64,000 nt of DNA from Eledone cirrhosa (lineage: Eukaryota), in NCBI GenBank assembly GCA_964016885.1, contig OZ024741.1:286502001-286566000 (forward strand), in the 5' to 3' direction. This document shows positions 1 through 64,000 of this stretch, piece by piece. Position numbers and translations under genes: made by a program. How positions within the stretch are numbered: the stretch's first letter is position 1; each line of letters opens with the position of its first letter. Below the pieces are notes generated by a model. The model did no database searches. It saw only the letters and a list, made by a program, of their open reading frames with translations, and was not told the origin of the DNA.

Positions 1-36
1 AGGAGAGAGAGGGGGGAGAGATGAAGGGAGGGGAGG

Positions 37-96
<60 letters not shown>
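1..96. repeat. (GA)n microsatellite / purine tract
   Basis: Directly visible. Confidence 0.95.
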
Positions 97-99
<3 letters not shown>

Positions 100-781
100 T
101 AAATAAGGCACAGACTAAAGAAAGGGAAGATCGCAATAAATACTTTAAAATAAAGAACCTTCACAAACATCTCACCCAGTGGTAGATTACTTGCTAAGCG
201 TCCTAAAGCTAGATGGCTCAACAAATGTTCCTCTTGCTGCCGTTTCACGAGCGAAGGGACCGTATTGACTATCCTGAATGGGAGACCTAAATGTATGAAT
301 TTTTTACTATTGGATCGCGAGAAAGAGGCTAGTCATATGACCATTGTTGGCCCTCTTAGACTAGATGGATAAATGCAATTAATGTCTCACTTGAATAGTT
401 TCACGTTGATTGTTACAGGAAAAAAACATGGGATAAAATGGAATTCCAGAGGACCGACAATCTATCTACGGAGGAATAATTCTGTGTAGATATTAGTGAA
501 AGGTCTGAAAGGAGCACAAAATGGATGTGCGAAAAGAAGAGAGGAGTAAGGGTATCGTGTGTCTGAATAGAAGTGTCAAGAGATCAACCTAGTCTGAGGA
601 GCAGAAGCCACTGTAGTAGCGGTATAAAAGGTAGAGAGAGGATACAGCGCGTCAGTGGGCCAGAGTTTGGAGTGTGCTGATGTGCTACTTAAAACTAAAC
701 AGTCGGGCGACCTTTGGGAAAATATAGTTTAGGATGTCTGTATATGTAGCAGCAACACCTTCCCGGGTGAGTAAATATTTT

Positions 782-1430
782 CTAGTTCTGAAGAATAATG
801 TTAGTCTTTGCTGTACAATCTTCGCTGTGTCGAGGATGCGAAATCACTGAGTAATTTACAAAGTTAAGGATGTCAAACCGACGGATATGACCTGAGTCTA
901 TCGAGAGCACTCCATGTCTAGCTATCCATATATTTGTCATTCTTGATGGATGAAATATCGCTTTCAAGGTAAATATTTTAGCCTTATTTAGAGGTTTTCC
1001 ATTCATGGTTTTCACTTCCCATTCTGATTGAAGTGCATGACTTCTGTCTTCTTCGTGTTCACAAACAATTTTCTCATGGCAGCAAACTGCTCGAGCACGT
1101 ACTGGATATTTTTAGCATCTGTAACTTTGCCGCGATCAGAGTTATGTCATAAGCATAATCGGCATCAGTAATTTTCTGGGCAGGATATATTTTAGTTCTG
1201 GCTCAGTGCAATATGAAAGTTAGAGTTTTATCAAGGTCAAGAGATGTGTGGAGCACATGGTCAAGTGCGATAATGAACACAAGGGGTGCAAGTGCGTCTC
1301 CTTGAAGTTTTGCTTGAATACAAAAGAACTCTGTCGCCATTTAGGAATTGATTGTGTTTTCTTGTACAGCATCATAATAGCATTTACTGCTTTTTTCCGG
1401 TAATCCATAATCCATAATCTTCGTAAAGAA
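782..1430 (-). pseudogene. Highly decayed RTE-clade LINE reverse transcriptase fragment
   Basis: Minus strand reads YPAQKITDADYAYDITLI (YADD region) near 1130-1190 and KTMNGKPLNK further on; many frameshifts. 28 nt (ttctcatggcagcaaactgctcgagcac) recur at about 4193. Confidence 0.65.
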
Positions 1431-2139
1431 AATAGAGAATCATCGACTCTTCACTCCCGGGTATTCCGCATTTTCCGATATATAAGAAGTAAATTTTATC
1501 CTAAAATTTTATGCCAAAATCTGCCTGCATCCAATACACTGAAGGTAAGAATATAAAGATAGAAAATAAGGATATTACACAAACCATGTACACGTTTAAG
1601 TAGATAATTTGACATGCGTAGATGGTTTAGTTTATATTTATTTAGATACATAGATAGATTTTCATTTTTTAGTCAAACATACAGAAAAAGAAAGCAGCTT
1701 TGGAAAGGACTAAAACTGCCATAACTCAGAGGAAAAGGGGGTAAAGAGCAAGGACTATTAGGCAATAAACATTGATGTTTTTATTATAAAAAAATAATGA
1801 TTCCTACAATACTGCATAGTTCGTAGCAATATACGAACGAATTATAGAGATAGAAGAAAGTATTCCTAAATATAGTGTAATGGCTGTTCAACGTGGCGTT
1901 AAATAACTCTTTGCATTTCTGTTTGGATTTTTGTTGGGTGCGGGATTAATGTGGGAGTTTGATGTGCAGTTAAAAATGAAACTAGCGATAATATTTAAAA
2001 GAAATTGCTTCGCTTTTATGAATTACAGAAACGAATAAATTTCATTTTAGCGTAAATATTTATACCCCAACAACTATTACCCACAACATGTACATAAACT
2101 TGGATTACTGCCGTCAAATGTTTATAAATAATTATATAT

Positions 2140-2433
<294 letters not shown>

Positions 2434-3504
2434 GCTACTTAAATTTGTAATAAAATGTTTATCCTTGCATTATTTGGTTTGAATTTGAAGTGTTCAACCT
2501 GGCATGGATCTTTAACCCTCACATCGAAATCTTCTATATATATGTGTGTGTGTGTGTCTGTGTGTCTCTGTGTGCATGTGTGTATGTGTGTGTCTGTGCG
2601 AGTATCTGTGTGTGTCTATGTGTGCCTGTGTGCCTGTGTGCGTGTACGTGTGTGGGTCTGTGTGTGCATGTGAATGTGCGTGTGTGAATGTTTGTTTGTG
2701 TTTATCTTAGCAAACAAAATAAATAGACTCATAGTTTCATATTCATATTTCTTAATATTTCATTTTAAAAGCGTGTGTTATTTATGGAGGAAGAAACCAT
2801 TTATTTAACATATAAAAGCTAAATCGAACTTTGTTCGTTTTGGTACTTCAAGAAAGCTATGGTATCTTTCTCTCCTTCTTCGCCCACTTATTCCTGAAAG
2901 GGTTGTAGCGACAGTCTTCAACACACATTCCAGTGGGTCCTGTCTGAAGCAACCGTCTCCAATTAATCCAGTACAGTTGTCCCCTGGTATTTGCGGGGCT
3001 TGCGTTCCCAGAGCAACCGTGAAGAGTGAAAAACCGCGAAGATTGGGCGTGGTCCATAAAAATGCCTATACATGTCAAAACATAACGTAAAATACAGACT
3101 TGCCAATACGGTATATTGTTATTAATAATTTAGCGTTAAAAAGCGTGAAAATATATATATTGCCACGAAAAATGTCATAAAAATAACGCGGAAGATATTT
3201 TCGATACCGCGAATATGCAGTAGTTTCCTCTAACAATTATTAGTTATGTTCTAAGGAAAATTCTGCGAATAACTGGGACCGCGAATGCTGGAGCCACACT
3301 GTATTTATTTATTTTACATTCACCTTTATTATTAGTTTCATTTTTAACTACTAACTAAATTTCTATACATACATTTTGAACATCAAGCTAAATTTGTGTT
3401 CCATAGAAATTTTTATACTTTATGAATATTTTCCATCACATTTTTCTTCAAAATTTGGATGCTTTTTATGACCCGAAAATTGCAGTCATTGAGTTAAGTG
3501 TATT

Positions 3505-3870
3505 GTGGATTGGCAGTATTGGTAGAGAGTCGGACGCCATGCTTTGACGCATAGAGTTACAGCCCTTGCTATTCTGAGTTCAAATCCCGCCGGGGTTAAC
3601 TTTGCCTTTCATTCTTACGGGGTCGATAAAATAAAGTACCAGTAATACACTGGGTAATTTGCTGGCCTTGTGCCTAAAGTAGAAACAATTATTTGGCAGT
3701 ATCGGTAAAGAGTCAGACATGCTTTCCAGCGTAGTTACGTCCCTTTACGACCTGAGTTCAAATCCCGCCGAGGTTAACTTTGCCTTTCATCCTTACAGGG
3801 TCGATAAAATAAAGTACCAGTAATGTACTGGGTGATTGCTGGCCTTGTGCCAAAAGTAGAAACAATTATG
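3505..3870 (+). mobile_element. Two tandem copies of a tRNA-derived SINE
   Basis: A-box-like tggcagtattgg, B-box gagttcaaatccc, conserved body aactttgcctttcatcc..ggggtcgataaaataaagtaccag, tail gtagaaacaattatt. Confidence 0.85.
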
Positions 3871-4591
3871 TTTAGATGAGAATTGAACGCAACTTTCTGT
3901 CATACTTCGTTGAGTTGTTGACCATAGAACCAGACTAGTTCCATAATATGTATTTATGGACCCCAGTCGTGGGGAGGAGGGGGGGGGGGGGGCACTATGA
4001 TGACATACGACGTGTCTTGGGCACTTTGATCCTGTTAAAGCTCATCCCCTTTGCAGGTCAGAACACAGACGATTTCTTCCAGAGAAGGAGAGGAATTAAG
4101 AAAGGGATTCGAGAAAGAATCAACAACATTACTGGATTGATACTTGAGAGCGTAGAGAGCCACGAAGTATTCCATCCGACGTTCTAACGAATCTTCTCAT
4201 GGCAGCAAACTGCTCGAGCACACGCACGAATTTCGTGGCATCTATAAGCCGTCACATCAAAATTCTCTACTTCACTGCACTAGATACAGACTTAATATAT
4301 TTATTTCATAGTCACTGAAACTGTACAAACTCAATTAATTCGCGACTAGAGTGTAATATATATTATTGGCCTTGAAGTGACGAAAGGTTATGTCGACATA
4401 TGAAGGGTTTGAACATAGAAAAACGATGCCCCAAATTTTCTCTCCACCTGTTCTTTGACAATTGTGTATAAGAAGAGCAGTCGCTCTAAATGTTGATGTA
4501 ATACTTAGCTCGAAATATAAACTAAACATTCCTCGACCTCCAATATATATATATATATACATAACTTTCTTATTTACGTCTTTCATATATA

Positions 4592-4622
<31 letters not shown>

Positions 4623-4900
4623 TTGTGTGTGCATATATATATATATATATACATATATATGTATATTTGTGTGTGCATATATATATATATGCACACACAA
4701 ATATACGTATAACAAGAACGCCATTACTTAAAGTTTCGCACACGATTTCAGACATGTGCGTGCATACGCATGACGATACAAAACAGATGCATTGAGTCTC
4801 AAACTTGCATATACCAACATACACATACACACACACAAATAAACATACACACATACACACACATTCAACTGTCCGGCCATTTGTGATTCGTGGGCACGAA

Positions 4901-4901
<1 letters not shown>

Positions 4902-4931
<30 letters not shown>

Positions 4932-5076
4932 AAGAAGAAGAAGAAGAAGAAGAAGAAGAAGAAGAAGAAGAAGAAGAAGAAGAAGAAGAAGAAGAAGAAG
5001 AAGAAGAAGAAGAAGAAGAAGAAGAAGAAGAAGAAGAAGAAGAAGAAGAAGAAGAAGAAGAAGAAGAAGAAGAAGA
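4902..5076. repeat. (AAG)n microsatellite, about 58 units
   Basis: Directly visible; explains the poly-K and poly-F ORFs. Confidence 0.97.
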
Positions 5077-5809
5077 ATGTCAAAGACAAAATGAAGCCAA
5101 GAAGTAGAAGCCTAAAAAGAGTGGGAGTGGCTACAGAAGAGGAATGGTGGCGGTGCGATGATGATGGTGGTGATGGTGGTAGGGTGAGTAATGGAGTGGT
5201 AGTGTCGAAATGGTGTGGTCGTGTCGAAATGGTGGTAGCAGTGGAAAAGTAGTGATGGGTTTTGGTGGTGGGTGTGTGAATGGTGATGGAATGGAGGTAG
5301 TGTCAATGACGTTAATAACCTGATGGCGGGTGTGTGATGGGGGTGAGGGAGGGAGGGAGGTAGTGAATGTGATGGCATAATAGAATGGTGGAGTAGTGGA
5401 GGAATAGCGCAGTCGGGGGCTGTGACATAGGCAATGGTGCTGAAAAAAAAATTGGGCTAAGAGAAGTTATCCTTTTCCGATAGAACGTAGACCAATCGAC
5501 CAATGAAAAAGCTACAATAAAGGGCCGTGTTTCATGCCTACACCGCGACATACCATCCCTCTTTTCACACTCCTAGACAGTTATTAATGTTATCCAAGGT
5601 TGAGAGATGGAGGAGATACTAGAGACTAAAAGAGGGCGGCATATGAGAAGAGGTGGGGAAAAATACTTTTAACAAAAATAATAACGCAAACGTTTTTATT
5701 ACAAAGAAAACAAATAGAATTTTAAAAAAAAAACAGCCAACAAAAATCAAAAAAAAAATCTCGCGAACTGTGTCGTTCACTTAGACAGAAATTATCGTAA
5801 TTCTAAGAT

Positions 5810-5826
5810 TATGCGTGTGTGTGTGT

Positions 5827-5921
<95 letters not shown>

Positions 5922-5971
5922 ACGTGTGTGTGCGTGTGTTTCTATGTGTTTGTGCGTGACTATACGTATAA

Positions 5972-6017
<46 letters not shown>

Positions 6018-6071
6018 GTGTACGTGTGTGTGCGTGTGTTTCTATGTGTTTGCGCGTGACTATACGTATAA

Positions 6072-6114
<43 letters not shown>

Positions 6115-6356
6115 CATATATATATGTGTGTGTCTGTGTGTGGGGGGTGTTGGCGGGTGTGGGTGTGTATTAGACGGGATTCCAAGACGTTCTCACCGTG
6201 TTTGTAAACAATAAGTGTTGGAAGGTGAATATAAGACTCGTGTATGTGTGTGTGTGTGTGTGTGTATCTATGTATGTATGTAATATACATATAGCTTACA
6301 TACGCACACGCACACACACACATATATGTTAAAGTCCTTCATACTAATTCTAATTT

Positions 6357-6388
<32 letters not shown>

Positions 6389-6394
6389 CATATA

Positions 6395-6457
<63 letters not shown>

Positions 6458-6470
6458 TATAGAGAGAGAT
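5810..6470. repeat. (TG)n/(TA)n compound microsatellite with an internal ~100-bp duplication
   Basis: The block tttctatgtgtttg..gactatacgtataaat occurs twice. Confidence 0.9.
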
Positions 6471-6634
6471 CGTTTACATAGTACACAGGGAGATATATAA
6501 AAGCGACTGCCAGACAATTATTTCTATACTAGAAGAAATCTAACTATATTGGGGTGCTTGTAAGTAGTATTTCGTATATTGACTTCCTCTTTAGATGTAT
6601 TATTAACATCATTTATTATTATTTATTATTATTA

Positions 6635-6691
<57 letters not shown>

Positions 6692-6889
6692 TTTGTATAT
6701 CTTCATTGTTAAATTAGTCTTGCCATTGTGCACTTTTACTCGACCTTATTGTAAACCCCCACTATCCCTGTCTTTGTATTGTCCCCTACATTTCGGCCCT
6801 TGTGGCTAATAAATGAAATCATTATTATCATCATCATCATCATCATCATCATCTTCATCATCATCATCATCATGTTCATTATTATTTTG

Positions 6890-7195
6890 CATATTATCAC
6901 TACATTACCGAGCGCAGCTTTGTGCGCCTTGGGTATGTGCAGTGATGTTTTTGTTAGTATTGTTTCTATTTTATTGAGAGCAATCTTCGTAACATGTGTG
7001 CAGTGCCTAATAGTGCTGTCTTGGAGTTTTGCTATCTGTCTCTGTGTGTTTTAGTTTTATTTTTTGTTTCATTTCGCTTTTTTTTATTTTACCATTTTCA
7101 GAGCACCTATCATTATAGGTATTGTTTCTCTCTTCATCATCCACTTTCAGGTTATTTCTATCTCTAGATCTTTATATTTGGATAGTTTCTCCATT
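6890..7195 (-). mobile_element. 3' end of an R4/Dong-clade non-LTR retrotransposon (restriction-like endonuclease C-terminus), decayed
   Basis: Minus strand translates EKLSKYKDLEIEIT*KWMMKRETIPIMIGALKMV ... KTALLGTAHMLRRLLS; embedded in (ATT)n/(ATC)n repeats. Confidence 0.8.
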
Positions 7196-7243
7196 TTGGG
7201 GGTAGATTATCATCATCATCATCATCATTATTATTATTATAAT

Positions 7244-7455
7244 TAGCGACCGAGTCGTTAGAGACGAACAAATGCTTAGCAATATTTGTTCCGTTTCTTT
7301 TCGTCCCGGGTTCAAATCTGCCTTTAGAACCTTTCCCGTTCCTTTTTCCAGGGTCGCTAAAACAAAGTACAAGTCAAACACTGGGTTCGAATTTATTGAC
7401 TTTTCCCTTCCCCCAAATTGCTGGCATTGTGTCAAAAGTGGAAACCATAACAATA
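7244..7455 (+). mobile_element. tRNA-derived SINE, diverged
   Basis: gagtcgttag..gggttcaaatc..aaagtacaagtc..gtggaaaccataacaataa. Confidence 0.7.
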
Positions 7456-7763
7456 ATTATTATTATTGCTGCTGTTATTTTTGTTATTGCTGCTATTGTT
7501 GTTTTGCTCCAGTTCAGTCGTGATTCAGAAGCAAAGACATTCTGGCCTTTACTAAAACCTCTTTTTTTTTTGTATACGTATGGTTGTATGATTGTATTTT
7601 TTATTTTCTATTCTTCTACTGGCTTCAGTCTATAGATTGTGGGCATGCTAATACAGCACATTGAAGGTATGTGATGGACGATATTTATATACAGACACAC
7701 ACACACACACATATATATATATATTCACTCACACACACACAGATATATATATATATGTATATG

Positions 7764-7818
<55 letters not shown>

Positions 7819-7838
7819 GTATATATATGTATATGTAT

Positions 7839-7895
<57 letters not shown>

Positions 7896-7901
7896 TGTAT
7901 A

Positions 7902-8016
<115 letters not shown>

Positions 8017-8017
8017 G

Positions 8018-8061
<44 letters not shown>

Positions 8062-8062
8062 C

Positions 8063-8147
<85 letters not shown>

Positions 8148-8151
<4 letters not shown>

Positions 8152-8327
8152 AACCAGTAAGACCCCGACGGCTGAGCTCAAGCCGTTTCGAGTCCAGAAT
8201 TAGCCGTCGAAACGGCTTGAGCTCAGCCGTCGGGGTCTTACTGGTTCCTATTACCCACTCTACTACCCTAAGTATTGAGTACTTTGGTGCGTTATGGTCC
8301 ACCTGGTTCCTTACCACATTTCCTTCG

Positions 8328-8328
<1 letters not shown>
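8148..8328 (+). mobile_element. Fold-back family A, copy 1 (half-hammerhead palindrome plus tail) in (TA)n
   Basis: Perfect 44-bp arms 8148-8191/8207-8250, then ~78-bp tail ending ttccttcgt. Confidence 0.9.
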
Positions 8329-8380
<52 letters not shown>

Positions 8381-8381
<1 letters not shown>

Positions 8382-8587
8382 TACATTTAATTGCGGTCTT
8401 CTCCCAATGGGGATCGGGAGGAGACCGCAGTTACTTTGGAAGAGTATAGTCATCTTCGATTTATATAGAAATAAACTCTACAAGACTAGAAGTGTTGCAT
8501 TTATAGATAATCATCAGGAATGTTTATTTCTGAGGATTTCAGATGAATGAAACAGTTCTTGTCCTCTAGGAGTTATTTCTATATAGA
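8381..8587 (-). mobile_element. HHR-bearing fold-back family B, diverged copy
   Basis: Imperfect inverted arms around 8520; tcatcag at 8511 and ctgagga..gaaacag at 8530-8555; homologous to 53486-53675. Confidence 0.7.
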
Positions 8588-8633
8588 ATATATATGTATG
8601 TATGCATATATATATATATTTCTATATAGAATA

Positions 8634-8667
<34 letters not shown>

Positions 8668-8668
<1 letters not shown>

Positions 8669-8716
8669 AGGAACGAGTAGGACCCCGACGGCTGAGCTCA
8701 AGCCGTTTCGACGGGT

Positions 8717-8751
<35 letters not shown>

Positions 8752-8910
8752 TCCAGAATTAGCCGTCGAAACGGCTTGAGCTCAGCCGTCGAAACGGCTT
8801 GAGCTCAGCCGTCGGGGTCCTACTCGTTCCTATTACCCACTCTACTACCCTAAGTATTGAGTACTTTGGTGCGTTATGGTCCACCTGGTTCCTTACCACA
8901 TTTCCTTCGT
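8668..8910 (+). mobile_element. Fold-back family A, copy 2 (poly-T at the fold-back point, internal duplication)
   Basis: Arms taggaacgagtaggacccc / ggggtcctactcgttccta; T-run 8718-8749. Confidence 0.9.
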
Positions 8911-8971
8911 TATATATATATATATACATATCTCTGTGTGTAGGTGTATTTGTGTGTACTTATGTATATAA

Positions 8972-9845
<874 letters not shown>

Positions 9846-9881
9846 CGTTTATGCATACATACATACATGCACACACATATG

Positions 9882-9947
<66 letters not shown>

Positions 9948-9993
9948 CATATAAATGTATGTATGCATGTATGTATATGTATATATGTATGTA

Positions 9994-10033
<40 letters not shown>

Positions 10034-10110
10034 TACATATATACAAAATTGTGTAGGACATATATCCACGTATAAACATATATATATATATATGTGTATA
10101 TATATATATG

Positions 10111-10159
<49 letters not shown>

Positions 10160-10231
10160 GTATATATATATCCGCGTATATACATATATATATATATATA
10201 TATACATGTATGTATATATTTAATTTATATT

Positions 10232-10351
<120 letters not shown>

Positions 10352-12234
10352 CGTGCGTGCGTGTGTGTGCGTGTGTGTGTCTGCGTGCGTGTGTATGTAT
10401 ATATATATATTCAACGGAATTCCGCGCAGTTTCCGTCTACCAAATTTCACTCTCTACTCGAAGGTATAATAGAATACATTTACCCACCGACTGAATCCGA
10501 ACCCATAAGGTTACGAAGTTAACTAATTAACCACATAGTTATTATTTTTGTCTATCCCATTTTTAAGATAGTTAGACTGGGCTCGAAAAGGATTTGAGTG
10601 CTACTTCTAGCAGATTAATCAACGATGTAGTGTCCACCTCTTTGGCTTGTTAAAAGGCATGAATGCTATGTTTGAATATCTTTAGGAGAAAAACTTCCAA
10701 ACTTTCTAAACAAGTATTTTGTCGGAGAAACAGTAAAGATTTATTTGTTTGGTTGTTGTTGTTGCTCTTGTTGATGTTGTTTTTGTTGCTGCTCTGTGAG
10801 TGTGGGGGGGGATGCTTGTGTGTGTGTTTGTGCGTGTGTGTGTGTTCGTGTGTGCGTGTCTATGTACTTTGACTATGGACACAATAATACTTTTTCTAGG
10901 CCTGGCAATGTGTTTTGAAGGAAATTATTTTAAGTATGTATGTGTGTATGTATCTGTATGTGTTTGTGTGTGCGACACGGAGGATGCAAACGAAATCTTT
11001 TCCTTTTTTCCATCGAAGGAATCGGTCCAAAACGTCAGGAAATTAATCTCCAACGATATATTAACTTTAAAAACAAACTTTATTTCTTATAAAAGCCATT
11101 ACTAATTCTCCTGCATGTTAGTTTTAAACCTACACTTATGTTTGGCGTAAACTTTAGTCAGTGATAATAATAGTTAACAACATAATTTATATAATTCCCT
11201 ATATCTAAAGTATATTGATATTTAAAACAGACGCAGTCAAGGCTGTACAATTAAGAGGTATCTATTATCAACTTCATCTTTTCGCAGCTGTATAAAAAAA
11301 AATAACATTACAAAATGTTTATAATTATTACAGAATGAAAATATAAACATCAAAAATATATATAATTAATTATTTGGAGGAACCTTATAAATATAAAAGT
11401 ACAAAAGTATATAACCAAAGCGAGAGGAAAAAAACAAAACTCAATTCAACACTACGTACAGTAATAGCTCACCTGCACATTATATTTGATGATTGAATTT
11501 ACAGTCTTCAACCGATCGAAACCTATGTTAACCTCTAGCTCCACTGTTAATTACTAAATACTTATCTCTTAGCGGAATGGTCCGTCAAATAGGCTCGATG
11601 CCAAGGTTAGCGGGGTGGTAATACTGGATAGTACTGCCACCACCCCTATATCTAAATGGAGCACCCTCAGATTTAAAAAATAGAGTTTATAAAAAAAACT
11701 ACCAAAATATCTTCCTTGCAAATGAGCTATCCGCCCACCCCACCAACCTCAGAATATTCTTAAACCAACACCTCCTCCCCGCCCTTATGCGAGAACCTAA
11801 TTCTGGCGACGGGCCTGCCGCCAAGTTCTGTAAATTCCTATCACGAGCCAACGAGGGGGCTTCTGTGTAGTCACTCGATCTGCTATTAATAGCAACCAAA
11901 TTTCTTTCAAAGCACATTTTGCGGCATTTGAATTACACGTGTTTATGAAATACTCAAAACCAGTTACATATTAATTCAGGAGTTGGATGTTCAGTTGATC
12001 GAACAACTGAATGATCTTCGTCGACATTGATGGAGACTCTATCGTAATCATTGTGTGTTATATGGTATGTCTGTGTTGTAGTCAACCCTCTATATTACAT
12101 GGTATTAGTCTATGGATGTTATCTGTCATCTGTTTTGTATTATATATGGTGTGTTTATAATGAATTTTATACGGCTCTATCAAAGAGAGATAATTTCAAT
12201 GTTTTTGACACTTAATTATTCATTCTAACACTCT

Positions 12235-12450
12235 CTAACATTGGCACAAGGCTACCATTTTGGTAAAAGAAGCAATTTGATTATATTGACTGTACGTATT
12301 TGACAGTCACTTTTATTTTATCGACCCCTGAATGAAAGGCTAAGTTTACCTCGGCATGATTTGAACTCTGCCGTAACTAAAGGCAATAACTAAACACCAC
12401 AAAGTATTTTGTTCAACGCACTACCGTTACTACCAATCCACCGCCATTTT
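12235..12450 (-). mobile_element. tRNA-derived SINE
   Basis: Reverse complement of the SINE body (tttatcgacccc..gaaaggc..atttgaactc). Confidence 0.75.
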
Positions 12451-12574
12451 GAAACTAAACAATAAAAAATGGTTTCCAGAAATTAAAGACAACAGAACGT
12501 ATATAGTGTGTATTTCATTGTATTGTGTGGTGTGGTATATGTTGCACAGGTTGTATAGAACTAGCTCAATAATG

Positions 12575-12815
12575 ATCGAGCAGGCTTATGATGAAAAGAG
12601 ATCCCAAAACACACCAATCCAAATCGAGCAGGCTTATGATGAAAAGGGATCCCAAAACACACCAATCCAAATCGAGCAGGCTTATGATGAAAAGGGATCC
12701 CAAAACACACCAATCCAAATCGAGCAGGCTTATGATGAAAAGGGATCCCAAAACACACCAATCCAAATCGAGCAGGCTTATGATGAAAAGGGATCCCAAA
12801 ACGCACCAATCCAAA
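12575..12815. repeat. 48-bp minisatellite, about 5 copies
   Basis: Unit atcgagcaggcttatgatgaaaagggatcccaaaacacaccaatccaa. Confidence 0.95.
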
Positions 12816-13055
12816 TCCTAATTCTTTCATTGGTCAGCGAAATCTTAGACGCCGTTTTTTTACAATATGTTTTAATAATTTCCAAAAATCTTGTCTGCTA
12901 CTCCTAGCAGGGCAAGTGACTACGTAGAGGCACCCGTGTTAATTCGCATGCCATTGATGTTCTTGTTGTTTTTGCTTACACACGGTTCAACCCTGAAACC
13001 TAGACTTATGATCTAAAGCATTTGTCACGACTATCCAGGGTTATTTATGTATATA

Positions 13056-13245
13056 TAATTATTTCTACTTTTGGCACAAGGCCAGAAATGATCCCAGTAT
13101 ATTACTGGTACTTTATATTATCGACCATGTAAGGATGAAAGGCAAAGTTAGCCTCGGCGGGATTTGAACTCAGATGATAAAGGGACGTAACTCTATGCTG
13201 CAAAGCATGGCGTCCGACCCTGTACCGATACTGCCAATCCACAAC
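13056..13245 (-). mobile_element. tRNA-derived SINE
   Basis: Full-length reverse complement of the family at 3505. Confidence 0.85.
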
Positions 13246-13531
13246 CATTTATTAATGTATATATTATATGTATATATTATAAGTGTATATTGTATATATA
13301 TATATATATATATAATATATATATATATATTATATATTATATATATATATATATTATATTATATTATAGTATACATTATATGATAAATATATATTATCAT
13401 ATGTTATATTATATAGTATTATGTTGTCTTATATTATATCATATTATATTATATGGTGGCGTGCAGCGGATGTCTTGCATGCATGGGTAAACTTGCGCCG
13501 GTCTATAAATGTTATGAATATACATACATAT

Positions 13532-13578
<47 letters not shown>

Positions 13579-13581
<3 letters not shown>

Positions 13582-13677
13582 GGTGTCCCAAAATTGTATA
13601 CACAGTTTGATTACCTGTACAGGCAATATTTATTTGAATGCTGTTGAAGTTTGTTTCCATTTTTGGGGAACACTCTG
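13579..13677. mobile_element. Tc1/mariner-type MITE
   Basis: TA-cagggtgtcccaaaa ... ttttggggaacactctg-TA terminal inverted repeats with TA flanks. Confidence 0.7.
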
Positions 13678-14023
13678 TATATGTATGTGTGTGTGTATAT
13701 ATATATGTACTTGATACTTTACTTATATGTATACTCTATATATGTACATATATACACACACATATGTGTGTGTGTGCGTGTGTGTATTTTGTGCGTGTGT
13801 GAGTGGGTGTAGGCGGCTATTATATATGTGTGTAAGGCATATATATATTGAGTTAATCCAAAGGGAATTAATAGTGCCAAGTAATAATTGGCAAGCTCAA
13901 TGTGTTAAGTCATTAGCGATAAAAACAGAAATTCAAAATAGATCTTATTTTAAAAAATAGAAGAATTTAGGAACATAGAATAGCACAGAGCATATATAAC
14001 AATATGACAGAGTATATTACTTT

Positions 14024-14069
<46 letters not shown>

Positions 14070-14377
14070 TATTGAAGTTTGCTTGAAGCATTGTGGAATA
14101 ATAAAAAATTTGGTCGTTCTGGAAGCCTCAAAAATATAGATGGGTAAATCTCCGGGTAAAGAATCCGGTGGTGAAGAAAGAGACGTAAGAGGAAATGTAG
14201 AATGAAATGTATAGTGTGTAGAGGAACCTAGGAAAGAGCGTGAAAATAAAAATAATAACACTAGATAGAGTTACCTTGGGAGAGATTTAATTGTCCCTAT
14301 ATTTCGGATTTCGCATCCATCAACTGGGGCGTTTTCGGAGGGGGAAAGTCATCTGTCGGAGAGGAACGGTACGTGGC

Positions 14378-14423
<46 letters not shown>

Positions 14424-14951
14424 TAAAAATTAGCGAGAATCGAATTTCAGCCTATGAAATAACGAGAAAACACTTTCGAATTGTGAGGCAAGTGCTCAAT
14501 AATTCAAATGAATTAGAGCTTACAACTTACGTTAAATGCCAAACACACTGAGATGGTGGTTAAACTAATCATCCACACAGCGAAGATTCGATCTCCTATT
14601 TCGGGTCAAACAGATATACAGATATAAAAATATATGAACATATAAATGTTTGATACTCACCCGGACCCCTGGAATGATGGTAAAGTCCAGTGTTGGGGTT
14701 TCTGCGGCTCCATAAGTCATTTACTGTCCACTTACATAAAGGATGTTAAGTTTCTCGTATCCTGACTGAACTAGGAGTACGCGTTGTCAACGGGATTCAG
14801 TTCGAAAGTCCACATAGATGTGTCTGTAACTGACCCCACGTGGGGTTCAGCAAGGGAGGCAACACCTAAATTAGACGATTGAATTCATCTGTGTATAATA
14901 TTGCGAAAATGCAAAATATCACAAATCGAATGAAGCTCTCGACAGAGTGGT

Positions 14952-15036
<85 letters not shown>

Positions 15037-15040
<4 letters not shown>

Positions 15041-15500
15041 ATAATAAGAAATGTGAAGACTAAAATCCAAAGAGGGCTCGATAAGCATGAATATATATCA
15101 AATATATAAGAACCCTAGAGCAAATATTTATTAAAATAACAGATTAAAGTTTAAGCAAAGAATCGGTGCTAAGCGTTAAGGGTGAAAGCAGCGATTTTTT
15201 GCTTAAACTTTAATCTGTTATTTTAATATATATATATATATATATATGTACATATATGTTTTTTTTTAATTAGTAGTAAAGATTAAAAGTTTAAGCAATG
15301 AATTTCAGCTTTCATCTTGAGCGAGATCATCTGACACTGAGATTTAGATGATTCCGCTTAGAGTGAAAGCAGACATTCGTTGCTTAAAATTTTAATCTAT
15401 TTAATAATAATAAATATTTGCTCAACGGATTTATATATACTTATATACAACCTTCATCGAGCCCTGTTTGGATTTTAATCTTTGTATTTATTATTACTAT
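15037..15500. mobile_element. Two oppositely oriented copies of fold-back family D
   Basis: Palindromes 15131-15228 and about 15280-15400, each with the tail gagccctctttggattttagtctt; a tail-only copy lies at 21550-21650. Confidence 0.7.
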
Positions 15501-15504
15501 ATAA

Positions 15505-15586
<82 letters not shown>

Positions 15587-15599
15587 TATATATATAATA

Positions 15600-15756
15600 T
15601 TAATAAATGGAAAATATCTTTAGAAAACTAGATTTATTTTATTATACATATTTCAAGGGTACCAGTATTTTGGTACGCTATCGTCAGATTAAATACAATA
15701 TTTGGTTTGCAGATAATGACATATCGACATATGAACTTAATGTTATGAGTTCAATG

Positions 15757-15757
<1 letters not shown>
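15600..15757 (-). mobile_element. HHR-bearing family E fragment
   Basis: Minus strand CTGACGA-tagcgtacca..tggtaccctt-GAAA-tatgta; homologous to 44325-44753. Confidence 0.6.
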
Positions 15758-15798
<41 letters not shown>

Positions 15799-17156
15799 CA
15801 TACCAGTGGAGGATCAGTAACATCGTCCCAGTGCCAAAGAAGGGAGATCTCTCTAACACCAACAACTACAGGGGGATCTCACTGACGTCACTTATGACAA
15901 AGACCCTCAACAGGATGATTCTTAACAGGATCCAGCCTGAGATGGAGAAGAAGCTCAGGGACAACCAGAACGGCTTCAGAGAGGGTAGATCAACCACCAG
16001 TCACATCCTGATGCTGAGGAGGATATTAGAGGGAACTAGCGCAAAGTGCCTTCCTGCGGTCATGGTTTTCATTGACTTTAGGAAGGCCTTTGATTCTGTG
16101 GACCGTCACTGCCTGATGAAGATCTTACAGGCTTATGGAATCCCCAAGAAGATAGTGGACCTGATATCACTGCTCTACACCAACACCAAAGCCCAAGTCA
16201 TTACACCTGATGGGATGACAGAGTTCTTTGAGATACTGGCTGGAGTGCTCCAGGGAGATACATTGATTCCCTACCTTTTTATCATCGTAGTGGACTATTG
16301 TATGCGCCTTGCACTGGAGAAACACCAGGACTCTGGCTTTACTGTAGCACCGGCTCAGAGCAGGAGAGTTAAGGCGAAAAAGATATCGGATGCTGAATTT
16401 ACCGACGACATAGTTTTGGTGACAAATACAGTGAAGGAGGCAGAGGATTTGATGCAGGAGCTGGAGACTGTGTCGATGAGTGTGGGGCTGAGAATGATTG
16501 AGACTAAAACAAAATATCGGGTAGAGAATATTGAGAAGCCAGAGATGATTACTAATGTAGGCGGGAAGCCTCTAGAATTGGTTGAGGACTTCCTGTATTT
16601 GGGAGCAAAGATTGGGAATACGGAAGATGATGTGGTTGAGAGGAAGAGCAAGGCCTGGGCGGCGTGTCACAGCTTGAGATCGGTGTGGAGGTCGGACCTT
16701 CGTAAAGACCTGAAAATCCGCCTCTTCATTGATGTGGTGGAGTCTGTGCTGCTGTACGGGTCTGAGACTTGGACCCTGACCAAGAAACTCACTCAGATGG
16801 TGGATGGGTGCTACACGAGAATGCTGAGGATGGCTCTGAACATTAATCAGTATACACTGAGGATGAAAAAACTCAGAGCTGTACGGGAGCCTCCCAAAAG
16901 TCAGCTCAAAAGTGATACAGAGGAGACTGAGGTTAACTGGACATGCTCACCGACATCCAGAGATGACATTGCACTCAGTGCTCCTGTGGGAGCCCCTACA
17001 TGGACACACTGGAAGAGGAAGACCAAGGTTAACGTATGTTGATGCCCTAAGGACAGACACTGGGCTGTTGGAGACGCAGGACATGGCAGCGATAATGAGG
17101 GACAGAGACCGCTGGAGAGAACACGTCCATGGATCTCGGGAATTTTACCCGCCCTA

Positions 17157-17160
<4 letters not shown>
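15799..17160 (+). mobile_element. 5'-truncated RTE-clade LINE inserted in (TA)n
   Basis: GC-richer block with RT ORF and 3' end ggaattttacccgccctaga; (TA)n on both sides. Confidence 0.92.
15831..17157 (+). pseudogene. RTE reverse transcriptase and C-terminal region; 5'-truncated, one frameshift near 16870
   Basis: PKKGDLS..NYRGISL, QNGFR, FIDFRKAFDSV, GVLQGD, FTDD (YADD position), FLYLG, LLYGSETW; continues in another frame as RRLRLTGH..GRGRPRLTYVD. Confidence 0.9.
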
Positions 17161-17195
<35 letters not shown>

Positions 17196-17297
17196 ATTTT
17201 TGTATACAATTAGAAGGGTCGATATATCGAAAACTATATATATTTATTTCTGTGTGTGCGTGTGTGTGTGCGTGTGCGTGTGCGTGTGCGTGTGCGT

Positions 17298-17332
<35 letters not shown>

Positions 17333-18259
17333 CCAGAGTGTGTGAGTGTGTGTACGTATATATTTATGCTATTTTCACTTTTATAATATTGTAATTGATC
17401 TCTTCAAATTTCACAATGCTTTGTTTCGTATTGATAATTCGATATTCCAGGCGTGAAAGGACAAATGTAAAATGCTGACACAAAATTTGGACTAATTCAT
17501 GTAGAAAATATTCCAAAGATATTTCCCAAATAATACTGGCACCACATTTTTACCTATGCAATGTCTCACTTCGAAAACTATTGCCGGCTGTGGTCTCCCT
17601 ATACAATGTGAATATTGAAGCACCCCTGAGGTCAATAATAAATATAGAAAATGCTATGACAGTTCTTTATTTGTGTAGTCATATGTGTGTGTATTATGTG
17701 GAACATTGGAAGAGTCTTTAGGGTGGCAGATTTAATAAGCTTCAGTAATTAGTCCGGCTCATTGCAATCTGTGTTCAAATTTTGCAAAGGAAAACTTTAC
17801 GTTTTATCCTGCTGGTGTCGATTATTATTTTTTTTTTTTTCTAGAAGAAATGGGGGTATTCCATCAAGAAGGAGTTAGGTTCCACCAGGTGTAAAATGAC
17901 CTTCGACTCCATCGGGGATTAAGGCTCTTTACATTTACACGCACGCACACTCACACACATTCACATACACATACACATATATACACACACACATATAGCT
18001 AAAACATCTGATCTTTTCAAAGTTGCTGTGAACTCTATGTCATTTTTATGATATGGCAAATATCCCCTTAAAAATTGACTGAATGGTGTAGGTATAAACA
18101 TTAGAGATCATCGAGTTGTTGTTTGTCCGTCTATGAGCTCATATCATATAACAACATTGCAGCGTAAATATTTCACCTAAATTGGCTATACACTCGTTAA
18201 CATCATATCAAAAGATTCAAGTATTTCTAAATAAGTTTCCCAATAAGTTTCGGTTAACA

Positions 18260-18720
18260 ATAATTACCGGTGTAGGAGTATTCATTAAAATAACAACAGA
18301 AGGCCCGACTGGAAAATTTACTTTAGAATTTTAATTCTGCGAAAGGAGTATACATATTACGATGGCCTAGCTCTATCATTCGATTATGATGCAAGACTAG
18401 GCGACTTCATCAGTGTTATTTGCAGAATTATGTAACAGGTTTACGTGGAACCCAAAGGTAGAATAGAAGATAGGAGATAGAAAGGCTCTGATACCATCAA
18501 CACTATGAACACAGAGCTGGCATATCTAAGAACTGACTAACTGCCTGATGAGGTCATAGCCATTCAATGGCTATCATCGAAATATATATTGCAGTAAATA
18601 AAGGATTATGAAATTGACTTATGTTTCGTCACTATTATAACTCCGGAACTTATATCTTCGTTGAGTGCTCCCTATCCGCATACTGAAGTACTGAATTTTA
18701 CCAACACTAACTTTCTTGTT

Positions 18721-18722
<2 letters not shown>
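18260..18722 (+). mobile_element. Penelope-like element 3' end: decayed GIY-YIG remnant followed by HHR-bearing pseudo-LTR (family F)
   Basis: With frameshifts reads TEGPTGKFTLEF*FC and VICRI-C-N-VYVEPKGRIEDR; HHR at 18545; second pseudo-LTR copy at 26940-27102. Confidence 0.55.
18540..18595 (+). ncRNA. Minimal type I hammerhead ribozyme motif (family F)
   Basis: actgc-CTGATGA-ggtc atagccatt c aatggctat catc-GAAA-tatata-TT-gcagt. Confidence 0.75.
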
Positions 18723-18782
<60 letters not shown>

Positions 18783-18784
<2 letters not shown>

Positions 18785-19272
18785 TAAGATGTATGGTAGG
18801 TCGTATGTGAATCGCGATGATCACGTCTGACTTACCAAATATGTGACGGTAGCTAGTTAAGCTCTATGCGTATACGCAGAGCAGAAATATTAGTGAAAAA
18901 GAACAAAGGAACTATTATGACATTATAACAAGTTTATTGCCGACAGCCGTTTCGTCCGATCCCATGGTGGGACTTATCAGGGCATATAACATGTGATTGC
19001 AAGATCTAATTTTTAAACTTCAATCCCTGACCCCGACAACTATTATAAAAGAGCCCCCTTAGAATATAGACCCCAACTACACAAGCGGAGTTGCTGATGT
19101 ATACCACAATTTCAAACTGCTAGCCTTGAGTGATACGTTGATGTAAACAATGATCTTGCAATCACATGTTATATGCCTTGATAAGTCCCACCATGGGGTC
19201 GGACGAAACGGCTGTCGGCAATAAACTTGTTATAATGTCATAATAGTTCCTTTGTTCTTTTTCACTAATATA
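18783..19272 (-). mobile_element. HHR-bearing fold-back family G
   Basis: ~120-bp arms 18887-19006/19152-19271; tail 18783-18886; (TA)n flanks. Confidence 0.85.
19174..19220 (+). ncRNA. Type I hammerhead motif, U3-A8 core variant
   Basis: tgcc-TTGATAA-gtcc..ggac-GAAA-cggctg-TC-ggca; the mirror arm reads CTGATAA. Confidence 0.7.
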
Positions 19273-19773
19273 TTTATATATATATATATATATATATGTA
19301 AGTATGCATGTATACGTACATACATATATGTATACAGACGTACAGTAGCATGCACATATATATATATATATACATATATACATACATATGCATACAGGTA
19401 CACATACATATATGCACGTATCAGTTTAGCGGCGCTAACGTCGCTTTGTTCGTTTGTAAACAAACTGATACGTGCATATATGTATGTGTACCTGTATGCA
19501 TATGTATGTATATATGTATATATATATATATATGTGCATGCTACTGTACGTCTGTATACATATATGTATGTACGTATACATGCATACTTACATTTAAGTA
19601 AGTGCCATACTAAGAGTGAGAAATGAAATTTCGTTTTCATTTTGTTTCAATTTATCGTTTTCGGTATGCCTGACCGATTTAACTCACTCAATATGCAAAT
19701 TAGGCTGCTCAGCCGTTAATTTTCATAAGGAAAGTATATACTTTCGAACGTTCAACTATCTGGCAGATGGGTA

Positions 19774-19818
19774 AACGGTGCTGATGATAGCTAACAAGCT
19801 TGAAACTAGTACATCGTT
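19774..19818 (+). ncRNA. Minimal type I hammerhead ribozyme, unit 1
   Basis: aacggtg-CTGATGA-t agct aaca agct t-GAAA-ctag-TA-catcgtt; predicted cleavage after 19811. Confidence 0.85.
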
Positions 19819-20239
19819 CCTGTGTCAGTGTTGAACAAAAAGGTGACGTGGTTGCCTTAACACCGTATGGCATAAATTCAGGCTGTTCAGTTTGTTTACA
19901 AACGAACAAAGCGACGTTAGCGCCGCTAAACTGATACGTGCATATATGTATGTGTACCTGTATGCATATGTATGTATATATGTATATATATATATATATG
20001 TGCATGCTACTGTACGTCTGTATACATATATGTATGTACGTATACATGCATACTTACATTTAAGTAAGTGCCATACTAAGAGTGAGAAATGAAATTTCGT
20101 TTTCATTTTGTTTCAATTTATCGTTTTCGGTATGCCTGACCGATTTAACTCACTCAATATGCAAATTAGGCTGCTCAGCCGTTAATTTTCATAAGGAAAG
20201 TATATACTTTCGAACGTTCAACTATCTGGCAGATGGGTA

Positions 20240-20284
20240 AACGGTGCTGATGATAGCTAACAAGCTTGAAACTAGTACATCGTT
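20240..20284 (+). ncRNA. Minimal type I hammerhead ribozyme, unit 2
   Basis: Identical to unit 1, shifted by 466; predicted cleavage after 20277. Confidence 0.85.
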
Positions 20285-20584
20285 CCTGTGTCAGTGTTGA
20301 ACAAAAAGGTGACGTGGTTGCCTTAACACCGTATGGCATAAATTCAGGCTGTTCAGTTTGTTTACAAACGAACAAAGCGACGTTAGCGCCGCTAAACTGA
20401 TACGTGCATATATGTATGTGTACCTGTATGCATATGTATGTATATATGTATATATATATATATATGTGCATGCTACTGTACGTCTGTATACATATATGTA
20501 TGTACGTATACATGCATACTTACATTTAAGTAAGTGCCATACTAAGAGTGAGAAATGAAATTTCGTTTTCATTTTGTTTCAATT

Positions 20585-20619
<35 letters not shown>

Positions 20620-20630
20620 TTATATATATA

Positions 20631-20682
<52 letters not shown>

Positions 20683-20689
<7 letters not shown>

Positions 20690-21035
20690 GTGAGGTTTTT
20701 TTTACAAAATGAAAAATAACCGAGGTGTCCTACACGAGTGGAAGTATAAAGAAAAAGGGATGAAATCGAAAATGCAACTGAAGTCTTATTTTTTTTAAAA
20801 ATATATATATTTATTTGGTTCCTTTACCGGTTTCGCAGTTCTTCTGCTTTTCAAAAGGTGAGTTGAGATGGAGGGTCTGTGGTTTTTCTCAGTGAGAAAA
20901 ACCACAGACCCTCCATCTCAACTCACCTTTTGAAAAGCAGAAGAACTGCGAAACCGGTAAAGGAACCAAATAAATATATATATTTTTAAAAAAAATAAGA
21001 CTTCAGTTGCATTTTCGATTTCATCCCTTTTTCTT

Positions 21036-21040
<5 letters not shown>
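20683..21040 (-). mobile_element. HHR-bearing fold-back family I (apparently perfect ~295-bp palindrome plus tail)
   Basis: Arms 20744-20891/20893-21040 with essentially no spacer; tail 20683-20743. Confidence 0.88.
20926..20963 (+). ncRNA. Minimal type I hammerhead motif, U3-A8 variant (mirror copy on the minus strand at about 20821-20858)
   Basis: cctt-TTGAAAA-gcag aagaa ctgc-GAAA-ccgg-TA-aagg. Confidence 0.8.
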
Positions 21041-21072
<32 letters not shown>

Positions 21073-21073
21073 T

Positions 21074-21104
<31 letters not shown>

Positions 21105-21385
21105 ATTTATATATATATATGTGTATATATATATGTGTGTGGGGGGGGGGGTAATAGGTATAAATCGAAGTTGTAGCCGCAGTATAGCAGGTAGCAATTG
21201 AATTATTTGAGGCAGTCACATAGGACTCAATGGCGAGAAAAGTTAATGTATTTTCATCCAGAGTAAACACAAAGTTAAGAAAGTGTGACACCGGCAAAAA
21301 CAATAAATACAGAGATTAGTGTTCGACCTGCTTGTATTTATCGTTGTTGTGGTATATATATATGGCCACGTGCATTTGGTGTCAC

Positions 21386-21552
<167 letters not shown>

Positions 21553-21782
21553 GCTATATATTCGCTCTAGGGTTCTTATATATTTGATATATATTTATCC
21601 TTATCGAGCCCTCTTTGGATTTTAGTCTTCACATTTATGAGTATTACTATTAATATTTAAATATATATGTATATATATAGAGAAAATTGAGGTTGGTAAT
21701 GGCACATGGAATATATAAGAGACAGAATACTTTTTTGTGAAAAAACATAATTTTATAAGGTAAGGAAATAATAAAGGGTATA

Positions 21783-21831
21783 AAAAATGACCGGTTTCGA
21801 TGGGTCTGCAAAAGCCATCTTTTCAAATGTT
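21783..21831 (-). ncRNA. Minimal hammerhead motif, U3-A8 variant (family J)
   Basis: Minus strand aacat-TTGAAAA-gatgg..ccatc-GAAA-ccgg-TC-atttt; stem I has one mismatch. Confidence 0.6.
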
Positions 21832-22179
21832 GATTAATATTAAGAAAAATTAATAATACGAAGAGTTAAAATTTGAGACTTGAAAATTCAAGTATAAAAT
21901 TCATTGTGGGATTTCATAGCAGTTTTCATCTTGGTAGCAACAACAGGTTGACTGCTGTGTCCCTTTCTGGTAGTGAATGAGAAGTTATTTGGGGTGTGGG
22001 TTATTTTATAAAGGTCAGATTTAGCAATCGCCAGCTGCTGGTCAGTGAGGGGGTGGAAGCAATATACATACACATATCTTCCTGTGATGGGTAGGAGAGT
22101 GGAGCGTGATAGAAAGGGATTTAGTGCACTTACACCTATATATACACACATACCTTCATCCACACATACATACATATAC

Positions 22180-22220
<41 letters not shown>

Positions 22221-22289
22221 CACACATACATACACACACACATACATATACATACACACATACACACACACACATATATATATACACAT

Positions 22290-22340
<51 letters not shown>

Positions 22341-22379
22341 TATATATACATACACATACATCCAGATACACACATACAT

Positions 22380-22469
<90 letters not shown>

Positions 22470-22541
22470 CCCCACACATACATACACACACACACATATA
22501 TATATACATACACACATACAAACATACACACACACACACAC

Positions 22542-22575
<34 letters not shown>

Positions 22576-23089
22576 GCATATATATATATATATATACACA
22601 TACGCATACATCCAGATACCCACATACATACACACACACGCACACACAATACATACATCCACATGCACACACATACACACACACACACATATACACATAC
22701 ATACACCCACACACAGAGAAATGGCCTTCAAATATATATATATATATATACATACAGACACATATATTTTTTCCATAATATAAGAAGTTGGGGCAGTGAA
22801 ATTAAAATACAAGTCATTCTGAGCACATTGAGTTCTTCATGTAGATTGGGCCCCGCAACCGACAGTGGTGAATTCTGTGTGCGCATATATATATAGATAT
22901 ATGTGTGTGCACGTGCAGGGTTTAACATGGATGTGTTGGTCACACAAAGGCATGGTCTGTCAATGAATAAACCTGATTCTACAGAATTGGTCTCTGGTCT
23001 TTAATAGTAGTGATTCCGTGCGTATGTGTGTTTATATTTTATGACAATGTATATATATATATATATATGTGTGTGTATGTATATATGTG

Positions 23090-23205
<116 letters not shown>

Positions 23206-23207
23206 TG

Positions 23208-23245
<38 letters not shown>

Positions 23246-23246
<1 letters not shown>

Positions 23247-23442
23247 CGAAGGAAATGTGGTAAGGAACCAGGTGGACCATAACGCACCAAAGTACTCAAT
23301 ACTTGAGGTAGTAGAGTGGGTAATAGGAACCAGTAAGACCCCGACAGCTGAGCTCAAGCCGTTTCGACGGCTAATTCTGGACTCAGAGTCCAGAATTAGC
23401 CGTCGAAACGGCTTGAGCTCAGCTGTCGGGGTCTTACTGGTT

Positions 23443-23446
<4 letters not shown>
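23246..23446 (-). mobile_element. Fold-back family A, copy 3
   Basis: Reverse complement of copy 1 with ~60-bp arms. Confidence 0.9.
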
Positions 23447-23539
<93 letters not shown>

Positions 23540-23565
23540 GTGTATGTATATATATATATATACAC

Positions 23566-23612
<47 letters not shown>

Positions 23613-23648
23613 AATTATTTATTTATGTATATATATGTATTTTCATGC

Positions 23649-23720
<72 letters not shown>

Positions 23721-23722
<2 letters not shown>

Positions 23723-23790
23723 CATGGTCACAGCCGGTTGGCTACAACAAGTGAAAAGTAAAAGAGTAAAAGAGTAAAAGAGTAAAAGAA
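23721..23790 (+). mobile_element. Retroposon 3' end with (AAGAGTA)n tail
   Basis: agcatggtcacagc..acaagtgaaaagtaaaagagtaaaagagtaaaagagtaaaaga. Confidence 0.55.
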
Positions 23791-24076
23791 TATATATTTG
23801 TATGAATTAAGATCTAATGGATTTCTATTTTATTTAAGAGATATTTGTATTCCATTCTTGTATAACTTTCACAGACTTCATAGAATGTCCTGTACTGAGA
23901 AGAGTATCAAAATAATTGTTAAAGAAACGTATGTTGTATTGATTTGGAGTTCCCAAACTGAACTCTGAAGTATGTTTGTTGAATATGTAATACGTGGTCA
24001 CTAAAACACTATAAAATTATACGTGTACAGAAATATACATAGCCACAAACACACAAACATACACATACACATGCAC

Positions 24077-24139
<63 letters not shown>

Positions 24140-24190
24140 AATATATATATTATGTAGATACATATCTATTATATACACAATATATATATT

Positions 24191-24250
<60 letters not shown>

Positions 24251-24297
24251 AATATATTTGTATATATATATATATATATATATATACAAATATATTG

Positions 24298-24364
<67 letters not shown>

Positions 24365-24409
24365 TATTTGTATATATATATATATAGGTATATATATACA
24401 AAATATATT

Positions 24410-24507
<98 letters not shown>

Positions 24508-24553
24508 AATATATTTGTATATATATATATATGTATATATATACAAATATATT

Positions 24554-24631
<78 letters not shown>

Positions 24632-24650
24632 AATATATATATATATATAT

Positions 24651-24811
24651 AACAAAAGAATTGTGGTAAGGAACCAGATGGACCATGACGCACCAGACTC
24701 AATACTTAGGGTAGTAGAGTAGGAAATAGTATGGAAAAAGTATGACCTCGGCGTCCAGAAATACCCGTCGAAACGGCTTGAGCTCTGCCGTCGGGGTCAG
24801 ACTTTTTCCTA
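24651..24811 (-). mobile_element. Fold-back family A, copy 4 (diverged)
   Basis: Tail and arm homology to copy 1. Confidence 0.8.
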
Positions 24812-25296
24812 TATATATATATATATATATAGTTAAAGAATGGAGATTAACATGGTTGGCTGTACAATAAGGGCTTTATTCAAAGTACTGACGCCGTATC
24901 TGCGACGCCGAGCACTCACAACCTCTAACTGGAATACCTATAACGATAGCTTGTTATCCTATAGATATTTATATACATATATTCATACAAACTTGCATAT
25001 GTATATATATATAAATATGCGTGTGTGTGTGTGTGTCTGTAGTATATATACATACATACATATATATATATGTGTGTGTGTGTGTGGGTGTGAGTGTACA
25101 TATATATATGCATGTATGTATATAAATATATATATATAGGTATGTATACGTGTACATATATATATATATATACATATATTTGTGTTTGTATGTATAATAT
25201 AAATATTTAAATATATATATATATATATATGTACGTAAGTTACAACAATGCATCTTACATAGTATATATTATGCATATATACATGCGTGCACACAC

Positions 25297-25331
<35 letters not shown>

Positions 25332-25359
25332 GATATATATATATGTATATATATATATA

Positions 25360-25608
<249 letters not shown>

Positions 25609-25938
25609 ATGTATGTTTGTATCTATGTTTGCGTGTAATAAAAATAGAATATGAATACATGATATACCGCATTTTAATTTATGTTCTGCTAAATTTTGGT
25701 CCCCTAAATAAGATAGAAAAATATAAATATCTATATATTTTAATCTATATATCCCTTATCAATATCTGTAAGCAGTATATATAATATACACATACATATA
25801 TATTTATACATATATATAAAGAGATACATACGTATATATATATATATATATACGTATATATATATATATATATATACGCATATATATATATATATATGTA
25901 TATATATCTATATGTATATATATATATATGTATATATG

Positions 25939-25980
<42 letters not shown>

Positions 25981-25986
25981 TGTGTA

Positions 25987-26191
<205 letters not shown>

Positions 26192-26219
26192 TACACATAT
26201 ATATATATATATATATATA

Positions 26220-26503
26220 TACCATGCCTTTATTTTTAAATGTTCTCATTCCTTGTATTTTGATCATGCTTTATTTTTATTTATTATTTTTTATATTTTT
26301 GTCTTTATTTGTTAATTTTTCATTCGCACCGTTTCTTTTCGCTATATGTCTCTCCACCACTCCTCTACACACCTTTTGAACTCTTACCTGAAGAAGGGCT
26401 TATGCCCGAAACGTCGTCCTCCACCTACCCCCCCACTCTCCTGAGCGTGAATCTAATAAACATTTGTCGTACTGCCTCTCTGTTCTGTCCCTGTTCAATT
26501 TTT

Positions 26504-26510
<7 letters not shown>
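26220..26510 (+). mobile_element. Penelope-like pseudo-LTR (family K) with minimal HHR and AATAAA
   Basis: CTGAAGA(26388)-agggc ttat gccc-GAAA-cg-TC; AATAAA at 26455; its 3' tail recurs at 43672-43718. Confidence 0.75.
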
Positions 26511-26550
<40 letters not shown>

Positions 26551-26554
<4 letters not shown>

Positions 26555-26742
26555 AACCAGTAAGACCCCGACAGCTGAGCTCAAGCCGTTTCGACGGCTA
26601 ATTCTGGACAGAATTAGCCGTCGAAACGGCTTGAGCTCAGCTGTCGGGGTCTTACTGGTCCCTATTACCCACTCTACTACCTCAAGTATTGAGTACTTTG
26701 GTGCGTTATGGTCCACCTGGTTCCTTACCACATTTCCTTCGT
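26551..26742 (+). mobile_element. Fold-back family A, copy 6
   Basis: Arms plus tail as in copy 1. Confidence 0.9.
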
Positions 26743-26858
26743 TATATATATATATATATATGCGTATATATATATATATACGTATATATATATATATATA
26801 CGTATATGCGTATATATATATATATATATATACGTATATATATATATACGTATATACG

Positions 26859-26936
<78 letters not shown>

Positions 26937-27000
26937 TGTCCTAAGGCTCTGATACCATCAAAACCATAAACACAAAGCTGGCATATCTAAGAACTGACTA

Positions 27001-27056
27001 ACTGCCTGATGAGGTCATAGCCATTCAATGGCTATCTTCGAAATATATATAGCAGT
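27001..27056 (+). ncRNA. Minimal type I hammerhead motif (family F, second copy, within element 26940-27102)
   Basis: actgc-CTGATGA(27006)-..-GAAA(27040)-tatata-TA-gcagt. Confidence 0.75.
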
Positions 27057-27097
27057 AAATAAAGGATTAGGAGTTCATGCAATTGACTTATGTTTCG

Positions 27098-27178
<81 letters not shown>

Positions 27179-27338
27179 GTATATATACCTATAAATATAT
27201 ATATATATACATATACATATACATATAAATATATTTACATATATATATATATATAAAAAACATTTATATATATATAAATATGTATATATATATATATAGA
27301 TATATATATATATATATAAATATATATATATGTGTATG

Positions 27339-27381
<43 letters not shown>

Positions 27382-27386
<5 letters not shown>

Positions 27387-27540
27387 GTGGTAAGGAACCA
27401 GGTGGACCATAACGCACCAGAGTACTCGATACTTAGGGTAGTAGAGTGGGTAATAGGAAAAGAGTCAGGACCCGACGTTCGGATCTAGCTGTCGAAACGG
27501 CCGGAGCTCAGCCGTCGGCGGGGTGCTGACTCTTTTCCTA
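27382..27540 (-). mobile_element. Fold-back family A, copy 7 (subfamily variant)
   Basis: taggaaaagagtcag / ctgactcttttccta arms plus tail. Confidence 0.82.
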
Positions 27541-27704
27541 TATATATATATATATATATACATATATATATACATATATATATATACATCTTTATTTATA
27601 TATTATATATATATACATATGTATATATATATGTGTGTGTGTGTGGTTACCCCCGATTGAACCCGGGATAAACCTATCTTATATATATATATATATATAT
27701 ATAT

Positions 27705-27733
<29 letters not shown>

Positions 27734-27737
<4 letters not shown>

Positions 27738-27945
27738 AACCAGTAAGACCCCGACGGCTGAGCTCAAGCCGTTTCCACGGCTAATTTTTTTTTTTTTTTT
27801 TTTTTTTTAGTCCAGAATTAGCCGTCGAAACGGCTTGAGCTCAGCCGTCGGGGTCTTACTGGTTCCTATTACCCACTCTACTACCCTAAGTATTGAGTAC
27901 TTTGGTGCGTTATGGTCCACCTGGTTCCTTACCACATTTCCTTCG

Positions 27946-27946
<1 letters not shown>
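27734..27946 (+). mobile_element. Fold-back family A, copy 8 (poly-T at the fold-back point)
   Basis: T-run 27785-27808 between the arms. Confidence 0.9.
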
Positions 27947-28006
<60 letters not shown>

Positions 28007-28084
28007 TATATATATATAACTACATATATATATACATATATAAATATTTACTCACACTTATATACATTATATATATGTATGCGC

Positions 28085-28270
28085 GATCTAAGTTCAAATC
28101 CCGCTGTTGTCAACTTTGCCTTTCATCCTTTCGAAGTCGATAAAATAAAGTACCAGCCCAGGACTGGGGTCGAATCATCCTCTATAGAAAAAATCGGCCG
28201 TGTTCAGACCATTAGAGGGTTAGACTCCGCCAGACTTAAAAGAGCCCTCCACAAGGGGTTATGGGATCTA
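28085..28270 (+). mobile_element. tRNA-derived SINE, partial
   Basis: aagttcaaatcccg..gtcaactttgcctttcatcctttcg..ataaagtaccag. Confidence 0.75.
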
Positions 28271-28454
28271 TACCCGTTATATTTTATATGCATATATAAA
28301 TATATAGACACACAAATACTATACATTTATTTATATATATATATATATATGTATGGAGCCAAGAATCTGTGAAACGTTCGTAAACGAGCTTAATTAATAA
28401 AAACCTAAATGTGCAACCTCGTTTTGCTCTTAAAATATAAATGAATATATATGT

Positions 28455-28491
<37 letters not shown>

Positions 28492-28493
28492 GA

Positions 28494-28525
<32 letters not shown>

Positions 28526-28610
28526 TATATGAATATATATATATATATATGAATATATATATATATAATATATATATATGAATATATATATATATGAATA
28601 TATATATATA

Positions 28611-28650
<40 letters not shown>

Positions 28651-28662
28651 TATATATATATA

Positions 28663-28720
<58 letters not shown>

Positions 28721-28735
28721 TATATATATATATGA

Positions 28736-28786
<51 letters not shown>

Positions 28787-28791
<5 letters not shown>

Positions 28792-28948
28792 AAAAAGTCA
28801 GGACCCTGACAGCTGAGCTCCGGCTATTGGGTTAGTTCGGATCTCAGCCGTTTGGGGTCCTGACTCTTTTCCTACCCACTCTACTACCCTAAGTATCGAG
28901 TAGTCTGGTGGGTTATGGTCCACCCGGTATCTTACTACAACTTTCTTT
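28787..28948 (+). mobile_element. Fold-back family A, copy 9 (diverged)
   Basis: Arm and tail homology. Confidence 0.8.
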
Positions 28949-28968
28949 TATATATATATATATATATA

Positions 28969-29691
28969 CTAGTCGAATTACCCGCTCCTTGCTGCGTTTC
29001 ACACATATTATTGTAAGATAATGATGATTGATTTTAAATCAGTGATATAATTTATGGAGAAAAACTCTGCATTTCAATATTACTTAATGTAAAATGTAAT
29101 AATATATCAAATGTAATAATATATCAAATGTAATAATATATCAAATGTAATAATATATCAAATGTAATAATATATCAAATGTAATAATATATCAAATCAA
29201 AATTACAATATTAAATCTTATTCTAATTTTGTTTCTTGTAAATAATTTTTTTCAAAATATCAATTCAAAACTTTTGTGAATAGGCATCAAATCTTGTCAT
29301 TTACCTTTTAAATTTCATTTAAATCGAAGGGAAAAATTTTTCAGCGGGTGTTTGTGCCCCTGGGGAATCCTAATAGGGGGTTTATCCCCCATTAGGGTGT
29401 CTTAATATTATTGAAATTTGCTGAAATTTTCTGAATAGGTATCATATCTTGTCATTTACCTATGGTTTATATTTCATATAAGAGAGAGAATTTTCGGCGG
29501 GGATTTTCAGCGGGGGTTTGGGCTCCCCGGGGAACCCTTTGATTAAAATGAAATATACTTATCCAAGTACCGTGAGCAATGTAGTTTCAGAATATATATG
29601 GTTATGGGGGATCTATCTCCAAAACCATAGGAGGAGTTCGCGGACAAACAAACAAACAAACAGACAGGAACTACAACTTTATATATCTAGA
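28969..29691 (-). mobile_element. Non-autonomous Helitron
   Basis: Minus strand begins A|TC..ataaag..(TGTT)n and ends gcggg..CTAG|T; internal 18-bp repeat x5 at 29093-29195. Confidence 0.75.
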
Positions 29692-29703
29692 TATATATAT
29701 TAT

Positions 29704-29783
<80 letters not shown>

Positions 29784-29869
29784 ATATATATAAATATATA
29801 TATATAGATAAATATATATATATAAATATATATATATAAATATATATATATATACATATATATAAATAT

Positions 29870-29900
<31 letters not shown>

Positions 29901-29909
29901 AATATAAAT

Positions 29910-29960
<51 letters not shown>

Positions 29961-29985
29961 AATATAAATATATATATATATAAAT

Positions 29986-30018
<33 letters not shown>

Positions 30019-30021
30019 AAT

Positions 30022-30054
<33 letters not shown>

Positions 30055-30159
30055 AATATATATATATATAAATATATATATAATCTGTTTGCATGTAATT
30101 ATATATGGGAATATATGTGCGCGAGAATGTATTCAATATAGTATATATAGGGGTGTATA

Positions 30160-30197
<38 letters not shown>

Positions 30198-30594
30198 CAT
30201 GCGCGCGTACGTGTCTGTGAATATATATATATATATATATATATAGTGAGTGTGTGTGTGTGTGTGTGTGTGTTATTTACAGCGTAAATATACAACCCTC
30301 ACTTACAACATTTAAAAATCGAGGTGCCCAAGTAAAATGTACAAGACATGTTTGTTGTTGAACCTATATTGCTGGAGATATCTGGATTCTTTTGTCCTCT
30401 ATTGTTATGGTGAAGGAGTTGGCCACCTACAAGTGAATCACTTGAGTTGGAATGGCTATTACAGCGTGACTCACTTACTATTCTCAGGAATAATGCTTTC
30501 TCTCTTCTGTCAGCTAGACCATTAGGTAGCCTGAGGTTTTGCACGCCAAAGAACGTTTCTCCTACATTGTCCAGTCAACTGATATTGAGATGAT

Positions 30595-31165
30595 ACAGAG
30601 TCGTTAGAATTTTGTATAGAATTCTTTGTGGTATTCGTTTCGGCTCTCTGTTCTCTGAGTTCAAATCCCACCGAGGTCAACTTTGCCATTCATCCTTTCG
30701 TTGTCGATAAAATCAGTACCAGTCGAGTACTGGGGGTCGTTTCTTCCTCTATGTTTCCTTCTCACTTCCACTCTCTCGTTTTCTATTCTTCTCTGGAAGA
30801 AAACGGAGAAGAGATGGGCTCCGCCAGGTTGAAAAAGGGCCGATACGGTGCCCCTACGACACCCTCAGGAGTTATGCAACCATGCATGCATGTATACATA
30901 TCATTGAGATAGAGATGGTATATGTTGCAGATATTTAGGTTTACACATACTTAATGTTATTAATAAATACAGGTGGATTGGCAGTATCGGTAGAGGATCG
31001 GACGCCATGCTTTGCAGCACAGAGTTTCAGCCCTTTATGATATGAGTTCAAATCCCGCTGAGGTTAATTTTGCCTTTCATCCGTACGGGGTCGATAAAAT
31101 AAACTACCAGTCACGCACTGGGATCAAAATTGCTGGCCTTGACCCTATAAAAAAAACCGTTATTA
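30595..31165 (+). mobile_element. Two tRNA-derived SINEs (30595-30880, 30972-31165)
   Basis: B-box gagttcaaatccc and conserved body in each. Confidence 0.8.
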
Positions 31166-31406
31166 AGAAATACAACACAATTACAAGTTGATAAATATAG
31201 CGAAGTGTAGATAAGAGAAATGAGGAACTGGCAAATCAATACCTGAAAAGTGAAACCAATGTTTGAAGCTACATTAGTGTCGTGGTCTCTGCAGTTATCC
31301 GATCAACATAACATGTAGTTCGATTCCCGGTGGCGTTTTTGTCATATTTTACAAGTATACATAAAAAACACACACATAAATATATATATATATATAGATA
31401 TAGATA

Positions 31407-31622
31407 TAGAAGTGGTTAAACAACAGTTAGTTCACCATACCGAGGACAATTGTTTCACCTTAGCGGATCCTCAGCTCGTCCATTACGAGCTGAGGATCCG
31501 CTAAGGTGAAACAATTGTTCTCGGTATGGTGAACTAACTGTTGTGTAACCACTTCTACCTAACTCGTCCCATGGACTGAGTGCTCTACCACTACGGATAT
31601 TACCTTCCAGTGTTCTACCACT
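31407..31622 (+). mobile_element. HHR-bearing fold-back family L
   Basis: Arms 31407-31479/31485-31557, tail to 31622; cgag-CTGAGGA(31490)-tcc gctaa ggt-GAAA-caattg-TT-ctcg, and -TC-ctcg on the mirror arm. Confidence 0.88.
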
Positions 31623-31637
31623 ATATATATATATATA

Positions 31638-31810
31638 TAGGAAAAAGTTTAACCCCGACAGCAGAGCTCAAGCCGTTTCGACGGCTATTTCTGGACGTTG
31701 AAACGGCTTGAGCTCTGCCGTCGGGGTTAAACTTTTTCCTATTACCCACTCTACTCCCCTAAGTATTGGTGCGTTATGGTTCATCTGGTTCCTTACCACA
31801 CCTCCTTCGT
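31638..31810 (+). mobile_element. Fold-back family A, copy 10
   Basis: Arms taggaaaaagtttaacccc / ggggttaaactttttccta plus tail. Confidence 0.88.
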
Positions 31811-31812
31811 TT

Positions 31813-31860
<48 letters not shown>

Positions 31861-31906
31861 TGTATGTATGTATGTATGTATGGATGGATGGATGGATGGA
31901 TGTATG

Positions 31907-31937
<31 letters not shown>

Positions 31938-32034
31938 GGGGCGGTGGAACTGAGGGGCAGGGGGTAGACGGTCATGCAATCCCCCGCCCCAACCCTCCAA
32001 TAATTATATTTTCTCCCCAACCTTTATGCGTTAC

Positions 32035-32630
32035 AATTGTAGATATAGTGAGGGGTAGAGTTTGGTGTTAATTGATATATTGATATAGAGAGGGGCATTG
32101 GAAGAGAGTTCCGTGTTGTAGACATAGAGAGGGGTAGAGTTTGATGTTAATTGATATAAAGTGCTGTATTGGAAGAGAGTTCTGTGTAATAGATATAGTG
32201 AGGGGGGATAGTTTGGTGGTAATTGATATATAGAGAGGGATTGGGAGAGAGAGTGTCGTTTAGCAAATATAGAGTGGGGTAGATTTCAATTCTTTTTTTA
32301 TATAATAAGGGGGTTGGGGAAGATAAATATTGCTAAATATATAGAGGGGGACTGGATGAGACATTGTCGTAAGAGATAAAGAGGGGAAGTTTGTGATGGA
32401 TAGAGAGAGAACGAGGGAGTGTGTTAGCGATGGTGAGGGGAGAGTTTGGAGATGATTGATATAAAGGGGGTGATTAGGAGAGTCATTTGTATGTTAGATA
32501 TAGAGAAGGGAATAAGAGAGCTGGTGCCGTGGTAGATATAGAGAATGGGAGAGTTTGGTTTTAGTTGATACAGAGAGGTGGATTAAAAGAGTTTTGTGGG
32601 ATAGATATAGAGAGGAGAAGATTTTGGTGG
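32035..32630. repeat. Degenerate purine-rich tandem repeat (gatatagagagggg motif)
   Basis: Recurs roughly every 30-35 bp. Confidence 0.6.
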
Positions 32631-32730
32631 ATCATCATACAAGACTGGTGATGCTGTGAGTACGCAAATGAAACTTTAGAGTAACAGAGTTAACCAGTGG
32701 CTATAATAAATGAACGTATATATACATATA

Positions 32731-32784
<54 letters not shown>

Positions 32785-32785
<1 letters not shown>

Positions 32786-33214
32786 TAGACCTGAAAAATG
32801 CGCAAGCTCAAAAGAGCCACAGAATGTTATAATAAACCTTCAAAAGTGTGGGACTAGAGTTGTTGCTCAAAAATATTGCAATCATTATCTATCGTACACA
32901 CTGTGGCATCCTTTTATAAAAAAGAGACTCATACCGAACTCAAGACGACACGATAATTATTTAAGCTAATGTTCAATATCTCATATTAGATGTTTAGTAA
33001 TGATTAATACGCAATGCACTACTATTATTCACTTAAATAATTATCGTGTCGTCTTGAGTTCGTTATGAGTCTCTTTTTTATAAAAGGATGCCACAGAGTG
33101 TACGATAGATAATGATTACAATATTTTTGAGCAACAACTCTAGTCCCACACTTTTGAAGGTTTATTTATAACATTCTGTGGCTCTTTTGAGCTTGCGCAT
33201 TTTTCATGTCTAGT
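32785..33214. repeat. Long inverted repeat (~180-bp arms, ~65-bp spacer), no hammerhead core seen
   Basis: actagacctgaaaaatgcgc..tatttaag / cttaaata..gcgcatttttcatgtctagt. Confidence 0.9.
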
Positions 33215-33878
33215 TTAATATTTTTTAAGGCAACGCTTGTAATAACTCTAGTTAAACATGATATATATTAATAATAAATTATCGTTGTAATGTAATTAGA
33301 TTATATAATTGTTATTTTATAAATGATCTTATAAATATTATTGTAAGATGTATAAAATATTTTCAGACTTTTAATAGTTAGTATAAATTTTAAAAATCAT
33401 ATGTAAATTAACAATATAACTTACCAAAACGAGAAAAATATTTTGATGATAAACGACGAAATAGTGGAGGAAGATTCGAAAGCGAAACGATAAATAAACG
33501 TGCAAACAAAGTGGCGAATGTTTTTGAGCAACAATTACTCTTGTTGGTTGATTAGCCAATAAGACGATGAAATTAGCCAATAAGACGATACATTACAAAA
33601 GATGTTTGGGAGGCATCACCACGGCCAGCGATACCCCTTGAATATTTTATTCACAAGCTAGTATGTATGTCATATCATGTCAGACACGCAGACTTAAAAC
33701 ATTCTATTGTTAGTCACTGCGTGTCTAACAGTTATATATAGGAGATGAATAAATTGGGTATAATGCCAGTTTATTACCAAATGTGGAGAAGCTCGGTATA
33801 TTAACCCCTTAGGAAAGGGTACAGACAATAATTTTTTTTAAATGATATATACATATATATACATATATATACACATAT

Positions 33879-33961
<83 letters not shown>

Positions 33962-34225
33962 TTCATAGGCTCCTTTCGGTCACGGTTCACCACGGGTTTC
34001 CAGTTGTTTTTGTGTAAAAACCAGTAGTCGCCCATGTATACCTGTCTCCCCTCACTAGGCCGCAGGTTTGTCCACAAGAAAGGCAATGGCTTATACAGTT
34101 TGGTGCCATTGACGTTGCAACTCATATGTTTTCAGCTGAGTGAACTGGGGTAACATAAAATAAAGTGTGAATCGAACTCAATTTCCCGATTGTGATATAA
34201 ACTCTCTAGCCCTAAAATCATGCCA

Positions 34226-34309
<84 letters not shown>

Positions 34310-34472
34310 CACACACATTAATATATACGTAAACGAAATGATGAACACAATTTGAAATGTATGAAAAACAAGCTTCATCGAATTTCTGACGTTTTTTACA
34401 AAAGAAAAATACTCTAAATATTAAACTATTTTTCTATAGTCAAATCAATTCGATGAAATGTTGGTTTTTGCC

Positions 34473-34577
34473 TGATTAACAGGTCTGATGAGCAGATTGG
34501 CGTTGAAGTCAGGTCTATAACTCTGATATAGATCCTGACCTACCCATCTGTGAAACGTTCGTAACTGAGCCTAATCA
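34473..34577 (+). ncRNA. Type I hammerhead motif with very long stem II and extended stem I (family M)
   Basis: tgatta..ggt-CTGATGA(34485)-gcagat..gtcaggtctata/tatagatcctgac..atctgt-GAAA(34552)-cgttcg-TA-act..taatca; a 3' half copy lies at 28363-28437. Confidence 0.7.
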
Positions 34578-34769
34578 ATAAAAATCAAAATGTGAAACCT
34601 CGTTTTGCTCTTAACATATATATGTATATGTATATATGTTTATATGTGTGTGCGTGTGTGTGTGTATGTATGTATATATATATATCGACAGTCGATCGAC
34701 TTTCGTCAAATCGGACCGAGGAAACAATGTTTCCGTTAATCTTTCCAATTGCTAATACTATCTATCGGT

Positions 34770-34908
34770 CGCAACTCCATGTAGAAAGAGCAACGTGAAA
34801 ATAAAGTGTCTTGCTCAAGGACATAACACATCACCCGGTCTAGGAATCGAACTCGTAACCTCACGATTGCGAATCCAATTCTCTCACCACTCGGCCACGC
34901 GCCTTCAC
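34770..34908 (-). mobile_element. Second tRNA-derived SINE family
   Basis: Minus strand ggcgcgtggccgagtgg (A-box), gagttcgattcc (B-box), tgtccttgagcaagacactt; relatives near 47265-47400 and 53140-53390. Confidence 0.75.
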
Positions 34909-34982
<74 letters not shown>

Positions 34983-35415
34983 ACACATACGTGTGTATAT
35001 ATCTATGTGTATGTGTCCAAGTGTACATGCATTTGTTGTTGTTGTGGGTATGGGGGTTGTTAGTATTCTATCGTCTGAGAAAATGATCGACTATGTTTTC
35101 AGACAATTATCATAAACATTATAAATTGGTAAGACTGCTAGTTACGTCATAACCAGCAGTACAAAAACAAACCTTACATCCCATATGGGACACACATGGG
35201 TAAGTTTGATGTTTTGATGGTGCATGTGCAGGCAGGTCAGATTGTTTCTGCTATACTCTTAGCTTCTCTGATTCTCAACAGCTATAGTTGTTGACGTAAA
35301 TTAATATTTGAGTAAATTAGTATTAACTCATATTAAAATGTAAATATTAGTATTCAATAGAAAACTCTTAGTTTGCGTAATGTATATATTTATAAACACA
35401 CATACACACACACAT

Positions 35416-35484
<69 letters not shown>

Positions 35485-36299
35485 CACTCACACACACACT
35501 CATAGATACGTAGACATATATATACATATGCATTTTTATGTTTGAGAGTGTTTGCGCGTATGTATGTATATATTCATGCATGTATATACATGTTCGTTCA
35601 TTCATGCATATCATACATACATACTCACATGCATACATATACACATTCATATGCATACTCACATGAATACATCCACACATACATACATGCATACATACAT
35701 ACAAACATGCGTACATACAGACAGACACGCACACATACATACACACACACACATACATACATACATACATACATACATACATACATACATACATACATAC
35801 ATACATACATACATACATACATACGTGGTTTCTTATTATAAGTTGCAGAAGGACTAGTTTTAAAGAGAACACCAGATTGCTGTATAAGAATGATATATTA
35901 TTCCATCATTACGTCAGAAATGAAAGATTTGTACATGTTAAACAACCTGTTACATCGATGGAAGAGGATGCATCTCAGTAGCAATAATATACACAATGTG
36001 TAAATAAATATATTTATATCTTACAACCATCCGGAAGCGCTTTATGGATAATAGCAGCAGGGTTTGTTAGAACTTTAATTGTGCCGTATTGTCGACATAA
36101 GGTTACACAGGTTTCACTGGAAAAGGCACTTGATAACACATCCCCCTGTGGTTATATTCATGGAATGGCGACAATCATTTAGAAGCAGAATGGTAACAGT
36201 TTGTTTGTAGATTAGTCCCCAGCGTCAATAGAGACAGATTTTCGTTAGACATGTAAGTTTTCAATCAAGACAAATTGACACTATTGCACTCTATATAAC

Positions 36300-37085
36300 A
36301 AACAGTTTCCACTCAAAACAGACAAGCCTTTAGTCAAGACGGTTCCATACAAGGTCACACCACAATCAAATTTGTTCCACTTGAAAACCTGCCCCAATGA
36401 CACCTACGCATTGACATATTTCTACTCAAGACAGATCCCATAAGACACGCCTCTAATCAGGACAGGTCCATATTAAAATTGTTCTTCAATAAAGTTAATT
36501 CTAAATTAAGACACGCCTCATTCGAGGCAATTGCACAAAAAGACTTTCAGTAAAGACAACTTCACACAGACACGCCTCCTATCAAAATGGATCCACGTAA
36601 AGATACGCCTCTTAGCAGTATATGTCCACGCCAAGACACACCTTCTATCAAGATACTCCTGTTTACAATACAGGTCCACACCAAGATACGCCTTCAATCA
36701 AGACGGATCCATACAAGGACACCCCTCTTAGCAATACATATCCAAACTAAGACACACCTTCAATCAAGACACTTCCATACAAAGATATGCCTATTAGTAA
36801 TACCTGTGCGTACCAGGACACGCCTCTTAACAATTCTTGTCCACACTAAGACACATCTCCTATCATAACAAACATAAAGACATGCCTCTTAGCAACACAT
36901 GTCCACACTAAGACACGCCTTCAATCAGGACAGTTTCATACGAAGATATGCCTCTTAGGAATACCTGGCCACGCCAAGACACGTCTCTTAGCAATTCTTA
37001 TCCACACTAAGACACATAAAGGCATGCCTCTTACCAATACACTGTTTACACTATGACACTCTTCTAAGTAAGACAACTCTCAACT
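36300..37085. repeat. Degenerate ~30-bp tandem repeat (gtccacactaagacacgcctcttagcaata-like)
   Basis: aagacac/aagatac gcct motif recurs more than 20 times. Confidence 0.75.
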
Positions 37086-37639
37086 AAAACAAGTTGTTCA
37101 ACGTTTCCAACATGCCAGACCTTCCCAACTATATTTTGGCAGGATTTATAAAAGGAGTTGTAACTTTTGGTTTTGTGAAATGTATGGATGGTAACAGTTG
37201 ACGAATTAGCAAAATCGGTGAAACGTCAAATAGAGTATTTTGCGGTATTTGTTCCGCCTTACTAAGCTAACTTCAAATCCCTGGGGGTCAACTTTGCCTT
37301 TCATCCCATCAAAACCGATAAAAAGCACCAATCCATTTACTGGAGTAGATACCCCCGTCTTTCTCTCCCATTCTCTGAAGGAAATCGGCTGCGTTCAAAT
37401 TTGACAGGGGATGAGTTCCACAAAGTTTCAAATGGCTGCAAGTCACAACGACACACCCATGATTCCACAAGGAATTGCGGGTCCATACATATACGTGCAT
37501 GCAGCACAATAATATTCTATCAACATTAAGACTTACAACCACGTATAACATTTCGAAGCAGTGCCATGATTTTCGTGATGTCCTAACTGCATTCCTCTCT
37601 TCAAAACTCAGCATCTGCTAGCGTGCATACATACATACA

Positions 37640-38155
37640 TGATGGCTGCAAACTCTGCTAAGAGACTGCAATCGCTTGTCAGATTATAGAGTTTGGTGCA
37701 CTTTTAGTCTACGGCCAGTCACACAAACCTGTAACATATCCTGAACGAGCAATGCCTGTGCTTTGAAGGTTTTTAAGTGGGGAAAGGCCTTGCACTCGAC
37801 CAATCCCACTCGCTGAGCATCGAAAACACTACCTGAAAAGGAAAACTGGTCAACATCATCGGATGCATCCGAAGCCGCGGGGTTTTTTTTGTTGGGTTTT
37901 TTTCAGAGTTTCCCTCTCCTAGAAAGGTGTTGTGACAACTGGGGGCCTTTCACTCCGATGTAAAAAAAAGTACTATTTGGATGGCCGTTTACTCCGTTGA
38001 GTTGCCCCGCCCTTTGCCAGGTCTTGTATTTCCTCCTGCAGGATGTCCAAATATCAAGCTTGGTGGGGTTGCCGGTTTAGTCGCCGACGACCCGACCATG
38101 AGACAGGTTGTACTAGGTTACATGTTACCAGTAGCACTCGAGAGAAATCTGGCAT
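37640..38155 (-). mobile_element. Probable RTE-type 5' UTR-derived element between (CATA)n repeats
   Basis: Minus strand ctaggagagggaaactctg resembles RTE 5' UTR motifs; catacatacatacat on both sides. Confidence 0.35.
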
Positions 38156-38339
38156 ACATACATACATAATCAACGTCACCAGTCGCACATACTGGCGTGG
38201 GTGTCTATTCATTAAATTTAGGATGAATACTATCTCCAACAGTAATGCCACAACTATCTGTCGTGTTGAATAACTGAATATTCTTCTAATTATACTTACT
38301 GAAGTCACCTTTTATTCAAATTCGTAGAGATATCCGACT

Positions 38340-41300
38340 AAATACTTAATTCATTTCACAAGGATTTGCTACAAACAACATGGCTGAACACATCAACATT
38401 AATGAAATACCAAAGAAAAAGAACAACTTTAAAGCTAAACAGAATTTCTTTAGTTGTAGCAACAGCAGGAACTGAAATTATAAATCGCATTTCTCTTGGA
38501 GTTACGAACTTAATAGTGATTTATTTAATTGTTATAAAATGGCAAAAAAATCCCTCCGTTGGCTATATGAACAGAATGAAGCTATACTGGGACGAAATAC
38601 ATCTAAAGATAAATCACTTTGCAGTCAAACAATTACGTGAACATGCAGTCAACAACATATGCTACAGGTCACCCTGTTTGTAGACTTTCTAGCAGCCAGG
38701 CAGAACATCAACAAACAATGGCAATACACAAACAGTCCCTTGAAACAACTATGCCGGTAAGAAATTTGACACCACATGTATCAACTGATTCTACTTCAAC
38801 TGTTGTGGAAAACACTGTTAATACGTCTGCCATTAGCTTGGAAAATCAAGAGTATAAACAATTGAAATATACTCTCAACGAAACTTTTCAAAGAGAAATT
38901 AATTCATGTATAAACATTTCTCACAGAATGATATAAAACAACAATATTAAACAAAATAAAACCAAATAATGAAATCCTGCGTGCTATTGATGAATTTGAG
39001 GGTGAATATTTACGACGAATTAAAACTCCTACATTTGGGCAAATCAACGTCTCTTTATATGCCCTGGAAACGATAGTGAAATAATATCTTGGTAATAACA
39101 GAGATATTAACAAAAACAAAGCACCACCAAAAACATCATCATATATAACTAAAATAGAAAAAAGATTACTTAACAACGGAAAATTATAGAATATGTAACA
39201 ATGACCCATACATGCAAACAAAAACAAAAAAAAAACTACACTCTTCACCAACAAAGAGTGAAAAATAAAGTAGAAAGGATATTCGGAGATAGTACAGCCA
39301 AAATTCTTCAAAATAAGCTGATCACCCTGAAACAAAAATTGAGAACTGTCAGCGAGAAACTTCGATACCAGAAGAGGGTAGCTGAAAGAAAAATAATTAA
39401 TAAAAGATTCAGACGAAACCAAACATCAGTCTATAAAGATAGGAAGGGCAAAGTAATAAATGTCACTGAGGCCCCATCCCAGAAAGACAGATTCCTTCTG
39501 GAGAAAGATATGGGGAGAAAAGATATTCATAAGAGCTACTGCCTCTACACAACAACAAAAACATAAAGAATAAATGATGATACCCTTGAGACTGTGATAG
39601 AAAAGCTCCAAGATATGAAAACACGAGGAAGAGACTTGATTCTCGGCTACTGGTACAAAAAACTGACACTCTATTGGATGTATCGCATCAACTTCTACCA
39701 GCAAGCTCTCGTGGGTGATGCACATATACCAGTGTAGTTGACATTAGCACAAACAATATTGGTCTCCAAGAACAAAGATACCCACTTGGCAAAATACTAC
39801 CGACCCATTGCATGCCAGAACCTGATGTATAAAATGTATACAGCCTGCCTGAACCTATTTCTCCCAGATCAATGCGACAGTAATAACATCATCACAGATA
39901 AGCAAGCAGCTGAGAGGAAAGTTTGTTTGGAGATGTGCTGAACAACTTCTAATCAACAAAACCGCAATATCAGAGGTGCGACAACTTAGGAGGAATATGG
40001 TTACAGTCTGGCTGGATTACGGGAAAGCATTTGATTCTGTTCCCCACCCTGGGATGATAGAGACTCTTCGACTTGCTAAAGTCCCAGACACTATTATCAG
40101 AGCCATAAAGAACCTATCTTCTTCTGGGGCTACTATCCTAAAGTTAAAAACGGAGAAGGAGGACTCTATTTTCATTGACAGTAGTATATTTCAAGGAGAC
40201 AATCACTCTGTGCTACTATTTATTTTGTAATTAAACCCCTTGTCCATTCTGCTCATGAACTGTGAAGGGTACATAATTGGCTCACAAGAGAACAAAAATA
40301 CGAACCTAACCCATATTTTCTTTGTGGATGACCTGAAAATTTATAATGTTCAAACCCGAAAAATCTTAAACAACACCGGACACTTCCACGTCAACATACG
40401 CCTTTAATTGGAACGTAAGCAAGGAAACAGAGGCCTAACATCAATCCAGACAGCATTTGAATGTCGCATCATATCCCTCCAACAACATCTACGGACCTCC
40501 AAGCGTAGGAGCCCATCTATTAAGCAAGTCTATCTGCATGAGACAGATCAGATCATGAGGATTGGAAAAGAACTCCTTGAAAAATACTCCCTGCATGATA
40601 ATCAAAAGCTCACACACTGGTAAATTGCATAGAAATACCATGGATGAAAAACTGCATGCTTATCAATAAAATATCATGCATGAATATGTTGCCAGGTGGC
40701 TCCAGAGTGAGAGTAATATAGATAAGCAAAGTATTCTATCTTGGACCAACAACCGCTATATTGGCTGTCACTTTGAAAGATATGCTTTTGCAATCCAAGA
40801 ACAGGAAATCAATACAAAATACCTGATTCACAAAAGAGATAGGGATGCAGGCAAAGCACGTAGATGTGACAGCAAATACAGACTCTGCAAAATTAACTTC
40901 GAAGATGTCACCCATCTCATAAGCAGCTGTCCAAAGATGTCATCACGGTACTATCTACTTATGGTACACTAAAGTACACTTATGATACATTAACGTACAC
41001 TTGGCCAAAACACTATACAATGCTATTCGTTGAAAAGATTGCCCCGACGGTAAACATATTAGATATTACAGCAATGTGGAAGATATACATACATAATATG
41101 AAAGAGTACTGGTGGATTATTCCAGTCAAAACCCCCCCAAAAATGCAAACATAACAAACCAGATATAATGAAATTGGACAAGGAAAAGAAGGCATGCACA
41201 GTAGTGGAAATCACTTGCCTAACAGATTCCAATATAATTTTAAAGATTAGGGAAAAGGAGAATATCTATACAGAACTAATGAGAAATCTGCAGATACTCC

Positions 41301-41770
41301 ACTCTGAAAATATCCTCAGAGGCATACCTGTGATTATTGGAGCAGTGGGATATGTTAGTAACTGCCTCAGTACAAATATTGAGATGCTGGGCATCAATGA
41401 ACCAGAAAGAACACGACTAGTTAGGAAATTATAAATACAATCCATTAATGGAACAGTAAAAATGGGTAAAACATTCCAAACATTCTTTATGTACACATGT
41501 ATAGATACAAAGCATATAAACATGCACACATATATAATTCAAAACCTCCACACATACAATAACATCTATACCTACACACACGCACGCATGCAGACATACA
41601 TAGATATCTAACCAGTTGATGCTGTCTAACTTCCAATGAAAGAGTCTTGTGTCTATGTTAGAAACTGACTCTCTCTCTCTCGATTGGTAACAATTTATCA
41701 AATTATAAAACCAGAAGAAAATGCGTAGCTGTGACATGTAAATAGTGGAGAACAGCATGAAATGATGGGC
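38340..41770 (+). mobile_element. Decayed, near full-length R4/Dong-clade non-LTR retrotransposon
   Basis: GYMNRMKLYWDE, GYWYKKL, YRPIACQNLMYK, WLDYGKAFDSVPH, IFQGD, HIFFVDDLKIY, GNRGL, RLCK..E..HLISSC zinc knuckle, KPDI..VVEITC endonuclease; many stops and frameshifts. Confidence 0.88.
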
Positions 41771-41974
41771 ATAGCTGACAATTGCGATAACTCTTCTAAA
41801 CCCACAAAAATACTCAGACAGAAAATACATAGCTTTAATAAGATGCATGAACGCATGCGAAGACAGAATCACACAAAAAAAGCGCTCGCACACACATGTA
41901 GACAAACCTATACACAATCGTACAACCATATATATATATATATATATATATATGCGTGTGTGTGTGTGTGTGTA

Positions 41975-42032
<58 letters not shown>

Positions 42033-42110
42033 TCTATCTATATCTATATAAGTATATACATATATATCTATATAAATATATATAAACATACATATACATA
42101 AAAAAACATA

Positions 42111-42159
<49 letters not shown>

Positions 42160-42163
42160 ATAC

Positions 42164-42256
<93 letters not shown>

Positions 42257-42389
42257 GAGGTATCCACTGTAAGTTGTGGGGTCTATTCTGTATGAAGAAC
42301 TAATTATATTATAGTACATATCTATACTATATAAGTATATACATATATATCTATATAAATATATATATATAAACATACATATACATAAA

Positions 42390-42446
<57 letters not shown>

Positions 42447-42449
42447 ATA

Positions 42450-42547
<98 letters not shown>

Positions 42548-42693
42548 CATATACATTTGTATACACATAGATACAAACATACAATTTTACTGAATTCTTT
42601 AAAGCTATTAAACCAAATAAAGAATATACCACACAACTCACTCACACACATACAGACATATATATATATATACATACATGCATACATACATAC

Positions 42694-42724
<31 letters not shown>

Positions 42725-42788
42725 CATTCATACATCATCACAAATACACATTCTTACATTTGTGCCTTCTATAAATACTCCCAAATGC

Positions 42789-42827
<39 letters not shown>

Positions 42828-42832
<5 letters not shown>

Positions 42833-43020
42833 AAATGTTTGACACCGACGGCAGAGCTCAAGCCGTTTCGACAGCTATTTCTGTGTCCAGAAATAGCTGT
42901 CGAAACGGCTTGAGCTCTGCCGTCGGGATCAAACATTTTCCTATTACCCACTCTACTGCCCTAAGTATTGAGTACTCTGGTGCGTTATGGTCCATCTGGT
43001 TCCTTACCACACATCCTTCG

Positions 43021-43021
<1 letters not shown>
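42828..43021 (+). mobile_element. Fold-back family A, copy 11
   Basis: Arms with acagctatttctg/cagaaatagctgt variant plus tail. Confidence 0.88.
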
Positions 43022-43066
<45 letters not shown>

Positions 43067-43714
43067 GTTCGTACATACATACACACATGCATACGTAGAC
43101 AAACGCACACACATATATATATACATAGAGGCATACATAACATACATAGACATGCATTCATACGTGCATACATGCATATATAAATGTATACATACACACA
43201 TACATATATATACATACATACATACATACATCGATACATTCATACATACATTGATAATCAGTTTGTGTGCGTATAATTACTGACAGGCACCGAGCCGCAC
43301 CTATACCACATCCATGCCGCACCCCACCCCCAGCAGCTACAAAGCTTGAGAATGTGGTCACAAGATCTGCATTAGTGAAGAAATTGTGAACTAAATATAA
43401 GACCGGAAGTCAGAGATTGCGTTCTATTAAATAGACCGTGACCTATCGTAAAGTATCTCAGGCTGTGTGACGTTGGTGCCAATTTGGTGTTGGTTCGCTG
43501 GTTGAAAACTACAACTACATTCTCGACACCATGACGCATAAACGGAATTAATGATAGACAAAAAAAGACTCCACATGTCTCTCTCTATATATATATAATA
43601 TATATATATATATGTATGTATGTATATATATATTATATATATATATGTGTATATATATTATATATATATATATTTGTCGTACTGCCTCTCTGTTCTGTCC
43701 CTGTTCAATTTTTT

Positions 43715-43780
<66 letters not shown>

Positions 43781-43810
43781 ATATATATATATATTGTATA
43801 TATATATATG

Positions 43811-43904
<94 letters not shown>

Positions 43905-43918
43905 ATATATATATATTA

Positions 43919-44033
<115 letters not shown>

Positions 44034-44108
44034 AAAGTTATATATATATATAGTATATATATATATATATTATATATATGTATATATTATATATATATAT
44101 ATGTTAAA

Positions 44109-44164
<56 letters not shown>

Positions 44165-44169
44165 TATAA

Positions 44170-44265
44170 CATGTTGGAGACGCAGGACATGACAGCGATA
44201 ATGAGGGACAGAGACAGCTGGAGAGAACTCGTCCATGGATCTCGGGTATTTTACCCGCCCTGGAA
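44170..44265 (+). mobile_element. 3'-terminal ~95 bp of the RTE LINE, in (TA)n
   Basis: Matches 17066-17158. Confidence 0.88.
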
Positions 44266-44284
44266 TATATATATATATATATAA

Positions 44285-44324
<40 letters not shown>

Positions 44325-44753
44325 AGAGGTTATATTTAATTTGTTGGGATACAACAAGCAAAATATTTTTATAACTGATATAAAGCACTCAACAAATTAT
44401 TGAAGTAAATATACAAGATATTAACAAATGGAAACTATATTTATAAAACCATATTTATTTCATTATACATATTTCAAGGGCCACCAAGCTAAATTATGGT
44501 GCGCTTTCATCAGATAAAATATAATATAGGTTAGTTTTATAAATAAATATTGACATACCTGGATAATCCAGGAGATTCCAACCAGAATAGTTGCATTTTT
44601 TCAGGGTATGTCAATATTTATTTATAAAACTAACCTATATTATATTTTATCTGATGAAAGCGCACCATAATTTGCCTTGGTAGCCCTTGAAATATGTATA
44701 ATGAAATAAATATGGTTTTATAAATATAGTTTCCATTTGTTAATATATTGTAT
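44325..44753 (-). mobile_element. HHR-bearing fold-back family E
   Basis: Arms about 44410-44562/44602-44753; CTGATGA(44651)-aagcgcacca..tggtagccctt-GAAA-tatgta; tail 44325-44410. Confidence 0.78.
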
Positions 44754-46754
44754 TATGTATATATATATATATTTCTCTCTCACTCCTTCGACCTGCTTCA
44801 AGTAGTAGTCATATTTCCCTCAAATTATATCAGGTCTATGACAAGGCTTTGGTGTTTGGGTGGGGGAAGGCTTTCAGAACATTCTGGGAAGGCACTCTCA
44901 TTCGTAATCATTCTAAGGCGGAATTTCAAAGTAAACATATCATTGTAAATATTTTTAAATATGAGGGTGCTCCATTGAAAAGTTGACGGGTGGTGGGAAG
45001 TACTATCCAGTACCCACTCCATCTGCTCGCTCTATCTCTCTCCCTTTCTCTCTCTCTCACACACACTCTCTCTCTCTTTCTCTCTCTCTCTCCCTCTCTC
45101 CCTATCTCTCTCTCGATTGATCGATCGATCGACCTGCTAGAAGTAGTAGTCATATATCCTTCAAAACACAGTCTTTAAAAAAGGGCATCATGGAAATGTG
45201 GCCGTGTATTTCCTACACGTGGGATAATATACTGTACTATACATCTCTTCTTCTAGGCCCTTATCTTCTGGTTGAATCGTAGGAGCACCGTACCGGACAC
45301 ACGATGTGTTCTTGGACATCTACTGACCCCTCTTACTTCGAAACAATGCCGATTTGCTACAGGAAGAAAGGGGGGTAAGAATGAGAGAAAGGCATAGCGG
45401 AACAACCAGGCCCAGTATTAGACTGGTACTTTATCTATCTACCTCGAAAGTGTGAAAAGTTAGGTTTGAAATGAGAAGGCAATAGAAGAAAAATAAACAA
45501 CAGCTATGACAAACGATTGATGAGACCTCAATGTGGTTATTTAAATGACTAGAAATAGAAGCAAATTCTCCTTCGAATCGCAAGCTCGTGCCTGGTTAGA
45601 TGATAAGAGAAGGTTAATCTGTATTGGACAATGCATCGCAAGAGGAATTATATATGTAAATAAGATAGCACTGTGACGACTAGAACAGGGATGACCAGAG
45701 ATTAAACAACAACAGCAATAAAGAAAATAACAACTATATAAATAACTGTAATAGAAGCAGCAACAGCAACAAAAACAACAATATTCACAAGCTTAATGAT
45801 CTCATAAGTTATATACCTGCATAGCCTATTTATAAGTTATATACCCAGAAATTATCGTTTTTTTGTGGGGGTTTTTTTTTCCTTATTTAGCTAAAGTGTA
45901 GAGCAGCTTTCTAATCAAAGATATGACTGTCGCATTTTTATCATGGTAAACGTGAACTCAGCTTCCTATAACCTACTGGTCGTTTTATAGGACAATAGGG
46001 CATCAATTTTAAAAGGTCGAGTAATCACAGATAACATAGGGGAAATTTTATTTGTGAAACCTTTCAGCACGAAGGGTGGGATTTTAACTAAAACACTGTG
46101 AAAAAACACTCTGACTACAAACAAAATGTTATCCATGGATATGTTTAACGATCTCTCAGTTCGAAGACCGACCTGTGTGGTGAAAAACCACATCCTTTAC
46201 GTGGTGCCTCTGATATAGATATCATAGGATAGTCTAGCAGAACAGATCTAGCAGAACAGGTCGAATCTAAGGGAGTAAGCCCTGATTTTTAAAAATTCTG
46301 CTTGTCTCATAGTAAGCAGTAGCTCATGCAACGATCATCAGTTTAATTAGATGGCCTCGTGGTCGTGAATACCAGTGGCTTCGCACGTGATTTACTATTA
46401 ATTCGACAATGGGTTGACACAACTGCTCCAGTTAGCGGAGAAATCTATGAGTATGCAGGTGTGGTGAGCTGGATATATTCTAGCCATTAGTAAAAGCAAA
46501 TTGAATGCTTCATTTTCAATGGAGGGATGACTCAAGAATGTTTTACGGAAACCTGTGAAAGAAATCAGCGTTGACAGCATCTCAAAGTTGAGGGAGTTAC
46601 ATCACTTCTTATTTTAATGTTATGATATAGCAATCTTAGGTCAAGAGATCGCTACAAAATATCTGCTGAAAAACGTTCGTAGGAATTTTCGCGAGCGCAT
46701 CTTCACTGTTATAAATAACGATTCTTTTATTTTACAAATTCATACATGTGAAAC

Positions 46755-46894
46755 CAGTGGCGTAGCAAATGCATTTTTTAGTACAGGTATGAAGAAGCGC
46801 AGAACTTTTTCTGCTCCATCGTACTTGTAAATTAATGTGTGGGCACCAAAAGCATCTTTGCACCCGAGTTCTGAGAATTCATGCTACACTACTG
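46755..46894. mobile_element. hAT-type MITE, decayed
   Basis: cagtggcgtagc ... gctacactactg terminal inverted repeats; no intact 8-bp target duplication. Confidence 0.5.
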
Positions 46895-47507
46895 ACACAA
46901 AACATTAAATTACTATTTGGGCATTAAGTTGTGAACATGTTCATTCTTTTCCTTTTTAGAAACATCGTCAGCGAACAATTTCAAATTTGAATGCAATATA
47001 AATTTGGTAGCGGAACCATCATTCTTGTTAAATATTGGTGATATGTGGTGGTGCTGGTAGTAAAGATCTAGTTTCTGGGAGTCATAGTAATGGAGGTGAT
47101 AGAAGATGTCCCGGTAGTGGTGATGTGGTCATAAATGAGGATCGTAGTAATACTACAAATACGTTTGAAAAAGAGGACAGGCTGTTGTGATGAATAACAA
47201 AAAACAAAATACAGAATGTTCATAGTTGGAAATCCTTTCATCATAGATCTACTTGATCAGAAGTACACATGGCTTTATGGTTAGAGTTTTCGACTCCCCG
47301 TCATAAGGTAACGTGCTCTATTCCCGGCGGTGCGTTATGTCCTTGAGCATGATACTTTATTTCAGGGTGCTCCAGTCCATTCAGTGTGTAATGTGTAATG
47401 CAAGTAGGAAACCTGTCACACATTGTATCAGGTGTATACAAAGATATATACGATATATTTATGTATAATAAACATACATGAGTCAAGCTGTGAATATTTT
47501 AAGCTGT

Positions 47508-47670
47508 GATCATGGACACACTGGAAGAGGAAGACCAAGGTTAACGTATGTTGCTGCCCTAAGGACAGACACTGGTCATGGAGATGCAGGACATGGCAGC
47601 GATAATGAGGGACAGAGACCGCTGGAGAGAACTCGTCCATGTATCTCGGGAATTTTACCCGCCCTAGAAT
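47508..47670 (+). mobile_element. 3'-terminal ~160 bp of the RTE LINE
   Basis: Matches 16998-17158 (HGHTGRGRPRLTYV). Confidence 0.88.
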
Positions 47671-48235
47671 ATTTTGTTATTCAGACCGATGACAGTGTTG
47701 ACAGGAAATATAGCTTAACTTGGAACTGAGATTTTCACTTTTTGCCAACCAAGTGTAAGATATGACTGCAAAATATCTGAACAAAAGATAAACCAACGCC
47801 TTTAAAACCACAAGATGTGACCAAAAATGTTTATAAAACATCATTTCTTTTTACGCAGCGTGAAGTTGTTGCTAAAACTATGTGCAATGCAGTCCGTATG
47901 AGCGACTGTTCTGAAATAAATATTTTTAAAAAGTATGACATTCCAACATAAACAGTATTGGTGACCTATTCCTATCAACATTTTCACTAAAAGCAAACGC
48001 AATACGTTTTGTTTACTTTTCGTTTTGTTGTTTTTGTTTTGTTTCTTATGTTGTTTTTTTGTTGTTTTTGTTGATGTTTTTTTTTTGGGGGGGGGGGCAA
48101 AACCACAACATGTACTATCGTACAGTTCAATGACTCATTCAAAATTTATTATAAGGACAACTTCTCTACCTAGATTAAATTTTACATTGGTGAAGTCGTT
48201 AGAGCAGCATTTGTTCCGGCTCTCTTCATCTAGAT

Positions 48236-48344
48236 CAGAGGTCGCCAATCGGTGGTCCGCGGATCACTGGTGGTCCGAGAGAAAATGCTGGTGGTCCGGA
48301 GAAAAATGTGGATATTATTTGCAATTTTTATGTTTTATTAATAA
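48236..48344 (+). mobile_element. hAT/Charlie-like MITE end interrupted by the Helitron
   Basis: cagaggtcgccaa followed by repeated ggtggtccg subterminal motifs. Confidence 0.5.
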
Positions 48345-49264
48345 CTAGCAGAGGTACCCGGCGTTTCTCGGTATAACTCTCAATGGAGTAGTCGTTCAAA
48401 TAAACCGAAAGACTTCCGTTAAACACGACTATAGAAGTAACAATTTATAGGTGTTGGTCCTAAAGATGGCCTTTGAACGTTCAATTTGAAATATCTCTGC
48501 GGCGTGCTGCCAGCAAAGACGAATCCGATGGTAACAATTTAAAGTTGGTGGCTCTAAAGAGAGCCTTGGATCGTTCACTCTTAAAAGTCTCAGCGGTGGT
48601 GCTGCCAGCAAAGACGAATCCAGCGATAACAATTTATAGTTGGTGGCCCTGAAGAGGACCTTTTAACGTTCACTTTGAAATATCTCAGCGGCGGTGCTGC
48701 CAGCAAAGATGGATCCGATGGTAACAATTTAAACTTGTTGGCCCTGAAAAGGGGCTTGGATCGTTCACACTTAAACGTCCCAGCGGCAGAGCTGTCATCA
48801 AAGACGACTCCTATTAGAGGTGGTGGCCCTTAAGAAGTCCTTCACACCACTTTGGTGTGTCGTATTTGCTTTACTTGTTATTTGAGATTGTAACCTAGAA
48901 AAGAATGTAACAGTCGGTGGCCACAAAAACGGCCTTGGCAAGATCCCGCTGGAATGTCAAAAAATGTGTAAATAAGATGTAGGGAAAAGTAGATTAATTA
49001 GGTTAAAACTACGGAACATCGATAGCAAAGCGTAATAGCAACATATAAATGCGGAAAACGGAAACATTGAACATTTATAATGTATAGCAAAAGCAACCTC
49101 AGAGGCGTACGTGGTATTGTCAAAGGGACAAAAATAGTACATGGATACAGCAAATGTAAGCACTTATACAAAAAAAAAAGCAGCGATTACTTGTTGGCGG
49201 TTGGGGTACCTACAAAAATTCCTTATAGACTATATTTTGGGTTTTCTCGCGAGTTGCAAAAGCA

Positions 49265-49643
49265 AATAGGTTATGTCGGCTCCCCACTCGAGAGCAGCCA
49301 ACATATAGTTGACCATGGGAGAAGCACGGTTCTTCTAAATTAAGCCCTACGACCGTCAGCGTCTGACCCTGAATCGACATGGCTAAACTGAGCCGGAGAG
49401 GGAATTGCAGCCTTCTGAATGTGAAGGGAATGTCTTTACCGGATGGAATCGCGTGCCGTTGGAAAGCCTTCGGGGTTCCAAATTCCTGAGGAGCATGACA
49501 GAGGCACCTTTCTTAAGTCGCAGTAAGTGTGGTGGCAATCCGGGAGGGTCTAGGGTGTTAAGAAATTCTGTGGGGTAATTATCAACTTCGTCCGGATCAG
49601 CCATAGAGTCAAGGGACTTGTAGACGTGCAGGTTTCCAAGCAA
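49265..49643 (-). pseudogene. Helitron PIF1-family helicase remnant
   Basis: YPTEFLNTLDPPGLPPHLLRLKKGASVMLLRNL..LSNGTR, then QGQTLTVVGLNLEEPCFSHGQLYVGCSRV (motifs V-VI). Confidence 0.92.
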
Positions 49644-49772
49644 GAACAGTGTAGTCGGAGGAGGGGTCGTAGTTAAAGGCCTTCAACAACCATCGTGAAT
49701 TGCAAGTCCTAGAAATGCCACGTAACGATGATCGCCGCTGTTCATTTTGCAGAAGTCGGCCACGTCGTTGCT

Positions 49773-50165
49773 CTATGGTTTCAGTATTTCGTGCAGCAGC
49801 AGTGGAACTGGCGTCCCTGCTTCGTCGAACGGCGCGTCCTCCTCCGTCCTCTCGAGCGCGAGCAGCGGCTGTTGCAGAGGCGTCCCTGCTTCGTTGAACG
49901 GCGCGTCGTCCTTCATCCTCTCGAGCGCGAGCAGCGTATGTTGCAGTGGTGTCCCTACAGTCGCGGCAGCATCTTTGTTCCGTCGAAGTTCACGTCGACT
50001 GTCATCCTTCTCCGCTCTTGCAGCTGCCGTCTGCACAGCATTCTGTGAGAGCCTGGTCGCAGTCGCATTTACATCTTCGGTGAGACGCCTTCGCTTAGAC
50101 CTACTTGCATCATTAGATAATCGACCAATGAAAGCTCTTTTCTTGTGGGGTGGGGGGGGGGGCAT
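49773..50165 (-). pseudogene. Probable N-terminus of the Helitron RepHel ORF
   Basis: MPPPPPHKKRAFIGRLSNDASRSKRRR basic start, upstream of and co-oriented with the helicase remnant; internal 23-aa repeat. Confidence 0.5.
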
Positions 50166-53100
50166 TGTTTTTCGAAAATTATAAATAGTGGACAAATCTA
50201 AACACGGATATAAATTGTGAAAAAATGTGATAAATCTGTGGTCTGAGAAAGTGGGTATGTTTTGCAAGATTTTGTGTACCAGTCAAATTTCAGGTTTTAA
50301 GTTAGAGGCAACGCAGCGTACGGACTACCTATGATAAAGGAAATTAAATAGTGTGGCTACAGTGGTAGGTATATAAGTGTCAATATGTTTGTTCAGTTCG
50401 AACATAGCAATAAGTAAGTACTAACCATTGAAAGGATAGCCAGTATCATAAACTGGAACCTTATGACCATAAACACATTAACTAAACCTTCTTTAAGGTG
50501 ACAAATGTTGAAAAAGCATGCGTTTCAGAAACATGGGGTAGCTTATGAGAGTACGCATGTAAAAAAAAAATACCACTTGTCAAAAGCCAAAAAAGAAGTG
50601 TGATTCTAGGTCGGACTTGACCGATATAGATAGGAGTGATTTCGCTCAATTAACAACACTAGAGTTGTTTGATTGGTTAGATAATACAAATAAGTGTGAT
50701 GAAATCTACTGAACACAACTCACTGATGTGTGGTTGGCCAGAAGTCGCCATTTCGCACTTAATTGAGGTGCAATTAAACGAGGGAGACAACTGGGTGCAA
50801 AAACTAATCAATCATTTGCACAGTTTAGGCATGTGTGTGAAATAGCACGATCCACATACAGTAGGCATTAAAATTTACACCTGGGTTAAATCGCGTTTTC
50901 TTGGTTAGCAGTGTGAAATGACGCCAAAGTTCAAGGAAAAAGATTTAACTCCCCATTCCGCACTTAATTGTGGTGCAATTACACGGGGGAGACAACCGGA
51001 TGCAAAATTAAATTCAATCATCCTAAAGTTAACTAAACAAACTAAAGTTAAGTCAGGGGGATTTAAAAATTCTCTTCTCCATTTGTAGGACATGAGTAAC
51101 TGATGCGTCAACTTTCGTTTAAATTGACTTTTATTTCCAGAAGTTGAAACGCTTTGCTGCAACCACAATATGAACTTTAAAAGTAGTCCAAAGGGGCTCA
51201 CTGCCCTCCCTTGCAAAATTCAAGTGATAACGAGTGTGTGGTGCTTTATCTTATGGCAGGCAATAACCATTTCGTTTAGTTTTTGTAAGAATTAAGTATA
51301 AACTCCCGAGGTTATGGTGCTTTTTTATTATGGCAGTTTGAACTTTTATAGGTTAATGAATTGTCCCCGAGGGGGTCCTCTTGCTGAATATAAATGAAAG
51401 TAAATGTGCCTCACTGTATCTTCATCTGTAGTCGAAATTCGTTTTATTAGACTACCAATTATCGAAGCTATCACGCTTTTCTGTATTACAATAGCCAAAT
51501 TCAATAAATGACTCGCCGGGGCTTACTTCCCCTGGGGGTCCCCTCGCTTGTTCCGGGTATAGACAGTGTCTTCAACATCATCTTTAGGCAATGGGTAACC
51601 AATGTGTCCGGTAAAGTTAAAATCGAACGTAAACTTCAAAAGTTATGAGGTACTAATACAGTGTTAATGTGAACTTCAATAGATAAGTCGAAGAGGCTTA
51701 CTACCCCCCCCCCCCACCCCATGGGTGCCCTTGATAAGTTCAAGTAAAAGTTCATGTGTTTACCTTCCTTTATAAGCCATGGATAACCAATAAGTCTCGC
51801 TTCGTGAAAACCAAACACCAACTCAAGCAGTTATGACGTTTTGTTGCATTGATGATATCAACTTCAACATTCATCAAGTCGGTTTATTGCCCCCCAAGGG
51901 GTCCCCTACCTGAATTTATGCGCAAGTGCATGCCTGCAAATTTATTTGTAGGCCATAAGCAAACAAAAGATTAATTCTGGTGAAGATGGGAATTTATTTG
52001 TAGGCCATAAGCAAACAAAATATTAATTCTGGTGAAGATGGGAGGCAAACTGCAGGAATTATGAGGCCTTTATGCACTAATACTGCTAACTCCAAGCGAG
52101 AGGCTTAAGGGGGTTATCTGCTCCTGGGATGGGGAGGCACAATCGATATACGGAAACATAAAATAGCCTACGACGCGTAATAGGACTTCAGAAACCTATG
52201 TATGAAATTTGGTGCAAATCGGTTGTAAAATGTAGAAATGCATGCGGTTACACAGACAGACATACAGACAGACATCTTCTGTTTTATATACACAGATAAA
52301 ACGAGAATGATATTTGGTTAAAATATATTTTAGAATCCCTCTAAAAATGTTTCCTCTCAGTAAATAACTAACATCATCTATCGACAATATGACACACGTA
52401 CGCTCCAGTATTGTTTCGACCATTGACCATTATTTCATATTAGTGGTATGCGGGATTTAACATTATGAATTTAGTGATCCGTGACGTCTGAAAGGTCGAT
52501 AGAATTAGTCCCAGTCTAGAGTAGTGAATTGGTGAAATCATTAGCTCATTGGATGAGATGCTCTTTGTGTTCTGAGTTCAAATCCTACTCTGTTCAAGAT
52601 GGTGGGCTTAATTATCAGCCAGTCTAACGTCACCATCTGGCTTTTGGGTATTTTTAGCAGATCCACCTAGGTGCAAGCATTCGGATCAGGTCTCCGATTT
52701 AAAGATACATTCTTCTTTTCTTTCTACTAGGCTCCTGGACCCGGGAAAGGATTGTGGCCACTAACCTTCCTTCCCTGATTAAATAGTAAAAACAATATAA
52801 TAATTTGAGGAAATTTAGGTTTTCAAGTAAAGAAACAAACAATACAACAGTCAGTAAAATTACTCAGATAACAACAATAACAACTGTCTAGAATGTAATA
52901 TATATATAAGATGGAGTAACATAGAACAAAGAGGAGACAGGGAGTAACAAGAATAGTCATTGAGGAGGTCACAGGAAATGTGGCGTAAGAGCTTTGACAA
53001 TTAACATAACAATTAACAATTAAACAGCCACCCGGTTTCTAAATTAACCGATGAATGGATTAGTTACTAAAATAAAAATAAACTGAAATAAAACTCAATG

Positions 53101-53397
53101 CATGTGTTTTTATTAGCAGTGTGACTCTCCTAAAGTATAACAATCGATTCTCGGACCTAGTGATACGTTGTGTCCTTGAGCAAGTCACCTTAATTCGCGT
53201 TGCTTCAGTTTATTCAGCTGTAAAAATTAGTTGCGACGTCACTGGTGCCAGAGGCGGGGGGGGGGGGGGGCTGATATGTGTGGTACACTGCTGGTTTCCA
53301 CAAACAACCTTGCTCGGATTTTGGCCTCGGTGGGGAAATTTCTAGGTGCAAATCCGATAGTCATTTGTGACCAAAGGGGGTCTTTACCCTATATACA

Positions 53398-53775
<378 letters not shown>

Positions 53776-54582
53776 ATGTAACACCTAGTGGAGTCGTAGA
53801 GTTGTGCTAATAACATACGTCATTTCTTGGACATTATGAACCTGGTGAAGCCCATCCCTCTCTTGGTCTGAACTCTAAACGCAAACCCGCAAGAATAACG
53901 AAAGCATTTTATCTGATGTTCTAACGATTCTGTCAATTCTGCGCCTATTTTGTCGTACTGAGAATCTGTAAATTCATTGGACCTCTTAAAGAGTTCTTTA
54001 CAATTTTGAGGATATTATTATTCTTTTCGTGTTCAAGTAATGTGCTCATTCCTTCTTTTACTGTTCATTAGGTGTATGACACTGAAAGTTTGTATTGATC
54101 TTGTGCTTCCGCCTTCTTTTCCATTTAAGTCGGGTTGCCACTGACCATTCTCTTTGGAGTACATGATAATGGCAAAAGAGCTTATGATGCATCAATTTTA
54201 AGGATCAATTTAAGCCATTTCCGATCCAAGCAGAAATCACCCTAGTTATTTGGGAGAAGACATCTGCAAATTATAAAAACCTGGGAGCAAGCAGCCTTTA
54301 AAGTGTCAAATTCAAATGCCTTCGAAATCCAAATTCCAAGATGATCAACGGCACATAGAAAGGAAGATTAATAAACCACTCACTCCTCCTAGACCATTGT
54401 GCAACTAGGACTATCCAGCCATGTCTGTTAGTTGCATCATGATTACAATATTTATCTAAACCTTTCTAGAAAGAAACCAATGATCGGAATCTAGCTGGTG
54501 CCGATGAAGACATCCTTGTCAACCTTGTTATTGATATAGAAAATACTAGTGAGTGATTAGTATTCTCCTAGACTTAATGAAG

Positions 54583-54885
54583 GGTGGCGAATTGACAGAG
54601 TCGTTAGAAAGGCCGTATAAAATACTTTGCGGTATTCGTTCCGGCCCTCTGCTTACTGAGTTCAAATCCCACCAACGTCAACTTTATCTTTCATCCATTT
54701 GAGGTCAAAAAAAACAGTACCAGTCAAATACTGGGAGTCTATTCTTCCTCTATATCTATTTATCACTTCCATTCTCATCACATTTTCATTATCCTTCTCT
54801 GGAAGAAATCTACTGTATTCAGACCTAGAGAGGAGATGGGCTCCGCCTGGCTTAAAATACCCAAGAAACGCCATATTCCACTGCG
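54583..54885 (+). mobile_element. tRNA-derived SINE with long 3' part
   Basis: ggtggcgaattgacagagtcgttag..gagttcaaatccc; related copy at 55365-55680. Confidence 0.75.
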
Positions 54886-55098
54886 GTCTACATATTCTCC
54901 CAATCTATGACAAACATTAATCGTACATTTCAACCACACAGTGTACACAATCTGAACAGCAAATGTACTATACGTTACTCAGTGATGTTGTGAAAGAAGA
55001 AACCCATGGTTAACAGGGCGGCATACATTTAAACTAGTTATATACAGTAATTGAATACACTGCACAGTGCAACCAGCAATTGTAAACAGCCAGCAATT

Positions 55099-55161
<63 letters not shown>
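55099..55161. repeat. (TAG)n microsatellite
   Basis: Directly visible. Confidence 0.95.
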
Positions 55162-56454
55162 TCTATTACAAAATGATGTAAACTGTTACGTCTGTGAGTA
55201 GATTTAATAGATTGATACAGTATTCCTTGCAAAGTTCTTACCACGGCCAGTGAATCACTCATTAAGAGCAATAAGGTTGTGACTAGAAGTCGTGACGTGT
55301 TGGTGATGGTCGTGGTGGTGGTGGTGGTGGTGGTGATGGTGGTCGTTGTCATAGTAATTTGGTGTAGTTTGGTGACGTTATAACTTCGGATAGAATGCTT
55401 TGCAGTATTTGTTCCGACACATTGCTCACTGAGTTCAAATCGCGCCGAGGTCAATTTTGACTTACATCTATTCGAGGTTGATAAAAAATGTACCAGTCTA
55501 ATACTGGGGTCGATTCTTACACTATATCTCTTTCTCACACCCATTCCCTCATTCTCTCTTTCCTTCTCTAGTAGAAATCTGCTGTATTCAGACCTGGAGA
55601 GGTTTGGGCCCCACCAGGTTTTAATGCCCTAGAAAACCGTATATCAATACGGTGCCCCTACCACTCCCTCGGGAGTTACCGGATTCTGTATGCAACATGT
55701 CTGAGAAAATGATCAGATGGGATGAGATGGACACGGTTAGAATTCACCTGGCCATAGGTCTGCTTGATGAAGGCTGATCTAATATAAAACATTAACATGT
55801 TTGAATCGACAAACTCTACCTCCTATTTAAGAGCCTATGAGAACGCCTCAAAGCGGCCAATTGACCTGCTAATAATAGCAGATAAATCAACCACCAATCA
55901 TGCTCTACTGTACTTTTAAAGAGAGCTCATCCGTTAACATAATCCTAGATATATTATATCTGGTTAAAAGATAAGATGGTCTGGTCATAAATAGATGAAT
56001 TTTATACCCTATGTCAGCCCAATTAGGTCTTACTTGGAATTAAACAACAACTAATACATTTGACATCGATAAAATCTACCTACTTATAGTACCTCTTTGC
56101 AGTTAAGATGCAACGGGAGGTAATGATTTAGATAACACACTATAAATCACACAGTTTCACATTGATTTACTATTCATGACAAATGCCATGAATTCGAACT
56201 ACTGTTTGGAAAACATGTGACTGACAATACTAGATTATCTACCCTTTAAATATGTTGCTTCAAACGCCATATGAAAGGGAAATGTGCCTTTCTGGGTAGT
56301 GAAGGATCCAAGATTTGTTTCGAGTCCCGGCTGCACTTATGTCACCAGTCCTTTTGGAAGGAAAAGGATGAAGGGTACACTATCAAAAGTAGAAGGAAAC
56401 GCCATCATCTGGAGACGAGTTTGCTGCTACGCGCGCACACGCACACACACACGT

Positions 56455-56532
<78 letters not shown>

Positions 56533-57159
56533 GCACACAAACACACCCACACAGACATGCACACACACAAACAAAAACACACGCGTGGACGCACTCATAG
56601 ACATACACAAATATACCTTTACATACATACACAAACACAAACACAAGTACAGCCGTATGTACAAACACGCAAGCACTCGCATAGACATATACAGCGACAC
56701 ACGCAAACATACATTTACATACACATAAAAACAAACACACATACACACATAAACACCTAAGGAATACTTATGCATCAGTTTTTGTAGTTTAAAGTAATAT
56801 AAATTTATAGATATTATATTTGGTTTTCATCCGGTCAATAGAATTTTCAATATATTTCTTTATATCAAACAGTACATAATTTACTGTTAGTAATATTCAG
56901 TTCTGTTTGAAGAACTTTAAAACCCCTAAATCGAACGATAACTTGCACAGAAATATTGAAATATTCGATTAGGTAGGCAATTGAAAAAGTATAATGCAAT
57001 TATAGTCTAAACTATCAACGATATAAAATCAATAATAATAAATTGTCATGTGTGTTTGTATATATATACAAGGTTTGTTGTCTGTAACACAAACATACAG
57101 ATGCAGCACACAACCACACAAAATATTCCTATATCAGTCATGTTGATACACGAGAAATT

Positions 57160-60100
57160 GGCTTTCCAACCACAATGTCCCAGGTTCTAACCCTACATTT
57201 GTTCTTTCCAACCACAATGTCCCAGGTTCTAACCCTACATTTGTTCTTTCCAACCACAATGTCCCAGGTTCTAACCCTACATTTGTTCTTTCCAACCACA
57301 ATGTCCCAGGTTCTAACCCTACATTTGTTCTTTCCAACCACAATGTCCCAGGTTCTAACCCTACATTTGTTCTTTCCAACCACAATGTCCCAGGTTCTAA
57401 CCCTACATTTGTTCTTTCCAACCACAATGTCCCAGGTTCTAACCCTATATTTCTTCTTTCCAACCACAATGTCCCAGGTTCTAACCCTACATTTGTGCTT
57501 TCCAACCACAATGTCCCAGGTTCTAACCCTACATTTGTTCTTTCCAACCACAATGTCCCAGGTTCTAACCCTACATTTGTTCTTTCCAACCACAATGTCC
57601 CAGGTTCTAACCCTACATTTGTTCTTTCCAACCACAATGTCCCAGGTTCTAACCCTATATTTCTTCTTTCCAACCACAATGTCCCAGGTTCTAACCCTAC
57701 ATTTGTTCTTTCCAACCACAATGTCCCAGGTTCTAACCCTACATTTGTTCTTTCCAACCACAATGTCCCAGGTTCTAACCCTACATTTGTGCTTTCCAAC
57801 CACAATGTCCCAGGTTCTAACCCTACATTTGTGCTTTCCAACCACAATGTCCCAGGTTCTAACCCTACATTTGTTCTTTCCAACCACAATGTCCCAGTTT
57901 CTAACCCTACATTTATTCTTTCCAACCACAATGTCCTGGGTTCTAACCCTACATTTGTTCTTTGCCAACCACAATGTCCTGGGTTCTAACCCTACATTTG
58001 TTCTTTGCCAACCACGATGTCCCAGGTTCTAACCCTACATTTCTTCTTTCCAACTACAATGTCCCAGGTTCTAACCCTACATTTGTTCTTTCCAACCACA
58101 ATGTCCTGGGTTCTAACCCTACATTTGTTCTTTCCAACCACAATGTCCCAGGTTCTAACCCTACATTTGTTCTTTCCAACCACAATGTCCCAGGTTCTAA
58201 CCCTACATTTGTTCTTTCCAACCACAATGTCCCAGGTTCTAACCCTACATTTGTGCTTTCCAACCACAATGTCCCAGGTTCTAACCCTACATTTGTTCTT
58301 TCCAACCACAATGTCCTGGGTTCTAACCCTACATTTGTTCTTTCCAACCACAATGTCCTGGGTTCTAACCCTACATTTGTTCTTTCCAACCACAATGTCC
58401 CAGGTTCTAACCCTACATTTGTTCTTTCCAACCACAATGTCCCAGGTTCTAACCCTACATTTGTTCTTTCCAACCACAATGTCCCAGGTTCTAACCCTAC
58501 ATTTGTGCTTTCCAACCACAATGTCCCAGGTTCTAACCCTACATTTGTTCTTTCCAACCACAATATCCTAGCTTCTAACCCTACATTTGTTCTTTCCAAC
58601 CACAATGTCCTTGGTTCTAACCCTACATTTGTTCTTTCCAACCACAATGTCCTGGGTTCTAACCCTACATTTGTGCTTTCCAACCACAATGTCCCAGGTT
58701 CTAACCCTACATTTGTTCTTTCCAACCACAATGTCCCAGGTTCTAACCCTACATTTGTTCTTTCCAACCACAATGTCCCAGGTTCTAACCCTACATTTGT
58801 TCTTTCCAACCACAATGTCCCAGGTTCTAACCCTACATTTGTGCTTTCCAACCACAATGTCCCAGGTTCTAACCCTACATTTGTTCTTTCCAACCACAAT
58901 GTCCCAGGTTCTAACCCTACATTTGTTCTTTCCAACTACAATGTCCCAGGTTCTAACCCTACATTTGTGCTTTCCAACCACAATGTCCCAGGTTCTAACC
59001 CTACATTTGTTCTTTCCAACTACAATGTCCCAGGTTCTAACCCTACATTTGTTCTTTCCAACCACAATGTCCTGGGTTCTAACCCTACATTTGTTCTTTC
59101 CAACCACAATGTCCCAGGTTCTAACCCTACATTTCTTCTTTCCAACTACGATGTCCCAGGTTCTAACCCTACATTTGTTCTTTCCAACCACAATGTCCTG
59201 GGTTCTAACCCTACATTTGTTCTTTCCAACCACAATGTCCCAGGTTCTAACCCTACATTTGTTCTTTCCAACCACAATGTCCCAGGTTCTAACCCTACAT
59301 TTGTTCTTTCCAACCACAATGTCCCAGGTTCTAACCCTACATTTGTGCTTTCCAACCACAATGTCCCAGGTTCTAACCCTACATTTGTTCTTTCCAACCA
59401 CAATGTCCCAGGTTCTAACCCTACATTTGTTCTTTGCCAACCACAATGTCCCAGGTTCTAACCCTACATTTGTTCTTTCCAACTACAATGTCCTGGGTTC
59501 TAACCCTACATTTGTTCTTTCCAACCACAATGACCCAGGTTCTAACCCTACATTTGTGCTTTCCAACCACAATGTCCCAGGTTCTAATCCTACATTTGTT
59601 CTTTCCAACCACAATGTCCCAGGTTCTAACCCTACATTTGTGCTTTCCAACCACAATGTCCCAGGTTCTAACCCTACATTTGTTCTTTCCAACCACAATG
59701 TCCCAGGTTCTAACCCTACATTTGTTCTTTCCAACCACAATGTCCCAGGTTCTAACCCTACATTTGTTCTTTCCAACCACAATGTCCCAGGTTCTAACCC
59801 TATATTTCTTCTTTCCAACCACAATGTCCCAGGTTCTAACCCTACATTTCTTCTTTCCAACCACAATGTCCCAGGTTCTAACCCTACATTTGTTCTTTCC
59901 AACCACAATGTCCCAGGTTCTAACCCTACATTTGTGCTTTCCAACCACAATGTCCCAGGTTCTAACCCTACATTTGTGCTTTCCAACCACAATGTCCCAG
60001 GTTCTAACCCTACATTTGTTCTTTCCAACCACAATGTCCCAGTTTCTAACCCTACATTTATTCTTTCCAACCACAATGTCCTGGGTTCTAACCCTACATT

Positions 60101-63100
60101 TGTTCTTTGCCAACCACAATGTCCTGGGTTCTAACCCTACATTTGTTCTTTGCCAACCACGATGTCCCAGGTTCTAACCCTACATTTCTTCTTTCCAACT
60201 ACAATGTCCCAGGTTCTAACCCTACATTTGTTCTTTCCAACCACAATGTCCTGGGTTCTAACCCTACATTTGTTCTTTCCAACCACAATGTCCCAGGTTC
60301 TAACCCTACATTTGTTCTTTCCAACCACAATGTCCCAGGTTCTAACCCTACATTTGTTCTTTCCAACCACAATGTCCCAGGTTCTAACCCTACATTTGTG
60401 CTTTCCAACCACAATGTCCCAGGTTCTAACCCTACATTTGTTCTTTCCAACCACAATGTCCTGGGTTCTAACCCTACATTTGTTCTTTCCAACCACAATG
60501 TCCTGGGTTCTAACCCTACATTTGTTCTTTCCAACCACAATGTCCCAGGTTCTAACCCTACATTTGTTCTTTCCAACCACAATGTCCCAGGTTCTAACCC
60601 TACATTTGTTCTTTCCAACCACAATGTCCCAGGTTCTAACCCTACATTTGTGCTTTCCAACCACAATGTCCCAGGTTCTAACCCTACATTTGTTCTTTCC
60701 AACCACAATATCCTAGGTTCTAACCCTACATTTGTTCTTTCCAACCACAATGTCCTTGGTTCTAACCCTACATTTGTTCTTTCCAACCACAATGTCCTGG
60801 GTTCTAACCCTACATTTGTGCTTTCCAACCACAATGTCCCAGGTTCTAACCCTACATTTGTTCTTTCCAACCACAATGTCCCAGGTTCTAACCCTACATT
60901 TGTTCTTTCCAACCACAATGTCCCAGGTTCTAACCCTACATTTGTTCTTTCCAACCACAATGTCCCAGGTTCTAACCCTACATTTGTGCTTTCCAACCAC
61001 AATGTCCCAGGTTCTAACCCTACATTTGTTCTTTCCAACCACAATGTCCCAGGTTCTAACCCTACATTTGTTCTTTCCAACTACAATGTCCCAGGTTCTA
61101 ACCCTACATTTGTGCTTTCCAACCACAATGTCCCAGGTTCTAACCCTACATTTGTTCTTTCCAACTACAATGTCCCAGGTTCTAACCCTACATTTGTTCT
61201 TTCCAACCACAATGTCCTGGGTTCTAACCCTACATTTGTTCTTTCCAACCACAATGTCCCAGGTTCTAACCCTACATTTCTTCTTTCCAACTACGATGTC
61301 CCAGGTTCTAACCCTACATTTGTTCTTTCCAACCACAATGTCCTGGGTTCTAACCCTACATTTGTTCTTTCCAACCACAATGTCCCAGGTTCTAACCCTA
61401 CATTTGTTCTTTCCAACCACAATGTCCCAGGTTCTAACCCTACATTTGTTCTTTCCAACCACAATGTCCCAGGTTCTAACCCTACATTTGTGCTTTCCAA
61501 CCACAATGTCCCAGGTTCTAACCCTACATTTGTTCTTTCCAACCACAATGTCCCAGGTTCTAACCCTACATTTGTTCTTTGCCAACCACAATGTCCCAGG
61601 TTCTAACCCTACATTTGTTCTTTCCAACTACAATGTCCTGGGTTCTAACCCTACATTTGTTCTTTCCAACCACAATGACCCAGGTTCTAACCCTACATTT
61701 GTGCTTTCCAACCACAATGTCCCAGGTTCTAACCCTACATTTGTTCTTTCCAACCACAATGTCCCAGGTTCTAACCCTACATTTATTCTTTCCAACCACA
61801 ATGTCCCAGGTTCTAACCCTACATTTGTTCTTTCCAACCACAATGTCCCAGGTTCTAACCCTACATTTGTTCTTTCCAACTACAATGTCCCAGGTTCTAA
61901 CCCTACATTTGTTCTTTGCCAACCACAATGTCCTGTGTTCTAACCCTACATTTGTTCTTTGCCAACCACAATGTCCCAGGTTCTAACCCTACATTTCTTC
62001 TTTCCAACCACAATGTCCCAGGTTCTAACCCTACATTTATTCTTTCCAACCACAATGTCCCAGGTTCTAACCCTACATTTGTTCTTTCCAACCACAATGT
62101 CCTGGGTTCTAACCCTACATTTGTTCTTTCCAACCACAATGTCCCAGGTTCTAACCCTACATTTGTTCTTTCCAACCACAATGTCCCAGGTTCTAACCCT
62201 ACATTTGTTCTTTCCAACCACAATGTCCCAGGTTCTAACCCTACATTTGTGCTTTCCAACCACAATGTCCCAGGTTCTAACCCTACATTTGTTCTTTCCA
62301 ACCACAATGTCCCAGGTTCTAACCCTACATTTGTTCTTTGCCAACCACAATGTCCCAGGTTCTAACCCTACATTTCTTCTTTCCAACTACAATGTCCCAG
62401 GTTCTAACCCTACATATGTTCTTTCCAACCACAATGTCCTGGGTTCTAACCCTACATTTGTTCTTTCCAACCACAATGTCCCAGGTTCTAACCCTACATT
62501 TGTTCTTTCCAACCACAATGTCCCAGGTTCTAACCCTACATTTCTTCTTTCCAACCACAATGTCCCAGGTTATAACCCTACATTTGTTCTTTGCCAACCA
62601 CAATGTCCCAGGTTCTAACCCTACATTTGTTCTTTCCAACTACAATGTCCTGGGTTCTAACCCTACATTTATTCTTTCCAACCACAATGTCCTGGGTTCT
62701 AACCCTACATTTGTTCTTTCCAACCACAATGTCCCAGGTTCTAACCCTACATTTGTGCTTTCCAACCACAATGTCCCAGGTTCTAACCCTACATTTGTTC
62801 TTTCCAACCACAATGTCCCAGGTTCTAACCCTACATTTGTTCTTTGCCAACCACAATGTCCCAGGTTCTAACCCTACATTTGTTCTTTCCAACTACAATG
62901 TCCTGGGTTCTAACCCTACATTTATTCTTTCCAACCACAATGTCCTGGGTTCTAACCCTATATTTGTTCTTTGCCAACCACAATGTCCCAGGTTCTAACC
63001 CTACATTTCTTCTTATCAACTACAATGTCCCAGGTTCTAACCCTACATTTGTTCTTTCCAACCACAATGTCCCAGGTTCTAACCCTACATTTGTTCTTTC

Positions 63101-64000
63101 CAACCACAATGTCCCAGGTTCTAACCCTACATTTGTTCTTTCCAACCACAATGTCCTGGGTTATAACCCTACATTTGTTCTTTGCCAACCACAATGTCCC
63201 AGGTTCTAACCCTACATTTGTTCTTTCCAACCACAATGTCCCAGGTTCTAACCCTACATTTCTTCTTTCCAACCACAATGTCCCAGGTTCTAACCCTACA
63301 TTTGTTCTTTCCAACCACAATGTCCCAGGTTCTAACCCTACATTTGTGCTTTCCAACCACAATGTCCCAGGTTCTAACCCTACATTTATTCTTTCCAACC
63401 ACAATGTCCTGGGTTCTAACCCTACATTTGTTCTTTGCCAACCACAATATCCTGGGTTCTAACCCTACATTTGTTCTTTCCAACCACAATGTCCCAGGTT
63501 CTAACCCTACATTTGTTCTTTCCAACCACAATGTCCCAGGTTCTAACCCTACATTTCTTCTTTCCAACCACAATGTCCCAGGTTATAACCATACATTTGT
63601 TCTTTGCCAACCACAATGTCCCAGGTTCTAACCCTACATTTGTTCTTTCCAACTACAATGTCCTGGGTTCTAACCCTACATTTGTTCTTTCCAACCACAA
63701 TGTCCCAGGTTCTAACCCTACATTTGTGCTTTCCAACCACAATGTCCCAGGTTCTAACCCTACATTTGTTCTTTCCAACCACAATGTCCCAGGTTCTAAC
63801 CCTACATTTGTTCTTTGCCAACCACAATGTCCCAGGTTCTAACCCTACATTTGTTCTTTCCAACTACAATGTCCTGGGTTCTAACCCTACATTTATTCTT
63901 TCCAACCACAATGTCCTGGGTTCTAACCCTACATTTGTTCTTTGCCAACCACAATGTCCCAGGTTCTAACCCTACATTTCTTCTTATCAACTACAATGTC
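57160..64000. repeat. 42-bp satellite array (>160 monomers, runs off the window) with higher-order structure
   Basis: Monomer ccaaccacaatgtcccaggttctaaccctacatttgttcttt; 43-bp variants (tttgccaacc) recur at a 2145-bp period. Confidence 0.97.

What the first reader, a model, noticed from the sequence alone, without database searches (positions are those of the whole stretch)
19296..20585. Retrozyme-like 466-nt hammerhead monomer integrated as a 2.4x head-to-tail concatemer: footprint of a reverse-transcribed circular RNA
Seen: a non-coding 466-bp unit repeated 2.4 times (19462-20585), apparently without differences. Each full unit has a minimal type I hammerhead (7-bp stem I aacggtg/catcgtt, CUGAUGA, GAAA, palindromic ctag stem III, GUA site; cleavage predicted after 19811 and 20277). 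The insert starts ~350 nt before the first site and ends ~310 nt after the second, so neither end is at a cleavage site. Its 3' end joins (TA)n through 'ttta'. Its 5' end is an inverted copy joined by a 7-nt microhomology (aaactga). Known: minimal HHRs with palindromic loop III occur in Penelope-like pseudo-LTRs and in metazoan non-LTR retrozymes, which yield circular RNAs and can cleave as dimers. Inference: a young, ORF-less circular RNA copied by rolling-circle reverse transcription using a PLE enzyme in trans. I do not know of this family being described in cephalopods.
Basis: partly seen in the sequence, partly recalled or inferred. Interest (0 to 1): 0.9.

Follow-up and report, generated by a model that had tools for sequence, protein, structure and literature searches.

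The report
Penelope-pasted hammerhead retrozyme, two arms
This is one copy of a very abundant 466-base non-coding repeat with a hammerhead (self-cutting RNA) motif whose copies sit in TA repeats as back-to-back arms ending at two fixed points; it is likely a retrozyme, a known kind of parasite, likely pasted in by Penelope-type transposon enzymes from a possibly circular RNA, and cutting and circles are untested.

Summary
In detail: 466-bp unit, 2.42 identical copies, hammerhead motif, inverted 5' arm, TA flanks. The family has over 15,000 units in this genome. In 113 loci, 167 of 197 arms end at one of two sites, about 247 or 309 nt after the predicted cut. Of 66 back-to-back pairs, 47 join one of each and none joins like ends. 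That is the Penelope 'tail' from two internal priming sites (PMC11167929). Two active autonomous Penelope-like families here insert the same way. Copies read straight through the cut site, so cleaved linear monomers are not the template. Many arrays share one private haplotype, which fits rolling-circle copying. Others alternate or are mosaic, which fits multimeric templates. No parent open reading frame or specific helper was found, and cleavage and circles are untested. Verdict: new member of the known animal non-LTR retrozymes; Penelope mobilisation about 0.9, circular template about 0.55. The scan noted such elements before on other DNA of this genome and others.

The parts
19462..20586 (+). 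Main arm: unit positions 117-466, 1-466, 1-309 (position 1 = first base after the predicted cut); ends at the family's 'long' site
19297..19468 (-). Inverted arm: unit positions 76-247; ends at the family's 'short' site
19462..19468 (.). 7-nt overlap joining the 5' ends of the two arms (internal inverted repeat of the unit)
   Evidence: 21 of 38 fully mappable junctions in the family overlap by 1-37 nt
19774..19818 (+). Type I hammerhead motif 1; predicted cut after 19811; palindromic ACUAGU helix III predicted to need a partner hammerhead
20240..20284 (+). Type I hammerhead motif 2; predicted cut after 20277
19812..20277 (+). Predicted 466-nt self-excised monomer (untested)
19750..19836 (+). 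Extended helix I (22 pairs in helices 8-11), nearly invariant in 22 family members; would hold the monomer's two ends together
19940..20058 (+). Internal TA-rich hairpin of variable length; the main source of unit-length differences between arrays
20525..20586 (+). Tail of about 62 nt (unit positions 248-309), present at the end of one arm only
19274..19296 (.). Left (TA)n target
20587..20683 (.). Right (TA)n target

Best explanation
A non-coding 466-nt hammerhead repeat, present in over 15,000 units, inserts into (TA)n as two back-to-back arms that end at two fixed sites about 60 nt apart, and it is likely a non-LTR retrozyme copied by a borrowed Penelope-type reverse transcriptase-endonuclease, probably running round a ligated RNA circle. 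Steps. (1) Inferred: arrays are transcribed; adjacent hammerheads pair through the palindrome ACUAGU and cut partially; host ligase closes monomers and some multimers. (2) Inferred from PMC11167929: the enzyme nicks both strands of a TA repeat and primes inside the RNA, at position about 309 for one strand and about 247 for the other. The footprint of this step is shown. (3) Shown: each cDNA runs backwards through the cut site with an exact junction and stops at a random point. (4) Shown: the two 5' ends are joined back to back, often by a short overlap. (5) Inferred: long arrays with one private haplotype come from several rounds on one molecule; alternating arrays come from multimeric templates.
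For: Two fixed ends: 97 arms end near 309 and 70 near 247, of 197 arms in 113 loci; 47 of 66 pairs are long+short, none long+long or short+short, 19 have an unassigned end (exact end sequences). The same pattern holds in two intact RT plus GIY-YIG families of this genome, with tails of 41 and 62-64 nt. Read-through: the 24-mer just after the cut occurs 15,372 times and the 24-mer spanning it 15,423 times; 3 of 136 mapped 5' ends lie within 5 nt of the cut. One template per array: 7 of 24 multi-unit arrays carry array-wide rare variants; 81% of unit-length variance lies between arrays (20 arrays, 87 periods); L120 has one private 476-nt haplotype in all 6 full monomers on both arms. The youngest loci hold more hammerheads (mean 5.0 in 18 loci) than older ones (1.8 in 95). 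RNA structure: fold z -7.8 for the monomer and -4.2 without the TA part; 10 of 92 pairs change on both sides, covariation score above all 500 shuffles. Related retrozymes make circles in mussel, coral and axolotl (PMC7229834).
Against: No RNA evidence of any kind was obtained. Some arrays are not uniform: L034 alternates A-B-A-B then B; L081 repeats a three-unit motif on both arms; L116 has a block of 5 full monomers of one haplotype then 3 others. These fit linear multimer transcripts as well as multimer circles. In vitro the anole Penelope enzyme used uncleaved RNA and did not need the hammerhead (PMC11167929), and 8 of 9 Xenopus retrozyme dimers did not cleave (10.64898/2026.07.22.740005). 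The lone hammerhead folds with its core mispaired. The hammerhead helices show no both-sided change (helices 8-12), and the covariation test does not correct for relatedness. Private variants show no A>G excess. No helper shares sequence with the unit. The length-versus-age comparison is biased by how loci were picked.
Confidence: 0.55

Rival explanations
1. Same Penelope machinery and same two priming sites, but the template is an uncleaved linear transcript of a parent array. The hammerhead is dispensable, and array uniformity is inherited from uniform parents.
For: The anole enzyme prefers unprocessed RNA (PMC11167929). Higher-order patterns shared by both arms of L081, with the arms offset by one unit, and the A-B-A-B pattern in L034. 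Read-through of the cut site is equally expected.
Against: Many different array-wide haplotypes each need a step from one monomer to many. Arms are 5'-truncated at random, so linear copying alone would shorten arrays each generation, yet young arrays reach 19 hammerheads. The hammerhead core and long helix I stay nearly invariant across subfamilies down to about 75% overall similarity.
Confidence: 0.3
2. Short Penelope-type insertions were lengthened afterwards by DNA slippage or unequal crossing-over.
For: This is the standard model of satellite growth (discussed in 10.64898/2026.07.22.740005). Block and alternating patterns (L116, L034) can arise this way.
Against: Both arms of one insertion are often multi-unit with the same haplotype and almost no divergence (L117, L120, L121). 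Older loci are shorter, not longer (sampling is biased).
Confidence: 0.07
3. The enzyme copies a cleaved linear monomer and jumps repeatedly from its 5' end to its 3' end, which helix I holds close.
For: Helix I joins the two ends in the predicted fold.
Against: The exact junction 24-mer is as common as the downstream one, and 5' ends do not pile up at the cut. From my own knowledge, template jumps usually leave added or lost bases.
Confidence: 0.04
4. The unit is only the pseudo-LTR of an autonomous Penelope element that has not been found, or this tandem is an assembly artefact.
For: Ends are fixed, as in a pseudo-LTR. Only 113 loci, nearly all from the first 100 Mb of one contig, were examined. 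No long read over this locus was seen.
Against: No unit runs into its own ORF in these loci, and older subfamilies keep the same closed unit. Thousands of arrays with their own haplotypes cannot be one artefact.
Confidence: 0.04

Closest known systems
Metazoan non-LTR retrozymes (Cervera and de la Pena 2020, PMC7229834; Li, Clavereau and Pollet 2026, 10.64898/2026.07.22.740005)
   Same: Non-coding tandem units, one type I hammerhead per unit, low GC, self-paired predicted fold, thousands of copies, autonomous Penelope-like elements in the same genome. The U-U pair at the base of helix II recalls axolotl HHR_Amex2.
   Different: The unit is 466 nt (170-400 nt in the 2020 paper; 51-972 in the 2026 preprint). 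Expression, cleavage and circles are untested here. In the parts I read, those papers propose Penelope mobilisation from co-occurrence and pseudo-LTR similarity and do not map copy ends. Here the ends carry the enzyme's footprint, but no pseudo-LTR relative was found.
EN+ Penelope-like element insertions (Craig et al. 2021, PMC8557442; Frangieh et al. 2024, PMC11167929)
   Same: Inverted 5'-truncated arm, head-to-tail tandems, tail on one end only, (TA)n targets, two priming sites downstream of a hammerhead.
   Different: No ORF. The tail is about 60 nt (30-40 in those papers). The priming sites are 247 and 309 nt after the cut. Arms hold up to 19 short units.
Non-autonomous Chlamys elements such as MRC1 (PMC8557442)
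   Same: Non-autonomous, Penelope-mobilised, often multicopy head-to-tail.
   Different: Those resemble their autonomous partner at the 3' end; no such partner was found here. That paper's abstract says the N-terminal-endonuclease clades lack canonical hammerheads.
Penelope pseudo-LTR hammerheads (Cervera and de la Pena 2014, PMC4209133)
   Same: Palindromic helix III predicted to work as a dimer. That paper already proposes circles as templates for more-than-unit reverse transcription.
   Different: This motif keeps a 1-bp helix III, a 4-bp helix II and a long helix I, and sits in an ORF-less unit.

Membership tests
Metazoan non-LTR retrozyme | [quoted passage not shown] | tested here: met
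Metazoan non-LTR retrozyme | Dispersed high-copy family, low GC, not attached to an ORF | tested here: met
   10,391 exact core 36-mers; no unit continuing into its own ORF in 113 loci; GC about 0.35 over 19001-20000
Metazoan non-LTR retrozyme | Highly self-paired monomer RNA | tested here: met
   predicted only: 67% paired as a circle, z -4.2 to -7.8; covariation
Metazoan non-LTR retrozyme | Self-cleavage of the transcript | not testable with these tools
   needs in vitro transcription; the palindrome duplex is predicted at -6.8 kcal/mol
Metazoan non-LTR retrozyme | Expression as linear and circular RNA | not testable with these tools
   no RNA holder was listed, which says nothing either way
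Penelope-mobilised non-autonomous element | Two fixed 3' ends (tail on one arm), inverted 5' arm, random 5' truncation, (TA)n target | tested here: met
   autonomous controls
Penelope-mobilised non-autonomous element | Terminal similarity to an identified autonomous partner | tested here: inconclusive
   none with the two Neptune-type families tested; other families not surveyed; mixed junctions ambiguous
Autonomous Penelope-like element | RT plus GIY-YIG open reading frame between the repeats | tested here: not met
Template made of cleaved linear monomers | Copy ends pile up at the cleavage site | tested here: not met

The most novel reading that the evidence does not exclude
These arrays are a direct genomic record of rolling-circle reverse transcription. 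A dimeric Penelope enzyme primes at two fixed internal sites of one hammerhead-made RNA circle (monomer or small multimer) from both strands of a TA nick and writes two opposed concatemers. This would supply the mechanism that the retrozyme papers read here propose but do not show, with a young family and active helper candidates to reconstitute it.
Probability: 0.5. Interest if true: 0.65.

Novelty: new member of a known kind. Interest (0 to 1): 0.45.

Why it matters
How animal retrozymes get written back into DNA is open: Penelope enzymes and circular templates are proposed, not shown, in the papers read. This family ties the insertions to the Penelope two-site priming footprint with counts, and excludes cleaved linear monomers as templates. 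It offers a young substrate (4,476 units with the youngest marker) and two active candidate helpers for a bench test. The element type itself is known, and the circle remains unproven.

Tried and rejected
DNA search of the own genome with the unit returned nothing, not even the window's copy; the tool skips very common words, so exact patterns were used instead. Sequencing runs: 6 holders, no RNA holder listed. Four of the 6 were laid on the locus; all were contigs with repeats skipped, so they gave nothing on expression or on this tandem. Circularly permuted ends: rejected. Helper by sequence: Neptune-type family A gave at best 15-nt matches at E about 5; family B gave a 12-nt match in the tail and microsatellite matches. 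Helper by chimera: L154/L224 joins family A to the unit, but both arms are short-ended; L039 and L256 join family B to the unit, both long-ended; L044, L047 and L167 join Hydra-type ORF pieces. These break the long+short rule or involve several families, and deletions between nested TA insertions explain them equally, so no helper is assigned. RNA-editing scars (lead from e1-8806368): private variants show A>G against T>C of 1:1 (array-wide), 7:7 and 8:7. Genome-wide, one 34-mer gains 49 matches over 9 A sites against 11 over 6 T sites, but units in one array are not independent (6 of the 49 are L116) and A94G also occurs in older copies; inconclusive. Rfam microRNA matches are hairpin artefacts below gathering score. 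A planned search with a Hydra-type protein was not completed, so Hydra termini were not surveyed genome-wide. The look-up of earlier findings by sequence found nothing.

Full report
Observation. The repeat is as described: period 466, 100% identical, 19462-20587, 2.416 units, with an inverted arm at 19293-19468 and (TA)n on both sides. Each full unit has a type I hammerhead motif with predicted cuts after 19811 and 20277. Below, position 1 is the first base after the cut. Helix III is one C-G pair round a 2-nt loop, so a lone motif is unlikely to fold; the predicted fold of the single motif mispairs the core. The palindrome ACUAGU can pair between two motifs (-6.8 kcal/mol), the dimer arrangement described in PMC4209133. 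Rfam gives only a weak hammerhead match.

Family. The exact 36-nt core occurs 10,391 times in the 3.0-Gb genome, with 0 for the reversed control. A conserved 24-mer occurs 15,372 times. The marker of the window's own, youngest subfamily occurs 4,476 times. I fetched the clusters listed first by these pattern searches, all on contig C1, and analysed 113 loci including the window. This sample favours younger, intact copies. Older subfamilies, down to about 75% similarity, keep the same closed unit and the same ends.

Ends. Of 197 arms, 97 end near position 309, 70 near 247, 23 inside the TA-rich part where I could not place them, and 7 elsewhere or at a locus edge. Of 66 back-to-back pairs, 47 have one long and one short end, none has two like ends, and 19 have an unassigned end. 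The short-end call used a motif search; exact end sequences are tallied. The window's insert follows the rule (247 and 309). The 136 mappable 5' ends are scattered over the unit, and 3 lie within 5 nt of the cut (about 4 expected if uniform, my arithmetic); 61 more fall in the TA-rich part and were not mapped. Genome-wide, the 24-mer spanning the cut (15,423) is as common as the one just after it (15,372). So the ends are not circularly permuted, and cDNAs cross the cut site cleanly.

What makes such ends. Frangieh et al. (PMC11167929; parts 1-2 of 4 read, the main text) show that an anole Penelope enzyme nicks both strands of AT-rich DNA and primes inside its RNA at two sites downstream of the hammerhead, which explains the genomic tail. 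They also show that cleavage was not needed in vitro. Craig et al. (PMC8557442; passages read) list the inverted 5' copy, partial tandems, tail and (TA)n bias as Penelope features. Two intact RT plus GIY-YIG families in this genome serve as controls. Family A (4,734-bp unit) ends at two sites 41 nt apart, one per arm. Family B (4,689-bp unit) ends at sites 62-64 nt apart. I call them Neptune-type from the CxxxxCxxC motif before the endonuclease that Craig et al. describe; no tree was built. 'Hydra-type' for other ORFs is a recalled label. Family B's tail length is closest to the unit's (about 58-62 nt), which is only a hint. Neither family shares sequence with the unit, and the mixed junctions found are ambiguous.

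Circle or chain. For one template per array: among 125 full units, substitutions average 0.9 within loci and 7.7 between; for 27 older units, 5.9 and 17.1, although the nearest unit at another locus is often as close as a neighbour. Of 24 multi-unit arrays, 7 carry array-wide rare variants and 2 show a mosaic signal; 81% of unit-length variance lies between arrays. L120, L117 and L035 each repeat one haplotype in every full monomer, on both arms in the first two. Young loci average 5.0 hammerheads, older loci 1.8 (biased sampling). Against a pure monomer circle: L034 runs A-B-A-B-B, L081 repeats a three-unit motif on both arms, and L116 is a block mosaic. These need multimeric templates, template switches or later DNA duplication. 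The editing-scar test was inconclusive. I put the circular template at about 0.55 and Penelope mobilisation at about 0.9.

RNA structure. The monomer folds far better than shuffles (z -7.8; -4.2 without the TA part). In 22 diverse copies, 97.1% of cells in 92 pairs are standard pairs, 10 pairs change on both sides, and the covariation score exceeds all 500 shuffles. The structure was derived from these same sequences and relatedness is not corrected. The both-sided changes lie outside the hammerhead, whose helices are invariant or change on one side. A 22-pair extended helix I would hold the ends of a cut monomer together.

Comparison with what is known. Cervera and de la Pena 2020 (PMC7229834; passages and section 14 read) define animal non-LTR retrozymes, show circles in coral, mussel and axolotl, and name Penelope elements as candidate helpers. 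Their 2014 paper (PMC4209133; parts 1-2 of 4 read) proposes circles as templates for tandem insertions. Li et al. 2026 (10.64898/2026.07.22.740005; parts 1-3 of 5 read) link retrozymes to pseudo-LTRs in vertebrates and sampled no mollusc. Searches for a cephalopod report and for retrozyme end mapping listed none by title or abstract start. An Octopus vulgaris repeat annotation (PMC13282606; passages) has no occurrence of 'ribozyme' or 'circular'. A Chlamydomonas genome preprint (10.1101/2022.06.16.496473; passages) confirms MRC1 as a non-autonomous Penelope-like element. I opened no supplements; those of PMC7229834 may list further molluscs. The host taxon was not tested here.

Verdict. A real, young, abundant retrozyme: a new member of a known kind. 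What this analysis adds is the counted Penelope footprint and the exclusion of cleaved linear templates. Earlier notes of the scan report two-armed hammerhead families, some probably this same family, elsewhere in this genome. I read them after the end mapping, and they are not independent support. Interest 0.45.

Noticed in passing
window 20684-21039: Back-to-back remnant, 99% identical to the end of the active Neptune-type family B, with one long and one short arm and a hammerhead-like core reading TTGAAAA (the U3-A8 variant of PMC4209133). It shares the TA repeat with the finding.
   Followed up: yes
window 18887-19271: Another inverted remnant with hammerhead motifs on both arms (weak Rfam Hammerhead_1, E 0.01 and 0.42) and a tail of about 100 nt; family not identified.
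   Followed up: partly
L183:173-4906 and L225:4200-8889: Both active Neptune-type families have two overlapping frames: 455 or 409 codons upstream with no Pfam match for the one tested, then the 784 or 775 codon RT-endonuclease frame. The overlap in family A holds TTTTTTAG, either a -1 frameshift site or a splice acceptor. The break is shared by many copies. Penelope elements are usually described with one ORF.
   Followed up: partly
window 8530, 15645, 18545, 27006, 31438-31526, 53498-53579: At least four other hammerhead families in this window alone; the fetched loci hold many more.
   Followed up: no
L034:6934-about 9100: A separate 310-bp hammerhead tandem with 8 motifs next to an array of this family.
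   Followed up: no
L224:2019-6105 (also L154): Chimera in which one arm is family A and the other runs from a family A piece straight into two units of the retrozyme; template switch or later deletion.
   Followed up: partly
window 57162-64000: 42-bp satellite, at least 162 copies, 95% matches, running off the window end.
   Followed up: no
window 15741-17042: 433-codon frame with a reverse transcriptase domain (RVT_1, E 1e-29), likely a LINE fragment.
   Followed up: partly
window 49213-49512 (-): 100-codon frame that looks like the end of a PIF1-type helicase of a Helitron (recalled motif).
   Followed up: no
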